In this document: piece after piece, positions 1 to 64,000 of the stretch | How the letters are laid out: each line of letters begins with the position of its first letter | How positions within the stretch are numbered: position 1 is the first letter of the stretch | Source of the DNA: an uncultured Gemmatimonadales bacterium | GTDB lineage: Bacteria; Gemmatimonadota; Gemmatimonadetes; Longimicrobiales; Gaopeijiaceae | DNA length: 64,000 bases | NCBI GenBank assembly: GCA_963809895.1 | Contig: CAWELD010000003.1 | Location: 2,208,001 to 2,272,000 of the forward strand | Direction of reading: 5' to 3' | Position numbers and translations under genes: made by a program | Notes under the pieces: generated by a model | The model's input: only the letters and a program-made list of their open reading frames with translations | The model's database searches: none | What the model was told of the DNA's origin: nothing

Positions 1-1973
1 CACGGGTCCTGGAGCGGTACCGGGGCGAGCTGGCGGCACTCGGAACCGAGCTCAGCGTGTCGCGACGCCAGGTTGGCATGCCGCCCCGCCTGACCGCGCT
101 CCTGGAGCGGGGGCTGGCAGCGCTGCCGGACGCCGATGCGAGCACGTTGCGCACCGAGCACGCGGACACTCCGTTCCGGCAGGCGGTCGCCATGCTGGAC
201 ATCCGGCTCGCCCGACTTCTCACGCACGACGGCGACGCCACCTACGACAGCGCGGCGTTCTCGCACGACCTGTCGGAGCTGGCGGCGGCCCTCGACGAGG
301 TGGGATTGCAACCGGTGGCCCGCCACGGACGGCTGAAGCGGCTCCGGACGCTGGTGGCCACCTTCGGCTTCCACCTGGCCACCCTCGACGTGCGCCAGCA
401 CAGTGCCGTGCACGAGCAGGCCGTGGCCGCCGTGCTCCGCCGGGCAGGCCTCCACGACGACTACATGTCGCTGGACGAGGCCGAACGGGTGCGGGTCCTG
501 ACCGGAGCGATGTCACGGGCCGGTGCCCCCCACGCCGCCGAGCGCGGCGAGCCCGTCGCCGGCGAGGACGAGCTGCCAGGAATCGTGGCCGACCTGCTGG
601 AGGCGCTCCGGGTCGTGCGCGACGCCGTGGAGCGGGAGCCGCTGGCGGTGGGAAGCTGGATCGTGAGCATGACGCACAGCGTGAGTGACCTGCTGGAGCC
701 CATGTATCTGGCACGGGAAACCGGGCTCCTGGGGGTGGAGAACGAACGCATCCGCTGCCCGCTGGACTTCGTGCCCCTCTTCGAGACGGTCGAGGACCTG
801 GAGGCCGCGGCCGAGCGCATGGAACGCCTCTACGCCGACCCCTTCTACCGGCGTCAACTGGAGGCGCGGGGCGGCGTCCAGGAGGTGATGCTCGGGTATT
901 CGGACAGCAACAAGGACGGCGGCTACTGGGCCGCCAACTGGGCCCTCCACAAGGCGCAGGACGCCCTGGGCCGCTCGGCCCACAGCCATGGGATCGACCT
1001 GCGCCTCTTCCACGGGCGCGGAGGCACCGTGGGCCGGGGAGGCGGCCGTGCCAATCGCGCCGTGCTGGCCATGCCGCCCTCGGTCCACAACGGCCGCATC
1101 CGCTTCACCGAGCAGGGTGAGGTCATCACCTTCCGCTACGGACTCGCCGATATCGCTCGGCGGCATCTGGAGCAGATGGTCGGGGCCGTGGTGCAGGCCA
1201 CGGCCGAAGCCGACCGACAAGACGCACAAGGCCCGGCCGGCGCGCCGGCAGCTGCCCCGGACGAGGACTGCGCACGGCGGATGGAGGTCCTGGCCCAGCG
1301 ATCCATGGAGGCCTACCGAGCGCTCATCCAGGACCCGGACTTCTGGCCGTGGTATCTCCGCACGACGCCCATCCGATACATCAGCCGGCTTCCCATGGGC
1401 TCACGGCCCGCGGCGCGAGGCTCCGCGGGCGACGACGAGGCCTCGGAGCTGGCCTTCGGGGATCTGAGGGCGATCCCCTGGGTGTTCGCGTGGACCCAGG
1501 TCCGTGCCATCGCACCGGGTTGGTTCGGGATCGGGACGGCGCTGGACCAGCGCCTGGCCCACGAACCCGCCCTCCTGGACGAGCTCCGGAAGCTCTACCG
1601 CACCTGGCCGTTCCTGAAAGCGGTGGTGGACAACGCGCTGCGGGAAATGGCGCGCGCGCGGCTCGGCGTCACGGCGCTGTACGATACCCGACTCGGGTCC
1701 GGCGGCCCATCGACCTTTCTCGGGACCCTGCGTGAGGATTTCCAGCGGGCCGAAGGTCACCTCCTGGTCGTCTCGGGCGAGGACGAGCTGCTGCAGCACA
1801 CGCCCGTGATCCAGAAGTCCATCCGCCTCCGCAACCCGTACACCGACGTGCTCAACCTCCTGCAGCGGGAGCTGCTGGCCCGCGCAGCCGATGGAGAGCC
1901 CGACGAGGCGCTACGGGACGCGCTCTTCCTGAGCGTGAACGGCATCGCGGCGGCTATGCAGAGCACCGGATAG
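1..1973 (+). CDS. ppc: Phosphoenolpyruvate carboxylase (5' end outside window)
   Basis: Hallmark motifs [66 protein letters not shown] and C-terminal [10 protein letters not shown]. Confidence 0.97.
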
Positions 1974-2070
1974 CCAAGCGGAGCTTCGTCGTCTCTTCGG
2001 CCGATCTGGTACGGCCCTTGCCTCTCTCATCGTCGCAACGACGAACGCAATGAGAAGAGGAGAACGTCCG

Positions 2071-2472
2071 ATGAAGACCACGGGTAGCCTCGCAGCCGCC
2101 GTGCTGCTCACCGGTGTCCTGGCCATTCCGGCCGCCGCGCAGACCACCACGAATCGAGCCCACCAGGAGGCACAGGTCAGGGCTGAACTCCGGGAGCTGG
2201 CAGCCTCGCCCACCGCGGCCGATCACGATCGCGCCGAGGTGCAGCGCTTTCTCGCCAACGACCGGGTTCGCGACGTGGCCGCGGACATGGGGATCGACCT
2301 GCACGCGCTGCAGGACCGTGTGGCCACGCTGAACGATGCCGACGCTGCGGACCTGGCGTCTCGCGTCAGGAACGCCAACGAGGCGCCCATGGCGGGTGGT
2401 GACACCTTCGTCATCACCTCCACCACGATCATCATCGTCCTGTTGATCATCATCCTGATCGTCGTGGCGTGA
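2071..2472 (+). CDS. Secreted PA2779-like protein with Gly-Gly motif followed by a hydrophobic C-terminal tail
   Basis: Signal peptide (MKTTGSLAAAVLL...PAAAQ), helical core, ends PMAGG-DTFVITSTTIIIVLLIIILIVVA; GTGA overlap with the downstream C39-like peptidase. Confidence 0.7.
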   Translation: MKTTGSLAAAVLLTGVLAIPAAAQTTTNRAHQEAQVRAELRELAASPTAADHDRAEVQRFLANDRVRDVAADMGIDLHALQDRVATLNDADAADLASRVRNANEAPMAGGDTFVITSTTIIIVLLIIILIVVA

Positions 2473-4398
2473 CCACCTCGCCGGCCACCATGGCCCTGGC
2501 GGCGGCGCTCCTGATCGGAGGGTCGACGCCCGGGCCGGCCGTGGCTCGACCGCCCATCGACTCGCCCCTCGCCGATACGGCATCGGAGGTCGAGCTCGAC
2601 GTACCGTACCTCACACAGGGTCCCCTGCTCTGCGGGGGCGCCGCCGCCGCCATGGTCGAGCGTTTCTACGGAGCTCGCGGGGTCTACGCCGAGGACTTCG
2701 AAACGCTGGTCCGCCCTACCGAGGGTGGCATCCGCACCGACGACCTGGCGCATGCCCTTCGCGCCCGGGGCTACCAGGCTCGGGTCCGCCGCGGAAGCCT
2801 GACCGCTGCGCTCGAGGCCCTGGACCGGGGTTCGCCCCCGATCCTCCTGCTGAGCACCGGCAACGAGCGCCTCCACTACGTGGTGCTCGTCGGCTGGAAC
2901 GGGGGCACGGCGCTGGTGCACGACCCGCTGCTGGGCCCCCGGCGCCGGATCGCCATCGAGCGCCTCGCATCCCAGGCCCGAGCCACGGACTTCTGGACGC
3001 TGGTCGTCCAGCCGGACACGGGATCCCTCCCGACGGCCTCAGCCGGACCTGCGGTGGCCCACGCGGCGTCCAACGAACTGGAGCCCGGCCCGCTGTTGAA
3101 CGCCCTGGCGGCGCTGCGCGCCGGGCACCAAGACCTGGCCGAAGCCGAAGCGCGGGCCCAGCTCACCCGTTCTCCCAGCGGCCCGCTTCGCGATCTCAGC
3201 TGGCAGCTCATCGCCACGGCCCGCTTCCGAGAGGGCCGCCACGACGCGGCGCTGGACGCGTGGAACCGTCTGGGTGAGCCCCGCGTCGACCTCGTGGTGC
3301 TCGACGGGCTGGAGCATCTGCGATGGCGGGCGGTGGCGGGGCGGCTGCCCCTCCGGCACGGAGACACGCTGCGTGCCCGCGATCTGGCGACCGGACGCCG
3401 CCGCCTCTCCGCCGTGCCGGGGATCGTGTCGTCCCGCCTCGACTACCAACCGCTCGTGGACGGCACCGTCGAGGTCCGGGGCTACGTCGCCGAGGCCGGA
3501 CGCTGGCCGTCGACTTCGAGGATCGGGGCCGAGCTGGTGGGAGCGGTGATCGACGAACGCGCCTCCGTGAGCGCGGGTCCTTTTCTGTCGGGCAGCGAGC
3601 GCTGGCGGCTGTCCGGCCAATGGCTCGCGGCCGACGCGGCCGCCAACCTCACCGTGACGGGCCCTGCACCGCCCCTGCCCGGCATTGCCGCGGTCACGCT
3701 GGCCTGGGAACGCCAGCGCTTCGGCCTGGACGGCGTGGAGGCCGGCGCCGAGGAGCGCATCCGTGGCGTCGCCTCGCTGGGCGAGTGGATCGGGCCCGCG
3801 GACCGGGTCGAGGGGCGACTGGGGCTGGAACGTTGGGATGACCGGGGCCGCAGCGTCACGGCCGGAGGCTCGTTGCGTCACGTCGTCACGCCCGGTCGCC
3901 TCGGCTCGGAGCTCTCCGCCGATGCGTGGACCGGCGCCGTGCACGCCGCGAGGGGCCGCTTCGGGCTCGATGCGCGCCTGCCGCGATCAGGGCGCGAATG
4001 GCGCCTGGGCGTCCGGGGTACCTGGGCCAGCGACGGGAAGTCCACGCATGCTCTGGGACGGGGCCGGCCTCGGGGTCGTGCGAAGCCCCCTGTTGCGTGG
4101 CGTCCGGCTGGTGCGCGACGGCAGGATCGACGGGCCGGTGTTCGGACCACGGCTCGTGCAGGCCTCGCTGGAGCACACCTTCCTCCGCCGTCTGGGCCCG
4201 GTGCGGGCGGGCATCGGCCTGTTCGCGGACGCGGCCCGGGCGTGGGGGAGCGTCGCGGGCGATTCGGGATGGCGGGGAGCGTGGGGCGTGGAGCTCGAGG
4301 GCGTGCTCGACGACCGCCGCATGGCACTCAGCCTCGGCACCGGTGCCGGCGACTGGATCGTATCACTGCGTCTGGGCTCGGTGCACCGGCTCTACTAG
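2469..4398 (+). CDS. C39-like cysteine peptidase fused to helical/POTRA-like and predicted beta-barrel regions (one frameshift near 4035)
   Basis: LDVPYLTQ..LCGGAAAAM (Cys), LHYVVLVG (His), VHDP (Asp). Reading continues in ORF 3685..4398 after an apparent extra G in 'gacgggaag'. C-terminal half has alternating amphipathic strands. Confidence 0.7.
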
Positions 4399-5421
4399 CC
4401 CCCGGCGCGCCCCGCTCCGTTCCGTCGCACGAACGACCAGGCCGGCGACCCACCAGATCGCGACCACCAGCAGGCCCACGACGTAGCCATCCACTGCGTA
4501 GTGCCACCCCAGCGCCACCGATCCGAGAAAGACCATGGCTGCGTACGTGCCCGCCACGGCGCCCAGCCAGAGCCGCGTGCGGGCGGCCCCGATGGCGATC
4601 AGGAACATGGCGCCCACGTGAATCGACGGCATGGCCGAGACGCCGCCACCCGTGAGCACCGTGCCCGACGCCTGGGCGCGCCAGAGCTCCGTCTGAAGCC
4701 GTCGGGCCGTGAGACCCAGGGCGTCCATGTGCTGGATGAGAGGACCGAAGGGATCGGGTTGGCCGGTGACGGACCGAAAGTACACGGGCCCGGCCGATGA
4801 AAAGAGGGTCGCCAGGATCGTCCCCCCGAGGACCCACAGAAGGGCGATGGACAACAGGAAGCGACCGCGCACCCTTCCCGGACGACCGAACACCGCCACG
4901 GCGATGCCGAGGCTGAGCACGGGATACCAGAGGAGATACGACGCGTCCAGCGCCCGCAAGGCGACGTCCGGAAGGTGCATGAGCGCCAGGCCAGGCTCCC
5001 CTCCGTGAAGGGTCACGTCCCAGCGATGCAGCGCCACGTCCCACCGATAGGGGCGCCCCATGAAGAGCCGCGGCTTGAGCGCCAGGAAGATGGCGAACAT
5101 GTGGGCCATGGCGATCCCGCCCACGGCGCTGGACGCCAGGCGCTCCGGCTCGGCCAGCCCGACGCCCCGACCGTGCCGGGCGAGGATGGCGTCGGCCCCG
5201 GCGAAGGCCGCCACCATGCCCAGGACCAGTGCTCCCGTGACCACCAGGGGACGCGCGACCGGGCCGAACGTCCAGCGCAGATACAGGTCGAAGAGGACGA
5301 CGATCACCAGGAGCGGCGCATGGCGCCACAGGACCGGGACCAACGTGCTTCGCGTCCCTCGTATCGCCGCGACGAACGAAGAACGCCGACGCCTCAAGGA
5401 CGGGACGCCACGGTCCGGCAA
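4363..5421 (-). CDS. PAP2-like (PAP2_3) multi-pass membrane phosphoesterase
   Basis: SSAGPVY, SAMPSIHVG and SVALGWHYAVDG motifs; several hydrophobic helices; start uncertain. Confidence 0.8.
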   Translation of the reverse strand: MPDRGVPSLRRRRSSFVAAIRGTRSTLVPVLWRHAPLLVIVVLFDLYLRWTFGPVARPLVVTGALVLGMVAAFAGADAILARHGRGVGLAEPERLASSAVGGIAMAHMFAIFLALKPRLFMGRPYRWDVALHRWDVTLHGGEPGLALMHLPDVALRALDASYLLWYPVLSLGIAVAVFGRPGRVRGRFLLSIALLWVLGGTILATLFSSAGPVYFRSVTGQPDPFGPLIQHMDALGLTARRLQTELWRAQASGTVLTGGGVSAMPSIHVGAMFLIAIGAARTRLWLGAVAGTYAAMVFLGSVALGWHYAVDGYVVGLLVVAIWWVAGLVVRATERSGARRGLVEPVHRAQTQ

Positions 5422-6380
5422 GAGGCGCCGGGCAGGACCGGACAGGCCGCCACCATGGTGGCACCCTCCTTCCAGTCCCTCACGCGCAGGACCCGCGTCC
5501 GCGTCGCTTCGCGGCCGTCTTCCGCGTCGGTGACCCTCACGACCAGACGGTAGTACCCCTCGTCCAGGGGCGCGTCCACGCGCCGCAGCTCCCTGAGCAG
5601 TCCCCCGGCGTCGGAGGCGGCCTGGCCCGTGAAGCTCACGCGCACCACCCGCTCGTGGGCGCGCGGACGACCGGCTGCGTCGATGGGCGCGAACGAGACC
5701 TCGGTGGTGTAGCGGTGGTCCTTCGGGAGGTTGTACACCTCGTAGAACACGTCGAAGGTACCGCTGGGAAAGTCGTTGCTGGGCAGGAGCGCCAGCGTGG
5801 CATCCCCCCGCCTCCAGCCGTCTACGCCCCCGGGCAGACCCAGCGCGATGTCGCTGAGCATCAGCCGGCTGCCGCTGTAGTCGGGAATCACGAACGGATG
5901 CGTGTAGAGCTGACCGGTGCCCGGATTGGGCGCGTCGATCATGATGACCCGCTGCACCGTGGTGGACGACGGCCGGGCCTCGGTCTCGATGTAGGTGTGC
6001 AGGAGGTGATCGTCGTCCAACGGCCGGTCACGGGCGACGAAGACCGAGTCGTCGGTGCGTGACACGCCGCCGAACGCCGTGTCGGCCAGCACCAGGGACA
6101 CGTTGAACCGGTAGCGGTAGTCCCCGTCGACCTTCTCCCGGTTCAGACGCCCCACAGGCACCGCGAACGAGGCGACCACCGTCGTGCTCCCACCATCTCC
6201 GCGAAACGTGTACAGGTCGTAGAAGAAGGGGAGCGCCCGCCAGGGGACGGCGTGGGGCCGGACCGGCATCACGCCTGGGCCTCCGACGTCCAAGCCGGGC
6301 GACGACGGGGTGGATCCCGTGGTCGCCGCGACCGTGGAGGCCGTGAGGATCAACATGAGGGATGCGGCGGATCGTACCAT
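5394..6380 (-). CDS. Secreted hypothetical protein with Ig-like beta-rich domains (resembles C-terminal part of GWxTD proteins)
   Basis: Signal peptide; LMLSDIAL, VFYEVYNL and GYYRLVVRVTD segments. Confidence 0.55.
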   Translation of the reverse strand: MVRSAASLMLILTASTVAATTGSTPSSPGLDVGGPGVMPVRPHAVPWRALPFFYDLYTFRGDGGSTTVVASFAVPVGRLNREKVDGDYRYRFNVSLVLADTAFGGVSRTDDSVFVARDRPLDDDHLLHTYIETEARPSSTTVQRVIMIDAPNPGTGQLYTHPFVIPDYSGSRLMLSDIALGLPGGVDGWRRGDATLALLPSNDFPSGTFDVFYEVYNLPKDHRYTTEVSFAPIDAAGRPRAHERVVRVSFTGQAASDAGGLLRELRRVDAPLDEGYYRLVVRVTDAEDGREATRTRVLRVRDWKEGATMVAACPVLPGASCRTVASRP

Positions 6381-6679
6381 GGCTCCAGCATACCTCGAGG
6401 GTGCGGGGCGCCGATGTTAAACGTCGGTCAGCCTCGTGGAGTTCCACCACCGGATCCGGCCAGCCGATCCTGCAGGGCATCGAGACGCGCCGCCCACGCC
6501 TTCCTGGCGCGCTCCATGGCAACGACTCGCCGGTCTTGGCCATGCGGGCTCGAACGAGCCGCTTGAGATCGTTGTTCGTGGGGGCCGGGCACAAGAGGTT
6601 GGGCGTCGGACCGCGCCCGTGGAGGGCAACATGCGAGGTGGGTGGGCCACCGAGCAACCCTGGAGCCAGCGAGAGGCGG

Positions 6680-7219
6680 ATGGCGCAGCGGAGCTATTTC
6701 CTGACGAGCCCCCGGCTAGGATTCAGCGAGTGGAGGGACGACGACCTCGATCTCGCCGTGAGTCTGTGGGGGGATCCCCGGGTGACCGCGCTCTTCGATG
6801 CCCGCGAACGGCTGACGCGAGAGGAGGTCGCCAGCCGCCTGCAGGGAGAACTGGACCGCCGGCGAGCCCTGGGCATCCAGTACTGGCCCGCCTTTGTGCG
6901 GGAGTCGGGGGATTTCGTGGGCTGCGCGGGACTCAAGCCCTACGGGGAATCCCACGATCGCCGCGAAATGGGAATCCACCTGCGGCCGGCCTTCTGGGGC
7001 CGGGGCCTCGCCACCGAGGCGTGTCGAGCCGTCATCACCTACGCCTTCGAGGAGCTCCGCCTGCAGGCGCTGCTCGCGGGACATCACCCGGAGAACCACG
7101 CATCGAGGCGGGTCCTGGAGAAGCTGGGATTCCGGCACATCCGGGATGAGCTCTTCGAGGGCACGGGGCTCGTGCATCCACTGTACGAGCTGCCTTCGGC
7201 GGAGTGGAACGTCCGCTGA
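6680..7219 (+). CDS. GNAT N-acetyltransferase, RimJ/RimL family
   Basis: FWGRGLATEA acetyl-CoA motif and NHASRRVLEKLGF; ATG 6680 after GAGAGG. Confidence 0.9.
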   Translation: MAQRSYFLTSPRLGFSEWRDDDLDLAVSLWGDPRVTALFDARERLTREEVASRLQGELDRRRALGIQYWPAFVRESGDFVGCAGLKPYGESHDRREMGIHLRPAFWGRGLATEACRAVITYAFEELRLQALLAGHHPENHASRRVLEKLGFRHIRDELFEGTGLVHPLYELPSAEWNVR

Positions 7220-7226
7220 GCCCCGG

Positions 7227-9506
7227 TCAGCCGCCGTCGCCTCCCGGCCGGTAGCTCTTCACGGCGTGAGCCTCCACCTCGGCCCGCGTGAACCACGCCG
7301 GCTTGAACATGCGCTGGGCGTACAGCGGCGCCTGATCGAAGAAGTGGGATGAGGCGGAGTCCGCGCTCTGACCGAACACGGAGACCGAGCGCGCGCTGGG
7401 CTCGGGCCCGAACTCGACGACTTTCAGCATGGAGTTGCCGGCCACGCCGTAGCGGCGATCCGCCAGGCCCGATGGCGCTCCGCCCGCATTCGTCGTGTAG
7501 AAGGCGAACACGGCGCCGTTGGCGCCACCCACGGACAGACTGGGCAGGGCGTCGCTGAACGAGGCCGGATCGTCGTCGGGGGGACGCTGCAATCGGTTCA
7601 CCTGGCCCCAGGGGACCTCGATGGTGCCCCACCGCTCGCGGAGCGCCCTCAACGTTCGGGCCAGAGCCGTCAGCTCGGGCCAGCCACCGACCGCTTCCGA
7701 TGGCGAGCGCTCGGCGCGCGCCTGCAGCGCGAGCTCGAACCAGGTGGTCTCCACGGACTCGATGCGGGCCTCGCGGTCCCAGGCCAGGAGCCTGGGCATG
7801 GCCACCTCCAGATCCGGACGGTCGGCCTCCCCGACGACCGCTTGTAGCTCCCTCCACTGGGATTCGAGCACCGGGACCAGGGTATCGGCCATGGACAGGT
7901 GCGTGTCCCACACGGCCCGGGCGAAGTGGTCGAGGGTGACCCCACGCATGGCCCGGAGCGCACGCAGGCTGCTGCGAGCTCGGGGATTGTCGGTCTCGCC
8001 GCCGATCATGTAGGGAGGAAAGTCGGACCTGGCGAAGGGAGCGGGCGCGGTGGCCACCATGGGCGCGGAGTTGGTGTTGAGCAGGAAGCCCGACTCGGGA
8101 TTCAGGACCTGCGGCAGCTCGTCCAGCGCGTGGTAGCCCTGCCACTCGGTGCCCGGATCGGCGCCGTCCACGGGGTCGGCCCAGTCCAGCGACGGGTCAC
8201 GCCTGGGCACCGCCGAGTTGTAGAGGTACCAGATGTTCCCGTCAGCGTCGGCGTACATGAGGTTCATGTACGGGATGGCGAGCCGGGAGACGGCGCTCCG
8301 GAACTCGGCCAGCGAGGACGCGCCGATCATGGCGTCGAGCTGATCGGCCCAACCACCCTCCTCGAGCCTGGCGAGCCTGGCCGCCAGAGGGCGGCCCGCC
8401 GCGTCCAATCCGACCACCGGGCCGTGGTGTGTCTTCCAGAAGCGCAGCGTGCGCTCCTCCACCCCGCCTTCGGTGCTCACCTGCACCTGTTCGGTCCAGG
8501 TGGCGGCCTGGCGGCGATCACCCCCGTAGCGGTAGGTGAGCGGGCTCGACGCATCGTCGAAGTGCTCGACGTACAGGTCTCCGATGTCGGCATAGTTGTC
8601 GGTGAACGCCCAGCCCAGGCGCTCGTTGTTGCCCATGTACGGCAGCACGAAGCCGAAGCGCGTGAGGCCGCTGAAGACCAATCCCTCGTCGCTGTGGAGG
8701 TGGAGCTCGAAGTAGCGCTGCACCCCGAAGAAGGACTGATGGGGATTCACCAGCAGCATGGCGTGGCCGCTGGCGGTGCGGGACGGAGCCAGCGCCCACT
8801 CGTTGGAGCCCAGCGGCCGCTCGCCGGTGGGTCCGCGGGGGGCTTCGGCGTAGCGGAGGATGGACCCGGCGGAATATCCCGTGGCCGCCTCGGGCTCCGA
8901 CGAGTGCCCATCCCCGGAGCGGGTCACGGCCGGTGAGGCGGCGCCCACGGGCCAGCCACGCTCCACGAGCGCCTGCAACATGGACCTGCGGAAGCCGGCG
9001 TAGCCGAGGAACTCGAGCTCGTGATATTTGAAGCGGAGCAGCGCCAGGGGATACCAGGGCTCCACGTGGTCCAGCCAACGGCCCTCGTCGGGGTGCGCCG
9101 CGAGCCAGGCGTTGAAGCCGTCGGCATAGGCCTCGAGCAGTCCCCGCATGCGGGGAGACGCCGCCTCGTATTCCTCCCGCGAGAGGCGCGGAATCTCGAG
9201 GGCGCGCGCCAGATAGTCGTCGCCCAGCGCCTCCGGGCCCAGGAACTCCGCGGCTCGCCCCACGGAGCGCGTGAAATTCTCGTCCACCAGGGGCCAGTCC
9301 GCCTCGGCTTCCACCCAGGCCGACGCGAACACCACGCTGCGGTCCGTGGGCCCGAAGATGTGCGACACTCCGTAGCCGTCGACGTAGACCACGGCGCCGG
9401 TGTCGGCGGGAATGTGAAGGGCCGAGCCGGGTGAGGGTCGGGCCCCCACCTGGCCCGCGAGCAGCCAGAAGCCGAGGGGCAGAAGGGCCGTCCGCCGATG
9501 CCTCAC
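7227..9506 (-). CDS. Penicillin acylase / acyl-homoserine-lactone acylase family Ntn hydrolase
   Basis: DGYGVSHI, GSNEWALAPSRTASGHAMLLVNPH (beta-subunit Ser), NLMYADADGNI, GQS..SSHFFDQ. Confidence 0.92.
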   Translation of the reverse strand: MRHRRTALLPLGFWLLAGQVGARPSPGSALHIPADTGAVVYVDGYGVSHIFGPTDRSVVFASAWVEAEADWPLVDENFTRSVGRAAEFLGPEALGDDYLARALEIPRLSREEYEAASPRMRGLLEAYADGFNAWLAAHPDEGRWLDHVEPWYPLALLRFKYHELEFLGYAGFRRSMLQALVERGWPVGAASPAVTRSGDGHSSEPEAATGYSAGSILRYAEAPRGPTGERPLGSNEWALAPSRTASGHAMLLVNPHQSFFGVQRYFELHLHSDEGLVFSGLTRFGFVLPYMGNNERLGWAFTDNYADIGDLYVEHFDDASSPLTYRYGGDRRQAATWTEQVQVSTEGGVEERTLRFWKTHHGPVVGLDAAGRPLAARLARLEEGGWADQLDAMIGASSLAEFRSAVSRLAIPYMNLMYADADGNIWYLYNSAVPRRDPSLDWADPVDGADPGTEWQGYHALDELPQVLNPESGFLLNTNSAPMVATAPAPFARSDFPPYMIGGETDNPRARSSLRALRAMRGVTLDHFARAVWDTHLSMADTLVPVLESQWRELQAVVGEADRPDLEVAMPRLLAWDREARIESVETTWFELALQARAERSPSEAVGGWPELTALARTLRALRERWGTIEVPWGQVNRLQRPPDDDPASFSDALPSLSVGGANGAVFAFYTTNAGGAPSGLADRRYGVAGNSMLKVVEFGPEPSARSVSVFGQSADSASSHFFDQAPLYAQRMFKPAWFTRAEVEAHAVKSYRPGGDGG

Positions 9507-9518
9507 GTTCCTGCCACC

Positions 9519-10457
9519 CTACTCGCTCCCGCTCTGCCGCGTGCCGCGAGCCATGACGTTGTCGTCGGGGTCCCGGACGACGAAGGCCGGATGCTGGCCA
9601 TCCTGTGCAGCCTCGAACTCGAAGAACGAGCCTTCCCACGTCTCCCAGAGCTCCCCGTCGTACGCCTCGCCCGGCAGGAACCAACCGTCGACGCCGTCCA
9701 CGGGCAGGAGCCACATGTCCAGGCCGTTGAGCCACTCGCTCATCTGCGGGTCCGGCCCCGGCGGGAGTCCCTCCCAGTCGGCGTGCAGGATGCCGTCGTC
9801 CGTCCGGAAGAAACGCATCGTGAAGGGGGGACCCGGCTGGCCGTCGGGTCCCGTCATCTTCACATCGAAGGTCCCGAGCACCGGAGCCGCCTCGTCATCG
9901 GTCGCGGCGATGCGCATGCTGGGCTCCACCTTCACGTCGAAGGCGACGCGGCTCGTGCCCCAGCGCAGCGCCAGAGTCCCGCCGTCGTTGCGGATGTCCT
10001 CGAAGTCCCAGGTCAGGAGTTCCCGGAACGGGGCCTCCTCCACCGTCGCCGGAATGACGATCTGATCGTCTGCCGGGGGCGGTCCCATGGTGTGGAAGAT
10101 CAGCGTGTCCGGCTCGAAGAAGAGCTCGGTGGGGACGAAGTGCTCATCGGTGCGGAACCACAGCGAGTAGGTCCCAGCGGGGATAGAGGTACCCGCGAAT
10201 TCGATGGGCTTCTGGAAGGAGATCTTGGTGCCGTAGTTGGCCCCGGGTGTCCACACGTGCTCCCACACGATGCCCCCGTCGCCAAAGACCTTGTCCCGAC
10301 CCCGCATGCGGGGACGGTAGTACTCGACGCGGAACTCGGTGCCGTCGATCGTCTGGTAGAGCGTGGACGGCTCGCTGGCGCGGATCTGCGCAGCGGCGTG
10401 GGGCGCGTCGAGGGGCAGGAGGGCCACGGCGACGAGCAGGGAGGGTCCGAGCTTCAT
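9519..10457 (-). CDS. DUF2911 domain secreted protein with C-terminal extension
   Basis: Signal peptide; VEYYRPRMRGRDKVFG, VWTPGAN and IPAGTYSLW motifs. Confidence 0.8.
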   Translation of the reverse strand: MKLGPSLLVAVALLPLDAPHAAAQIRASEPSTLYQTIDGTEFRVEYYRPRMRGRDKVFGDGGIVWEHVWTPGANYGTKISFQKPIEFAGTSIPAGTYSLWFRTDEHFVPTELFFEPDTLIFHTMGPPPADDQIVIPATVEEAPFRELLTWDFEDIRNDGGTLALRWGTSRVAFDVKVEPSMRIAATDDEAAPVLGTFDVKMTGPDGQPGPPFTMRFFRTDDGILHADWEGLPPGPDPQMSEWLNGLDMWLLPVDGVDGWFLPGEAYDGELWETWEGSFFEFEAAQDGQHPAFVVRDPDDNVMARGTRQSGSE

Positions 10458-10567
10458 GGCGGGATTCTCGTAGGGGGTGGATGTCCCGCCAACCTGGGGA
10501 CCGAGGCGGGCGACGCGCAACGAGACCGTCGATTTCTCGACCACCCGCCCTCGGCCCCTCATCAGCC

Positions 10568-10969
10568 TCACATGCGGGGAGAGATCGTCGGCTGCTCCAC
10601 CCGGGTTTGCACGTTGAACGTGGGCGGCTGCTCCAGGTGCTTCTTCACGGCGCACTGATCGGCGGCGCGGACGAGGGCGGCGTGATAGCGCTCGGGAAAG
10701 TCGGGCGGGACCACGATGTCCAGATCCACCGACGTGACCATGTGGGTTACGGGGTTGGCATGCACCCGTTGGACCACTCGAACTCCCTCGGTGGACAGGC
10801 CCCGGTGCTTGCAGAAGCTCAGCACGTAGATGCCGGCGCAGGTGCCGATGGACGCCAGGAACAACCCGAACGGAGCCGGGGCCGAACCGTCCTGGTCGGT
10901 GTGCACGGTCAGGGGTCCCAGGTGAGCGTCCACCCCGAGTCCACCCGGAAAAGTGATCTCCATGTCCAC
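10568..10969 (-). CDS. OsmC/YcaO-N-like family protein
   Basis: TDQ..GSAPAPFGLFLASIGTCAG and ADQCAVKKHL conserved Cys pair. Confidence 0.88.
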   Translation of the reverse strand: MDMEITFPGGLGVDAHLGPLTVHTDQDGSAPAPFGLFLASIGTCAGIYVLSFCKHRGLSTEGVRVVQRVHANPVTHMVTSVDLDIVVPPDFPERYHAALVRAADQCAVKKHLEQPPTFNVQTRVEQPTISPRM

Positions 10970-11058
10970 GTCGTATCCTCCTGCTCGGATGACATTCTCG
11001 AGACGGGTGGCGGGAGCGCGGCCCCTTCCGAGGCACGGGAAAGCCCGGCGCTCCGTAT

Positions 11059-11092
11059 CATAGTAATATTGCTATATCTTTATATTACGATG
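11059..11092. promoter_or_regulatory. AT-rich inverted repeat, candidate operator between divergent OsmC and M28 peptidase genes
   Basis: CATAGTAATA...TATTACGATG (9/10 complementary) in an AT island of a very GC-rich genome. Confidence 0.45.
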
Positions 11093-11160
11093 CATTGGGC
11101 GTTTGTCAAGCGGTTCGTCGGAGCTTTGCACAAAGCCGAACCGCCCTGTAGCATCCGGTC

Positions 11161-12938
11161 ATGCGTACCTTCCTCATCGTCAGCCTGGTGGCCACTGCCT
11201 GTGCCCTTTCGCCGCCGCGGCGTGCCGCGGCCCAGAGCGCGGCGGCTCGATCCGACCCACCGCCGGCCATGGCGGCCTACCAGCGCCTGGCTCGGGAGAC
11301 GATCTCCGGCGAGCGCGCCAAGGACGTGGTGGCGTTCATGGATCACTGGTTCCGCCTGCCCGGGAACCACGGGTTCGATGCTTCGCTGGAGCGCGTGGTC
11401 GCGGCGCTGGAGGAGGCGGGCTACGTCGAGGAAGGGAGCACCGACGCCGGGACTGCCGGTGGTGCCCTGACCTATCGGCTGGAGCACCGCCCGCTCGAAC
11501 GGCCCACGTGGGAGCCCGTCTCCGCCACGCTCACGCTGGGTGGGGCCGACGACGCCGCTGCTCTCCTGGGCCACGAACCGGAACCTGGTGGCCATCAACT
11601 CCTATTCGACGCCGACCGGAGGGCGTCGAGGCCGAGGTGGTGGACGTGGGCGCGGGCGACGAGGCGGGCTTCGAGGGCAAGGACGTGGCGGGGAAGATCG
11701 TCTTCGGCGAGACGTCCGTCGGGCGGCTCTTCGCGGAGGCCGTGCAGAAGCGGGGCGCCCTGGGTGTCCTGGCGTACCGGATCCCGGCGTTCAATCACCC
11801 GGAAGAGCACCCGCACGTCATCTCCTTCTCCTCGATCCCCCAGGACTCGGTGGCGCGCTCGTGGGGACTGCTGCTCTCGTACGCGGCGCGAGAGTCACTG
11901 CGCGACGCCTTGCGCGCGGGTCCGGTGCGGGCACGCGTTCGCGTCGAGACTCGCGTCTATCCATCGGAGGAGCTGACGCTGGTGGCGGAGGTCCGGGGCA
12001 CCCGCGAGCCGGACGAACGGTTCGTGTACAGCGCCCACGTGCAGGAGCCCGGCGCCAACGACAACGCCACGGGCGTCGCCGACCTCTCGGAGGTCGCCCG
12101 CACGCTGGCCGCTGGCGTGCGCTCGGGCGTCGTTCACGCCCGCACGCACCATCACCATGATCTGGGGCGACGAGATCTCCTCCACCCGCCGTTATCTCCA
12201 GGAGGACTCCGTGCGCGCGCAGGGCGTGCGGTGGGGGCTCAGCCTGGACATGGTGGGCGAGGACACCGACAAGACCGGAGGCACCTTCCTCATCGAGAAG
12301 ATGCCGGACCCGTCGGCGGTGTGGACGCGGGGCGACGACCATCACACGGAGTGGGGCGGGAGTCCCATGACAGTGGACCAGCTCACCCCGCACTACTTCA
12401 ACGACTTCGTCCTCAACCGTTGCCTGGACCAGGGCGCGGACAACGGCTGGGTCGTGCGGACGAACCCCTTCGAAGGCGGAAGCGACCACGTCCCCTTCCT
12501 CCAGGCCGGAGTCCCCGGGGTCCTCTTCTGGCACTTCACCGACGTCTACTACCACACCGACGGCGACCGCGTCGGGATGGTGTCGCCCGTGACCCTGAAG
12601 AACGTGGGGGTGTGCGCCGCCGTCTCGGGGATGACCCTCGCCTCGGCCGACGAGGACGTCGCGTCGTTCGTGGTGCGGCGAGACGGAGAACGCCGCCCTG
12701 GACCGCCTCTCACGGGAGGAGGCGCTGAGCCGCGCCGCAGTGGCCGGAGGGCGGGGATCCCGCGGAGCAGCGCCGCATCCTGGAAGCGTGGGCGAGCTGG
12801 TACGACGGCGCTCTGGCCCATACCAGCGAGGTTCAGGTCGGTGGTTCGTCGGCCGCGGTGATGGAGTTGATCCGCAATGCGCGAGCGCGGGTCGCGGAGG
12901 CCGGACGACAGGCGGTCGCGGGGTTGGGAGGAGCCTGA
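11161..12938 (+). CDS. M28 family metallopeptidase with PA domain, split by several frameshifts
   Basis: Signal peptide, DVAGKIVF (PA), SAHVQEPGANDNATG, IWGDE, SLDMVG, GGSDHVPF and YYHTDGD spread across ORFs 11161+, 11540+, 11103+, 12157+; stop TGA at 12936-12938. Confidence 0.85.
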
Positions 12939-12951
12939 GTCACCTGCCATC

Positions 12952-13656
12952 ATGACCTCCGCTTCCGAATCCCTCGATCCGCACGAGCGGGACTTCACGC
13001 CCGCCGAGCAACGTCTGCTCCGAGCCAAGGCGCGCGACCTCCGTCAGCGCGCCGCCGGGGGACCCAAGGCCGTTGCTCTCGGAGCGGCGGTGATCGCCGC
13101 GCTGTGGCTGGCCACCCTGGTGGCGTCGGACGCACCCTGGCCCGTCGTCACCCTCTTCTGGACGGTCGTGGGCGGAGGGATCGTGGCCTGGGTGTGGCGC
13201 GATATCCGGCGGGACCTGGGTCACGCGTCCTCATGGGCTCGGCGGATGGAGACGGCGGCGGCCCGGGGCAGAGCCCGGGTGTGGGACATCGTCTCCACAC
13301 GATACGCGGAGTTCGAGGAGTACGAGGACGAGGGAGCCTGCTGGGCCTTCGACCTCGGATCAGGGCGCATCGTCTTCGTCACGGGACAGGAGTTCTATCC
13401 GGCGCCGGGCTTCCCCAGCCTGGACTTCTCGCTGGTCGATGCGGTCGACGACAACAGCCAGGTCGTGGACTCGTGGATCGAGAAGAGAGGCGAAGCGGTG
13501 GCACCGGACCGGGTCATTCCGCGCGAGGTGAAGCTGCGCCTGGACATCCCGGAACATCTCGCCGTGATCCGTGGCGATCTCGATGACCTCGAAGAGGCCC
13601 TCACATCTGGCTCCCATGAAGAACGGCCCCCCGGAGCAACCTCCGGAGAGCCGTAA
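12952..13656 (+). CDS. Hypothetical membrane protein (two TM helices)
   Basis: Open frame with GC-typical codon use, two hydrophobic segments and EFEEYEDEGACW motif. Confidence 0.65.
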   Translation: MTSASESLDPHERDFTPAEQRLLRAKARDLRQRAAGGPKAVALGAAVIAALWLATLVASDAPWPVVTLFWTVVGGGIVAWVWRDIRRDLGHASSWARRMETAAARGRARVWDIVSTRYAEFEEYEDEGACWAFDLGSGRIVFVTGQEFYPAPGFPSLDFSLVDAVDDNSQVVDSWIEKRGEAVAPDRVIPREVKLRLDIPEHLAVIRGDLDDLEEALTSGSHEERPPGATSGEP

Positions 13657-13662
13657 TCGAAG

Positions 13663-13708
13663 AGTGCGCCGCCAGGGACTCGAACCCCGAACCTACTGAT
13701 TAAGAGTC
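13663..13708 (-). repeat. att site (copy 1): 46-bp duplicate of the tRNA-Lys 3' half
   Basis: AGTGCGCCGCCAGGGACTCGAACCCCGAACCTACTGATTAAGAGTC identical to 25910-25955. Confidence 0.95.
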
Positions 13709-13813
13709 GGGCCCAGAGTCCCCCCAAGTGCGGGGAAATCCCATATCCCGCGCCGGTTCTGGCTGGAAGCTCCCGGGTTCCTGAATCCACCGATACGGGG
13801 GAATCCAGCAAAC

Positions 13814-13850
13814 AACCTGACACAGAACCTGACACACCTGGACAACCTGA
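13814..13850 (+). repeat. Candidate integrase arm-type sites (left)
   Basis: AACCTGACAC at 13814 and 13826 (12-bp period) plus a degenerate copy; matching pair at the right end. Confidence 0.65.
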
Positions 13851-14072
13851 AGTTTCGGCTGCCCAGGCCTGCCGCTCGCACCTCGAGCTCTCCGAGCGGG
13901 AGGCGGCGGGGCGCGCCTCGGAAGGGGTGTTCGGAGGCCGCATCGGCCTAGTAGTCAGATGGCCCATGGTGCGAATGCCAAGCATTACGGGCACTTCCCA
14001 CGCACTCCGCGATCGTCCGTGCCAGATCTCGTATCAGGTTCGACCGTTTCGCGGCAGGCGCGAGGGGGCCGC

Positions 14073-14492
14073 ATGACCACCAAGAAGCGGCAGTGCGCCG
14101 GGACGAACGCGTCCGGTGAACAATGTGCCTCCCCGATCGTGGGCACAGACGGCTACTGCGCAGCACATCGTCCCGGCGGGGACGCCAGGATGCGTGAGCT
14201 CGCGATGAGAGGCGCCTTGGCGTCCCAGAAGCCCAAGGGAGTGGATCCCGAGGTTCTCGGGCCCCTGCGGACGCACGACGACGCTCAGAGGTGGCTCGAA
14301 GAGATCGGGCGGGCGGTTGTCGTCGGGCATCTTCAGGACCGACCGGCCCGCGCCGGCATCCAGGCCGTGGAAGCTTGGGTGCGGGTGGAGGGCGAGCGCC
14401 TGACGATGGAAGTCGTTGAAGACCTGAGATCCGAAGTTGAGCGGCTGAAGCGAGAGGTCGCGAGCCGCCAGGAGTTGCGGGCGCTGGGATAG
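14073..14492 (+). CDS. CCCH zinc-finger protein with C-terminal coiled coil, candidate terminase small subunit
   Basis: RQCAGTNASGEQCASP..GYCAAH; coiled-coil tail EDLRSEVERLKREV; upstream of TerL. Confidence 0.55.
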   Translation: MTTKKRQCAGTNASGEQCASPIVGTDGYCAAHRPGGDARMRELAMRGALASQKPKGVDPEVLGPLRTHDDAQRWLEEIGRAVVVGHLQDRPARAGIQAVEAWVRVEGERLTMEVVEDLRSEVERLKREVASRQELRALG

Positions 14493-14878
14493 GCCAGTCA
14501 CGGTGGCGGATTCTGACACCGTGGCCGCCAGCTGGAGGATCCGGTCCCCCGGCGTACAACACACGGGATGGTCGTCGCACAAGGCGCAATCGACAAATCC
14601 GGGCAACGTCCCACCTGACGACCCGGTCCGGAGGAGCGCGCGCGACGAGCGGGCACGAGAGGAACCCGCGGGGGCTCAGCGAAGGCGGCCCCAAATCAAG
14701 AAGGCCCCGGCACGGCCGCCGATCATGCCACGGATCGGCGCGATCCCGGGACCTTCATGCTTCGCCACCGGAAAAGCGACGAAGACGCTGGGCGCGTTCT
14801 TCATTCTATAGCCCTTGGACCTGGGGAGCCACCCTCACGTATCCTCCGGCTAATGGGCGTGGCACGGCCAGGAGTCAC

Positions 14879-15178
14879 ATGTCGAGCAGACTCGAAACCG
14901 CAGAAAGGCCAGAAACGGCGCGGCATATCGTCCTCCGTGTCGGTGAGCTCATTGCCCGAGAAACCCCGACCGAGCTGGTCACGTGGCCCCTGTTGTGGAG
15001 CCTGGTTCGCGACTCCGTCGATGCCTTCTTCGATGCGGTGTGGGTGTTCGAGCACGACGACACGCCGGAAAACCGGGGGTCGGTCAATGCGGCCGTCGAC
15101 CGGCTCCTGGCTTCGTGGATCCTCGCCCGTACCCGCTGGGAAGATCAGCGGGATCCCGCCGAGAGAGGGACCGGATGA
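14879..15178 (+). CDS. Hypothetical protein coupled to terminase
   Basis: AGGAG RBS; ATGA overlap with TerL start. Confidence 0.6.
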   Translation: MSSRLETAERPETARHIVLRVGELIARETPTELVTWPLLWSLVRDSVDAFFDAVWVFEHDDTPENRGSVNAAVDRLLASWILARTRWEDQRDPAERGTG

Positions 15179-16671
15179 GGCTCCGGAATCTCGACACCTA
15201 CGTCCGGAAGATCCGCCGAGAGCTCCAGGACCTGGAAGTCCGGGCGGACGTGATCGACCAGTTCGGTCGCTATCGCGAGAACCCGGTTCTCTTCGCCCGG
15301 GAGGTGCTCGGAGCCGAAAGCGCCACCCGACGGAGCACGGGCGAGGCGTATCAGTGGACCATCCTCGAAGACCTCGTCGGCCACGACCGCGTGGCGGTCC
15401 GAAGTGGGCATGGGATCGGGAAGTCCACCCTGGATGCCTGGGCGGCGCTCTGGTGGACCCTCACACGCCCGTACAGTCGGGTAGTTGTCGTGGCCCCGGA
15501 GTTCTCGAGGCAGGTGCGGGCCGTGCTGTTCGCCGAAATCCGGAAGTGGGTGCAGCGGGCACCCGTGGCCCTTCCTCTCCAGGTGATGAGCAATCGGGTG
15601 ACCGTCGATGGACACGGTGACGAGTGGGGCGTGATCGGACTGCCGGCCACCGAGCCCCACCGAATAGAGGGGTTCCACGCCGAGGGCGGTGTGCTGCTGA
15701 TCTTGGATGAGACCAAGGGAATTCCCGATGCTGTCTACGACGCGCTCCAGGGCGCTCTGACCGGTGAAAGTGGCAACCGCCTCCTGGTGAGCTCGACACC
15801 CGGGGCCCCCACCGGGATCTTTCACCGAATCTTTGCCGATGCTCGGCACGCGTGGCGTCTCCACCATCTGCCCGCATCGGACAGTTCACTCGTCTCCGAA
15901 GCCTGGGTGGAGCAGCGTCGCGAGGAATGGGGCGAGGACTCGCCGATCTACGTCGCCCGAGTGCTCGGTGAATTCCCCGAAGACGAGGAGGGCGTCCTCT
16001 ACCGGCTCGGCCTCCTTGAGGCAGCCGTCGACCGGACGTTCCAACCCGAGAAGGATACTCAGCCGGCCGTCTTCCTCGGTGTGGACCCTGCGCGGTTCGG
16101 GCCCGATCGTACGGGGCTCGCGGTGTGGCGTGGTCGCCAGCTCGTGGAGCTCGAGAGCAGGCAGGGGATGGACATCATGGAGACCGCGTCCTGGATCTCG
16201 GCTCGGATTCGCGAGCACTCGGCCTCACGTGTGCGAGTCGACGGCATTGGAATCGGGGCCGGGCTCGTGGACCGCCTGCGGCAACTCGGTCACCCGGTTG
16301 AGGACGTGAACGTGGCCCGTGCAGCGTCCCAGCCCGAGCTATTCGTGAACCAGAAGGCGGAGCTCGCGTGGAGATTCAGGGAGGCCCTGGAGGCCGGTAG
16401 TATCGGGCTGCCGGATCACGAGGGGCTACTCGCCGAGCTCTCGGCCTTCAAGTACGACTACGATCCCAAGGGGCGGATCGTCATTGGGAAGAAGGGAGAG
16501 GTCCGACGGAGCCTCGGCCGGTCCCCGGATCTCGCCGACGCGGCCCTCTTGGGGTTTGGTGCCACCCTGAGCCCAGCGGGACGCTACGCCCTGATCGGAG
16601 GGATGATGATCGACACCGAGACGTGGGAGCGTGTCATTCGTCCGCCGAGGCCGACGTGGATTATCCGGTAA
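15175..16671 (+). CDS. terL: Phage terminase large subunit
   Basis: Walker A VAVRSGHGIGKST, Walker B LLILDE, coupling motif SSTP, RVLGEF, nuclease LGVDPARFGPD and SPDLADA. Confidence 0.92.
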   Translation: MRLRNLDTYVRKIRRELQDLEVRADVIDQFGRYRENPVLFAREVLGAESATRRSTGEAYQWTILEDLVGHDRVAVRSGHGIGKSTLDAWAALWWTLTRPYSRVVVVAPEFSRQVRAVLFAEIRKWVQRAPVALPLQVMSNRVTVDGHGDEWGVIGLPATEPHRIEGFHAEGGVLLILDETKGIPDAVYDALQGALTGESGNRLLVSSTPGAPTGIFHRIFADARHAWRLHHLPASDSSLVSEAWVEQRREEWGEDSPIYVARVLGEFPEDEEGVLYRLGLLEAAVDRTFQPEKDTQPAVFLGVDPARFGPDRTGLAVWRGRQLVELESRQGMDIMETASWISARIREHSASRVRVDGIGIGAGLVDRLRQLGHPVEDVNVARAASQPELFVNQKAELAWRFREALEAGSIGLPDHEGLLAELSAFKYDYDPKGRIVIGKKGEVRRSLGRSPDLADAALLGFGATLSPAGRYALIGGMMIDTETWERVIRPPRPTWIIR

Positions 16672-16697
16672 GAGGTGGAACCACCGGCAGGTCTGAT

Positions 16698-16928
16698 CTA
16701 AGGGCCCGTGACCCTCGGACCCAGAGTTGTCATCTCCTCGGCCACTCTGGCGACTTCCTCGGCATGGTGCCTCATGAACGTGGCGAGTGCAGCTCGATTC
16801 TCGAGACTCGGATCCGATCGTCCCGAGCTCCACCCCTTCACGGTGTCGTAGCCGACACCGACGCCCTCAGCGATCTCCTCAAGCGGCAAGTGCAGAAGAC
16901 GGAGCGCGCTCTTCGTGTAGTCACCCAT
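16698..16928 (-). CDS. XRE/Cro-like HTH regulator
   Basis: LEEIAEGVGVGYDTVKGWSSGRSDPS. Confidence 0.8.
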   Translation of the reverse strand: MGDYTKSALRLLHLPLEEIAEGVGVGYDTVKGWSSGRSDPSLENRAALATFMRHHAEEVARVAEEMTTLGPRVTGP

Positions 16929-16931
16929 TGA

Positions 16932-16982
16932 TACACTCTCGGTGTTGAGTTCTGTGCCCCAGGACGCTACACTTTCAGTGTT
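16932..16982. promoter_or_regulatory. Two palindromic operator-like sites between divergent genes
   Basis: TACACTCTCGGTGTT (16932-16946) and TACACTTTCAGTGTT (16968-16982), 13/15 identical. Confidence 0.6.
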
Positions 16983-17020
16983 AGCAGTGCAAGGGACGAG
17001 CCTCCAGCGAAGGCGGCACC

Positions 17021-17413
17021 ATGAGACGTGCGACTGCATCATCCGTGACCTGTCGACCAGCCCATGACATCGCCCGCCACCAGCTTCCCGATATCGAGGG
17101 GCAGAGCGCCAACGAGGTGTTGCACCAGGAATCCCGCAGGACGCTCGCACATGTACTTCGATATCGGCGCCTCCCGCAGCGGCTCCAGCTCGTGATCAAC
17201 GGTGCGGACGGTCCGATAGGCGTCGAGGCCGACGCGATCCAGGAAGCTCACGGGGTCACGCTGGTGATGCAGACGGCTCCAGAACAGGGGTTGCTGCCTC
17301 TGCGCGACGACAGCAGCGCTTGGGCCGAACTCGCGGCACGCTTTCTCAGGCCCGAGAACATCGATTCCGACGACCATGTGCCCTGTCAGGGGCAGCTGCT
17401 CCTTCTCCGTTGA
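17021..17413 (+). CDS. Hypothetical protein, divergent from the HTH gene
   Basis: 130-aa ORF with GAAGG RBS; no motif recognised. Confidence 0.4.
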   Translation: MRRATASSVTCRPAHDIARHQLPDIEGQSANEVLHQESRRTLAHVLRYRRLPQRLQLVINGADGPIGVEADAIQEAHGVTLVMQTAPEQGLLPLRDDSSAWAELAARFLRPENIDSDDHVPCQGQLLLLR

Positions 17414-17437
17414 CGCCGTGGCCAACTCGGATCCGTG

Positions 17438-17824
17438 CTAAAGCCCGCGGGGCTGCACAACACCGAGCTTCCCGTGCCCAAGGATTAGGTCACATCCGTC
17501 GGGACATCGGGGGCGAAGGACGACCTTCACAAAGTCATTGACCACACGGTTGTATTCCTCGACCGAGATTCTCGGGGGAGAGGGCGCCACCGGCACAGCG
17601 TTGCAGACGTACCATCCGGAATCCTCGTCGCTCCAGGCGAGCCAGAGACGAATGTGTCGCTCCCCCTCACGATCCCTCCGAAGATAGCGGATACTCTCCA
17701 CCATCGGGTCCACGGGAGGGTCGAGCAGGTGCTCCCATGCACCCGACTCATCGAACGGGGCCCGCAGGGCCGCCTCGGTCTTGCGCTTGTCGCCACAGAT
17801 TCTGGCTTCGCGATAGGTGGTCAC
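17438..17824 (-). CDS. Hypothetical protein
   Basis: Protein-like composition, YVCNAVP...ISVEEYNRVVNDF segment. Confidence 0.55.
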   Translation of the reverse strand: MTTYREARICGDKRKTEAALRAPFDESGAWEHLLDPPVDPMVESIRYLRRDREGERHIRLWLAWSDEDSGWYVCNAVPVAPSPPRISVEEYNRVVNDFVKVVLRPRCPDGCDLILGHGKLGVVQPRGL

Positions 17825-18119
17825 TCGTCCCCCATTGCACAGCGCGAGCCGGCATCAGGGCTCACCAATGTTCAGCGACTTGCCTCCTCAAGTATCGCCA
17901 CTCGGATGGCACGGATGAAGGTCCGGGAGGTGCCCGACCGGGCCGCTGCCTGGTACGGGGACGCCGCTCGGGTCCTCGGATCCGCCGGCGAGTTGGCTGG
18001 CCTGGATCGGAGGGGGCTGGGGCGGGTTGGAATCCAGCCGCGCGTTCTCCCTAGCCGCGAACTGGCTAGCCCTCCGAATCTTCCGCGGTCGACCCGCACC
18101 GCGTCAGCAAAAATTCTCC

Positions 18120-18148
18120 TTGACTGCGACTCGGCCTACGCGTAGGTT
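18120..18148 (+). promoter_or_regulatory. Sigma70-like promoter of the cargo cassette
   Basis: TTGACT-N17-TAGGTT; palindrome CCTACGCGTAGG (18135-18146) overlaps the -10. Confidence 0.55.
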
Positions 18149-18361
18149 GTCTATCGTCCCCCCCAGGACGGTTGGTCAGTGATCAAGTTCAACTCTGTGT
18201 GGATCTAGTGGGGAGGGGGGGATGACTAGCCTACCGAATCGACGTGACTTGGTAGGCATCTCCTGGCAACCTCTGCCGATACCCCATCACAGGTTTCTTC
18301 ACCTTGCGTCTCCTGGGGGGCGTATGTGCGTTCATCACCCACACACCGGAGGTTTGTCACC

Positions 18362-18814
18362 ATGAAGACGTCTCGCGTAGCTGGTGTCGGACTTGCCGCC
18401 GTCACTGCTCTAATGACGCTCGCGGCACTTCCCTCGCCTCGTAGTAGTACCACAGCCGCGGCAGAGAAGTGCGCCAAGTGTATGGACTACAACCACTGCA
18501 GCTGGTTCGATCCGCCTGTCGGGCGAAACACAAACTGCACCAACTTCCCCTGTGAATACACCGGGGAGGATTGCGGCGCCGTGACGCTCTACTTCAATCC
18601 AAATGTCGAGCGCCGAGAGATGCGTACCCGCAACGGGGGTTTCATCCGACTCGTTGGGGTCGATGATGGGCTGTTCGCGTCGTACTCCTGCGACCATGAA
18701 CTGATCGCCGTTGCGAGAGAGGCCGCCCCCGGTGAGCTGCAACTTGTCGATACTGGGCCGTTCCAACGCAACCTCAGTTGGGGTCGAGTCTCCGCCCAAC
18801 TTCTCGAGCAATAG
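18362..18814 (+). CDS. Secreted Cys-rich small protein
   Basis: GGAGG RBS, signal peptide, then C-x2-C-x5-C-x12-C-x4-C-x6-C. Confidence 0.7.
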   Translation: MKTSRVAGVGLAAVTALMTLAALPSPRSSTTAAAEKCAKCMDYNHCSWFDPPVGRNTNCTNFPCEYTGEDCGAVTLYFNPNVERREMRTRNGGFIRLVGVDDGLFASYSCDHELIAVAREAAPGELQLVDTGPFQRNLSWGRVSAQLLEQ

Positions 18815-18887
18815 AATCGGGCCGCATACCCCCCCAGGGGTCGATCTGACTTCCAGCACGAAAATCTTCTCAACGGGAGAGGCAGGG

Positions 18888-19925
18888 ATGTTGAACTCTT
18901 TGAGGGGCGGATCAATCCTCGTTGTCGCGAGCATGTGTGTTGTCGGGCTTCCTCAATGCCTGGCGGCTCAAGAGCATACGCTTTCAATCCAGGAACGATG
19001 GGAGACCCTCGGGCCGAAAGACGAACCCTTCGTGAACGTGAACGGCATGGCCGAGAGCCCTACCGGCGAGATCTGGATTTCAGACTCTGGAGCGGTGTGG
19101 CTTCTCGACAAGAATGGCGAGGTCCTGCGTCGTATTGGTGGCTCCGGCGAAGGCCCTGGGGAATTCCTCAGCCCTACACGCATTACCACGACGGCCGCCG
19201 GGATGATGGCCGTGCTAGATATTGTGAGGAGTTCGATTGAGCTCTTCCGCCCAGACGGCACGTTCGCGAAGCGGATCCTGCTCGAGGTCCAACCTTTCAA
19301 TGTTAAGGGGTTCGTGGCGGACGCAGACGACACCTTCCTCATCAGTGGCGGGATCTATTCCAAGGCATATGCTATCCATCGCTTTGATGGCGAGGGCCGA
19401 TGGATCGAAGGATTCGGAGACCTGCCGGTTCCCAAGGTGGCGAGCCCGGACAACTACGAGAACAGTCTACAAGTCACCGGTGGACCACTCGCGATCGGCG
19501 AAGACGGTAGACTGTTCTATAGCCAGGCGGCCCCTTTCGAAGTCGTCGCCTACGGGGAAGGAAGCCAGGCCCCGCGGGTCGTTGACCAGGAGGTCGATCT
19601 ATTGGCGCCGATCGTGGACAACTTCACCACGGAAACGATCGTGGATGGCGTCCGTCACATACGCCCACGCTGGTTCTTCGACCAATCGCGGGGCCTCAAT
19701 GTGATCCACGGAGGCTTGCTGAACAGTATCACCTACGAAGAGCGAGGGAGGACCCTATGGCGATACTACGACTCGGATGGCAACCTCCAAGCTACGAAGG
19801 TGTCACCTGACGAGTATTGGGTTTGGGGACGCACTGCCGATGGGGATCTTCTGGCATCACGATGGAACCTGGCGTCGGATGAAACTTCGGCGGTCCGACT
19901 CAGCGTTCGATTTGGCTCGCGATGA
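18888..19925 (+). CDS. Secreted 6-bladed beta-propeller (NHL/TolB-like) protein
   Basis: Signal peptide, IWISD, RIGGSGEGPGEF and repeated FDxxG motifs. Confidence 0.85.
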   Translation: MLNSLRGGSILVVASMCVVGLPQCLAAQEHTLSIQERWETLGPKDEPFVNVNGMAESPTGEIWISDSGAVWLLDKNGEVLRRIGGSGEGPGEFLSPTRITTTAAGMMAVLDIVRSSIELFRPDGTFAKRILLEVQPFNVKGFVADADDTFLISGGIYSKAYAIHRFDGEGRWIEGFGDLPVPKVASPDNYENSLQVTGGPLAIGEDGRLFYSQAAPFEVVAYGEGSQAPRVVDQEVDLLAPIVDNFTTETIVDGVRHIRPRWFFDQSRGLNVIHGGLLNSITYEERGRTLWRYYDSDGNLQATKVSPDEYWVWGRTADGDLLASRWNLASDETSAVRLSVRFGSR

Positions 19926-20911
19926 ACGAGCCCGTCGCTCCAGTCAGCTACTGGAGTTTCTGTTGCATCGGCTCAGAGTGTGAGGACAACTGCTGCCATT
20001 CCTGGGATGTCAATGTCACCCGGCGCGAAATTGCTCGGGTCTCGTCTGCGACGCGACGGCCAGAGAGGGACTTCGCGCGCGTTGGGCCGACCAAACCGAG
20101 CCGTCGTCCGCTGACCGTTCTCAAGCGTCGGGCGGATGGTGCCTGTCACTTTCAGCTTAACGATGGCCTCTGCGAGCTCCAGCGCGACTTCTCGGCGGCG
20201 ACCCTCCCAACCGTATGCAAGGAATTCCCGCGGAGCCGAGTGACACGAGGAGAACTGGCCTCGGCATGGCTGACTCCGGCCTGTCCGGAAGCCGTACGAC
20301 TCATGCTCCGCAGCCCAATGGAACTCCGGGGCGACGGGTCTGAAGGGTCGCTCTCACAGATCTCGCTTCTCCTGCAGAGGATCGCGTGCTCCACTCCTGA
20401 GGGCCTAGTACAGACACTGGTCCTGATCGTGGACGACCTCTCCTCTTCCACGGGGGGCAGCCCCCACGACCTAGAAGCACTGAGAACCTTGGGCCGCGCA
20501 TTCCTGCACGAGGCTCTTGAACACTTGGAGTCGCTCAGTTCCGACGAACTGCTAGCCGCCTGGCTCCACACTGCAACCGAGGAGGGAGTTGCTAGGCTCG
20601 ACCACAGCAAGGGCCGAGAACAACTCCAACCACTCCTCTGGCACCTGACATGGATGTTCTCACAGCGGTCGGGCGATCTCTTGAGGGCCCTAGGGGAAGC
20701 GTTGTTCTTTTGCTCCATCCTCACGAGGCTTGGCACCACACCGGATCCGACCGGATGTGCAGACGGTCCCCGGCTCTGGGTCTCAGCCACTTATCGATGC
20801 TTCAGGCAGCTTCACCACAACGAGTTGCTGCGCCGCCACGTGAGCACGTCAGCGGCGAAAGTGTCTCAGCATCCCGAAGCCTTGATCGCACTCGTCACCA
20901 CCCTCGAGTAG
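19922..20911 (+). CDS. FliB (flagellin lysine-N-methylase)/YkgJ-like cysteine-cluster protein
   Basis: FCCIGSECEDNCCHSW, CHFQ..GLCELQ, LPTVCKEFPR, ACPEA; ATGA overlap with the propeller gene. Confidence 0.75.
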   Translation: MNEPVAPVSYWSFCCIGSECEDNCCHSWDVNVTRREIARVSSATRRPERDFARVGPTKPSRRPLTVLKRRADGACHFQLNDGLCELQRDFSAATLPTVCKEFPRSRVTRGELASAWLTPACPEAVRLMLRSPMELRGDGSEGSLSQISLLLQRIACSTPEGLVQTLVLIVDDLSSSTGGSPHDLEALRTLGRAFLHEALEHLESLSSDELLAAWLHTATEEGVARLDHSKGREQLQPLLWHLTWMFSQRSGDLLRALGEALFFCSILTRLGTTPDPTGCADGPRLWVSATYRCFRQLHHNELLRRHVSTSAAKVSQHPEALIALVTTLE

Positions 20912-21083
20912 GGGCGATGCGATCACCTCTTCAAGAGAGGTGGCTACGTCCAGCGCTGCGCCGCCTGTTGGGTTCGCGGGACTTCGACCATCGGCACTGC
21001 CCCGCGGCCTAGCGCTTCCTCCGCCTGAGTAGCGCCACGGGCCACATACGTCGACGTCTATTTGAACCCCCTGGAAACGAGAA

Positions 21084-21109
21084 CGGCCGCCCCGAAGATG
21101 GGGCGGCCG
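21084..21109. terminator. GC-rich hairpin between convergent transcription units
   Basis: CGGCCGCCCC-GAAGAT-GGGGCGGCCG perfect 10-bp stem. Confidence 0.55.
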
Positions 21110-21271
21110 CTGTCGCTTGGGGATGGCTGGATGGGACGGCGTCCAGCCGACCCGCACTCTAGCAGGACGCAACTGGCTCAGGGCGTCCGGGGGAGCAAGC
21201 CCAACGGCCTGCTCATCGCCGGAGCCGTACTCGCCGCCCTGGTGATCTTCGGCCGTGAGTAGCATGAGCGG

Positions 21272-21547
21272 TCAATCGGGAATGTTGGGCTCCTCGCCCC
21301 AGATCCCGGACGCCCCGCGATTCGCCTGTCCTGAACCCGCGCGGTGCGCCGCTGAGAACGGCGATCCGATCGAGGCGCTGTGCGTCGATCGGTAGACCAA
21401 CCGATCGCCAACGATCGTGCCCACGTACCGGCCGTCAGGTCCGAAGACCCGGTCCCTCTTGATGCGTCCGACCGGCTTGCCCGACCGGCTGTAGACCGTC
21501 TTCCCCGACACGCGGAGAGGCTTTCCGTTCTTCGTGTGCAAGCGCAC
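21272..21547 (-). CDS. Small beta-hairpin repeat protein (4-fold beta-flower-like)
   Basis: Repeats VYSRSGKPVGRI / VFGPDGRYVGTI. Confidence 0.6.
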   Translation of the reverse strand: MRLHTKNGKPLRVSGKTVYSRSGKPVGRIKRDRVFGPDGRYVGTIVGDRLVYRSTHSASIGSPFSAAHRAGSGQANRGASGIWGEEPNIPD

Positions 21548-21560
21548 GGTTGCCCCTGTC

Positions 21561-21800
21561 CTATCCCTTCGTCCGGCGCGGGTCGTTGCCGGGAGCGACC
21601 GTGTCCTTGTCGCGAATCTTCCCGTCGACGCCTTTCGTGGTGAGTTCTCCCCCGCCCTGGCGCTTCAACATCTCGCGCGCGGCATCCTGAGCGGCCTTCT
21701 GCGTGTCATGGACGCTCGAAGCGCGCTCAGCATCATTCCGCTTGTTCCGCCATTTCCCGTCATCGCCCTTGTAGATCGTGCGGTCCTGTCCCTTGCTCAT
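21561..21800 (-). CDS. DUF2188 family protein
   Basis: W..K...RASSVHDTQKAA..AAR...GGELTTKGVDGKIRDKDT..NDP pattern. Confidence 0.85.
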   Translation of the reverse strand: MSKGQDRTIYKGDDGKWRNKRNDAERASSVHDTQKAAQDAAREMLKRQGGGELTTKGVDGKIRDKDTVAPGNDPRRTKG

Positions 21801-21817
21801 TTCCGTACACCCCTTGG

Positions 21818-22036
21818 TTAGAATACGTCCTCTGCGATCAACTCCCCGGAGAGATCCCGGTAGACCTGTTCCACGAACTCGATCTGTACCAGCTCGTCGC
21901 CGGTGTGGGGATTGCGGCCCCGATGCTTGATCCGGCTGAAGTGGAGGCCGCCAAACGTGATCAGCGCCGCCGGATCGTGGATCTTCAAGCCCTCGATGAG
22001 CTCACCGACGGTGATCCCACTGCCCTTATCGCTCAC
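21818..22036 (-). CDS. Small hypothetical phage-type protein
   Basis: GGAGAGG RBS before GTG; ITVGELIEGL...FGGLHFSRIKHRG..LVQIEF. Confidence 0.6.
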   Translation of the reverse strand: MSDKGSGITVGELIEGLKIHDPAALITFGGLHFSRIKHRGRNPHTGDELVQIEFVEQVYRDLSGELIAEDVF

Positions 22037-22094
22037 GGGTCCCTCCTCTCCAAGTTGGATCAAGATTGCGCTCGGATCCGGGCACCCACGCGCA

Positions 22095-23242
22095 GGTTCA
22101 GATTCTGGACTCTCTCGCAGACCGCGGGCTCCGTGTTCTCGCTTCTCAACAGCGCGTTTGGTCCGGATCCCGAGCGGGACCGGCTGCGGCAGCAGGAGAT
22201 CGAGGCCACGGAGCGGCTGCGCTCGGCGATCAATGATCTCGCCGACCAGATCCAGCGCGGCGAGAATGTGCCGGTCAGCTCGATCGATCTGCTGCAGTCG
22301 GTGCTCGAGCCACTGAAGGGCGGTGACATCAAGGAGACGCTCCGACGCTTCCTGTTCGATGAGAACGGCAACTTCAACCGCCAGACGGGCGGGGCCCTGC
22401 TCCAACTCGACAAGGCGTTCGGGACCGACTTCTTCAAGCAGTTCGGCGAGATCGATCAGTCGAACCTGGGTGCGCTGCAGCGCTTCTTCGAGCGGCTGCA
22501 GGAGTTCGTGGACGCGGCCTCCGCGGGGTTCGGCACGTTCGGCGACTCGTTGGAGGCCCAGATCGAGTTCTTCAACCTGCTGAAGGACCAGCTGGACATC
22601 GGGGACGCCACCCAGGCGCTGCAGCTCTTCCTCGATGAGGTGCAGGCGATCCCCGACGCGCTGAAGGAGGCGCTCGCGGGCTTCGATCTCTCGAGCGCCG
22701 AGGGGCGCAAGGCGGCCAGCGATTTCCTGGCCGAGCTCACGGGGACCTTGGCCCGGGAGGGCATCACGGATCAGATCCGCGCGATCTTCGGTAGCGACCT
22801 GACGCCGGGCGAGATCCTGAAGCTGCTGGACTCGCTGGACGGGCTTCTGGACAACCTCGACCAGCAGGCCAAGGACAGCGCTGAGACGCAGAGTTACGTG
22901 CGCAGCGTGCAGATCACGGAGGCCCAGGCCGGCCGGCTGCTGGCGTTGAACACCACGATGGTGAGCCGTCTGGAGCGTCTCGATGTGCTGGCCGTGGAGC
23001 GGAACGCCCTGCTGACGACGCTGTTGGGTTCCGCGCTGGCGGGTGCGGCCCCCATTCCCACGTCGAGCAGTTCCAACATCTCACTCGGGGGCGTGCAGGT
23101 GCCGGTGACGTCCGCACCGATCACGGACCAACAGAGCGCGGCAAGCTACGGCAATGCCGTCGGAAACGCGGTGATGGATCAGATCGATCGGCGGTTCTAC
23201 GACAGACAGGTCAACGCCAAGCGCACCCTTGGAAGCGGCTGA
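22095..23242 (+). pseudogene. Probable 5'-truncated tail tape-measure-like fragment
   Basis: Long Ala/Leu/Gln/Asp helical ORF ending with SYVRSVQITEAQAGRLLA and a short beta/alpha tail; no clean start; 5' part overlaps an opposite-strand gene; start approximate. Confidence 0.5.
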
Positions 23243-23271
23243 TGCATACCCGAGAGCAGAATCCTGGCCCG

Positions 23272-23775
23272 ATGGACCTCAGAGCGCAGACATGGGCTTC
23301 TCGAGACCTCGCAGGCGATGTCGTGAGAGATCTCCGGGGCGGTTTTCACACCGTGGGGGCTGAGATCCGCACGTTGGGACTCGATGCCCGGGTCCGGGAA
23401 GCCAAGCCACGGTATAGGACCGGATCGTCCCTTCGTCTGGCATGCTTCCGCCTCGAGATCCCATCGGCGGGCTTCCTGGGATTCGAGGATGCGAGAGCCG
23501 GGGACGGCGTCGTGAGTCTCCGCCTGCTCTTCGAACGACGCCCCCGGAGGTTACCTGGCTGGGTCAGCGGCCTTGAGATCCGCGGCTCCGAGCGCGTGGG
23601 CGAACTCGTCCTCACGGTGGACGCCGCTACCAGAGAGGTGGTGGAGCACGCGCGAGGTGTCAGGTGGCCCTGTGCCAGAGCAGGGACCGGCCGAGCCTTT
23701 CCGGAGGGAGTCGTTGAGAGGCTCGCATGGTCTCTGACGAACACGTGTCTCGGCCTGAGCCGGACCCGAGAATGA
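23272..23775 (+). CDS. Hypothetical protein
   Basis: Open frame only; no motif recognised. Confidence 0.4.
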   Translation: MDLRAQTWASRDLAGDVVRDLRGGFHTVGAEIRTLGLDARVREAKPRYRTGSSLRLACFRLEIPSAGFLGFEDARAGDGVVSLRLLFERRPRRLPGWVSGLEIRGSERVGELVLTVDAATREVVEHARGVRWPCARAGTGRAFPEGVVERLAWSLTNTCLGLSRTRE

Positions 23776-23935
23776 CGAGCAGTGGGGCCCACGAGCGGTG
23801 TCCGGAGCATGCAGGATTTCTCCTCCCTGCATGTCAGTCGGCCTCCAGCCGCGAACGGGATAATCTGAGGTGGGTGACCGGACCACCCCCTCTCCCCATG
23901 GCTCTCCCGAGCCTGGTTGGATCACGCCAGGACTG

Positions 23936-24280
23936 ATGAATCCCCTCGCGGAGCTAGGCGAGCGCTGGCGGGCCGACGCTCAGGTCCTTCGCCTCTACGG
24001 AAACGTGGAGATGGCGGACCTCAACGAGCGACATGCTGCGGAAGTGGAAGAAGCCGTCCGAGCTTGGGAGATGGAGGAGCTCACGATCGCGGAAGCGGCC
24101 AGTGAGTCAGGCTACTCCCCGGATTACCTTCGGGAACTCGTCCGAACTGGCCAGATCCCAGACCTGCGTCCGAAGGGCAGCGAAGGTCATATCCGAATCC
24201 ATCGTCGAGACCTACCCCGGAAACCCTCTGGCGGCGAGTCCGGCGGCATCGCAAGGATGCTCACCGCTCTCCGCCAGTGA
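23936..24280 (+). CDS. Excisionase-like HTH (HTH_17) protein
   Basis: LTIAEAASESGYSPDYLRELVRTGQIP..IRIHRRDL; upstream of the integrase. Confidence 0.75.
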   Translation: MNPLAELGERWRADAQVLRLYGNVEMADLNERHAAEVEEAVRAWEMEELTIAEAASESGYSPDYLRELVRTGQIPDLRPKGSEGHIRIHRRDLPRKPSGGESGGIARMLTALRQ

Positions 24281-24324
24281 TAGGGAGATTGCGAATCCTC
24301 CTCATATATTCCATTCTGGTACAC

Positions 24325-24600
24325 ATGGTACGCGATGCCGAATTGACTGAGGCCGTGCGGGACGCCGTCGAGAGCATGCCGGCTTCCTACCGCGAGCTCT
24401 CCCGGAGAGCGGGCATCCCCCATGTCACGATCGTGAAGATCATGGGTGGGCGGCTCGGTGCTTCCGTGGAAGTGGCTGAGGCGCTTGCCGACGCCCTGGC
24501 CGAGTGGGAGCGCGAGCAGGCTGGCGCCCTCGCGAAGGTCGCCGGCGAACGGCGTCGCATCCGTGAAATACTCGAACGAGGAACGGGAGGGGCGCCATGA
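24325..24600 (+). CDS. XRE-family HTH protein
   Basis: SYRELSRRAGIPHVTIVKIMGG; ATGA overlap with the integrase. Confidence 0.75.
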   Translation: MVRDAELTEAVRDAVESMPASYRELSRRAGIPHVTIVKIMGGRLGASVEVAEALADALAEWEREQAGALAKVAGERRRIREILERGTGGAP

Positions 24601-25805
24601 GCAAGTCAAAGCGGTGGCGGTACAAGGTTGGCCCCTACGGGGCACGAGTGACGATCGAGGAACGCACCTTGGGCTCCAACGTGCGACTCAAGAAGTTCGA
24701 CAGCGAGAAGGGCCGATACGTCACGGCCACCCTGGACTACCCCGTGAGGGACGCCGAGGGCAGCCTCCTTCCCCATGCCGTCGACCGAGCGAAGGCCGAC
24801 GCCGCTCGCCTCTCGAACCGGCTACTCCAAGGCGAGGAACTCGAACACGCGACCACCTTGGGGACCCTACTGCGCCACTTCCGGCGCGAGGAACTCCAGG
24901 ACATGGGGGGCCGGCACCGTGGTGCGGTGGAAGTCGAGCTGGAGCTGATCGAGCGTTTCTTGGGTCCTACGTTCGAGGTCGGCAACCTCGGCCCGCGCGA
25001 ATGGAACGCACTCGCGCGCCAACGGCAGAGCGGCGAGATCGATGCCCGAGGACATCGGGTGCCAGACCCTGAAGCGCGACGGAGCGTCGGACCTCGAACG
25101 GTCGCCAAGACCCTGAAGACCCTTCGACAGGTGTGCCGCTTCGGCTCGACGTACCGCACGTCGCGCGGAGCATTCCTCCTCGATGCCGACCCAAGTCGGG
25201 GGCTTGAGGTGCCCACACAGCCCAACCCGCGGCGACCGATTATGGACGACGACTGCTTCGAGGCCATGGTCGCGGCCGCGGACCACGTGCATCCACTTCT
25301 GCGTTCGATGCTCGTACTGGTTGGTGAAACAGGGCGCCGGCTCGGTGCCGTCCTGGCGCTCCGCGCGTCCGACTGGATGCCTGAGCGAGGAAGCCACGGC
25401 GCCATCCTCTGGCGGGCAGACTCCGACAAGCTGGGCAGGGACTGGACCACACCTGTATCGGCCCGAGCTCGCGCGGAGATGGACGCCCTCACCAGTCGCC
25501 AGGGAGTCATCGGGGACGGCTACCTCTTCCCCGCCCCGAAATCGAAAGGCCACATCGACAGTAGCCTGGCCTCGCACTGGTGGCGACGATGTGAGAAGGC
25601 AGCGGGCCTCAAGCACCGGTCCTGGATGGGCTGGCATAGCCTCCGCCGGCGATGGGCAACGAAGCGGAAGGACATGTCGGTGCGGGACGTCGCCCACGTC
25701 GGCGGCTGGAAGGGGACTCAGGTCCTTCGGGACATCTACCAGCGCGCGGACTGGGAATCGATGGAGGCTGTCGCCGCCGGCGGCAAGGCACTCCGCCAAG
25801 CGTAG
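24597..25805 (+). CDS. int: Tyrosine recombinase / phage integrase
   Basis: ETGRRLGAVLAL (Arg), WHSLRR (His-x-x-Arg), VGGW, DIYQR (Tyr); next to the tRNA att site. Confidence 0.92.
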   Translation: MSKSKRWRYKVGPYGARVTIEERTLGSNVRLKKFDSEKGRYVTATLDYPVRDAEGSLLPHAVDRAKADAARLSNRLLQGEELEHATTLGTLLRHFRREELQDMGGRHRGAVEVELELIERFLGPTFEVGNLGPREWNALARQRQSGEIDARGHRVPDPEARRSVGPRTVAKTLKTLRQVCRFGSTYRTSRGAFLLDADPSRGLEVPTQPNPRRPIMDDDCFEAMVAAADHVHPLLRSMLVLVGETGRRLGAVLALRASDWMPERGSHGAILWRADSDKLGRDWTTPVSARARAEMDALTSRQGVIGDGYLFPAPKSKGHIDSSLASHWWRRCEKAAGLKHRSWMGWHSLRRRWATKRKDMSVRDVAHVGGWKGTQVLRDIYQRADWESMEAVAAGGKALRQA

Positions 25806-25815
25806 AATTGCAACG

Positions 25816-25837
25816 AACCTGATACGGAAACTGAGAC
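25816..25837 (+). repeat. Candidate integrase arm-type sites (right)
   Basis: AACCTGATAC (25816) and AAACTGAGAC (25828), same 12-bp period as the left pair. Confidence 0.65.
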
Positions 25838-25871
25838 ATGGACCTCACCCACGAGCCCAGTCCCCGGAACA

Positions 25872-25908
25872 ACAAAAGCGGAAGCCCTTGTGCCGTAAGG
25901 ACTTCCGC
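25872..25908 (-). terminator. Intrinsic terminator downstream of tRNA-Lys
   Basis: Minus strand GCGGAAGTCCTT..AAGGGCTTCCGC followed by TTTTGT. Confidence 0.65.
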
Positions 25909-25909
25909 C

Positions 25910-25984
<75 letters not shown>

Positions 25985-26012
25985 GTGCCGGACCTGGGGT
26001 CCGGAGCCCTAA

Positions 26013-26040
26013 ACGATATCCCGATCGCCGCCCGTGTCAA
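26013..26040 (-). promoter_or_regulatory. Sigma70-like promoter of tRNA-Lys
   Basis: TTGACA-N16-TATCGT on the minus strand. Confidence 0.55.
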
Positions 26041-26091
26041 CGCCTGCGGTCGAGGCATTCCGCCACGCGCGTGGGTTGTCTAGCTTGGCGA

Positions 26092-27912
26092 ATGCCCGAC
26101 AAACCTGCCAAGCGTCCGAAGGTGGACTTCCAGAACGTCCGCGCCGAGGCCTCTCATCTGGTCCGTGAGCACCGTCGCACGCTGGCCCTGGGGCTGGTGC
26201 TCATGGTCATCAACCGGTTGGCAGGGTTGGTGATTCCCGCCATGCCTCGCTTCCTCATCGACGACGTCATCCAGGGCGGCCGGGCCGAGTTGCTGATGCC
26301 GCTGGTCTTCCTGGCGGCGGGGGCCGCCCTCGTGCAGGCCGTGACCTCGTTCAGTCTGAGCCAGGTGGTGAGCGTCGCGGCGCAGGGCGCCATCGCCAAG
26401 ATGCGCAAGGAGGTCCAGGAGCACGTCCTTCGCCTGCCGGTCGCCTACTTCGACCAGACCAAGACGGGGGTGCTCATCTCGCGCATCATGACGGATCCCG
26501 AGGGGATCCGGAACCTGGTGGGCACGGGCCTGGTGCAGCTCGTGGGGGGATTGCTGACGGCCGTCATCGCCTTCGGGATCCTGCTGTCGCTCAACCTGAC
26601 GCTGACGCTGGGCACCGTGGCTCTGCTCCTGGCATTTGCCGCGTCCATGTCCATCGCCTTCAAGAAGCTCCGACCCATCTTCCGGAAGCGAGGCGAAATC
26701 AACGCCGAGGTCACGGGGCGGTTGAACGAGTCGCTGGGTGGCGTTCGGCTGGTGAAGACCTACGTAGCGGAGGAGCGCGAGGCAGCGGTATTCGGAGAAG
26801 GCGTGGACCGGCTTTTCCGCAACATCGCCTCCACCATCACGGGGACCTCGCTCGTCGGTGCCATCTCCACGGTGATCGTAGGTGGCATCGGCGTCATGAT
26901 CCTCCTGGTGGGAGGCCGCGCGATCCTGGCGGGCACCATGACCACGGGTGAGCTGTTCAGCTACGTCCTGTACGTGGGCGTGATGGTGGCCCCGCTGGTG
27001 CAGATCTCGTCGATCTCGACGCAGATCAGCGAGGCGTTCGCGGGATTGGACAGGATCCACGAGCTGCGGGCGGTCCGCACCGAAGACGACGAGGACGAGC
27101 GCCGCTCACCCGTCGCCGATCTCCGTGGCGAGGTGGCGTTCGAGGACGTGTGGTTCGAGTACAAGCCCGACACGCCGGTGCTCAAGGGCATCTCGTTCCA
27201 TGCGCCGGCGGGAACCACGACGGCTCTGGTGGGCCCATCGGGCTCGGGCAAGAGCACGCTCATTGGACTCGTGATGGCCTTCCATCGGCCGAAGTCCGGC
27301 CGTGTGCTGTTGGACGGCCGGGACCTGGCCGATCTCCGTCTCCGTGAGTACCGCCACGAGCTCGGCGTGGTGATGCAGGACAACTTCCTCTTCGACGGGA
27401 CCATCCGGGAGAACATCGCCTTCGCCAACCCGGCGGCCAGCGACGAAGAGATCCGGGCCGCCGCGCGCATCGCGCACTGCGACGAGTTCATCCAGCGCTT
27501 CGATCACGGCTACGACACGGTGGTAGGCGAACGCGGCGTGCGGCTGTCGGGCGGTCAGCGGCAGCGGGTGGGGATCGCTCGCGCCATCGTGGCCGACCCC
27601 CGCATCCTGATCCTCGACGAGGCCACGTCGAGCCTGGACAGCGAGGCCGAAGCGCTGATCCAGGACGGGTTGCGCGCGCTCCGGCGAGGACGCACGACCT
27701 TCGTCATCGCGCATCGACTCTCCACGATCCGGAGCGCGGATCAGATCCTGGCCCTGGACGATGGAGAGATCGTCGAGCGCGGCACGCACGCGGAACTGAT
27801 CGCCCACGGCGGTCTCTACCGGCGGCTGTACGAGAAGCAGCACGGAATGATGGAGGACCTCTACATCAATCCCGGTGAGGAGCCCCCGGTGGAGGCGGCA
27901 GGCCAGATCTGA
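26092..27912 (+). CDS. ABC exporter, fused permease/ATPase (MsbA/Sav1866-like)
   Basis: TM domain, GPSGSGKST, LSGGQRQR, ILILDEATSSLD, IAHRLST. Confidence 0.95.
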   Translation: MPDKPAKRPKVDFQNVRAEASHLVREHRRTLALGLVLMVINRLAGLVIPAMPRFLIDDVIQGGRAELLMPLVFLAAGAALVQAVTSFSLSQVVSVAAQGAIAKMRKEVQEHVLRLPVAYFDQTKTGVLISRIMTDPEGIRNLVGTGLVQLVGGLLTAVIAFGILLSLNLTLTLGTVALLLAFAASMSIAFKKLRPIFRKRGEINAEVTGRLNESLGGVRLVKTYVAEEREAAVFGEGVDRLFRNIASTITGTSLVGAISTVIVGGIGVMILLVGGRAILAGTMTTGELFSYVLYVGVMVAPLVQISSISTQISEAFAGLDRIHELRAVRTEDDEDERRSPVADLRGEVAFEDVWFEYKPDTPVLKGISFHAPAGTTTALVGPSGSGKSTLIGLVMAFHRPKSGRVLLDGRDLADLRLREYRHELGVVMQDNFLFDGTIRENIAFANPAASDEEIRAAARIAHCDEFIQRFDHGYDTVVGERGVRLSGGQRQRVGIARAIVADPRILILDEATSSLDSEAEALIQDGLRALRRGRTTFVIAHRLSTIRSADQILALDDGEIVERGTHAELIAHGGLYRRLYEKQHGMMEDLYINPGEEPPVEAAGQI

Positions 27913-27995
27913 GGGGCTTCGCCGCCGCGCAGAGGCTTCCGCCAGGCTGCCGGCGGTGTTGGCGAGATGCCGTCCTCTGCCCCGGAATCCTCCGG

Positions 27996-28015
27996 TGCGT
28001 TTCAGGTGAAACGCA
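27996..28015. repeat. parS-like palindrome upstream of DUF222-HNH
   Basis: TGCGTTTCA-GG-TGAAACGCA. Confidence 0.6.
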
Positions 28016-28203
28016 TGAATGGGACGGGGGGATGTCTGGATGGGCGGGCGGGGCTCCGGTCGCGTTTCGCGGTCCCTGAATCCGTCCCATCGCGCCATGC
28101 CGATGTCTCACCTCGCGCGGTAGCTTTCGGGTGCGGTTTCGGGTTGTGTTCGGTTCGTGGGCCTCGTCGTGGGGCTCTTCTCGAGGCGCAGGTGGCGGTG
28201 GTC

Positions 28204-29694
28204 ATGGTGCGGTGGGCAGATGCAGGGGGTGCGTGGAGTCGGGATACGCGGGCGCGGTGGTGCGTGCGCGAGGCGGCCGTCGAGGACGGCTACGAGGGTG
28301 GGGCCGAAGATGCCGCCGTGGGCGCGCCCGCGGCGCCTCCCGACCCTGTCGATCCGTTCGACGACGCCGACGCCCTGGAGGAGCTGGGCGACGAGATCGC
28401 CACGCTGGCGGCCCACATCCACGCCGCCACCCAGCGCATGCTGGCCCTGATCGCCGACTTCGACCGCCGCCGCGGCTGGGAGCTGGGCGGTCACCGCTCC
28501 TGCGCCCACTGGCTCGCGGCCCGCATCGGCATCGATCTGAGCACGGCCCGCGAGAAGGTGCGCGCAGCCCGGGTCCTGGCCGGGCTGCCTGCGACCCGCG
28601 CCGCCATGGGCCGAGGCGAGCTGTCCTTCTCCCAGGTGCGGGCGCTCACGCGCGTGGCCACGCCCGAAAACGAGACCGATCTACTGGAGCTGGCCCGCGG
28701 GGCCACCACGGCGCAGCTGGAGCGGCTGGTCCGGGGCTGGAAGCGGGGCTCTGGGCGTGACGAGGCCACGTTCGAGGCCTGGCGCTACGAGAACCGCAGG
28801 GTCTCGGTCTTCCCCGACGAGGACGGCATCTACCAGGTGCGGGGTGAGCTGACGCCGGAGCTGGGCGCGCTGCTCATGCGGGCGCTGGACGCGGCCAGCG
28901 ACGCCCTGGTCCGGGAGCACGGGGTGCCGAAGCTCGACACCGACGCCGAGCGCCGGAAGGACGCGGCCCAGCGGCGGGCCGATGCCCTGGGCCTGCTGGC
29001 GGAGCGGGCGCTGGGGGCGGGCTTCGGCGACGAGAACGCGCCGGTGAGCGGCGCCCGGGCCGAGCGCTATCAGGTGGTGCTCCACGTGGAGCCCGAGACG
29101 CTCCGGGCCGACGCCCACGAGTCCGGCCGCTCCGAGCTGGACGACGGCACCCGCGTTTCAGCTGAAACGTCGCGGCGACTGGCGTGCGACGCCGGGCGGG
29201 TCGACATGACCCACGAGCCCGAAACCGGACAGATCCTGAACGTGGGCCGAAAGACCCGCACCATCCCCCCGGCGCTGCGCCGGGCGCTGGAGGCCCGCGA
29301 CCGCGGGTGCCGCTTTCCCGGCTGTGGGCTCCGCTACACCGACGCCCATCACATCGTGCACTGGGCCGACGGCGGCGAGACCTCGCTGGGCAACTGCCTC
29401 CTGCTCTGCTACTTCCATCACCGACTCGTGCACGAGGGCGGCTGGAGCATGGAGTGGACCGGCCCGGGACAGGCCCTCTTCCGGGATCCGCTGGGCGGGA
29501 TCCACTACGACGGCGGCTGGCAGCCGCCGGAGCTGGGCCCGGAGCCCGTCGCCGCCCTCGTGGCCGCCAACCGCCGCCAGGGCGCCGATCCCGACGGCTG
29601 GACCGCCGCCACCCGCTGGACGCGCGAGCGTGACATCCCGCGCCGCGTCCTCTTCAAGGCCACCGAGGCCGCACTCGACGCCCTGGGACCCTGA
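28204..29694 (+). CDS. DUF222 (13E12-repeat-like) HNH endonuclease
   Basis: SCAHWL, GELSFSQVRAL, RRADAL, RRLACD, RDRGCRFPGC, DAHHIVHWADGGETSLGN..LLCYFHHRLVHE; start uncertain. Confidence 0.9.
   Translation: MVRWADAGGAWSRDTRARWCVREAAVEDGYEGGAEDAAVGAPAAPPDPVDPFDDADALEELGDEIATLAAHIHAATQRMLALIADFDRRRGWELGGHRSCAHWLAARIGIDLSTAREKVRAARVLAGLPATRAAMGRGELSFSQVRALTRVATPENETDLLELARGATTAQLERLVRGWKRGSGRDEATFEAWRYENRRVSVFPDEDGIYQVRGELTPELGALLMRALDAASDALVREHGVPKLDTDAERRKDAAQRRADALGLLAERALGAGFGDENAPVSGARAERYQVVLHVEPETLRADAHESGRSELDDGTRVSAETSRRLACDAGRVDMTHEPETGQILNVGRKTRTIPPALRRALEARDRGCRFPGCGLRYTDAHHIVHWADGGETSLGNCLLLCYFHHRLVHEGGWSMEWTGPGQALFRDPLGGIHYDGGWQPPELGPEPVAALVAANRRQGADPDGWTAATRWTRERDIPRRVLFKATEAALDALGP
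29154..29169. repeat. parS-like perfect palindrome inside DUF222-HNH (VSAET codons)
   Basis: CGTTTCAGCTGAAACG. Confidence 0.6.
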
Positions 29695-29699
29695 CTCGG

Positions 29700-30200
29700 C
29701 TACGGCCCCTCGATGAACGAGGCCGGCATCCGCACCGCGACCACACGACCCCGGGCCGTCACCTTGCCCTCGGCCTCCACGGTGATGGCGACCACGACCT
29801 TGCGGTTCCCCTTCTCCTCGCCGGCGTCCGCGACCATGCCGCGGACAATCAGCTCGGGCCCCAGCGGGGTCGGTGCCACGAAATCGACCTGAAGGGATGC
29901 GGTAACGTAGCGTGGAAACTCCGCGCCTGCTGGAGCCGGCTCCTCACCGAGCCGGTAGCCTTGTGCTCGCGCCCCCACCGCGGCCGCAGTCCCGGTGCCG
30001 TGGCAGTCGATGAGTGACGCGATGAGTCCGCCGTACACGTACCCGGGGATCGCTGTGTGATGCGCCGCAGGCGTGAACCGCGCGATGGTCTGGTCGCCGT
30101 CCCAGAAGCTCCGGAGTTGATGACCCTCCGGATTCAGCCGTCCGCAGCCGTAACAGTGTGCGGTGTCGGCTGGATAGAGGTCCTGGAAGGCCTCGCTCAT
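29700..30200 (-). CDS. PaaI-family hotdog thioesterase
   Basis: HCYGCG..N, YGGLIASLIDCHG, VTASLQVDFVAPTP. Confidence 0.88.
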   Translation of the reverse strand: MSEAFQDLYPADTAHCYGCGRLNPEGHQLRSFWDGDQTIARFTPAAHHTAIPGYVYGGLIASLIDCHGTGTAAAVGARAQGYRLGEEPAPAGAEFPRYVTASLQVDFVAPTPLGPELIVRGMVADAGEEKGNRKVVVAITVEAEGKVTARGRVVAVRMPASFIEGP

Positions 30201-30679
30201 CCGCCCGCGGTGTCCGCCGCTGCACCGCTCAACACATCCGGGCGCAGGACGTTGAGCAGGTAGTACGTCACGGCATCGATTTCGCGTGGGGTGATGCCCG
30301 CGACGCCCCACGTGGGCATGCCGGCGACGTGTCCGACGAAGATGTGGTGGCGCACCGAGTCGGGCTGGTCGGCAAGCGGCCAATCGGGCTCTACCAACGA
30401 AGGCGGATCGAGCTCCCGTCTGCGGGCGTACTCGGTCCCTCCGTGGCCCAGAGGACCGTGGCAGGTCCGGCACTGCGTGGAATAGACCACGTTCCCGTCG
30501 ATGGCCTTGAGGGAATCGGAAGCCCACGTGATGGTGTCGAAGTGCAACTGCCCGTAGAGCGAATCCGCCTGCGCGATCTGTGCTTCCCGGTCGGGCGGCT
30601 CGAACTCGTGCTCCTTGCACGAGGCCACCGACACACTCAGAACCAGGAGGCCCACAACCGCAAGGGGCCGCTTGCTCAT
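30197..30679 (-). CDS. Monoheme cytochrome c lipoprotein
   Basis: Lipobox VASC, CRTCHG, distal Met in GMPTWG. Confidence 0.85.
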   Translation of the reverse strand: MSKRPLAVVGLLVLSVSVASCKEHEFEPPDREAQIAQADSLYGQLHFDTITWASDSLKAIDGNVVYSTQCRTCHGPLGHGGTEYARRRELDPPSLVEPDWPLADQPDSVRHHIFVGHVAGMPTWGVAGITPREIDAVTYYLLNVLRPDVLSGAAADTAGG

Positions 30680-31065
30680 GGGCTCGATCCCCCGGCGGAG
30701 TCTGTCGGCGGGCGAATCAGCGACGCGCCCGGCGCCAGGTCCTGGGCTCGCTCCAAGGCGGAGTCCGCGGCCGGGATGTTGCCTAGCGCGTGCTGGGCCA
30801 TGTAGATGCCGAACCACCCGGTAGGCTGATCCGGCGCCATCTCCGTGACCCTCACGTAGTGGCGCAGCGCCGCCTCGTAGGAGTGGTCACTGTAGGCACT
30901 GTTGCCGGAGTCGAGCTGCGCGACTGTGGCGTCGCTCAGCCCGGTCCGGCCCGCAGTCTCGGGATTCACCGAATCGGTCCGCTGATCGTCGGGCCGGCAA
31001 GCGCCGAGGCTACCCACACCCAGCATCGTAAAGGCTACCACGACCAGCTCGAGTCGACGGCTCAC
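30676..31065 (-). CDS. TPR lipoprotein
   Basis: Lipobox LGAC; TPR-like GNSAY..YEAALRHY..PDQPTGWFG. Confidence 0.75.
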   Translation of the reverse strand: MSRRLELVVVAFTMLGVGSLGACRPDDQRTDSVNPETAGRTGLSDATVAQLDSGNSAYSDHSYEAALRHYVRVTEMAPDQPTGWFGIYMAQHALGNIPAADSALERAQDLAPGASLIRPPTDSAGGSSP

Positions 31066-32558
31066 GTGCCCCCCTGGAATCCGATGTGACAGGCGCTGCA
31101 GATCCATGGATTGCGCTGCCGGGCCCGCTCGGGATCGAAGTCCGGCCCGTGCGGGTTCACCTTGAAGGCTCCGGTCTGGCTGTGGCACTGCAGACACTCC
31201 TTCTGCGTATGGCACGACGCGCACTGCTCGAGCCCCTGCCTGGCGGCCTGTCCATGTCGCAGGAGCCACACGGGCTCTGCGTCGTGGTACCCCGAGCCCA
31301 GCCGGCCGCTCGCTCCGAACCCCGCCTCCAGGTGGCACTGGCGACAGAAGGCCTGGGTGTTGTGGCAGTTGGTGCACTCCATGGAGGCGCTTCCCGCCGC
31401 GGCGGCATGGCGCATGGCGAAGTCGGGGGGATGATACCCCGGAGCCCTGGGCGCGTTGTGACACGCCGCACAGTAGCTCTCCGTGTGGCACCCCGAGCAG
31501 GTCGCGGGCTGGGCCGCCGCCACGGTCGGGTGCGCCGCCAGGAAGAACGGGCTCTGGTGCGATCCCGGGAGCCGGTCTCGCAAGCCCACGCCCGGCGCAT
31601 GCACCTGCTGCCGCTCCTGAGGACGTTCCTGGGAACGCTCCTGCCCGCCCGCACGCCCCTCGGGCCGCGGCGGCAGTGAGTTCGCAGGCTCGGGCAGCGG
31701 CGCGATGTGACACGCCGCGCAGTCGTCCCTGGTATGGCAGGTGGAGCACTGCGCCGCCGTGGGCACCGGCCGGCCGTGGGTCTGCTCCCAATCGTCGGCG
31801 CGGTGGCTCGCCGGCCTCGGATAATGCGCAGCCATGGCCGGGAGCGTCCAATCGGCAGGGGCTTCGGGCATGGCCTGGATTGCGTCCAGTGACGGATCCA
31901 CGTGACAGGAGGCGCACTTCTCCTGGGTGTGGCAGGTCGCACAGCGGTTGATCTCCCGCGGCGAGGTCGGCCCGTGCGTCGCCAGGAAGTCCCGGGCCTC
32001 GTGATCGGCGGGCTTGGGGACCGCACCCAGCAGCCCCTCTCCCACCGACGTGGTGGCCACAGCCCGATGGCACATCGTGCAGTTGGTGGCCGCCGTCATG
32101 TGCGACTGGGGATCCCTGCCGTGGCAGGTGAAACACCGGTCCGGCGACAGCGACACCACCGCCATGGTCGGACCACCCTCCGCCACGTGGCACGAAGCGC
32201 ACTGGACATCCCGCCCTTCCCGGGCTGCCCGACTCGCGTGGGCCGGATGGTCGAAGCGCAGGAACGGCACCTGCCGCTCCGGAGGCGTCCAGCTCACGCG
32301 CCTCTGGTCTTCGCCGTTGTGGCAGTTCTGACAGAGGTCCGGGCTCGGCAGAAAGCGAGCCGAGTCACCGGTGGGGATCCCCGTGTGACATCCCGTGCAC
32401 AGGGGGAACAGGCCCTGGTGGCGCTGGTGGGGGAATCCCCTGCGACGGGCCGTCTGCTGCGCACCCGTCTGCTGGGCCGCCACGGGCTCGTGCACCACCG
32501 CGACCGCCGGCAGCGCCAGCGCCAGCATCATGATCAGGCGAGAGACGAGGCGTTTCAT
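31062..32558 (-). CDS. Periplasmic multiheme cytochrome c (16 CxxCH)
   Basis: Signal peptide; 16 CxxCH motifs counted. Confidence 0.92.
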   Translation of the reverse strand: MKRLVSRLIMMLALALPAVAVVHEPVAAQQTGAQQTARRRGFPHQRHQGLFPLCTGCHTGIPTGDSARFLPSPDLCQNCHNGEDQRRVSWTPPERQVPFLRFDHPAHASRAAREGRDVQCASCHVAEGGPTMAVVSLSPDRCFTCHGRDPQSHMTAATNCTMCHRAVATTSVGEGLLGAVPKPADHEARDFLATHGPTSPREINRCATCHTQEKCASCHVDPSLDAIQAMPEAPADWTLPAMAAHYPRPASHRADDWEQTHGRPVPTAAQCSTCHTRDDCAACHIAPLPEPANSLPPRPEGRAGGQERSQERPQERQQVHAPGVGLRDRLPGSHQSPFFLAAHPTVAAAQPATCSGCHTESYCAACHNAPRAPGYHPPDFAMRHAAAAGSASMECTNCHNTQAFCRQCHLEAGFGASGRLGSGYHDAEPVWLLRHGQAARQGLEQCASCHTQKECLQCHSQTGAFKVNPHGPDFDPERARQRNPWICSACHIGFQGGT

Positions 32559-34021
32559 CGTGCCCTCCGGCGGAGGCCCGGGTCCTCACCGAATGCGTAC
32601 CGGAGCCCGAACCAGCTCCGGTTCTGATTCCAGACATCGTCGGGCGCGTCCCGTCCGGCGTCCTGACGGAGGACCAGGAATCCGCCGTTCAGGCTCACCC
32701 GCGGCGACACCTCCCAGGTGCCGTCGAGCCCTCCGCCCACGGCCCGGCCGTCTCCGACCCGGAAGGCCTCGAACTGCTGGAAGCTGGTCCCGGTGAGGCG
32801 CAGGCTGAGCGAGGAGAAGGGCTGGTACCGGACCGCGGCATCCACCGACTGCAGGAAGGCCGAGGCCCCCCAGTCGATCCGGTACGAAGCCTCCAGGCGC
32901 ACGGCATCCGACGCGCCCCAGAATCCCGTGGCCTCGCCCTGCCAGCCGGTGTCCTCCAGCGGTCGGAAGACCGAGGTCGTGGAGGGATCCCCGTAGCTGC
33001 GACGCGCGAAGGCGAGTTGCACGCCGGTGCCCCGGGACAGGCCTGCGCTCACGCGGATGCGGCCCTCGTGATACGGCACCGGGCTGAAGAAGCCCCATAC
33101 GGTCGACAGCTCGAAGTACGGCACGTAGCGCCGCGCCTCCACCTCGGTGAGCAAACGTCCCGACCAGAAGGCCCGCTGCAGCGTCAGGTGAGCCTTGCCC
33201 ACCCGGTCGAAGGGCACGTCGTAGTCCACCGAGCCCCGGACGCGCACCGCCCACGGCAGCACCGAGGCCATGTCGAGCGACGCACGTTCGCCCACCAGCC
33301 CGGATCGGTCGGCGATGATCTCGCGCTGGTAGCGGGCCGCCATGGAGGTGGCGCCGAGGCGGAAGCCCGCCGCGCCGCCCCACAGATACGCCTCCTGATC
33401 GGGCACGAAGTCCTCGATGCCCCGGAGGGCCTCCCGGCGGGTCTCGCTGAGACCCCTGGCCAGGCTACGGCCTCCGTAGGCCTCCACCCACCAGGTCGGC
33501 TCGTCCCAACGCACCGCGCCACCGTCGAAGCCGCTGAAGCCCAGCCCCGACGGCGTCTCCTGCCGTCCGGCCCGCAGCCGCAGGCGGCCCCGTTGAAGCT
33601 GCGCGTAGCCGACCAGGACGTCGAAGCGGTCGTCGGACAGCGGCCAGGTCAGGTCGCCGGAGAGCTGATCGCGCCCCCGGACCAGGCCCGTGAAGCTGAG
33701 ACCCTGCATCCCCAGTCCCCAGGCCGTGAAGCCCACGTCCTGTGATCCGAGCCAGGCGCCCTGCACCGCATCGGGCCGATAGAAGACGCACGGTGAGGTG
33801 GCGTCGCACTGGACGGCCCGGCCGTCCACGCGAAACACACCGTCGGGACCCTGAACGATCTCCTCGGGCTGGGCCGTGTCGGCCATGATGGGCCGCAACT
33901 CGAAATAGCGCACCGTGGTGCTGGCCCATCCACGCACGCCCTGCCCCGCGAGGGAGCCGGCGCATGCGAGGAGGGTTGCGAGGGCCAGGACCGCCGAACG
34001 GACGGGCCGGGCGGACGTCAT
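32555..34021 (-). CDS. Outer-membrane beta-barrel (porin of a porin-cytochrome complex)
   Basis: Signal peptide, aromatic-rich amphipathic strands, RLRAGRQ..FDGG, near-terminal WFGLRYAF; lies between two multiheme genes with ATGA overlaps. Confidence 0.8.
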   Translation of the reverse strand: MTSARPVRSAVLALATLLACAGSLAGQGVRGWASTTVRYFELRPIMADTAQPEEIVQGPDGVFRVDGRAVQCDATSPCVFYRPDAVQGAWLGSQDVGFTAWGLGMQGLSFTGLVRGRDQLSGDLTWPLSDDRFDVLVGYAQLQRGRLRLRAGRQETPSGLGFSGFDGGAVRWDEPTWWVEAYGGRSLARGLSETRREALRGIEDFVPDQEAYLWGGAAGFRLGATSMAARYQREIIADRSGLVGERASLDMASVLPWAVRVRGSVDYDVPFDRVGKAHLTLQRAFWSGRLLTEVEARRYVPYFELSTVWGFFSPVPYHEGRIRVSAGLSRGTGVQLAFARRSYGDPSTTSVFRPLEDTGWQGEATGFWGASDAVRLEASYRIDWGASAFLQSVDAAVRYQPFSSLSLRLTGTSFQQFEAFRVGDGRAVGGGLDGTWEVSPRVSLNGGFLVLRQDAGRDAPDDVWNQNRSWFGLRYAFGEDPGLRRRAR

Positions 34022-35787
34022 GGTTTCGTCCCTCCAGGGACGTCGGGCAGCACGTGGCAGACGACGCACTCCCGCCCTGGCTGGTGATCCTGCTGTGCCT
34101 GGTGGCACACGAGGCAGGCGTTCCGCTGCCGGGGCACGCCCTGGAAGGGCGGAGTGACGTGACACGCGCTGCCGGTACAGCCCACGTGTGCGGTGGCGGT
34201 ATGGGCGGATGCAGGCGGCTGCACGTGGCACGAGGTGCACTGCGCCGTCGCCTGATGGTGATCCTCGTGACAACTGTTGCACGCGGTCTGGTCCACCGGA
34301 CGTTGCAGACCGCTGCCGTGGCAGGTCGAGCACTCCACCCGCTGGTGGTTCCCGTGGTCGAACGGCAGCTCCCGCATGATCGGTTGGGGAGCCACGCTCA
34401 GGTCCATCTCCTTGTCGATGGAGAGCGCCGTGCCGTTGAGCGAGCCCGGCACGTGGCAGTTCTGGCACTGGTTCGAGGTCGGACCCTGGTGGTGGCAGCT
34501 CCGGCAGTCCTGGATGCCCTGGAGCTTGACCGCCCCGTGTCGATCCGACGACGAGTGACATTCGGTACAGGCCACGGTGCGGTGGTCGGCGTGCTGGAAG
34601 ACCACCTGCCTGCGGCCCGGGGTCGCCTGGGCAGGGCTCTCTCGCACGGCGACGTCGCCACTGCTCCGGGCGCCGTGTCGATAGAGTCCCGGAGGGATCG
34701 TCAGGTCCAACGTCGCGAAGCGCACCCCCGGCACCGGATCCGACATGGGAACCGCCGCAGGCACCGCCACCGGCGCCGCCGACGCGGTGCGCCCCGGTGT
34801 CGCCGACGCCGAATCCCCTGCTCCGGGCTCACGCCGCTGGAAGATGTCCTGGTGGCAGGCGAGGCAGTCGTCGCCCTGCACGCGGAAGGTGTGCGCCTTG
34901 TGGCAGGTCGTGCAGTCCTCGACGTCGCGGTGGTTGAGCCCGCGATGGAACGGGCTCAGTGTCTCGACGTTGTCGTGGCACCCGGACTGCGCGCAGGTCT
35001 CCACCGCCTGATGCGGCGTGGTCTGCGTATGGGGGTTGTGGCATGTGGAGCACACCGCCCGGTGCGGCTCGTCAGGCGGGATGTCCACCAATGTTCGCAT
35101 GACGTGACACGACAGGCATTCGTTGCTCGTCGGCGCCAGTACGGCCCGGGCCTGCGTGACGCTGGTCTGCGCCTCCACCGGGGCGTTGAACGAATGACAC
35201 GCCACACAGTGGATTGTGAAATTGCCCATCTTGCCCAGCTGGATCTTGACGTCCGTATGACAGCCGGACTGCGCGCAGGTCTCGTCGGTGGCAGCAAACT
35301 GATGCAGTGACGTGGAGTGGCACTGCACGCACTGGAGTCCCTGAAGCGACGGATCGTCGGATTCCAGGTGGACCCGATGCCCCGCGGTGTTGGCGATCAC
35401 CTCCCACTTCTCGGGATCTCCCTCGATGTGGCAGGACGCGCACTTCTCGTTGGGCACCTCGGCGTGTGTCGCCAGCGAGTCCGGCTGCTCGATGATCTGC
35501 GTGAGCGCCATCTGGCTGCGGGCCGCGAAGGTCGGATGGTGGCACGCCTTGCATCCCAGGCCCCGGTGCGCGCTCTGGGCGAACAGCTGATAGGGCTGCT
35601 GCATGAGGTGGCACGACAGGCAGAAGTCGTTGTCGTGCTGTACCCAGTCGTACGTCTGGTAGGCGTAGTAGCCGCCCGAGCCCACACCTGCCGCCCCCAG
35701 CAGGGCGACCGCGGACAGGACCCAAACAGGTCGCCGGGCGGCCCATCCGCGCATGCGGTGGACCGCCCGGCTTATCAACCCGTTCAC
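34018..35787 (-). CDS. Membrane-anchored multiheme cytochrome c with NapC/NirT-like N-terminus (17 CxxCH + 3 CX4CH)
   Basis: N-terminal TM helix then FCLSCHLM, SAH..LGCKACH, VPNEKCASCH; motifs counted by eye. Confidence 0.9.
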   Translation of the reverse strand: MNGLISRAVHRMRGWAARRPVWVLSAVALLGAAGVGSGGYYAYQTYDWVQHDNDFCLSCHLMQQPYQLFAQSAHRGLGCKACHHPTFAARSQMALTQIIEQPDSLATHAEVPNEKCASCHIEGDPEKWEVIANTAGHRVHLESDDPSLQGLQCVQCHSTSLHQFAATDETCAQSGCHTDVKIQLGKMGNFTIHCVACHSFNAPVEAQTSVTQARAVLAPTSNECLSCHVMRTLVDIPPDEPHRAVCSTCHNPHTQTTPHQAVETCAQSGCHDNVETLSPFHRGLNHRDVEDCTTCHKAHTFRVQGDDCLACHQDIFQRREPGAGDSASATPGRTASAAPVAVPAAVPMSDPVPGVRFATLDLTIPPGLYRHGARSSGDVAVRESPAQATPGRRQVVFQHADHRTVACTECHSSSDRHGAVKLQGIQDCRSCHHQGPTSNQCQNCHVPGSLNGTALSIDKEMDLSVAPQPIMRELPFDHGNHQRVECSTCHGSGLQRPVDQTACNSCHEDHHQATAQCTSCHVQPPASAHTATAHVGCTGSACHVTPPFQGVPRQRNACLVCHQAQQDHQPGRECVVCHVLPDVPGGTKP

Positions 35788-35812
35788 GTGATTACCGTGT
35801 CGTGGCTGTCCG

Positions 35813-37249
35813 TCACTGCGTCGCGCCGACCAACTGGCGCTGGAGGCTCAGGCTGGGCGAGACCGCGGCCAGGCCGTAGTCCGCCTTGACCTGGCGGATG
35901 CTGCCGATGAGCAGCGCTTCCGTCAGGAAGGGGTTGTGGGCGGCAGTACCGCTCATCCGCGCCAGCTCCACGTTGAACTTCGCACCCTCGCCCGTGGTGT
36001 ACCGGTTGTCCGTGGTGCTGAACTCGGACGCGGGCACCTGGTCCACCAGCGCTTCCAGCTCGTCCGCCAGGTCGTTCAGGCGCACGTGAGCTGTGAAGAG
36101 CGCGCTGCGGGCCGCAGCCTCACTGCCGTGGCAGCCAGAGGCGGTGCAGGCACCGAAGGCCTTGTCGGTCTCCTCGCAATTGCCACCGGGCACCGGCACG
36201 CCGTTCTCGTCGAGGCAAGGCGTGGCTTCGAACAGGTGTCCCGCGACGCCCTGGATGAAGACCCCGTCGGCATCCGTGACGTCGAAGGCATTCACGTGAC
36301 AGCCGGCGCACAGCTCGGGGTTGGCCTCGGACCCGTGCGTGGCGATGACGCCGCCCGCCGGGATCTCGAGCATGGGAGGCCACCAGCCGCCCTCACCCAC
36401 CAGCAGGGGACCCTGCGGCGAATGGGGACCACGCGAGGACGTCGGATCCGGCTGTCCACGCTTGTGATGGCACTTCATGCACAGGTTCTCTTCGACGCTC
36501 GCAACGGTGATGGGGAACCGGAGCTGCGCCGTGTTCGGCGACCCGTGCGGATCGTGGCAGACACCGCAGGTGATGGGGAGGTGATCCCCGGCCTCGGCCG
36601 CCTGCTTCTCCAGATACGGATCGTTGATTCCCCAAGCGGCCAACGCGCCCTCGCCCGTGTGGCAGGACTGGCACTCTTCGTTGTCCGCCGCGTGGCTGTT
36701 GACCTCGGCGTGCAGCGACTGGCCCCACTCCTCGACGAACGGGTGGTGGGAGCCCTGGTGGCACTCACCGCAGCCGGTCGTCAGGTCGAGCCCCACCGAC
36801 AACGGCGCCAGCGGCACCGTCTGGGTCGTGGGATTCTCCACGTGGGTCAGGCCCGGACCATGACAGCTCTCACACTGGACGTCGTGATAGCGATCCTCCC
36901 CGGTGGCGTTGTAGCCGGCCGCATCGGTGACCGAGTTACCCAGCTCGTTGACCGTATGGCAGCCCTCGCACACGGCGGAGGCGTGCCCGCTGGCCTGCAG
37001 GCCTTCCCACGCACCGGCGTGCGCCGTGGTGGCCCACTGGGCCTGCGGGCTGACGTGGCAGTTGCCACAGGTCGTCAGCCCCTGATCCACATCGCTGTAC
37101 CCGAGCATTCCCTGGGCCGCCGGGAGAGGATCCGTGAACAGTTCGCGATCACGGAAGACAATCTTCTCATCGGTGCAGGACGTTGCGGCCAGGACGCCCA
37201 GGACCAGCGCGAGGGAGCCGCACGCAGCCCTCATGATTCCTGGTCTCAT
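35813..37249 (-). CDS. Multiheme cytochrome c lipoprotein (8 CxxCH + 1 CX4CH)
   Basis: Lipobox ATSC; VQCESCHGPG, CGVCHDPHGS, C-terminal AAHNP helix bundle. Confidence 0.9.
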   Translation of the reverse strand: MRPGIMRAACGSLALVLGVLAATSCTDEKIVFRDRELFTDPLPAAQGMLGYSDVDQGLTTCGNCHVSPQAQWATTAHAGAWEGLQASGHASAVCEGCHTVNELGNSVTDAAGYNATGEDRYHDVQCESCHGPGLTHVENPTTQTVPLAPLSVGLDLTTGCGECHQGSHHPFVEEWGQSLHAEVNSHAADNEECQSCHTGEGALAAWGINDPYLEKQAAEAGDHLPITCGVCHDPHGSPNTAQLRFPITVASVEENLCMKCHHKRGQPDPTSSRGPHSPQGPLLVGEGGWWPPMLEIPAGGVIATHGSEANPELCAGCHVNAFDVTDADGVFIQGVAGHLFEATPCLDENGVPVPGGNCEETDKAFGACTASGCHGSEAAARSALFTAHVRLNDLADELEALVDQVPASEFSTTDNRYTTGEGAKFNVELARMSGTAAHNPFLTEALLIGSIRQVKADYGLAAVSPSLSLQRQLVGATQ

Positions 37250-37345
37250 CTCTTGTCGCCCCCACCCGGCTTCATCCGGGCCATTCGGGTGACTGTTAGT
37301 TGCTTCGCTAGAACGGGTCAGAGGACCCGTTGGGAGGGTGCTTCT

Positions 37346-37375
37346 AGTATCGCCTCCGTAGATCTACGGATGCAA
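37346..37375 (-). promoter_or_regulatory. Candidate promoter of the cytochrome operon with a perfect 16-bp palindrome in the spacer
   Basis: TTGCAT-N18-GATACT on the minus strand; TCCGTAGATCTACGGA at 37355-37370. Confidence 0.55.
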
Positions 37376-37499
37376 GGGAGGGCGGACCGTTTTGGCGTCG
37401 GGATTCGTAACCGTTCTGTGAAGGGGATTCCCCTACACGACCCCGAATGCCGCATCGCGTTGCGACACACCGGACGGTTGTGGGCTTCGGGCGCACGAC

Positions 37500-38045
37500 C
37501 TACCCGCCGGAGGCAGCGGTGCAGGAGCCGGCTTGCAGCCGCCACCGGCGCGGCGAGGGATCGTCACTCCCGCCGTCCACCGTCACCGTCAGCCCCGACC
37601 GGGAGCGCTCGTAGCGGATCCGCTTCGGATACTCGTGCTGCGGTGCCTCGAAGCTCGCCCATCCCCGGCCGGCCGCCCGGAGCACGAAAAGGTCTTCGGA
37701 CGCCCGCCCCTTCGGGTGTGGCAGAAGAGCCGGGCCCTCGGGCGTGGCTCGCAGCGCCGAAAACTCGAAGTCCACGGCGCGGCCATCGCGGAAGTACCGG
37801 GTGGTCCCCAGCATCATGCCGGCTTCCGGCGGCGTCCAGCGCTCATCGATGACGGTGCGTCCGTCGCTGCTGGTGCCCCGCCAGCATCCCGCCATGAAGG
37901 CCACGCTCGCCAGAGGGCCGGCCCCCGGAGGTCTGGCCTCGACGGGATCCAGCCGCACGTCCGGCGTGACCCGGCTCCCGCCCATGCACGCGACCGGTGC
38001 CAGCGCGCAGAGGCACAGCAGCAGACCCGCCCCCCGGAGCCCCAT
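37500..38045 (-). CDS. DUF6265-like lipoprotein
   Basis: FMAGCWRG, ERWTPP..MMLG, FEAPQHEYPKRIRY. Confidence 0.75.
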   Translation of the reverse strand: MGLRGAGLLLCLCALAPVACMGGSRVTPDVRLDPVEARPPGAGPLASVAFMAGCWRGTSSDGRTVIDERWTPPEAGMMLGTTRYFRDGRAVDFEFSALRATPEGPALLPHPKGRASEDLFVLRAAGRGWASFEAPQHEYPKRIRYERSRSGLTVTVDGGSDDPSPRRWRLQAGSCTAASGG

Positions 38046-38047
38046 CG

Positions 38048-39232
38048 TCAGAACGCGGCCAGGCCCGTGACCGCCTGGCCCAGCACCAGGGAGTGGATGT
38101 CGTGCGTCCCCTCGTAGGTGTAGACCGACTCCAGGTTGGCCATGTGCCGCATGGAGTGGTATTCCACCAGGATCCCGTTGGCGCCCAGCAGCCGCCGCGC
38201 TTCGCGCGCGACCTCGCAGGCCATGTCCACGTTGGCGCGCTTGGCCAGCGACACCTGCTGCGGCGTCATGGTGCCCCGGTCCTTCAGGCGGCCAAGCTGG
38301 AGCACGAGGAGCTGCGCCTGGGTGATCCCCGTGAGCATCTCGGCCAGACGCACCTGCTGGATCTGCTTGGCGCCGATGGGCTCGCCGAACATGACCCGCT
38401 CAACGGCGTAGCTCCTCGCTTCGTCGAAGCACGCCATGGCGGCGCCCACGGCACCCCACGCGATCCCGTAACGGGCCTGGGTGAGGCACATGAGCGGGTG
38501 CTTGAGGCCGCCGTCGCTTCCGGGCATGAGCGCCGAGTCGGGCACCTCCACGTCTTCCATGTGCAGCTCGCTGGTGTCGGACGCGAGCAGCGACAGCTTG
38601 CCCTTCTGATCGCGGGCCGCGAATCCGGGCGTGTCGGTGGGCACCACGAACCCGCGAATCCCCCTGGGGTCACCGATGTCGCCGGTCTGCGCCCACACCA
38701 CCGCCACGTCGGCCATGGAGCCGTTGGTGATCCACATCTTGGTGCCGTTGAGCACCCAGCCACCGTCCACCTTCTTGGCGGTGGTGATCATCCCGCCCGG
38801 GTTGGAGCCGTAGTCGGGCTCGGTGAGGCCGAAGCAGCCGATCTTCTCCCCACTGGCCAGCAGCGGAAGCCACTCGCTCCGGTGCTCCTCGCTCCCGAAG
38901 CTGAAGATGGGATACATGACCAGCGCTCCCTGCACGGAGGCGAAGGAGCGCAGCCCGGAATCCCCCCGCTCCAGCTCCTGCATGATCAGCCCGTAGGCCA
39001 CGTTGTTCAGCCCCGCGCAGCCGTACGTTTCGGGCAGATTCGCGCCCAGCATCCCCAGCTCGCCGAGCTCGGGAATCAGCTCCGTGGGAAAACGGTGCTC
39101 GATGTAGGCGTCGCCGATGACCGGCATGACACGGTCCTCGACCCATTGCCGGACAGTGTCGCGGATCATCCGCTCCTCTTCGTCCAGGAGCGAGTCCATG
39201 TCGTAGAAATCGATGCCCTCGAAGGTGCTCAT
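38048..39232 (-). CDS. gcdH: Acyl-CoA dehydrogenase, glutaryl-CoA dehydrogenase-like
   Basis: ELERGDSGLRS, GCFGLTEPDYGSNP, NGTKMWITNG, ARYGIAWG, YTYEGTHDIH. Confidence 0.88.
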   Translation of the reverse strand: MSTFEGIDFYDMDSLLDEEERMIRDTVRQWVEDRVMPVIGDAYIEHRFPTELIPELGELGMLGANLPETYGCAGLNNVAYGLIMQELERGDSGLRSFASVQGALVMYPIFSFGSEEHRSEWLPLLASGEKIGCFGLTEPDYGSNPGGMITTAKKVDGGWVLNGTKMWITNGSMADVAVVWAQTGDIGDPRGIRGFVVPTDTPGFAARDQKGKLSLLASDTSELHMEDVEVPDSALMPGSDGGLKHPLMCLTQARYGIAWGAVGAAMACFDEARSYAVERVMFGEPIGAKQIQQVRLAEMLTGITQAQLLVLQLGRLKDRGTMTPQQVSLAKRANVDMACEVAREARRLLGANGILVEYHSMRHMANLESVYTYEGTHDIHSLVLGQAVTGLAAF

Positions 39233-39281
39233 GATGTCCTCGAAGCAGGGGTCCCGCGAGTCGGTATGACGTGGTTGTGGC

Positions 39282-40532
39282 TCAAGGCTCGCCCTTCCGC
39301 GAGCGGCTGACAAGGTGGTCCTCGGCAGGAGGTCCGAGGACCCCGTCCCGCCGGAGCTCGGCGATGGCGTCGTCGTCGTAGCCCAGCTCCCGGAGCACGG
39401 CCTCGGTGTGGGCTCCGGGCTCGGCCGAGGGATGGCGCACACCGGGGCGTCGGCCGTCGAAGCGGAGGGGAAGCGCTACCGTGGCGCGGGCCCGGCCCAC
39501 CTCGTCCTCCGCCTGCGTCAGCATGCCGGCAGCATCGGTCTGCGGCTCCGCCAGCACCCCCGGCATATCCAGGATCGGCGCGCACGGCACTCCGGCCTCG
39601 CGCAGCCGGTCGAGGAGCTCCGACGACGAGAGCTCCGCCGTGCGCGCGGCCACCGCCTCGTTGAGCTCCGCACGATGCGCGACACGGTCGGGATTGTGGG
39701 CGAAGCGTGGGTCACCCGAGGCCTCGTCGAGCGCCAGCGCCCGGCACAGGCGCTGAAACAGCGCGTCGCTCCCCACGGCCACCATGACCGGCGCGTCTCG
39801 GGTCGGGAAGGCACCGTAGGGACAGATCAGGGGAAGCTCGGTCCCGTGACGGCCGGCGACAGCGCCGCCCAGCGCTCCCAGCAGATGGTACCCGCTCAGC
39901 GCCAGCGCGGTGTCGAAGAGCGAGGCGCTCACCCGCGAGCCCCGTCCGGTGCGCTCCCGCTCCCGGAGGGCCGCCAGCACCGCGAGCGCCGTCCACATCC
40001 CGGTGCTCATGTCCACCACCGAGGTCCCCACGCGCACGGGCTCGCGCCCGGGCTCGCCGGTGCACCACATGATACCCCCGTGGGCCTGCATGAGGGGCTC
40101 GTATCCGGGGAGCGTGGCCAACGGACCCTCTTCGCCGTACGCCAGAACCGAGGCGTAGATCAGGCGCGGGTTGAGCGCGCGGGCCGCGTGCCATCCCAGC
40201 CCGAGATCGTCCAGCGCACCGGGCCGGAGCGACTGTACGAGCACGTCGGCCTCGGCCACCAGGCGGCGGAGCGCCTCCATGCCGCGCGCGTCGGTCAGGT
40301 CCAGGCGCACGACCCGCTTGTCGGGGTTCGCCAGGGCGAAGATGGTGCCCTGGCCGCTCTGGAAAGGCGGACCCCAGGCGCGGGCGGCGTCGCCCTCCGG
40401 CGGCTCCACCTTCACGACCCCGGCGCCCAGTCCCGCCAGGATACGGGCACACCAGGGACCCGCGAGGTTCTGGGCGACCTCCACCACCCGGATGCCCGCC
40501 AGTGTCCGGGCCGGATCGGGCCCGTCGCTCAC
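39282..40532 (-). CDS. CoA-transferase family III (CaiB/BaiF)
   Basis: LAGIRVVE..LAGP, KVEPPEGD, NPRLIY, VVDMSTG, GAHTEAVL. Confidence 0.92.
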   Translation of the reverse strand: MSDGPDPARTLAGIRVVEVAQNLAGPWCARILAGLGAGVVKVEPPEGDAARAWGPPFQSGQGTIFALANPDKRVVRLDLTDARGMEALRRLVAEADVLVQSLRPGALDDLGLGWHAARALNPRLIYASVLAYGEEGPLATLPGYEPLMQAHGGIMWCTGEPGREPVRVGTSVVDMSTGMWTALAVLAALRERERTGRGSRVSASLFDTALALSGYHLLGALGGAVAGRHGTELPLICPYGAFPTRDAPVMVAVGSDALFQRLCRALALDEASGDPRFAHNPDRVAHRAELNEAVAARTAELSSSELLDRLREAGVPCAPILDMPGVLAEPQTDAAGMLTQAEDEVGRARATVALPLRFDGRRPGVRHPSAEPGAHTEAVLRELGYDDDAIAELRRDGVLGPPAEDHLVSRSRKGEP

Positions 40533-40897
40533 GATGCGTCGGACAGCGTCGGGGGGGCGGCCTCCGCCGCCCGACGATTCTTGAAGCGCATGACGCCGTA
40601 GGTCAGCTCACGGGCGACCTTGGAGCCGATCCACGCCATGGCCACCACGGTGGCGATCCATCCCCCCACCACCAGATTCGACGGGTGGACCACGAGCCAG
40701 ATCCAGGCAGCGAGCAGAAGGGCCGCCCCGACTCCGGCCAGCCAACCGATCCATCCCGCGCGCGCTCGCGCACGCTCGCGGCAGTCCCGGCACCAGAGCA
40801 GGCGATCCACCTGCGCCGTGTCCCGCACCTCCAGGCAACGGACGCAGGTCACCTCTTCACCGAACCGGTCCCGCCACGACACCTCTCGTTCAGCCAA
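40529..40897 (-). CDS. Small membrane protein with N-terminal Zn-ribbon
   Basis: CVRC...CRDC followed by two TM helices. Confidence 0.65.
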   Translation of the reverse strand: MAEREVSWRDRFGEEVTCVRCLEVRDTAQVDRLLWCRDCRERARARAGWIGWLAGVGAALLLAAWIWLVVHPSNLVVGGWIATVVAMAWIGSKVARELTYGVMRFKNRRAAEAAPPTLSDAS

Positions 40898-41915
40898 CGG
40901 CGTGCTCCAGTGCCCGGATCACCGCATCCGTGTATTCCGCGGTGCTCGCGGAGCCTCCCATGTCGCGCGTGCGTACCTCACCGGCCCGGACCACGGTGTC
41001 CACCGCGCCCCGGATGCGGTCCGCCACGTCGAACGCCTCGAGATGATCCAGCATCATGCATGCGGACAGCAGCAGCCCGGTGGGATTCGCGATCCCCTGC
41101 CCCGCGATGTCCGGCGCCGAGCCGTGTACCGCCTCGAACATGGCCACGTCCTCACCGATATTGCCAGCCGGCGCGAAACCGAGCCCCCCGATGAGGCCCG
41201 CCATCAGATCGGAGAGGATGTCGCCGAACATGTTCTCCATGACCAGCACGTCGAACCGGTACGGGTCGAGCACCATCCACATGGCCGTGGCGTCGATGAT
41301 GCGGTCCTCGAACTCGATGTCGGGGTAGTCCGCCGCCACCTCGCGGGCCACATCGAGAATCAGGCCCTGGGTGTACTTCAGGATGTTCGCCTTGTGGGCC
41401 ACGGTCACCTTCCTGCGACCGTGGGTGCGGGCGTACTCGAAGGCGTAGCGTACGATGCGCTCGGTACCGAAGCGGGTCACGATCATGACCGACTCGGCGG
41501 CGGCCCGGGAATCCCCACCCATGCCGATGTAATGCTCCACGCCGACGTACAGTCCCTCGGTGTTCTCGCGGATGAGCACCAGGTCGATGTCGTCGTAGCG
41601 GCCTCCGGGAACCACGGTGCGAGCCGGCCGCACGTTGGCGTAGAGGTCGAATTCCTGGCGGATGGCCACGTTGATGCTGCGGAAACCCGAGCCCGACGGC
41701 GTGGTCAGGGGGCCCTTGAGCGCGAGGCGCGTGCGGCGCACGGAGTCCAGGGTCGCGTCGGGGAGCGGCGTCCCCACCTGCTCCAACGCGGTCACGCCCC
41801 CCAGCTGCTCGTCGAATTCCAGGTCCGCTCCGGCGGCTGCGAGAATGCGGAGCGTGGCCTCGGTGACCTCGGGGCCGATGCCGTCCCCGGGGATGACCGT
41901 GATGGTGGTCGCCAT
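40890..41915 (-). CDS. Isocitrate/isopropylmalate dehydrogenase family (NAD-IDH-like)
   Basis: IPGDGIGPEV, LKGPLTTP, RENTEGLY, HKANILK, NMFGDILSD, FEAVHGSAPDIAG. Confidence 0.93.
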   Translation of the reverse strand: MATTITVIPGDGIGPEVTEATLRILAAAGADLEFDEQLGGVTALEQVGTPLPDATLDSVRRTRLALKGPLTTPSGSGFRSINVAIRQEFDLYANVRPARTVVPGGRYDDIDLVLIRENTEGLYVGVEHYIGMGGDSRAAAESVMIVTRFGTERIVRYAFEYARTHGRRKVTVAHKANILKYTQGLILDVAREVAADYPDIEFEDRIIDATAMWMVLDPYRFDVLVMENMFGDILSDLMAGLIGGLGFAPAGNIGEDVAMFEAVHGSAPDIAGQGIANPTGLLLSACMMLDHLEAFDVADRIRGAVDTVVRAGEVRTRDMGGSASTAEYTDAVIRALEHAVG

Positions 41916-41946
41916 ACGGGCTGTCCTTTCTCGCTCCCGCCGCGCC

Positions 41947-42429
41947 TCAGCGGAAGAAGCGTTCGTTGTATTCGAAGTCGGTGTGGTCCTCTCCCCACTC
42001 GACGAGGTCTTCAAGGAGGGAGGGCCGTTCGGAGCCGTCACGACGCGCGCGCCCGGCGATGTTGAGCGCGCGCTTCCACGTGATGGCATTGAGCTCCTGG
42101 CGCTCCAGCGTCGCGCGTGCCACCTCGGTCCCCGAGGGTTCCCGGATGATGACCCGCACCGCGGCCAGGCCGCCGAAGTCGGTGAAGAGCTGCCGCGTGG
42201 GATCGCTGAACAGGAAGATGTAGGGGCCGACCTTGGCCCACAGGGTGCCGCCACGTCGGAGCTGGTCCGCGGGCTGATAGACCGTCACCTCGGCGACGTT
42301 GCCGTTCATGTCGGTGTCCAGCGCCCACTCGGAGGTGTAGGCCGCCTCGACCTGGTCGGCGTCGGGCAGGGCCAGATCCCCGGTCCCGCCCCGGCAGCCG
42401 GCCAGGCCCATGGCCGCCACCAGCGTCAA
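41947..42429 (-). CDS. Hypothetical lipoprotein (start uncertain, possible 5' frameshift)
   Basis: Lipobox LAGC; globular acidic sequence. Confidence 0.65.
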   Translation of the reverse strand: MTLVAAMGLAGCRGGTGDLALPDADQVEAAYTSEWALDTDMNGNVAEVTVYQPADQLRRGGTLWAKVGPYIFLFSDPTRQLFTDFGGLAAVRVIIREPSGTEVARATLERQELNAITWKRALNIAGRARRDGSERPSLLEDLVEWGEDHTDFEYNERFFR

Positions 42430-42474
42430 CGACGCCCGAGCGCGCCAGCGTGCCCGGCGCCCGCACGACGCGGG

Positions 42475-43107
42475 TCACCGGCCCGCCTCCGGCATCGCCC
42501 CCGCCCGCCGCGGGGCGAACCAGCGGCCCAGGGCGTCCATGGCACCTGCCAGCGCGCCGGGATCGGCTCCGCCGCCGGCGCCGGCCTCCACGCCGTACCA
42601 CAGCACGCGTCCGGTGCGGACGTCCATGAGGGCCACCGAGATCTGCACCTCACCGCCGCCGTCGGCCGAGGGCGGCACTGCCAGCGCCGCCACGGGGAGA
42701 ACCGCGAGGTCGGCCCCGGTGAGCGCCCCGAGCCGACGCAGCACGCCGTAGACCGGGTCTCCCATTCGCTGGACCTCGGTGCGCAGAAAGACCTCCACCG
42801 GAAGTCCGGTCAGCGGCGCCTCCAGCGCGGGCGACGCCCTGAGGGCGCTCCGGATCGAATCCGGAAGGATCCACCCCACGTTCGGCGCGTGGCTCCTCAG
42901 GGTGAAGGCGAGCTCCGCATCGGGATCGCCGGCCACGCCCTGGTTGATCTGCACCGGCAGGACCATGACCGGCTGCCCCGCCAGATCCGGCACGGCGCCT
43001 CGGGTCTCACCGGGGGCCGGCGGCCTCGTCGACGCACAGGCCCACGACGCCACGACGGCGACGACCGCCGCCGTGCGAAGTCCAGAACGCGCGAATGTGG
43101 ACGACAT
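42475..43107 (-). CDS. Hypothetical lipoprotein
   Basis: Lipobox-like SWAC; VALMDVRTGRVLW. Confidence 0.65.
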   Translation of the reverse strand: MSSTFARSGLRTAAVVAVVASWACASTRPPAPGETRGAVPDLAGQPVMVLPVQINQGVAGDPDAELAFTLRSHAPNVGWILPDSIRSALRASPALEAPLTGLPVEVFLRTEVQRMGDPVYGVLRRLGALTGADLAVLPVAALAVPPSADGGGEVQISVALMDVRTGRVLWYGVEAGAGGGADPGALAGAMDALGRWFAPRRAGAMPEAGR

Positions 43108-43145
43108 GGAAATCCCGGGTATCGGGTGTTGTGAAGCCCATGAAC

Positions 43146-43553
43146 CTATCCGGGCTCTTTGTCCAACTCCAGGGCCGCGGAGTTCAGGCAGTAGCGGAGC
43201 CCGGTGGGCTGGGGTCCGTCGGGAAACAGATGCCCGAGGTGGCCGCCACACGCCGCGCACAGCACCTCGGTGCGGTGCATGGCGTAACTCCGGTCCTCTT
43301 CCGTGGCCACCGCTTCCTCGCTCATGGGCGCGTAGAAGGAGGGCCATCCGGTGCCGGAGTCGTACTTCGTCTCCGACGAAAACAGCGGGGTGCCACACCC
43401 GCGGCAGCGATAGACGCCGGACTCCTTGCTATTCCAGTAACGCCCGGTGAACGCCCGCTCGGTCCCCTTGTCCCTGAGGATCCGGTATTCCTGCTCCGAG
43501 AGCTGCTCCCGCCACTCCCGGTCCGACTTGTCCTTCTTCTTCGGCTCCGTCAC
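43146..43553 (-). CDS. msrB: Peptide-methionine (R)-S-oxide reductase
   Basis: [36 protein letters not shown]. Confidence 0.96.
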
Positions 43554-43708
43554 GCGACCCCCTTGCTCATGGTTGCACCGAGATCGTCCTACACCAGGCG
43601 CCCCGGCCTCGTTTCGACCCCGTGCAACCCTCGCGGGCCCCATCGCGTCTCACCTTGCAGCGACCTATCTTACACTTCTACTCAATCCCCGGTCACCGAG
43701 AACCCTTC

Positions 43709-44023
43709 ATGCCCCGACCCCTGGGAGTTTCGTCGCTGCGCATCCTGGCAGCCGTCCGCGACGGCGACGCGTACGGACTCGAGATCGTGGCCCGCACCGG
43801 GCTCCCGTCGGGCACCGTCTACCCGACGCTGGGGCGCCTGCAGCGGAGCGGACTGCTCCGGTCTCGCTGGGAAGACGCAGCGCTGGCCGGCGAAGAGGGG
43901 CGACCGCGACGCCGCTACTACGAGCTCACGGCCGACGGCACCGACGCGCTGGCGCGGGGCATCGCCAGGATCCGCGAGACGGCCCTGCAGCTCGATCCCC
44001 GGCGGGCGGGAGAGACCGGGTGA
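43709..44023 (+). CDS. PadR-family transcriptional regulator
   Basis: YGLEI..GTVYPTLGRL..RRRYYELT. Confidence 0.92.
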   Translation: MPRPLGVSSLRILAAVRDGDAYGLEIVARTGLPSGTVYPTLGRLQRSGLLRSRWEDAALAGEEGRPRRRYYELTADGTDALARGIARIRETALQLDPRRAGETG

Positions 44024-46653
44024 GGAGCTGGCGCGCGGCCCGCGGCCTGCTGCGGGTCCTCGCCCTGGTGGTGCCTCGGCGCCATCGCCGGGACTGGCTC
44101 GAGGAATGGCGTGGCGAGATGGAGGCGCTGGAGCGCGTACGCCGCTTCGGCAACCCGGGTCGCTATCCCACGCCGGTGGGGTTCGTCGTGGGGGCGATCC
44201 CCCACGCCCTGTGGATGCGGAAGGAGGAGTGGAGCATGGAACGGGTGATCCAGGATCTCAGGTTCGCGCTGCGGATGTTGCGCCGGAGCCCCGGATTCGC
44301 CGCGGTGGCGGTGCTGACGCTGGCGCTGGGGATCGGGGTGAACGCCTCCATCTTCTCGCTGGTCAACGGCCTGGTGCTGCGCGATCCGGCAGGGGTGGAA
44401 GCACCGGACCGTCTGGTTCAGATCGCCCGTTCGTACGAAGACGACCCACGCTGGGACAACTGGTCCTGGCCCGCGCTCCAGGAGATCCGGCGCTCCGGGC
44501 GCGTCTTCGACGGCGTGGCCGGGTACAGCGCCGCCGGCTTCCTCATCGGCGAGGGCGCCGAAGCCCGCACCGTCCTGGGTGACCTGGTCACCGGCAACTA
44601 CTTCCAGGTGCTGGGCGTGGAGCCGGTCGCGGGGCGACTGCTGGGGCCCGCCGACGACATCACTCCCGGTGCGCACCCCGTGGTGGTACTCTCCTGGGAC
44701 CTGTGGCAGGAGCGTTTCGGCGGCGATCCGGCGGTGGTGGGACGCACGCTGCGCATGGGCGGCCAGGGGTACCAGGTCCTGGGCGTGACGCCCCGGGGAT
44801 TCCGCGGCGTGGAGACCGTGGGCTCTCCGCCCCAGTTGTTCGTGCCCGCCACCATGCACGAGCCCATGCGCGGGAATCTCCCCTTCGATCGCTGGGGCTG
44901 GTCCTGGATCCAGGTCACGGGACGCCTGGCCGACGGGGTGTCCATGGAGCAGGCCCGGGCCGCCGTGCAGGTGGCATCGACCCGGCTCCGCGAGGCGGAT
45001 CCGGTCAACGAGGGCATCCAGATCCTGCTGGCTCCCGGTGTGGGGCTGAGCCCCTCGGAGCGGGCGGAGGCCAATCGGATCAGCCTGCTTCTCATGGTGA
45101 TCGCGGGGCTGGTGCTCCTCCTCTCCTGCGCCAACGTGGCCAACCTGTTCGTCGCCCGCGCCACCACCCGGGCCAGCGAGATGGGCGTGCGGCGGGCGCT
45201 GGGCGCAGGACGCGGACGGCTGGTGGGACAGGTGGGGACGGAGAGCCTGGTGTTGTCGCTGCTGGCCGCGGCGGTGGCCGCTCCCCTGGTCTGGCTCGCC
45301 GGGGGATTCCTGCCGTCGTTCGTCCCCTACACGCTGTCCGCCACCCTCCGGCCCGACGGGCGGGTGGCCGCGGTCCTGATCGCCCTGGGACTGGTCGCCG
45401 GCGTGCTCTTCGGGGCCGGTCCTGCCGTCATGCTCACGAGGCGGAGCCTGGCCGCGGCACTCCGCGACGGCGGCACCACCGGCTCGACCGGGAGGACCCG
45501 CGGCCGGGACCTGCTGGTGGTGGGCCAGCTGGCGGTGTCGCTGGGGCTGCTGGCCTCCGCGGCGCTCCTCGGTCGCAGCATCCTGAACGCGAACCACGCG
45601 GATCCCGGCTTCGAGCCCCGGGGGCTCATGGTGGGCGCGCTCAATCTGGACCTCACGGGCCGGTACGATCGACCCCAGGCCCTGGACTTCTACCAGCGCC
45701 TGGAGCAGGCGTCCCTGGCGCTCCCGGGCGTCGAGGCCTTCACCGTGGCATCGAGGGCACCCTTCCTGGGGCCGTTCTCGCGGGCCACACGAGCACCCCT
45801 GGACCGTCCGGGCGACCCGTCCGTGGAGATCGAGGCGGAGGAGACCTTCGTGGGCGCCGACTACTTCGAGACCATGGGGATCCCCCTGGTCCGTGGCCGC
45901 ACCCTGCGGGAGCCCCGCCAGGAAACCGAGCCGGTGGCGGTGATCAACGAGGCGCTGGCGCGCAGGTTCTGGCCCGGAGAGGATCCCGTGGGCAAGCAGC
46001 TGACCGGCGAGGTGCCCCTGCGCGTGGTCGGCGTCGTGGGCGACGTGCACGAGCGCTCCTTGCGGGGGCAAGCGCTGCCTGGGGTCTACCGGCCGCTGTC
46101 CCAGGCCTACGGCCAGCAGGTGGTGGCGCTGTTGCGCACTCCGGGGGATCCCCGCGCCCTGGTCCGCCCCTTCCGGCAGGCCGTCGCCGGCCTCGACCCC
46201 GGCCTTCCCGTCAGCGGCGCCACCGACGTCTACGGCCTCATGGCCGGCTCGCTGGGCGAGACGCGCACCATCGGACTCCTGGTGGGCACGTTCGCGGCGC
46301 TGGCGCTCCTGCTGTCGCTGACCGGGCTCTACGGGCTCATCGCGTACGGCGTCTCGCAGCGCGTGCGCGAGATGGGCATTCGCATGGCGCTGGGCGCCCG
46401 TCCGGAGAGCCTCGTGCGCATGATCCTCCGGCGGGGGCTGATCCTCACGACGCTGGGCCTGGTGGCCGGGCTGGGTCTGGCCCTCCTGCTCGGGCGCGGA
46501 ATCCGCGGCCTGCTCTACGGCGTCGAGGCCACCAGCCCCACCATGCTCGGACTGGCCGCGGTAACCCTCCTGGTCGCCTCCACGGTTGCGGCCTGGATAC
46601 CGGCCCGACGCGCCACCCGCGTAGACGCGGTGCGATCCCTCCGGAGCGAGTAG
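44020..46653 (+). CDS. ADOP-type duplicated ABC (MacB/FtsX) permease
   Basis: QDLRFALRMLRRSPGF, LLSCANVANL, EMGVRRALGA, REMGIRMALGA; coupled to PadR. Confidence 0.92.
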   Translation: MRSWRAARGLLRVLALVVPRRHRRDWLEEWRGEMEALERVRRFGNPGRYPTPVGFVVGAIPHALWMRKEEWSMERVIQDLRFALRMLRRSPGFAAVAVLTLALGIGVNASIFSLVNGLVLRDPAGVEAPDRLVQIARSYEDDPRWDNWSWPALQEIRRSGRVFDGVAGYSAAGFLIGEGAEARTVLGDLVTGNYFQVLGVEPVAGRLLGPADDITPGAHPVVVLSWDLWQERFGGDPAVVGRTLRMGGQGYQVLGVTPRGFRGVETVGSPPQLFVPATMHEPMRGNLPFDRWGWSWIQVTGRLADGVSMEQARAAVQVASTRLREADPVNEGIQILLAPGVGLSPSERAEANRISLLLMVIAGLVLLLSCANVANLFVARATTRASEMGVRRALGAGRGRLVGQVGTESLVLSLLAAAVAAPLVWLAGGFLPSFVPYTLSATLRPDGRVAAVLIALGLVAGVLFGAGPAVMLTRRSLAAALRDGGTTGSTGRTRGRDLLVVGQLAVSLGLLASAALLGRSILNANHADPGFEPRGLMVGALNLDLTGRYDRPQALDFYQRLEQASLALPGVEAFTVASRAPFLGPFSRATRAPLDRPGDPSVEIEAEETFVGADYFETMGIPLVRGRTLREPRQETEPVAVINEALARRFWPGEDPVGKQLTGEVPLRVVGVVGDVHERSLRGQALPGVYRPLSQAYGQQVVALLRTPGDPRALVRPFRQAVAGLDPGLPVSGATDVYGLMAGSLGETRTIGLLVGTFAALALLLSLTGLYGLIAYGVSQRVREMGIRMALGARPESLVRMILRRGLILTTLGLVAGLGLALLLGRGIRGLLYGVEATSPTMLGLAAVTLLVASTVAAWIPARRATRVDAVRSLRSE

Positions 46654-46753
46654 GAGTCGTGGGCCGGCGAGTCCCGCGCGGGTTGACACGGCGCCGGCCA
46701 CGGCGCCCATTGGCGGGGCTCGCCTCACGTCACCGCTTCAGGAAGGTCGCCCC

Positions 46754-47137
46754 ATGTCCGCCTCCGCCCGTCACGTACCCTGGTCCGAGCTGGAGTGGGA
46801 GGAGGTCGTTCCCGGCATCCGGCGGCGCATCGTCAACGGCGACGGCATGATGATGGCGCAGGTCTTCCTGGACGAGGGTGCAGTGGTGCCCAAGCACCAG
46901 CACGTGAACGAACAGTTCACCTACATCCTCGAGGGAGCGCTCCATTTCTGGCTCGGTGACGACCTGGAGCGCGAGGTCGTGGTGCGTGCCGGCGAGGTCC
47001 TGCATATCCCGGCCAACGTGCCCCACAAGGCCGAAGCCATCGAGGACACGCTGGACCTGGACGTCTTCCATCCCCCCAGGGCCGACTGGCTCGACGGCAC
47101 CGACACCTACTTCCGCGCCGACCGCGAGGACGGCTGA
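46754..47137 (+). CDS. Cupin-domain protein
   Basis: HQHVNEQ..GEVLHIPANVPH..DVFHPPR. Confidence 0.9.
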   Translation: MSASARHVPWSELEWEEVVPGIRRRIVNGDGMMMAQVFLDEGAVVPKHQHVNEQFTYILEGALHFWLGDDLEREVVVRAGEVLHIPANVPHKAEAIEDTLDLDVFHPPRADWLDGTDTYFRADREDG

Positions 47138-47138
47138 C

Positions 47139-47942
47139 GTGGAGCTGGGTCTGCGCGACCGCGTCGCCCTCGTCGGGGGTGCGTCGTCGGGGCTGGGGCG
47201 GGCCTGCGCCATCGAGCTCGCGCGGGAGGGGTGCGACGTGGTCGTCTGCTCCCGCACCGAAGAGTCCATCATCCGGGCTGCCGAGGCCATCGAGGACGAG
47301 ACGGGCCGCCGGGTGATCCCCGTGGCGGCCGACCTGTCCACCGAAGACGGGTGCGCCCGCGTGGTGGACGCCGCCCGTGAGGCCTTCGGGCGCGTCGACG
47401 TGCTCGTCACCAACACCGGGGGCCCGCCCGCCGGCGCGTTCGAGGAGCACGACATGGAGGCGTGGCACCGCGCCACGGCCCTCCTGCTGGAGAGCGTCCT
47501 TCATCTGGTCCGGCGCGTGCTGCCGGGCATGAGGGAGCGCCGCTGGGGCCGGATCATCCCCATCACCTCCATCGCCGTGAAGCAGCCGGTGGACGGCCTG
47601 GTGCTGTCCAACGCGCTGAGGGCGGGCGTGACCGGCCTGGCGCGCACCCTGGCCAACGAGGTGGCGAGCCAGGGCATCACCGTGAACACGGTCATGCCCG
47701 GCTACACCCGGACCAACAGGCTGGTCAACCTGGCCACGAGCCAGGCCGCCACGGGGGTTCAGGAGCGGGGCCAGGACCTGGACGAGGTCTACCGCCGCTG
47801 GACCGACCAGGTCCCCGCGGGCCGCCTGGGCGAACCCGAAGAACTGGCTGCCCTCGTGGCCTTCCTGGCGTCCGAACGGGCCGCCTACATCACCGGCCAG
47901 TCCATTGCCGTCGACGGCGGTTGGATCCGGTCGCTGCTCTGA
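47139..47942 (+). CDS. SDR oxidoreductase (3-oxoacyl-ACP reductase-like)
   Basis: GASSGLG, NTGGPP, SNALRAG, YITGQSIAVDGG. Confidence 0.9.
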   Translation: MELGLRDRVALVGGASSGLGRACAIELAREGCDVVVCSRTEESIIRAAEAIEDETGRRVIPVAADLSTEDGCARVVDAAREAFGRVDVLVTNTGGPPAGAFEEHDMEAWHRATALLLESVLHLVRRVLPGMRERRWGRIIPITSIAVKQPVDGLVLSNALRAGVTGLARTLANEVASQGITVNTVMPGYTRTNRLVNLATSQAATGVQERGQDLDEVYRRWTDQVPAGRLGEPEELAALVAFLASERAAYITGQSIAVDGGWIRSLL

Positions 47943-47966
47943 CTTCACTTCAGACGAGAATCATCC

Positions 47967-48899
47967 GTGTCCACTGGCATCACCGCATCCGATTGGATCT
48001 GGAAGGACGGCGAGTTCCTCGCCTGGGAAGAGACGCGCGTCCACCTGTTGAGCCTCGCCGTGCAGTTCGGCTCGTCGGTCTTCGAGGGGATCAGGGCCTA
48101 CGACACGCCACGGGGGCCCGCCATCTTCCGGCTGGATACCCACATCCGGCGCCTGTTCGATTCCTGCACCATCTACCGGATGCCTCCGCAGCATTCGCGG
48201 GCCGACCTGGAGGAGGCGTGCCGCGCCACCGTGCGCAAGAACGGTCTCCGGGACTGCTACATCCGACCCACGGTCATCCGGGGATACGGCTCCGCGGGGC
48301 TCAACCCCGCCGCGTCGCCGGTGGAGAGCTACGTCGCCGCCTGGCCCTGGGGCACCTACCTGGGTCCCGACGCCCTGGAGCGCGGTGTGGACGTGTGTAC
48401 CAGCTCCTGGACCCGGGCAGCGCCCAACACCTTTCCCGTGTCGGCCAAGGCCGCGGGCCACTACGTCAACGCCCAGCTCATCAAGATGCAGGCGCTGGCC
48501 GACGGTTACGTGGAGGGAATCGCGCTGGGCCCGGACGGGCTGGTGAGCGAGGGCTCGGGCCAGAACCTCTTCCTGGTCCGGGACGGCACCCTCATCACGC
48601 CCTTCCTGGACGGGACGTCGCTGGCCGGAATCACCCGTGACGCGATCCTGGTCATGGCCCGGGACATGGGCATCCCTGTGCGCGAGCAGCACGTGCCCCG
48701 GGAGTCACTCTACGTGGCCGACGAGCTCTTCTTCACCGGCACGGCGTCGGAGGTCACGCCCATCCGCAGCGTGGACCGCATCGAGGTCGGGGCGGGGCGT
48801 GCCGGACCCGTGACGCTACGGCTGCAGAAGGCCTTCCTGCAGCTGGTGAAGGGCGAGGCCGACGACCCCCACGGCTGGCTCACGTACGTGGAGGACTGA
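47967..48899 (+). CDS. ilvE: Branched-chain amino acid aminotransferase
   Basis: VFEGIRAY, YIRP, AKAAGHY (PLP Lys), SEGSGQNLF, LAGITR, FFTGTASEV. Confidence 0.95.
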   Translation: MSTGITASDWIWKDGEFLAWEETRVHLLSLAVQFGSSVFEGIRAYDTPRGPAIFRLDTHIRRLFDSCTIYRMPPQHSRADLEEACRATVRKNGLRDCYIRPTVIRGYGSAGLNPAASPVESYVAAWPWGTYLGPDALERGVDVCTSSWTRAAPNTFPVSAKAAGHYVNAQLIKMQALADGYVEGIALGPDGLVSEGSGQNLFLVRDGTLITPFLDGTSLAGITRDAILVMARDMGIPVREQHVPRESLYVADELFFTGTASEVTPIRSVDRIEVGAGRAGPVTLRLQKAFLQLVKGEADDPHGWLTYVED

Positions 48900-48909
48900 G
48901 CCGCCCCTC

Positions 48910-50682
<1,773 letters not shown>

Positions 50683-50722
50683 ACCAATGCTCCTACGGGG
50701 GGTGTGGTACGGGAGGCTGAAG

Positions 50723-51154
50723 CTACTCGCCGACTTCCGGACCGGCCAGCAGGGCGCGCAGCTCGGCGACGCGCTCGGCGGTCTCCGGAAAGCCTCGCGC
50801 CACGAGCGACGGATCAAGCAGCGCGTAGAGGCGCAGCGCCCGCTCGGCGCGGTCGGCGGTCGTGACGGGGTCGTCCTCCAGGTCGGCGCGATAGGCCTCG
50901 GCGGACAGGAGCTCGGCGGCGATCCAGCATCGGCCCACCTCCGGCTCACCTCCGGGCGAGACCAGGCGCACCATGGTGTCCAGGTCCACCCCGGTGAGCA
51001 CGTCCAGATCCAGTCCCACGTCCCGGGCCGAGGCCCGCACCTTCTCGGCGGCCTCCGACGGACTCAGCTCTCCGGAGCGCAGACCCCGCAGGATCTCCTG
51101 GAGGACTCGTCCCATGGTTTCGATCAGTCGGAGAATGTAGTCCTGCGCAGCCAT
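50723..51154 (-). CDS. Hypothetical helical protein (DUF6483-like)
   Basis: N-terminal QDYILRLIE motif. Confidence 0.6.
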   Translation of the reverse strand: MAAQDYILRLIETMGRVLQEILRGLRSGELSPSEAAEKVRASARDVGLDLDVLTGVDLDTMVRLVSPGGEPEVGRCWIAAELLSAEAYRADLEDDPVTTADRAERALRLYALLDPSLVARGFPETAERVAELRALLAGPEVGE

Positions 51155-51256
51155 GGGGGCTCCTGATTTGCCGGAGGGGGGACCCGGCATTACTTCATTG
51201 CCGGGATCGCCCGCGCAACGGGTGCGGGTCCCGGACCCCCCGACAGCGAGGACGGC

Positions 51257-52411
51257 ATGGAGCGAGTGGATCGTCGCGACTTCCTGAAGAAGGCCGCAGC
51301 AGGTGCCACCGGCGCGACCCTTCTGGCAGCCTGCGACTCCTCGGGAGGTGGACCGGCCGTGGCGACGGCGGAGGCGGCGGTCCAGGGTCCGGAGGTGAGC
51401 TGGCGTCTGGCCACGAGCTTCCCTCCGAGCCTGGACATCCTGCACGGGGCGGCAGAACGGCTGGCAACGCGCGTGCAGGCCCTCACCGGCGGTCGCTTCC
51501 GGATACGCGTCTACGCTGCCAACGAGCTGGTCCCTGCCCTCCAGGTCATGGACGCCGTGCAGCAGGGGACCGTACAGGCGGGGCTGACCGGCGGCTACTA
51601 CTACATCGGCAAGAGCCCCGCGCTGGCCTTCGACTCCACGGTGCCCTTCGGCTTCACCGCCCGGCAGCAGACCGCCTGGCTCCACTACGGCGGCGGACTG
51701 GAGCTGCTCACCGACGTCTACGCCGACTTCGGCATCGTGCCGCTGCCCTGTGGCAACACCGGCGCCCAGATGGGGGGCTGGTTCCGCAGGCCGGTGAACT
51801 CCCTCGCCGACCTCCAGGGTCTGCGCATGCGCATTCCGGGGATCGGTGGCGAGATCATGAGCCGCCTGGGTACCTCGGTTCAGGTCCTGGGCGGACCGGA
51901 GATCTACCCGGCGCTGGAGCGCGGCGCCATCGACGCCACCGAGTGGGTCGGGCCGTACGACGACGAGAAGCTGGGGTTCTATCAGATCGCCCCCAACTAC
52001 TACCTGCCCGGGTGGTGGGAGCCGGGCCTCTCGGCGACCCTGCAGATCTCCAAGGCGGCGTGGGACGAGATCCCGGCGGCCTACCAGGAGCTGCTGAACA
52101 CGGCGTGCCGCGAGTCCAACGAGGACATGCTCGCCAGGTACGATGCCGAGAATCCCCTGGCCCTGCTCAGGCTGGTGAACGACCACGGCGTGCAGCTGCG
52201 CGCCTTCTCCGACGAGATCCTCCAGGCCGCCTGGCGCGAGAGCAACGCCTATCTGGAGGAGCAGGCCGCGTCCGACGCGACCTTCAAGCGGGTCTACGAT
52301 TCCTGGAAGGCGTTCCGCGAACGGGTCTTTCCGTACTTCGCCGGCAACGAGCAGCACTACGCGCGCTTCGCCTTCGCCCAGATCCCGTCGAACCTCCACA
52401 TCCAGGAATGA
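51257..52411 (+). CDS. dctP: TRAP solute-binding protein (Tat-exported)
   Basis: DRRDFLK Tat motif, GNTGAQMGGWF, LRMRIPG, ATEWVGPYDD. Confidence 0.93.
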   Translation: MERVDRRDFLKKAAAGATGATLLAACDSSGGGPAVATAEAAVQGPEVSWRLATSFPPSLDILHGAAERLATRVQALTGGRFRIRVYAANELVPALQVMDAVQQGTVQAGLTGGYYYIGKSPALAFDSTVPFGFTARQQTAWLHYGGGLELLTDVYADFGIVPLPCGNTGAQMGGWFRRPVNSLADLQGLRMRIPGIGGEIMSRLGTSVQVLGGPEIYPALERGAIDATEWVGPYDDEKLGFYQIAPNYYLPGWWEPGLSATLQISKAAWDEIPAAYQELLNTACRESNEDMLARYDAENPLALLRLVNDHGVQLRAFSDEILQAAWRESNAYLEEQAASDATFKRVYDSWKAFRERVFPYFAGNEQHYARFAFAQIPSNLHIQE

Positions 52412-54447
52412 GCGCGACCCCCGGCAGACCGCGCGTGCCGCCGTGGCTCACGGCGACGCTGGTGGTGGTCCTGCTGGGCTCCGCCGGGGTCGCCCTCGAC
52501 CGCTCCTACCGTGCCGAAGCCCTGGCACGCGGCCGCATGGCCGTGGCACAGCGCCTCCAGACCCAGGCGCGCGCCCTGTCCATCGCCCTGGCCCAGCGCA
52601 TCACCCTGGTCGAAGGGCTGAGGGCCTGGCTGGCCACGACATCGGGCCAGTCCCTGCAGGGATTCGACGTGGTGGCCAGCACCCTGTACGGCACCGCGCC
52701 CGGCATCCGCGCGCTCCAGGTCGTGGAGGACGGGGTCATCGTCCGCTCCTACGCCCCTGGCGACGATCGGTCCATGCTGGGAGCGAACCTCCGCGAGCAC
52801 CCCGACCCTCGCGTGGTGGCCGACCTGGAGCGGGCAGAGGGGGGCGACAGTCTCGTCACGACGCCCACCCCGGAGCTCCTGCAGGGTGGGCCTGGCGTGG
52901 TCATGCGCAGGCGCGCCGCCCCCCGTGAGGGTCATGTGCGGCTGGCCACCGCGGTGCTGGACCTGGAGCCATTGCTGGACGGGGCTGGGCTGGGGCCCGA
53001 TGCACCGGCAGGCTTCGTCTTTCGACTCCGGGACGCCGCCGGCCGCGTGATCGCCGGTGCGGACAGCTTTCCAGGCCGCGAGAGCGTGGCGGCCGACATC
53101 CCGGTGGCGGGTGAGAGCTGGCACCTGTCCACACCGGCCCCGGTCTCTGCGGGTCTCGAAGGGCAGGGCGCGCTCCACCTTGCGGAGGGTGCGGGCATCC
53201 TGGCCCTGATCCTGATCGGATTCACGGTCTTCCAGCGCGCCGACCGCCGACGGCGACTCGAAGAAGCGGTGACGCTGCGCACCGACCAGCTCGCCCGGGC
53301 CAACCACGAGCTTCAGGAGGCCCTGGCTTCGCTGCGGGCCCAGGACGATCGCCTGGCCATGGCGCTGAAGGCCGGAGGCGTCACCACCTGGGAGTGGAGC
53401 CTGGCGCGCGACACGGTCCGGCACTTTCCAGGAAGCATGGACGGACTCGAGAGTGACTCCGAGACCGGCGAGGTCGCCTTCGAGGCGGTGGCCGAGCGCG
53501 TGCACCCCGAGGACCGTTGCCGCTTCCGCGAAGCGGAGCAGCGGACCCGAACCTCCGGCGCGGATTTCGACGTCGAGTACCGAATCCAGCTCCCGGACGG
53601 GTCGGTCCACTGGCGTCACGACGCGGGTCGGGTGGATCCGGAGCGGCAGTCCGTGCATGGCGCCGTCGCCGACATCACCCGGGCCAAGGAGCTCGAGGAG
53701 CAGCTCGACCACGCACGCCGCCTCGAGGCCGCGGGACAACTCGCCGGTGGTATCGCTCACGACTTCAACAACCTCATGCAGGTGATCCTGGGAGAGACGA
53801 CGCTGCTGCGGCTCGATCACCCCGACGCCGAGCTTCAGGAGGGCCTCAACGAGATCTCCCAGGCGGCCGAGCGCGCCAGCCGACTCACGGCGCAGCTTCT
53901 GGCCTTCAGCCGCAGGCGACCGGTGCGTCCCGAACCCCTGGACCTGGAGGTCGAGGTGGGCGTGGCTTCGACCATGTTGAGCCGACTGCTGGGAGCGAAC
54001 ATCCACCTGGTGCAGGAGGCGAGCGACCGGCCCGTCATCGTCCTGGTCGACCCCTCGCAGCTCACGCAGATCCTCGTCAACCTGGCGGTGAACGCCCGCG
54101 ATGCCATGCCGGAGGGCGGCAAGCTCACGCTACGCACCGGTGTACGCGAGCTCACCGAGGGGCTCGACGGGGTCCTGGAGCACGGGTCGTTCGGTGTGCT
54201 GGAGGTGGAGGACGAGGGCGAGGGGATCATGCCCGAGGCGCTGCCCAGGATCTTCGATCCGTTCTACACCACCAAGGCGCCTGGAAAGGGCACGGGACTC
54301 GGGCTGGCGTCGGTGTACGGCGCGGTGCGCCAGGCCGGGGGTCACGTCACCGTACGGAGCGAGCCCGGGGTGGGCACGACCTTCACCGTCTATCTGCCGC
54401 GGGCGGCACGTGGCGTCGCGGTGCCCGACGCCGACGAGACCGTCTGA
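52408..54447 (+). CDS. Sensor histidine kinase (CHASE-like, PAS, HisKA, HATPase)
   Basis: GGIAHDFNN, NLAVNARDAM, DPFYTTK..GTGLGL; PAS VHPEDR. Confidence 0.92.
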   Translation: MSATPGRPRVPPWLTATLVVVLLGSAGVALDRSYRAEALARGRMAVAQRLQTQARALSIALAQRITLVEGLRAWLATTSGQSLQGFDVVASTLYGTAPGIRALQVVEDGVIVRSYAPGDDRSMLGANLREHPDPRVVADLERAEGGDSLVTTPTPELLQGGPGVVMRRRAAPREGHVRLATAVLDLEPLLDGAGLGPDAPAGFVFRLRDAAGRVIAGADSFPGRESVAADIPVAGESWHLSTPAPVSAGLEGQGALHLAEGAGILALILIGFTVFQRADRRRRLEEAVTLRTDQLARANHELQEALASLRAQDDRLAMALKAGGVTTWEWSLARDTVRHFPGSMDGLESDSETGEVAFEAVAERVHPEDRCRFREAEQRTRTSGADFDVEYRIQLPDGSVHWRHDAGRVDPERQSVHGAVADITRAKELEEQLDHARRLEAAGQLAGGIAHDFNNLMQVILGETTLLRLDHPDAELQEGLNEISQAAERASRLTAQLLAFSRRRPVRPEPLDLEVEVGVASTMLSRLLGANIHLVQEASDRPVIVLVDPSQLTQILVNLAVNARDAMPEGGKLTLRTGVRELTEGLDGVLEHGSFGVLEVEDEGEGIMPEALPRIFDPFYTTKAPGKGTGLGLASVYGAVRQAGGHVTVRSEPGVGTTFTVYLPRAARGVAVPDADETV

Positions 54448-55085
54448 TCAAGCCCCTTCGGGCAGCTCGATCTCCAGCGCTCGCCAGCAATACCACGCCG
54501 CGGCACTCCTCCACGGGCGGAATTCCTCGCCCAGCGGGTGCAGCTCCTTCGCGCTGGGCGCCTCGTCCAGGCCGAAAATGCGGGCCCACCCCGACCGAAC
54601 GCCCAGATCCAGCGTAGGCCACACGTCGGGCCGGTGCAGCCGGAACATGAGGAACATCTGCGCCGTCCACGGGCCGATCCCCCGGACCCGGGTCAGATGC
54701 GAGACGACCTCCTCGTCGTCGAGCCTCTGCAGCGCCTCCAGGGTGACATCGACCTCGCCGGATCCAGCCCTGGAGGCCAGGTCCCGGATGGCGGCGAGCT
54801 TCGGTCGCGACAGACCCGCACCCCGCAGGGCGTCGTCGCCGGTGCTGTGCACCCGTGCCGGCGTGACCTCGCCGCCGAGGGCCTCCAGCACCCGGCCGTG
54901 AATGGTCCGCGCGGCGGCTCCCGCGAGCTGCTGGTACACGATGCCGCGCACCAGGTACTCGAAGGGAGCCTCTTCGGACAACGACACGGTCACCGGGCCG
55001 ACGCGCTCCACCAGCGGACCGAAGGCAGGGTGCTCACGCAACGCACCGTGCCCGTCCTTCCACACCACTCCCTGATCCGCCGCGC

Positions 55086-55089
<4 letters not shown>
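54448..55089 (-). CDS. alkA: DNA-3-methyladenine glycosylase II (AlkA family)
   Basis: IVYQQL, HhH LTRVRGIGPWTA, DVWPTLDLG, PWRSAA. Confidence 0.9.
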
Positions 55090-56395
<1,306 letters not shown>

Positions 56396-56396
<1 letters not shown>

Positions 56397-56968
56397 CAGG
56401 CCTGTCCCCGATGCAGTTCGGCCTCGGACTCCTCACCAGCGTCGGGCACGGCGATCCCCCGCAGCACCTCGAGCTGGCGAACGATGTGCGCCAACGCCTG
56501 CAGCAGCAGCAGCGCGAAGCATACCAGGATCACGGCCTTGATGGGATACCGGGGCAGCCCTCCCGGATCCGGCGAGGTCTCCCGGACGGCCCAGGAGTCC
56601 ATGACGGTGGGCCAGGCCACCACCAGCATCACCGTGCAGAACGGGATCAGGAAGAACACGCTTCCCAACAGGTCGATCCAGGCCCGCCCGCGGGCCGTCA
56701 GCCTCTGGTACAGGACGTCCACGCGCACGTGCACGTCGTGCTTGAGGCCGTACGCCGCGCCCATCAGGAAGATGAGGCTGAAGAGGTACCACTGGAGCTC
56801 GTTCAGGGCGTTGGAGCTCAGCGATACCCCCGCGTAGCGCGTGAGGTAGCGCGCCACGGCGTTGTAGGCCCCCATGAGGACCATGACCAGGGCCAACCAA
56901 CGCAGGGCGCGCCCCAGCCCGTCGTTGAGACGATCGACGGCCCGGGCAAAATTCTGGAGAATTCGCAT
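56396..56968 (-). CDS. dctQ: TRAP small permease
   Basis: ELQWYLF, HVRVDV, SPDPGGLP. Confidence 0.9.
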
Positions 56969-57015
56969 CCGCTCGGGATGCGGGTGCGCTGCAGGGCTCC
57001 CCTCGGGATCGACCT

Positions 57016-57942
57016 TCACAAAAGGTATCCCCCGTCCACCGGGATCACGGCGCCGGTGATGTGGCGCGCCGCCTCGGAACACAGGAAGACCACCACCGCC
57101 GCCACGTCACGGGGATCCCCCAGGCGCCCGAGGACGCTCTTCTCCCGGGCCCGGTCCAGGATCTCGGCGGGCACGCGGTCGGTGAGGCGGGTGGTGCGGA
57201 TGTAGCCCGGGGCCACGGCGTTGACGTTGATGTTGCGGGGTCCGAGCTCCACGGCGGCGCTCACCGTCAGCCCGATGAGCCCTGCCTTGCTCGCCGTGTA
57301 GTTGGCCAACCCGAACTCGCTCCGGATGCCGTGCACCGACGAGATGTTGACCACCTTGCCCCACTCCTGGGCTCGCATGTGAGGCGCCACGGCCCTCAGG
57401 GCGTAGAACGCGCCGTCGAGGTTGGTGCGCAAGACCGCTTCCCACTCGTCGTCGCTCATGTGCCAGAGCGCCCGGTCCACGCCGATGCCGGCGTTGTTGA
57501 TGAGCACGTGCACCCCGCCCAGCTCCTCCACCGCCCCGGCCACGAACGCCCGCACATCGTCGGGGTCGCGGACATCGCACGAGCGGCAGTGGACCCGGAC
57601 CTCGAGCTCGCGCAGCTCCCGGGCCGCCTGCTGCGCCTCCGCCCGGGACGCGGCCCCGTCGTCCAGGTAGTTGAAGGCGATGTCGAGCCCGGCGCGCGCC
57701 AACTCGATGGCCACCGCCCGGCCGATCCCGCTGGAGCCACCGGTGACGATCGCCACCCTGCCCCGCAGCTCCTCGGTGCCCATCAGCCCCTGGGACTGCG
57801 GGTGGGGAACCGCGACCTCCTCGATGAGCTGCTCCACGGCGTCGCCCATGTCGGGCGCGGGGGCGGTGGAGAGGCTCGGCTCGCTCCGCTGGCGCTCCTC
57901 ACGGGAGACGCTCGCGCGAGGGTCTGGAATGAGGTCGGACAT
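57016..57942 (-). CDS. SDR oxidoreductase (FabG-like) with N-terminal extension
   Basis: TGGSSGIG, NNAGI, YTASK, ITGAVIPVDGG; start uncertain. Confidence 0.88.
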   Translation of the reverse strand: MSDLIPDPRASVSREERQRSEPSLSTAPAPDMGDAVEQLIEEVAVPHPQSQGLMGTEELRGRVAIVTGGSSGIGRAVAIELARAGLDIAFNYLDDGAASRAEAQQAARELRELEVRVHCRSCDVRDPDDVRAFVAGAVEELGGVHVLINNAGIGVDRALWHMSDDEWEAVLRTNLDGAFYALRAVAPHMRAQEWGKVVNISSVHGIRSEFGLANYTASKAGLIGLTVSAAVELGPRNINVNAVAPGYIRTTRLTDRVPAEILDRAREKSVLGRLGDPRDVAAVVVFLCSEAARHITGAVIPVDGGYLL

Positions 57943-57986
57943 CGGGCCAGGATACGCGAACGACCCCACCGTTCGCAACGACGGGT

Positions 57987-58712
57987 TCAGGCCTCCTCGT
58001 CCTTCTCGTCCGCCTGCTCGCCGGCCCCCCGCGCCTCGGCGTGGTGCTTGATGGTGCGCCCTTCCACCAGGAAGACCACGTCCTCGGCGATGTTGGTGGA
58101 CAGGTCGGCGATGCGCTCGATGTTCTGGGAAACCAGGAGGAGTTCCAGCGCCGGGCTGATGCGGCGCGGGTCCTCCAGCATGTGGGTCACCAGGATCCGG
58201 AAGAGGGAGCGACGCAGGTTGTCGACCCGGTCGTCACGGGTGCACACCATGCGCGCCGTGCCCGCGTTGCGCGAGACGTACGACGCCAGCGCGTCGGAGA
58301 GCATGCCGCGAGCGATCTCCACCATCTCCTCGATCTCGGGGACCTCGGGGAGCGCAGACATGCCCGAGAGGCGGCGGGCCGCCTTGGCGATGTTCACGCC
58401 GTGGTCCCCCACCCGCTCCAGGTCGTTGGAGACCTTGAGCGTGCTCATGATCAGGCGCAGGTCCTTGGCCATGGGCTGCTGGAGCGCCAGGAGCTCCAGC
58501 GCACGCTCGTCGATCTCGATCTCCAGCTCGTCCACCCGGTCGTCGCGCGCGGTGATGGAATCCGCGGCGCCGCCGTCGCGGGTCATGGCCGCGGTGGTGG
58601 CATCCGCCACGATCTCCTCGACCAGGCCCGCCATCTCCACCAACCGGTCCTGGAGGGCGTCCAGCTCTCCCTGAAAGTGCCGGCGAGGCCGGGGCTGTTG
58701 CTCTGCCATCAT
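57987..58712 (-). CDS. phoU: Phosphate signalling protein PhoU
   Basis: [29 protein letters not shown]. Confidence 0.95.
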
Positions 58713-59494
58713 CCGAACCGTCCCGTCACGTAGGCCTCGGTACGCTCTTCGCGCGGATTCGTGAAGATGGTGTCCGTAGGGCCGTACTCGATGAGCTCGC
58801 CCATGTAGAGGAACGCCGTGTAGTCGCTCGACATCGGGCGGCCTGCTGCATGCTATGGGTAACGATCACGATGGTGTAGTCCTTCTTCAACTCGTAGATG
58901 AGCTCCTCGATGCGCTGGGTCGCGATGGGGTCCAGGGCGGACGCGGGCTCGTCCATGAGCACGACCTCGGGCTTCACCGCCAGGGTGCGGGCGATGCACA
59001 GCCGCTGCTGCTGACCTCCGGAGAGGGCGTAGGCCGAGTCGCCCAGGCGGTCACTCACCTCGTCCCAGAGCGCGGCCTGGCGCAGCGACGCCTCCACGAT
59101 TTCGTCCAGATCGCCCTCGAAGCCGTTGACCCGGGGGCCGAAGGCGGTGTTGTCGTAGATGGACTTGGGAAAAGGGTTGGGCTTCTGGAACACCATCCCG
59201 ATGCGGCGTCGCACCTCCACCGGATCGACGCCCGCGTCGTACAGGTTCTGCCCGTGGAAGAGGACCTCGCCCGTCGATGCGCGCCGACTCCACCAGATCG
59301 TTCATGCGGTTGAAGCAGCGCAGCAGGGTGCTCTTGCCGCAGCCCGACGGTCCGATGAGCGCGACCACCTGGTTCGCCGGCACCACCAGGCTGATGTCCT
59401 TCACGGCCTGCTTGTCGCCGTAGTAGACCGAAAGGTCGCGAGCTTCCAGGGCCGGCGCGCGGCCCCCGGTATCGATGGCGTGGATGGTGGGCAT
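58709..59494 (-). CDS. pstB: Phosphate ABC transporter ATPase (frameshifted)
   Basis: [31 protein letters not shown], ends YVTGRFG; split over three frames. Confidence 0.92.
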
Positions 59495-60387
59495 CTATCG
59501 ACGCTGCTCGTAGCGGTTGCGAAGCAGGATCGCCACCGCGTTCATGGACAGGAGAACGGCCAGCAGGACCAGGATTCCCGCCGCGGCCAGGTCGCGGAAC
59601 TCGGCCTGGGGCCTGGAGACCCAGGTGTAGATCTGGAGCGGAAGCACCGTGAAGGGGTCCATGACGCTCCCTGGGCGTGAAGGCGAGGAAGCCCACGGCG
59701 CCCACCATGATCAGGGGAGCGGTCTCACCCACCGCTCGGGACAGCGCCAGGATGGTCCCCGTCAGGATCCCGGGCAGCGCCATGGGGAGCACCTGGTGGC
59801 GCACCACCTGCCAGCGCGTGGCCCCGAGCCCGTACGCCGCCTGCCGGATGGAGTCGGGCACGGCCCGGATGGCCTCCTGGGCGGCCATGATGATGACCGG
59901 CAGGATCAACAGCGACAGGGTGAGCGCCCCCGAGAGGATGCTCCGCTGGAAGCCCAGCGCCCGCACGAAGACCGCCAGCCCCAGGATGCCGTACACGATG
60001 GACGGCACGCCCGCCAGGTTGGCGATGTTGGTCTGGATGACCCGGGTGACCCAGTTGCGGGGCGCGTACTCCTCGAGGTAGATGGCCGCGCGCCACGGCC
60101 AGACGGGAAAGCGAGAACAGCGCCGTCAGCGTCAGGATCCAGATCGGTCCCGACGAGGGCGGCCTTGACCCCCGCCCGCTCCGGGAAAGCGCGAGGCGAA
60201 GCTGGTGAGGAACTGTGCGTCCAGCCATGCGGAGCCCATCGTGCGCCACGTCGGCCAGGAGCACGACCAGGGCCACCACGCCCACCAGGGTGGCCAGGCC
60301 GCACATCACGGCGAAGAGCACCCCTTTCACCCGGCGCACGCGATCCCGGCGGGGCCGCCTGCCCCAGCGTGTCGGCACCGCGCTCAT
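59495..60387 (-). CDS. pstA: Phosphate ABC permease PstA (frameshifted)
   Basis: [21 protein letters not shown]. Confidence 0.9.
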
Positions 60388-61341
60388 TCGTACTCCTCCC
60401 GGAAGCGAGAGAGGACCCACTGGCTCAGGACGTTCATGGCCAGCGTGATGAGGAAGAGCGTCATGCCCACGGCGAACAGGGTCTGGTAGACGATGCGTCC
60501 CCTGCGGCGTGTCGCCCAGGCTCACCTGGACGATGTAGGCCGTCATGGTCTGGATGGACTCGCAGCGGATTCAGCGTCAGGTTCGGCAGGTTGCCGGCGG
60601 CGATGGTTACGGCCATGGTCTCGCCGATGGCCCGGGAGATGGCCAGGATGAACGAGGCGAAGACCCCCGAGAGGGCCCCGGGCACCACAACCCGCGTGGA
60701 GACCTCCAGCTTGGTGGCGCCCAGCGCCGTAGGCGCCCTCACGGAGCGACGTCGGGCACCGCCCGTAGGGCGTCTTCGGAGAGCGACGACACCATGGGGA
60801 TGATCATGATCCCAACCACGATGCTGGCCGAGGCCGCGTTGAAGACGTCGGTTCCGGGCAGAACGGACCGCAGCAACGGCGTGACGAAGGTCAGCGCGAA
60901 GTAGCCGTACACCACCGTGGGGATTCCCGCCAGGATCTCCAGCACCGGCTTGAGCACCGTGCGCACCCGGCCCGGGGCGTACTCGCTCAGGAAGATGGCG
61001 GTCAGAAGCCCCACCGGCAGCGCGATGACCGCGGCCCCCACCGCCACCAGCAGCGAGCCGGTCAGGAGCGGCGCGATGCCGAAATGCTGCTCCTGGAAGA
61101 TGGGCGTCCAACGGGTGTCGGTGAGGAAGTCAGCGAAGGGAGACCTCGCGAAAGAACGCCACGGTCTCGCGTGAGGAGAACCGCGACGATTCCCAGCGTA
61201 ACCAGCGTGGACACCCCGGCGCACGCGAACAGGAGCCATCCCGATCACGCGCTCCTGGAGGTCACGCGTCCGGTTGTGGCCCAACGCCAGGGGGCCGGGT
61301 CCTGCGCCCGACGCCCTGGCGGGTCCCGATGCGTTCGCCAC
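60384..61341 (-). CDS. pstC: Phosphate ABC permease PstC (frameshifted)
   Basis: [36 protein letters not shown]. Confidence 0.9.
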
Positions 61342-61354
61342 GGTCCGTCCGGAG

Positions 61355-62288
61355 TCAGCTTTCGGCGTCGAACTGGGCCTTCAGCTCGTTGTAGCGGGCC
61401 GCGTCCAGCGGATGGTAGCCCGTGGAGGGGACCAGCTCCGCCGCGTGCGGCCAGCAGGAAGTCCACGTAGGCCCTGACCTCGGGGCGCTGCATGGCGGCC
61501 TTCTTCACGTAGATGAAGAGCGGGCGGGAAAGAGGGGCATAGGTGCCGTCGGCGATGGTCGCGTCACTGGGCTTCACACAACCCGATCCGCCATCTACTC
61601 CCAGCAGCTTCAGCCGGCCGGGGTTCTCCACGAAGTAGGCGTAGCCGAAGTAGCCCAGGGCGTACTGGTCGCCCGCAACGCCCTGAACCAGGATGTTGTC
61701 GTCTTCCGACGCCTGGTAGTCGGCCCGGCTGGACTTCGCTTCACCCACGATGGTCTCGGTGAAGTAGTCGAACGTGCCCGAGTCCGTCCCCGGTCCGTAG
61801 AGGCCGATCTCCTCGGCCGGGAACTCCGGACGCACGTCTCGCCAGGTCGTGACGGTGCTGTTCGGCTCCCAGATGCGCTTGAGCTCGTCGACGGTGAGGC
61901 ACTGTACGAAATCGTTCTCGGGATTCACGACCACCGACAGGCCGTCCCAGGCCACGGGGACCTCCACGTACTCGATTCCGGCGGCTGCGCAAGCCTCCTT
62001 CTCGGAGTCGCGGATCGGCCGGGAGGCGTCCGAGATGTCCGTCTCGCCGTTGCAGAAGCGCTTGAAGCCGCCTCCGGTACCCGAGAAGCCCACGGTGACA
62101 CGGACGTCGGGGTTGGCGATCTGGAACTCCTCACCTACCGCGACGGAGATGGGATAGACGGTGCTGGAGCCGTCGATCTCCACCCGGCCGGTGAGCCCGT
62201 CCGAGGCGCTTCCGCTCTCGCCGCCTCCGCAGGCCGCAAACACCAGGCCGACGGTCAGGGGCGCCAACACGCGAAGAGACTTCTTCAT
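61355..62288 (-). CDS. pstS: Phosphate-binding lipoprotein PstS (3' frameshift)
   Basis: [37 protein letters not shown]. Confidence 0.93.
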
Positions 62289-62347
62289 GCGTTCCTCCAA
62301 TGGGGTGACGTGTGCCCCGAAGCATAGGGCGGCCACCACGCACTTTC

Positions 62348-62394
62348 GTGACGTTCGTGTAACAACGACGTAAAGACCGCGACCGTCTCGTTAC
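62348..62394 (-). promoter_or_regulatory. Pho-box-like direct repeats upstream of pstS
   Basis: Minus strand TTTAC, GTTAC, GTCAC at exact 11-bp period, plus a GTAAC/GTCGC pair upstream. Confidence 0.65.
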
Positions 62395-64000
62395 AGACCA
62401 TCCACTTCGTCGTCGTCCGTGGGAACGGACCCGGAGCCGGAGCCGGTTCCTCTGAACGCCGGCACCGAGAATCCCATGACCGTCCCCTGCCCCAGCTCGC
62501 TCCGGGCCCACACTTCACCGCCCATGGCCTGGACGAGATGGCGTACGATGGCCAGACCGAGCCCCGTGCCGCCCACGTCGCGGGCCCGGGAGTTGTCCGC
62601 CCGGTAGAAGCGCTCGAAGATCCTCGGGAGTGAGCGCGACGGGATCCCCAGCCCCGTGTCCTCCACCTCCACGGACCACCGCCGGGGGCCCGTATCCCCC
62701 GGGCCCTCCCCGATGCGGACCACCACCGTGCCACCGTCCGACGTGTAACGACGGGCGTTGTCCAGGAGGTTGCGAAGCACCTGCTCCACGCCCTGCTCGT
62801 CGGCCAGGGCCACGCCGTCGCCCTCCACGCGGAACTCCAACCCCCGCTCCGGGCCGCCGGCGTCCAGATCCTCCCAGACCCGTTCCGCGACCACTGCCAG
62901 ATCCACGGCCTCCCGGCGCGCGGACCACCCGCCGGACTCGAGCCGGGACAGATCCAGGAGGTCGTCCACCAATCTCTGCAGGCGCACCGTGTTCAGGCGG
63001 ATGGAATCCAGGAACTCGCGCTTGAGATCGGGCGGCGGCTCGTCGTCCAGCAGCGTCTCGGCGAAGCCCCGGATCGAGGTGAGCGGCGTCTTGAGCTCGT
63101 GCGAGGCGTTGGCGACGAAATCCCTCCTGACCTGCTCCAGGCGGCGGATCTCCGAAACGTCCAAGAAGGTGGTCACCGCGCCCCCCTGATCCAGGAGGCG
63201 GCTGGACACGATGAGGTGGCGCTGATCCAGGACGACCTCCCGGGCGCTCACGGGCTGGACCACCGATTCCTCCAGGAGATCCCGGAGCTCCGGCTGGCGC
63301 ACGATGGTGCCTACCGGCGCGAAATCCGTGACGTCGGGGAGCCCGAGGAGCTCGCGCGCCGCTCGGTTCGTGCGCAGCACCCGGGCATCGTCGGTGAGGG
63401 CGACGACGCCCTCGGCCATGCAGTCGATGAGCGCCTGCATCTCGTCCCGCTCCCGGCCGAGCTCCCGCAGGCGGGCCTGGAGCTCGTCGGCGAGGCGGTT
63501 GAAGGCCTGGGCCAGCTCGTCCATCTCCTCCACGCGGGTGCTGCGGGGCACCCGGCGAGAGAAGTCCCCCTGAGCCAGATCCCGAGCCCGATCCGACAGG
63601 ATCACCAGAGGGTGCGTCAGCGCCCGGCTCACGCCGTACGCCGCCAGCAGCGCCACGAGCATGGCCAGCAGCCCGGCGACCGCCACCGCCCGCAGGCTCC
63701 GGCCCAGGGTGGCCCGCACCTCGTCCAGGGGCGCGGCGATGCGCAGCACGATGGGAACCGTGCCCAGCTCCGACGGCATGGCCCCGTAGACGAAGCGGAT
63801 GCCCCGGGTGGCGCTCAGGCGCTCGGCGAATCCCGTGCCGCCCCGCAACGCCTCGACCACCTCGGGCCGCGTGGCGTGATTCTCCATCTCGCCCAGCCCC
63901 GAGGCGCGCACGTCGGAGTCGCCCAACACGGTGCCGTCGCGGGCGATGAAGGTGACCCGGTGGCCGATGCGCGCCGTGATCGCCCCCGCCAGGGAATCGG
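62391..64000 (-). CDS. phoR: Phosphate regulon sensor kinase (5' end outside window)
   Basis: HAMP, PAS, RRDFVANASHELKTPLTSI, RIFERFYR, GGTGLGLAIV; upstream of the pst operon. Confidence 0.9.
   Translation of the reverse strand, partial: DSLAGAITARIGHRVTFIARDGTVLGDSDVRASGLGEMENHATRPEVVEALRGGTGFAERLSATRGIRFVYGAMPSELGTVPIVLRIAAPLDEVRATLGRSLRAVAVAGLLAMLVALLAAYGVSRALTHPLVILSDRARDLAQGDFSRRVPRSTRVEEMDELAQAFNRLADELQARLRELGRERDEMQALIDCMAEGVVALTDDARVLRTNRAARELLGLPDVTDFAPVGTIVRQPELRDLLEESVVQPVSAREVVLDQRHLIVSSRLLDQGGAVTTFLDVSEIRRLEQVRRDFVANASHELKTPLTSIRGFAETLLDDEPPPDLKREFLDSIRLNTVRLQRLVDDLLDLSRLESGGWSARREAVDLAVVAERVWEDLDAGGPERGLEFRVEGDGVALADEQGVEQVLRNLLDNARRYTSDGGTVVVRIGEGPGDTGPRRWSVEVEDTGLGIPSRSLPRIFERFYRADNSRARDVGGTGLGLAIVRHLVQAMGGEVWARSELGQGTVMGFSVPAFRGTGSGSGSVPTDDDEVDGL

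Follow-up and report, generated by a model that had tools for sequence, protein, structure and literature searches.

Introduction

Two overlapping genes in a 64,000-nucleotide stretch of a Gemmatimonadota genome (the window, hereafter) raise the question of why a cysteine peptidase should share one polypeptide chain with an outer-membrane barrel, and what it would do to the small protein encoded directly upstream, which carries a double glycine ahead of a hydrophobic tail. A preliminary description of the locus had proposed that a C39 peptidase anchored in its own barrel cuts the partner at Gly-Gly, either releasing the soluble domain or maturing the tail, by a route independent of ABC transporters. 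A Gly-Gly ahead of a hydrophobic C-terminal segment, beside a C39 peptidase, is a feature of the PA2779 family. PA2779 itself is called hypothetical in the accessible part of PMC3985676, and the accessible part of PMC4104836 distinguishes ten Omp85/TpsB subfamilies, patatin and metallo fusions among them; from its main text, to the extent available, the words ‘peptidase’, ‘C39’, ‘cysteine’ and ‘TPR’ are absent. No description of a C39-TPR-POTRA-barrel architecture was found in the literature searched, most subscription papers lying outside the reach of that search. Here, we describe a widespread two-gene envelope module that joins the PA2778/PA2779 pair and the enzyme-Omp85 fusion.

Results

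Organization of the two-gene locus

The product of gene 1 (Table 1) consists of a signal peptide, a helical domain, an M-A-G-G motif and a hydrophobic tail, and in translation its C-terminus reads M-A-G-G followed by DTFVITSTTIIIVLLIIILIVVA. Both genes overlap at GTGA (2469-2472), with the GTG start codon of gene 2 spanning the stop codon of gene 1. The translation therefore agrees with the initial reading of a signal-peptide protein with such an ending, coupled to a second gene. Against PF20332 (Pfam) the gene 1 product scored 24.1 bits, under the cut-off of 27. Its model, a monomer prediction (pLDDT 75.5), is helical throughout, including the tail; no match was found with Foldseek at E<=0.001, and a wide structure search returned generic helical-bundle matches only (best Z 9.4), so the modelled structure points to neither a known nor a new fold.

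With regard to the surroundings, the open reading frame upstream of gene 1 is, as we take it from its motifs, PEP carboxylase-like. On the opposite strand, a gene for a PAP2_3-family membrane protein (4363-5421; 63.3 bits against a cut-off of 27) runs towards gene 2, overlaps its end and is not a conserved neighbour of the pair, and a 328-residue secreted-looking protein (5394-6380, also on the minus strand) had no match in Pfam or NCBIfam.

Table 1. Features of the two-gene locus and their positions in the window.
Feature	Position	Strand	Basis or remark
Shine-Dalgarno-like AGGAG	2058..2062	+	8 bases 5' of the gene 1 ATG; from the sequence
Gene 1, PA2779-family (DUF6627-like) partner, 133 aa	2071..2472	+	NF033919, 50.5 bits (cut-off 40)
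Likely Sec signal peptide, gene 1 residues 1-23, ending AAA before Q	2071..2139	+	By inspection
M-A-G-G double-glycine site, predicted cut after G110	2389..2400	+	GG itself at 2395-2400
23-residue hydrophobic Ile/Val/Thr-rich C-terminal peptide, basic end absent	2401..2469	+	
Gene 2, ~642 aa if read through the frameshift	2469..4398	+	Starts at GTG
C39 cysteine peptidase domain, Gln50-Cys55-His136-Asp152	2595..3014	+	Profile match and residue conservation; Q50, C55, H136 and D152 at 2616, 2631, 2874 and 2922
TPR-like helices	3087..3266	+	Profile search, homologue model, window mapping
Single POTRA domain	3282..3494	+	Model strand-helix-helix-strand-strand; aligns with TamA/BamA from residue ~255
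Predicted Omp85-type beta-barrel, long loop ahead of last five strands	3558..4380	+	LR motif 4093, FxD 4222
Frameshift, with one extra base relative to a related contig	4033..4037	+	Probably an assembly error

A C39 peptidase in one chain with a predicted Omp85-type barrel

From the N-terminus onwards, the gene 2 product comprises a signal peptide (judged by eye; a basic n-region is absent), a C39 peptidase, TPR helices, a POTRA domain and the predicted Omp85-type barrel, with ABC domains absent. PF13529 (Peptidase_C39_2) matched its first 522 residues at 30.9 bits (cut-off 24) and matched all 72 family members tested, and a profile search retrieved ComA (E 3e-7) and LahT (6mpz, E 0.003). A homologue search gave 140 matches among 8000 scored candidates, and 117 of the 120 matches listed were 580-720 residues long. 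The catalytic Gln and Cys were present in 115 of these 117 listed full-length homologues, the other two having gaps, and His and Asp in all 117. The NF033920 model (the PA2778 equivalog) scored 30.3, far under its cut-off of 150.

Confirmation of the POTRA domain and the barrel came from P0005, an intact homologue with 47% identity to the window protein, and not from the broken window protein itself. The model of P0005 (pLDDT 92.1, pTM 0.89) shows the C39 domain, the TPR helices, one POTRA and a barrel, the latter with 15 strand elements from residue 357 plus a short one in the loop; one element of 17 residues is probably two strands. Foldseek returned BamA/TamA at E about 1e-12. Residues 254-634 aligned to TamA (8us3) with Z 26.6 and an rmsd of 4.7 over 348 residues, and the barrel alone to 4n74 with Z 24.4 and an rmsd of 3.0 over 270, BamA as well as CdiB (Z 24.4) and FhaC (Z 24.1) following closely. 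On the strength of this model, the C-terminal part of gene 2 almost certainly folds as an Omp85-type barrel, as had been anticipated. At the sequence level, a profile search gave weak matches to the BamA POTRA, and with PF01103 just four of 72 members matched at E<=0.05 (the best at 9e-6), which explains why the source annotation reads only ‘C39’ or hypothetical. A C-terminal aromatic residue is absent from the main family, R or P being last in 77 of the 117 listed homologues. Taken together, domain order and residues confirmed the combination of C39 triad, TPR-like helices, POTRA and barrel in one chain that had been read from the letters.

The frameshift that had been suspected near 4035 was located at 4033..4037. 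It is real in this assembly, because the frame after 4036 matches the C-termini of the homologues: 120 residues from that point match 92 of the 117 listed full-length homologues, with identities of up to 64%. The first-frame reading, which runs to 4655, was discarded as an artefact of the frameshift. The extra base is probably an assembly error, and a true frameshift, which in this genome only would make gene 2 a recent pseudogene without the last five barrel strands, appears unlikely. Both halves of the gene are conserved and other lesions are absent; one 151-base contig from a related strain (nine other letters, depth 2.1) is one base shorter at 4033; and a crude scan, which missed the 4033 junction itself, found 200 frameshift-like junctions among the 4641 coding segments of the 11-contig assembly. 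In addition, near-identical contigs in RNA run X1 cover parts of both genes, although this is no proof of transcription. In favour of a pseudogene, rpoB and rpoC are intact in the genome and no same-strain read spans 4033; runs X3 and X5, whose contigs are short, gave none over 3850-4250. Other frameshift-like junctions in the window lie at ~12120, within a peptidase-like gene (11161-12728, plus strand), and at ~59670 and ~59270, within 58863-60089 (minus strand).

Pairing of the two genes and conservation of the Gly-Gly motif

Pairing was counted in the best 80 of 372 confirmed loci in GTDB genomes, retrieved with a search pattern that selects peptidase-bearing forms. The partner gene lay directly upstream in 77 of the 80 loci and downstream in one, and a contig end cut the other two. 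No third conserved gene or ABC exporter recurred among the neighbours of the pair, in line with the proposed ABC-independent locus. No partner match was found among plasmid records. Within the phylum of the window the distribution is patchy, the barrel being carried by 32 of 401 genomes, and 136 of 351 genomes of an acidobacterial class match the profile, partial matches counted.

After removal of 17 duplicate loci and four without a readable tail, 91 partners from peptidase-bearing loci remained. All of them carried GG (90) or GA (1), and the full [LVMIF][AVSITG]G[GA] motif was present in 85, 21-26 residues from the C-terminal end, the remaining six having Q or H at -4. An alignment of 88 partners (A2) had G always at -2, G or A at -1, Leu at -4 in 88% and a small or aliphatic residue at -3; positions -7 and -12 are D/E and R/Q, respectively, so the classical Leu-7/Leu-12 are absent. 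Both the pairing and the Gly-Gly, whose conservation the preliminary description had left to a survey of homologues, thus hold in peptidase-bearing loci.

Composition of the tail

The share of I+V+T was 0.58 in 111 tails, compared with 0.30 (sd 0.09) in 956 hydrophobic segments of the window genome; it reaches 0.73 in the window tail, a value matched by none of the 956. Hydrophobicity is at transmembrane level (mean KD19 3.08). K or R occurs within the last four residues of 26 of the 91 peptidase-bearing tails, of none of 23 peptidase-free ones and not in that of the window. Between peptidase-bearing and peptidase-free partner groups, tail identity was 0.49 and leader identity 0.24, the high tail value coming partly from low complexity. 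No other protein of the window genome carries the tail, and a sorting signal with many substrates was therefore rejected.

Barrels and partners that persist without the peptidase

At least 57 of 401 genomes of the order matched the family, with at least 24 full-length forms, at least 21 barrels without C39 and at least 12 weak C39-only matches, these genome counts being floors from a stricter first look. The peptidase-free barrel proteins of the order begin at the TPR. Their partners were readable at 23 loci, one further locus being cut: the full L-A-G-G-type motif was found in 0/23 and any GG in 7/23, and the hydrophobic tail was kept in 23/23. Cleavage at Gly-Gly gains comparative support from this, since loss of the peptidase goes together with decay of the motif. 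In five closer peptidase-free pairs, dN/dS was 0.23-0.35 for the barrel and 0.18-0.39 for the partner, compared with 0.11-0.28 and 0.04-0.30 in seven peptidase-bearing pairs; one distant peptidase-free pair (L124/L131) gave 0.55. These ratios indicate that barrel and partner remain under purifying selection after peptidase loss.

Peptidase-free rows of the Gemmatimonadota fell into two lineages and a single loss was not rejected (p-AU 0.22; 39/105 rows), so that the 23 loci represent one or two events. Thirty atypical loci fetched from the survey of the acidobacterial class (351 genomes) contributed five more peptidase-free ones. In a quick 53-row tree (LG+G4), 15 peptidase-free rows appeared in three places and one clade was rejected (p-AU 0.004), for a group set by domain content and tested once the tree was seen. 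Judged from this tree, barrels without a peptidase are found in two or more separate regions of it. Among the five acidobacterial loci, L165 alone has an adjacent partner, with Q-S-G-G, in which GG is kept and the -4 Leu lost. In three of the five genomes, with completeness not given (G957, G1019, G1051), a search for the partner found none, which weakens a strict dependence of barrel and partner on each other. Conversely, 12 loci had a GG-less partner and no barrel nearby.

Several of these loci differ in context. L164 and L166-L168 are stand-alone (TPR)-POTRA-barrel genes with neither peptidase nor adjacent partner, L167 and L168 also being without TPR. The peptidase-free barrels at L124 (1618-3291) and L131 (988-2541) have a lipoprotein-like Cys after the signal and are followed by a gene for a glycine-zipper protein, and such genes also lie close to L108, L146 and L149. 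Near-identical partners occur with a barrel gene (L121) and without one (L149).

MlaE is encoded after the barrel in 5 of the 24 peptidase-free loci, and in 7 of the 14 partner loci that have no barrel the next genes are mlaE-F-D-like; no MlaE was found near peptidase-bearing loci in the 1.5-4 kb examined. GG-less partners, some accompanied by a peptidase-free barrel and some not, stand directly before mlaE-mlaF-mlaD-like genes at L005, L006, L008, L121, L125, L139-L141, L144-L146 and L149. The MlaE-F-D neighbours of the peptidase-free versions hint at a link to lipid traffic, and shared inheritance may explain the adjacency, which occurs in related genomes of one family.

Split and divergent forms in Acidobacteria

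The acidobacterial survey also contained a clade on a long branch, whose K[DE][TG]C-type peptidases are either fused to the barrel or split from it. At 11 loci, a peptidase gene of ~150 residues precedes a separate TPR-POTRA-barrel gene, each product having its own hydrophobic N-terminus, and the barrels of these split loci end in Phe. A peptidase that is separable from the barrel and has a hydrophobic N-terminus of its own fits a periplasmic enzyme. The partners of the divergent clade mostly lie elsewhere in the genome, as was seen in all five genomes searched, one of which gave as many as six matches. In place of LAGG, these partners have DP[AV]AG or DVAAG; across the sequences compared, peptidase type and partner motif vary together.

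Members of this clade have a terminal Phe and stand mostly beside recA (L153-L163, L169, L171-L176, L182), and several AG-type partners follow a DNA polymerase I-like gene (L185, L187, L192). L177 and L178 are lone KDTC-type C39 genes, with barrel and partner absent within 5 kb, and L184 and L186 are partner homologues with an acidic, aromatic C-terminal extension beyond the tail (DDYYDDYWDDCWCY-like).

Discussion

Relation to known systems

Gene 1 belongs to the PA2779 family (NF033919; Pfam DUF6627): its product has GG ahead of a hydrophobic C-terminal segment, and a C39 peptidase with TPR is encoded next to it. Gene 2, in comparison with PA2778 (NF033920, a model of 255 positions), adds a POTRA and a barrel of ~380 residues, and the window family additionally has peptidase-free and split forms. 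PlpD, patatin-like and ‘Metallo’ Omp85 proteins likewise combine an enzyme with a single POTRA and an Omp85 barrel on the same chain, but gene 2 has C39 and TPR instead of a patatin or metallo domain, and a dedicated, co-encoded partner. The analogy with PlpD as a type Vd system, drawn at the outset, stands for the enzyme-POTRA-barrel fusion and falls for secretion, since the enzyme domain of PlpD stays periplasmic according to the accessible part of PMC11116518. TamA and BamA, the best structural matches to the POTRA and barrel, share the L6-type LR motif and FxD; the gene 2 family differs from them in its single POTRA, fused protease, 13% identity, patchy distribution and the absence of a TamB or Bam lipoprotein neighbour.

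The C39 fold and triad, the GG/GA site and the hydrophobic -4 are shared with PCAT/AMS systems (ComA, LahT; MAM of Faecalibacterium). In the accessible part of PMC6363468, a characterised C39 domain needs a hydrophobic residue at -4, and classical double-glycine leaders have a hydrophobic -4, Leu-7 and Leu-12. The window pair, in contrast, has no ABC transporter and neither of these leucines, and because both of its proteins have signal peptides, cleavage would follow export, unlike in PCAT/AMS. MAM offers a loose parallel, being an envelope protein proposed to be processed by double-glycine cleavage in the part of PMC12184118 available. GlyGly-CTERM proteins likewise combine Gly-Gly with a C-terminal hydrophobic segment on an exported protein. 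In their case, as stated in the accessible part of PMC6219818, basic residues follow that segment, whereas most tails of the window family lack a basic cluster, there is one substrate per genome instead of many, and the enzyme is a soluble cysteine peptidase and not a rhomboid, as rhombosortase is.

A working model and its alternatives

The reading that we adopt, tentatively and at a little under an even chance as a whole, is that a C39 peptidase, anchored in the periplasm by the Omp85 barrel to which it is fused, releases a hydrophobic peptide for the barrel to place in the outer membrane. Both proteins would cross via Sec, and it is highly probable that they do so and that the peptidase stays periplasmic; the location is taken from the analogy with PlpD (PMC11116518, accessible part) and from the split forms. 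TPR-POTRA would capture the partner, whose helical domain would serve as leader or chaperone, and the C39 domain would cut after Gly-Gly in the periplasm, freeing the 23-residue peptide; cleavage between G110 and D111, predicted from the motif, is likely. The barrel would then place the freed peptide in the outer membrane, and in lineages without the peptidase it would act on the partner uncut. Since selection maintains both barrel and tail where the peptidase has been lost, maturation or insertion of the tail fits better than release of the soluble domain, and we lean slightly towards the tail being the product; that the barrel inserts it is possible but somewhat doubtful. As peptidase loss leaves the tail and TPR-POTRA-barrel in place, the module probably serves above all to bring the tail to the outer membrane, and leader removal is probably an optional step. 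Against this, we count that the tail is modelled as a helix, like an ordinary membrane anchor, that GG is kept in 7 of 23 peptidase-free partners and in L165, and that the independent acidobacterial loss yields one partner only. The six peptidase-bearing partners with Q or H at -4, the three genomes in which a peptidase-free barrel has no partner, the 12 GG-less partners with no barrel nearby, the dN/dS of 0.55 in L124/L131 and the missing Leu-7 and Leu-12 also weigh against it.

The main rival is shedding from an inner-membrane anchor. The partner would be tail-anchored in the inner membrane and the cut at GG would free its ~85-residue helical domain as an active product or signal, the barrel merely tethering a periplasmic protease as in PlpD, whose enzyme domain is periplasmic (accessible part of PMC11116518). 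The helical model and transmembrane-level hydrophobicity of the tail (mean KD19 3.08) speak for it, as do the partner-less barrels, the barrel-less partners and the loci in which protease and barrel are separate genes. What makes it unlikely in our judgement is that, once the peptidase is lost, selection still acts on barrel and partner and the two remain neighbours, needlessly for a mere protease anchor; moreover, a basic end is found in only 26 of the 91 peptidase-bearing tails and in none of the 23 peptidase-free ones, tail composition differs from that of ordinary membrane helices, and the leader is less conserved than the tail. Export in the manner of two-partner secretion, in which the POTRA-barrel would move the partner or its helical domain across the outer membrane once the protease has removed the tail, would account for a one-to-one co-encoded partner, as for TpsA/TpsB, and for the similarity to CdiB (Z 24.4) and FhaC (Z 24.1). 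We regard it as improbable, because TamA scores about 2 Z higher, the partner is helical without a TPS domain, peptidase-free forms would be unable to release the domain, and there is one POTRA where two are the norm for such transporters. It is still less probable that the partner serves the barrel protein as a stable subunit, plug or assembly chaperone, with GG a flexible hinge or inhibitory pseudo-substrate and the protease directed at other targets. A main family without a terminal aromatic residue (R or P last in 77 of 117 listed homologues) might need assembly help, and the partner does stay with peptidase-free barrels, but L-A-G-G decays once the peptidase goes, KDTC-type peptidases pair with DP[AV]AG/DVAAG partners located elsewhere in the genome in up to several copies, and partners persist without a barrel.

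Beyond our preferred reading of tail delivery, a more specific scenario, which we consider unlikely in its full form, casts gene 2 as an Omp85 insertase devoted to a single small ribosomal peptide. The helical leader would keep the Sec-exported precursor soluble until TPR-POTRA catches it, and the Ile/Val/Thr-rich 23-mer, clipped at Gly-Gly by the periplasmic C39 domain of the barrel protein, would thread through the lateral gate of the barrel and assemble in the outer membrane as a beta-structured pore, fibre or surface coat. The helix that the monomer model gives for the tail speaks against a beta structure. If the scenario is true, double-glycine maturation would here proceed with no ABC transporter, and an Omp85 protein would have a peptide as its client.

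With regard to the wider family, an Omp85 architecture not met in the literature searched comes here with one named client, where most uncharacterised Omp85 subfamilies have none, and the role of enzyme-barrel fusions becomes directly testable with two genes, for which the natural fused, split and peptidase-free forms are ready controls. The pair also offers a handle on the function of PA2778/PA2779, in a module that is frequent in soil and sediment groups that have received little study.
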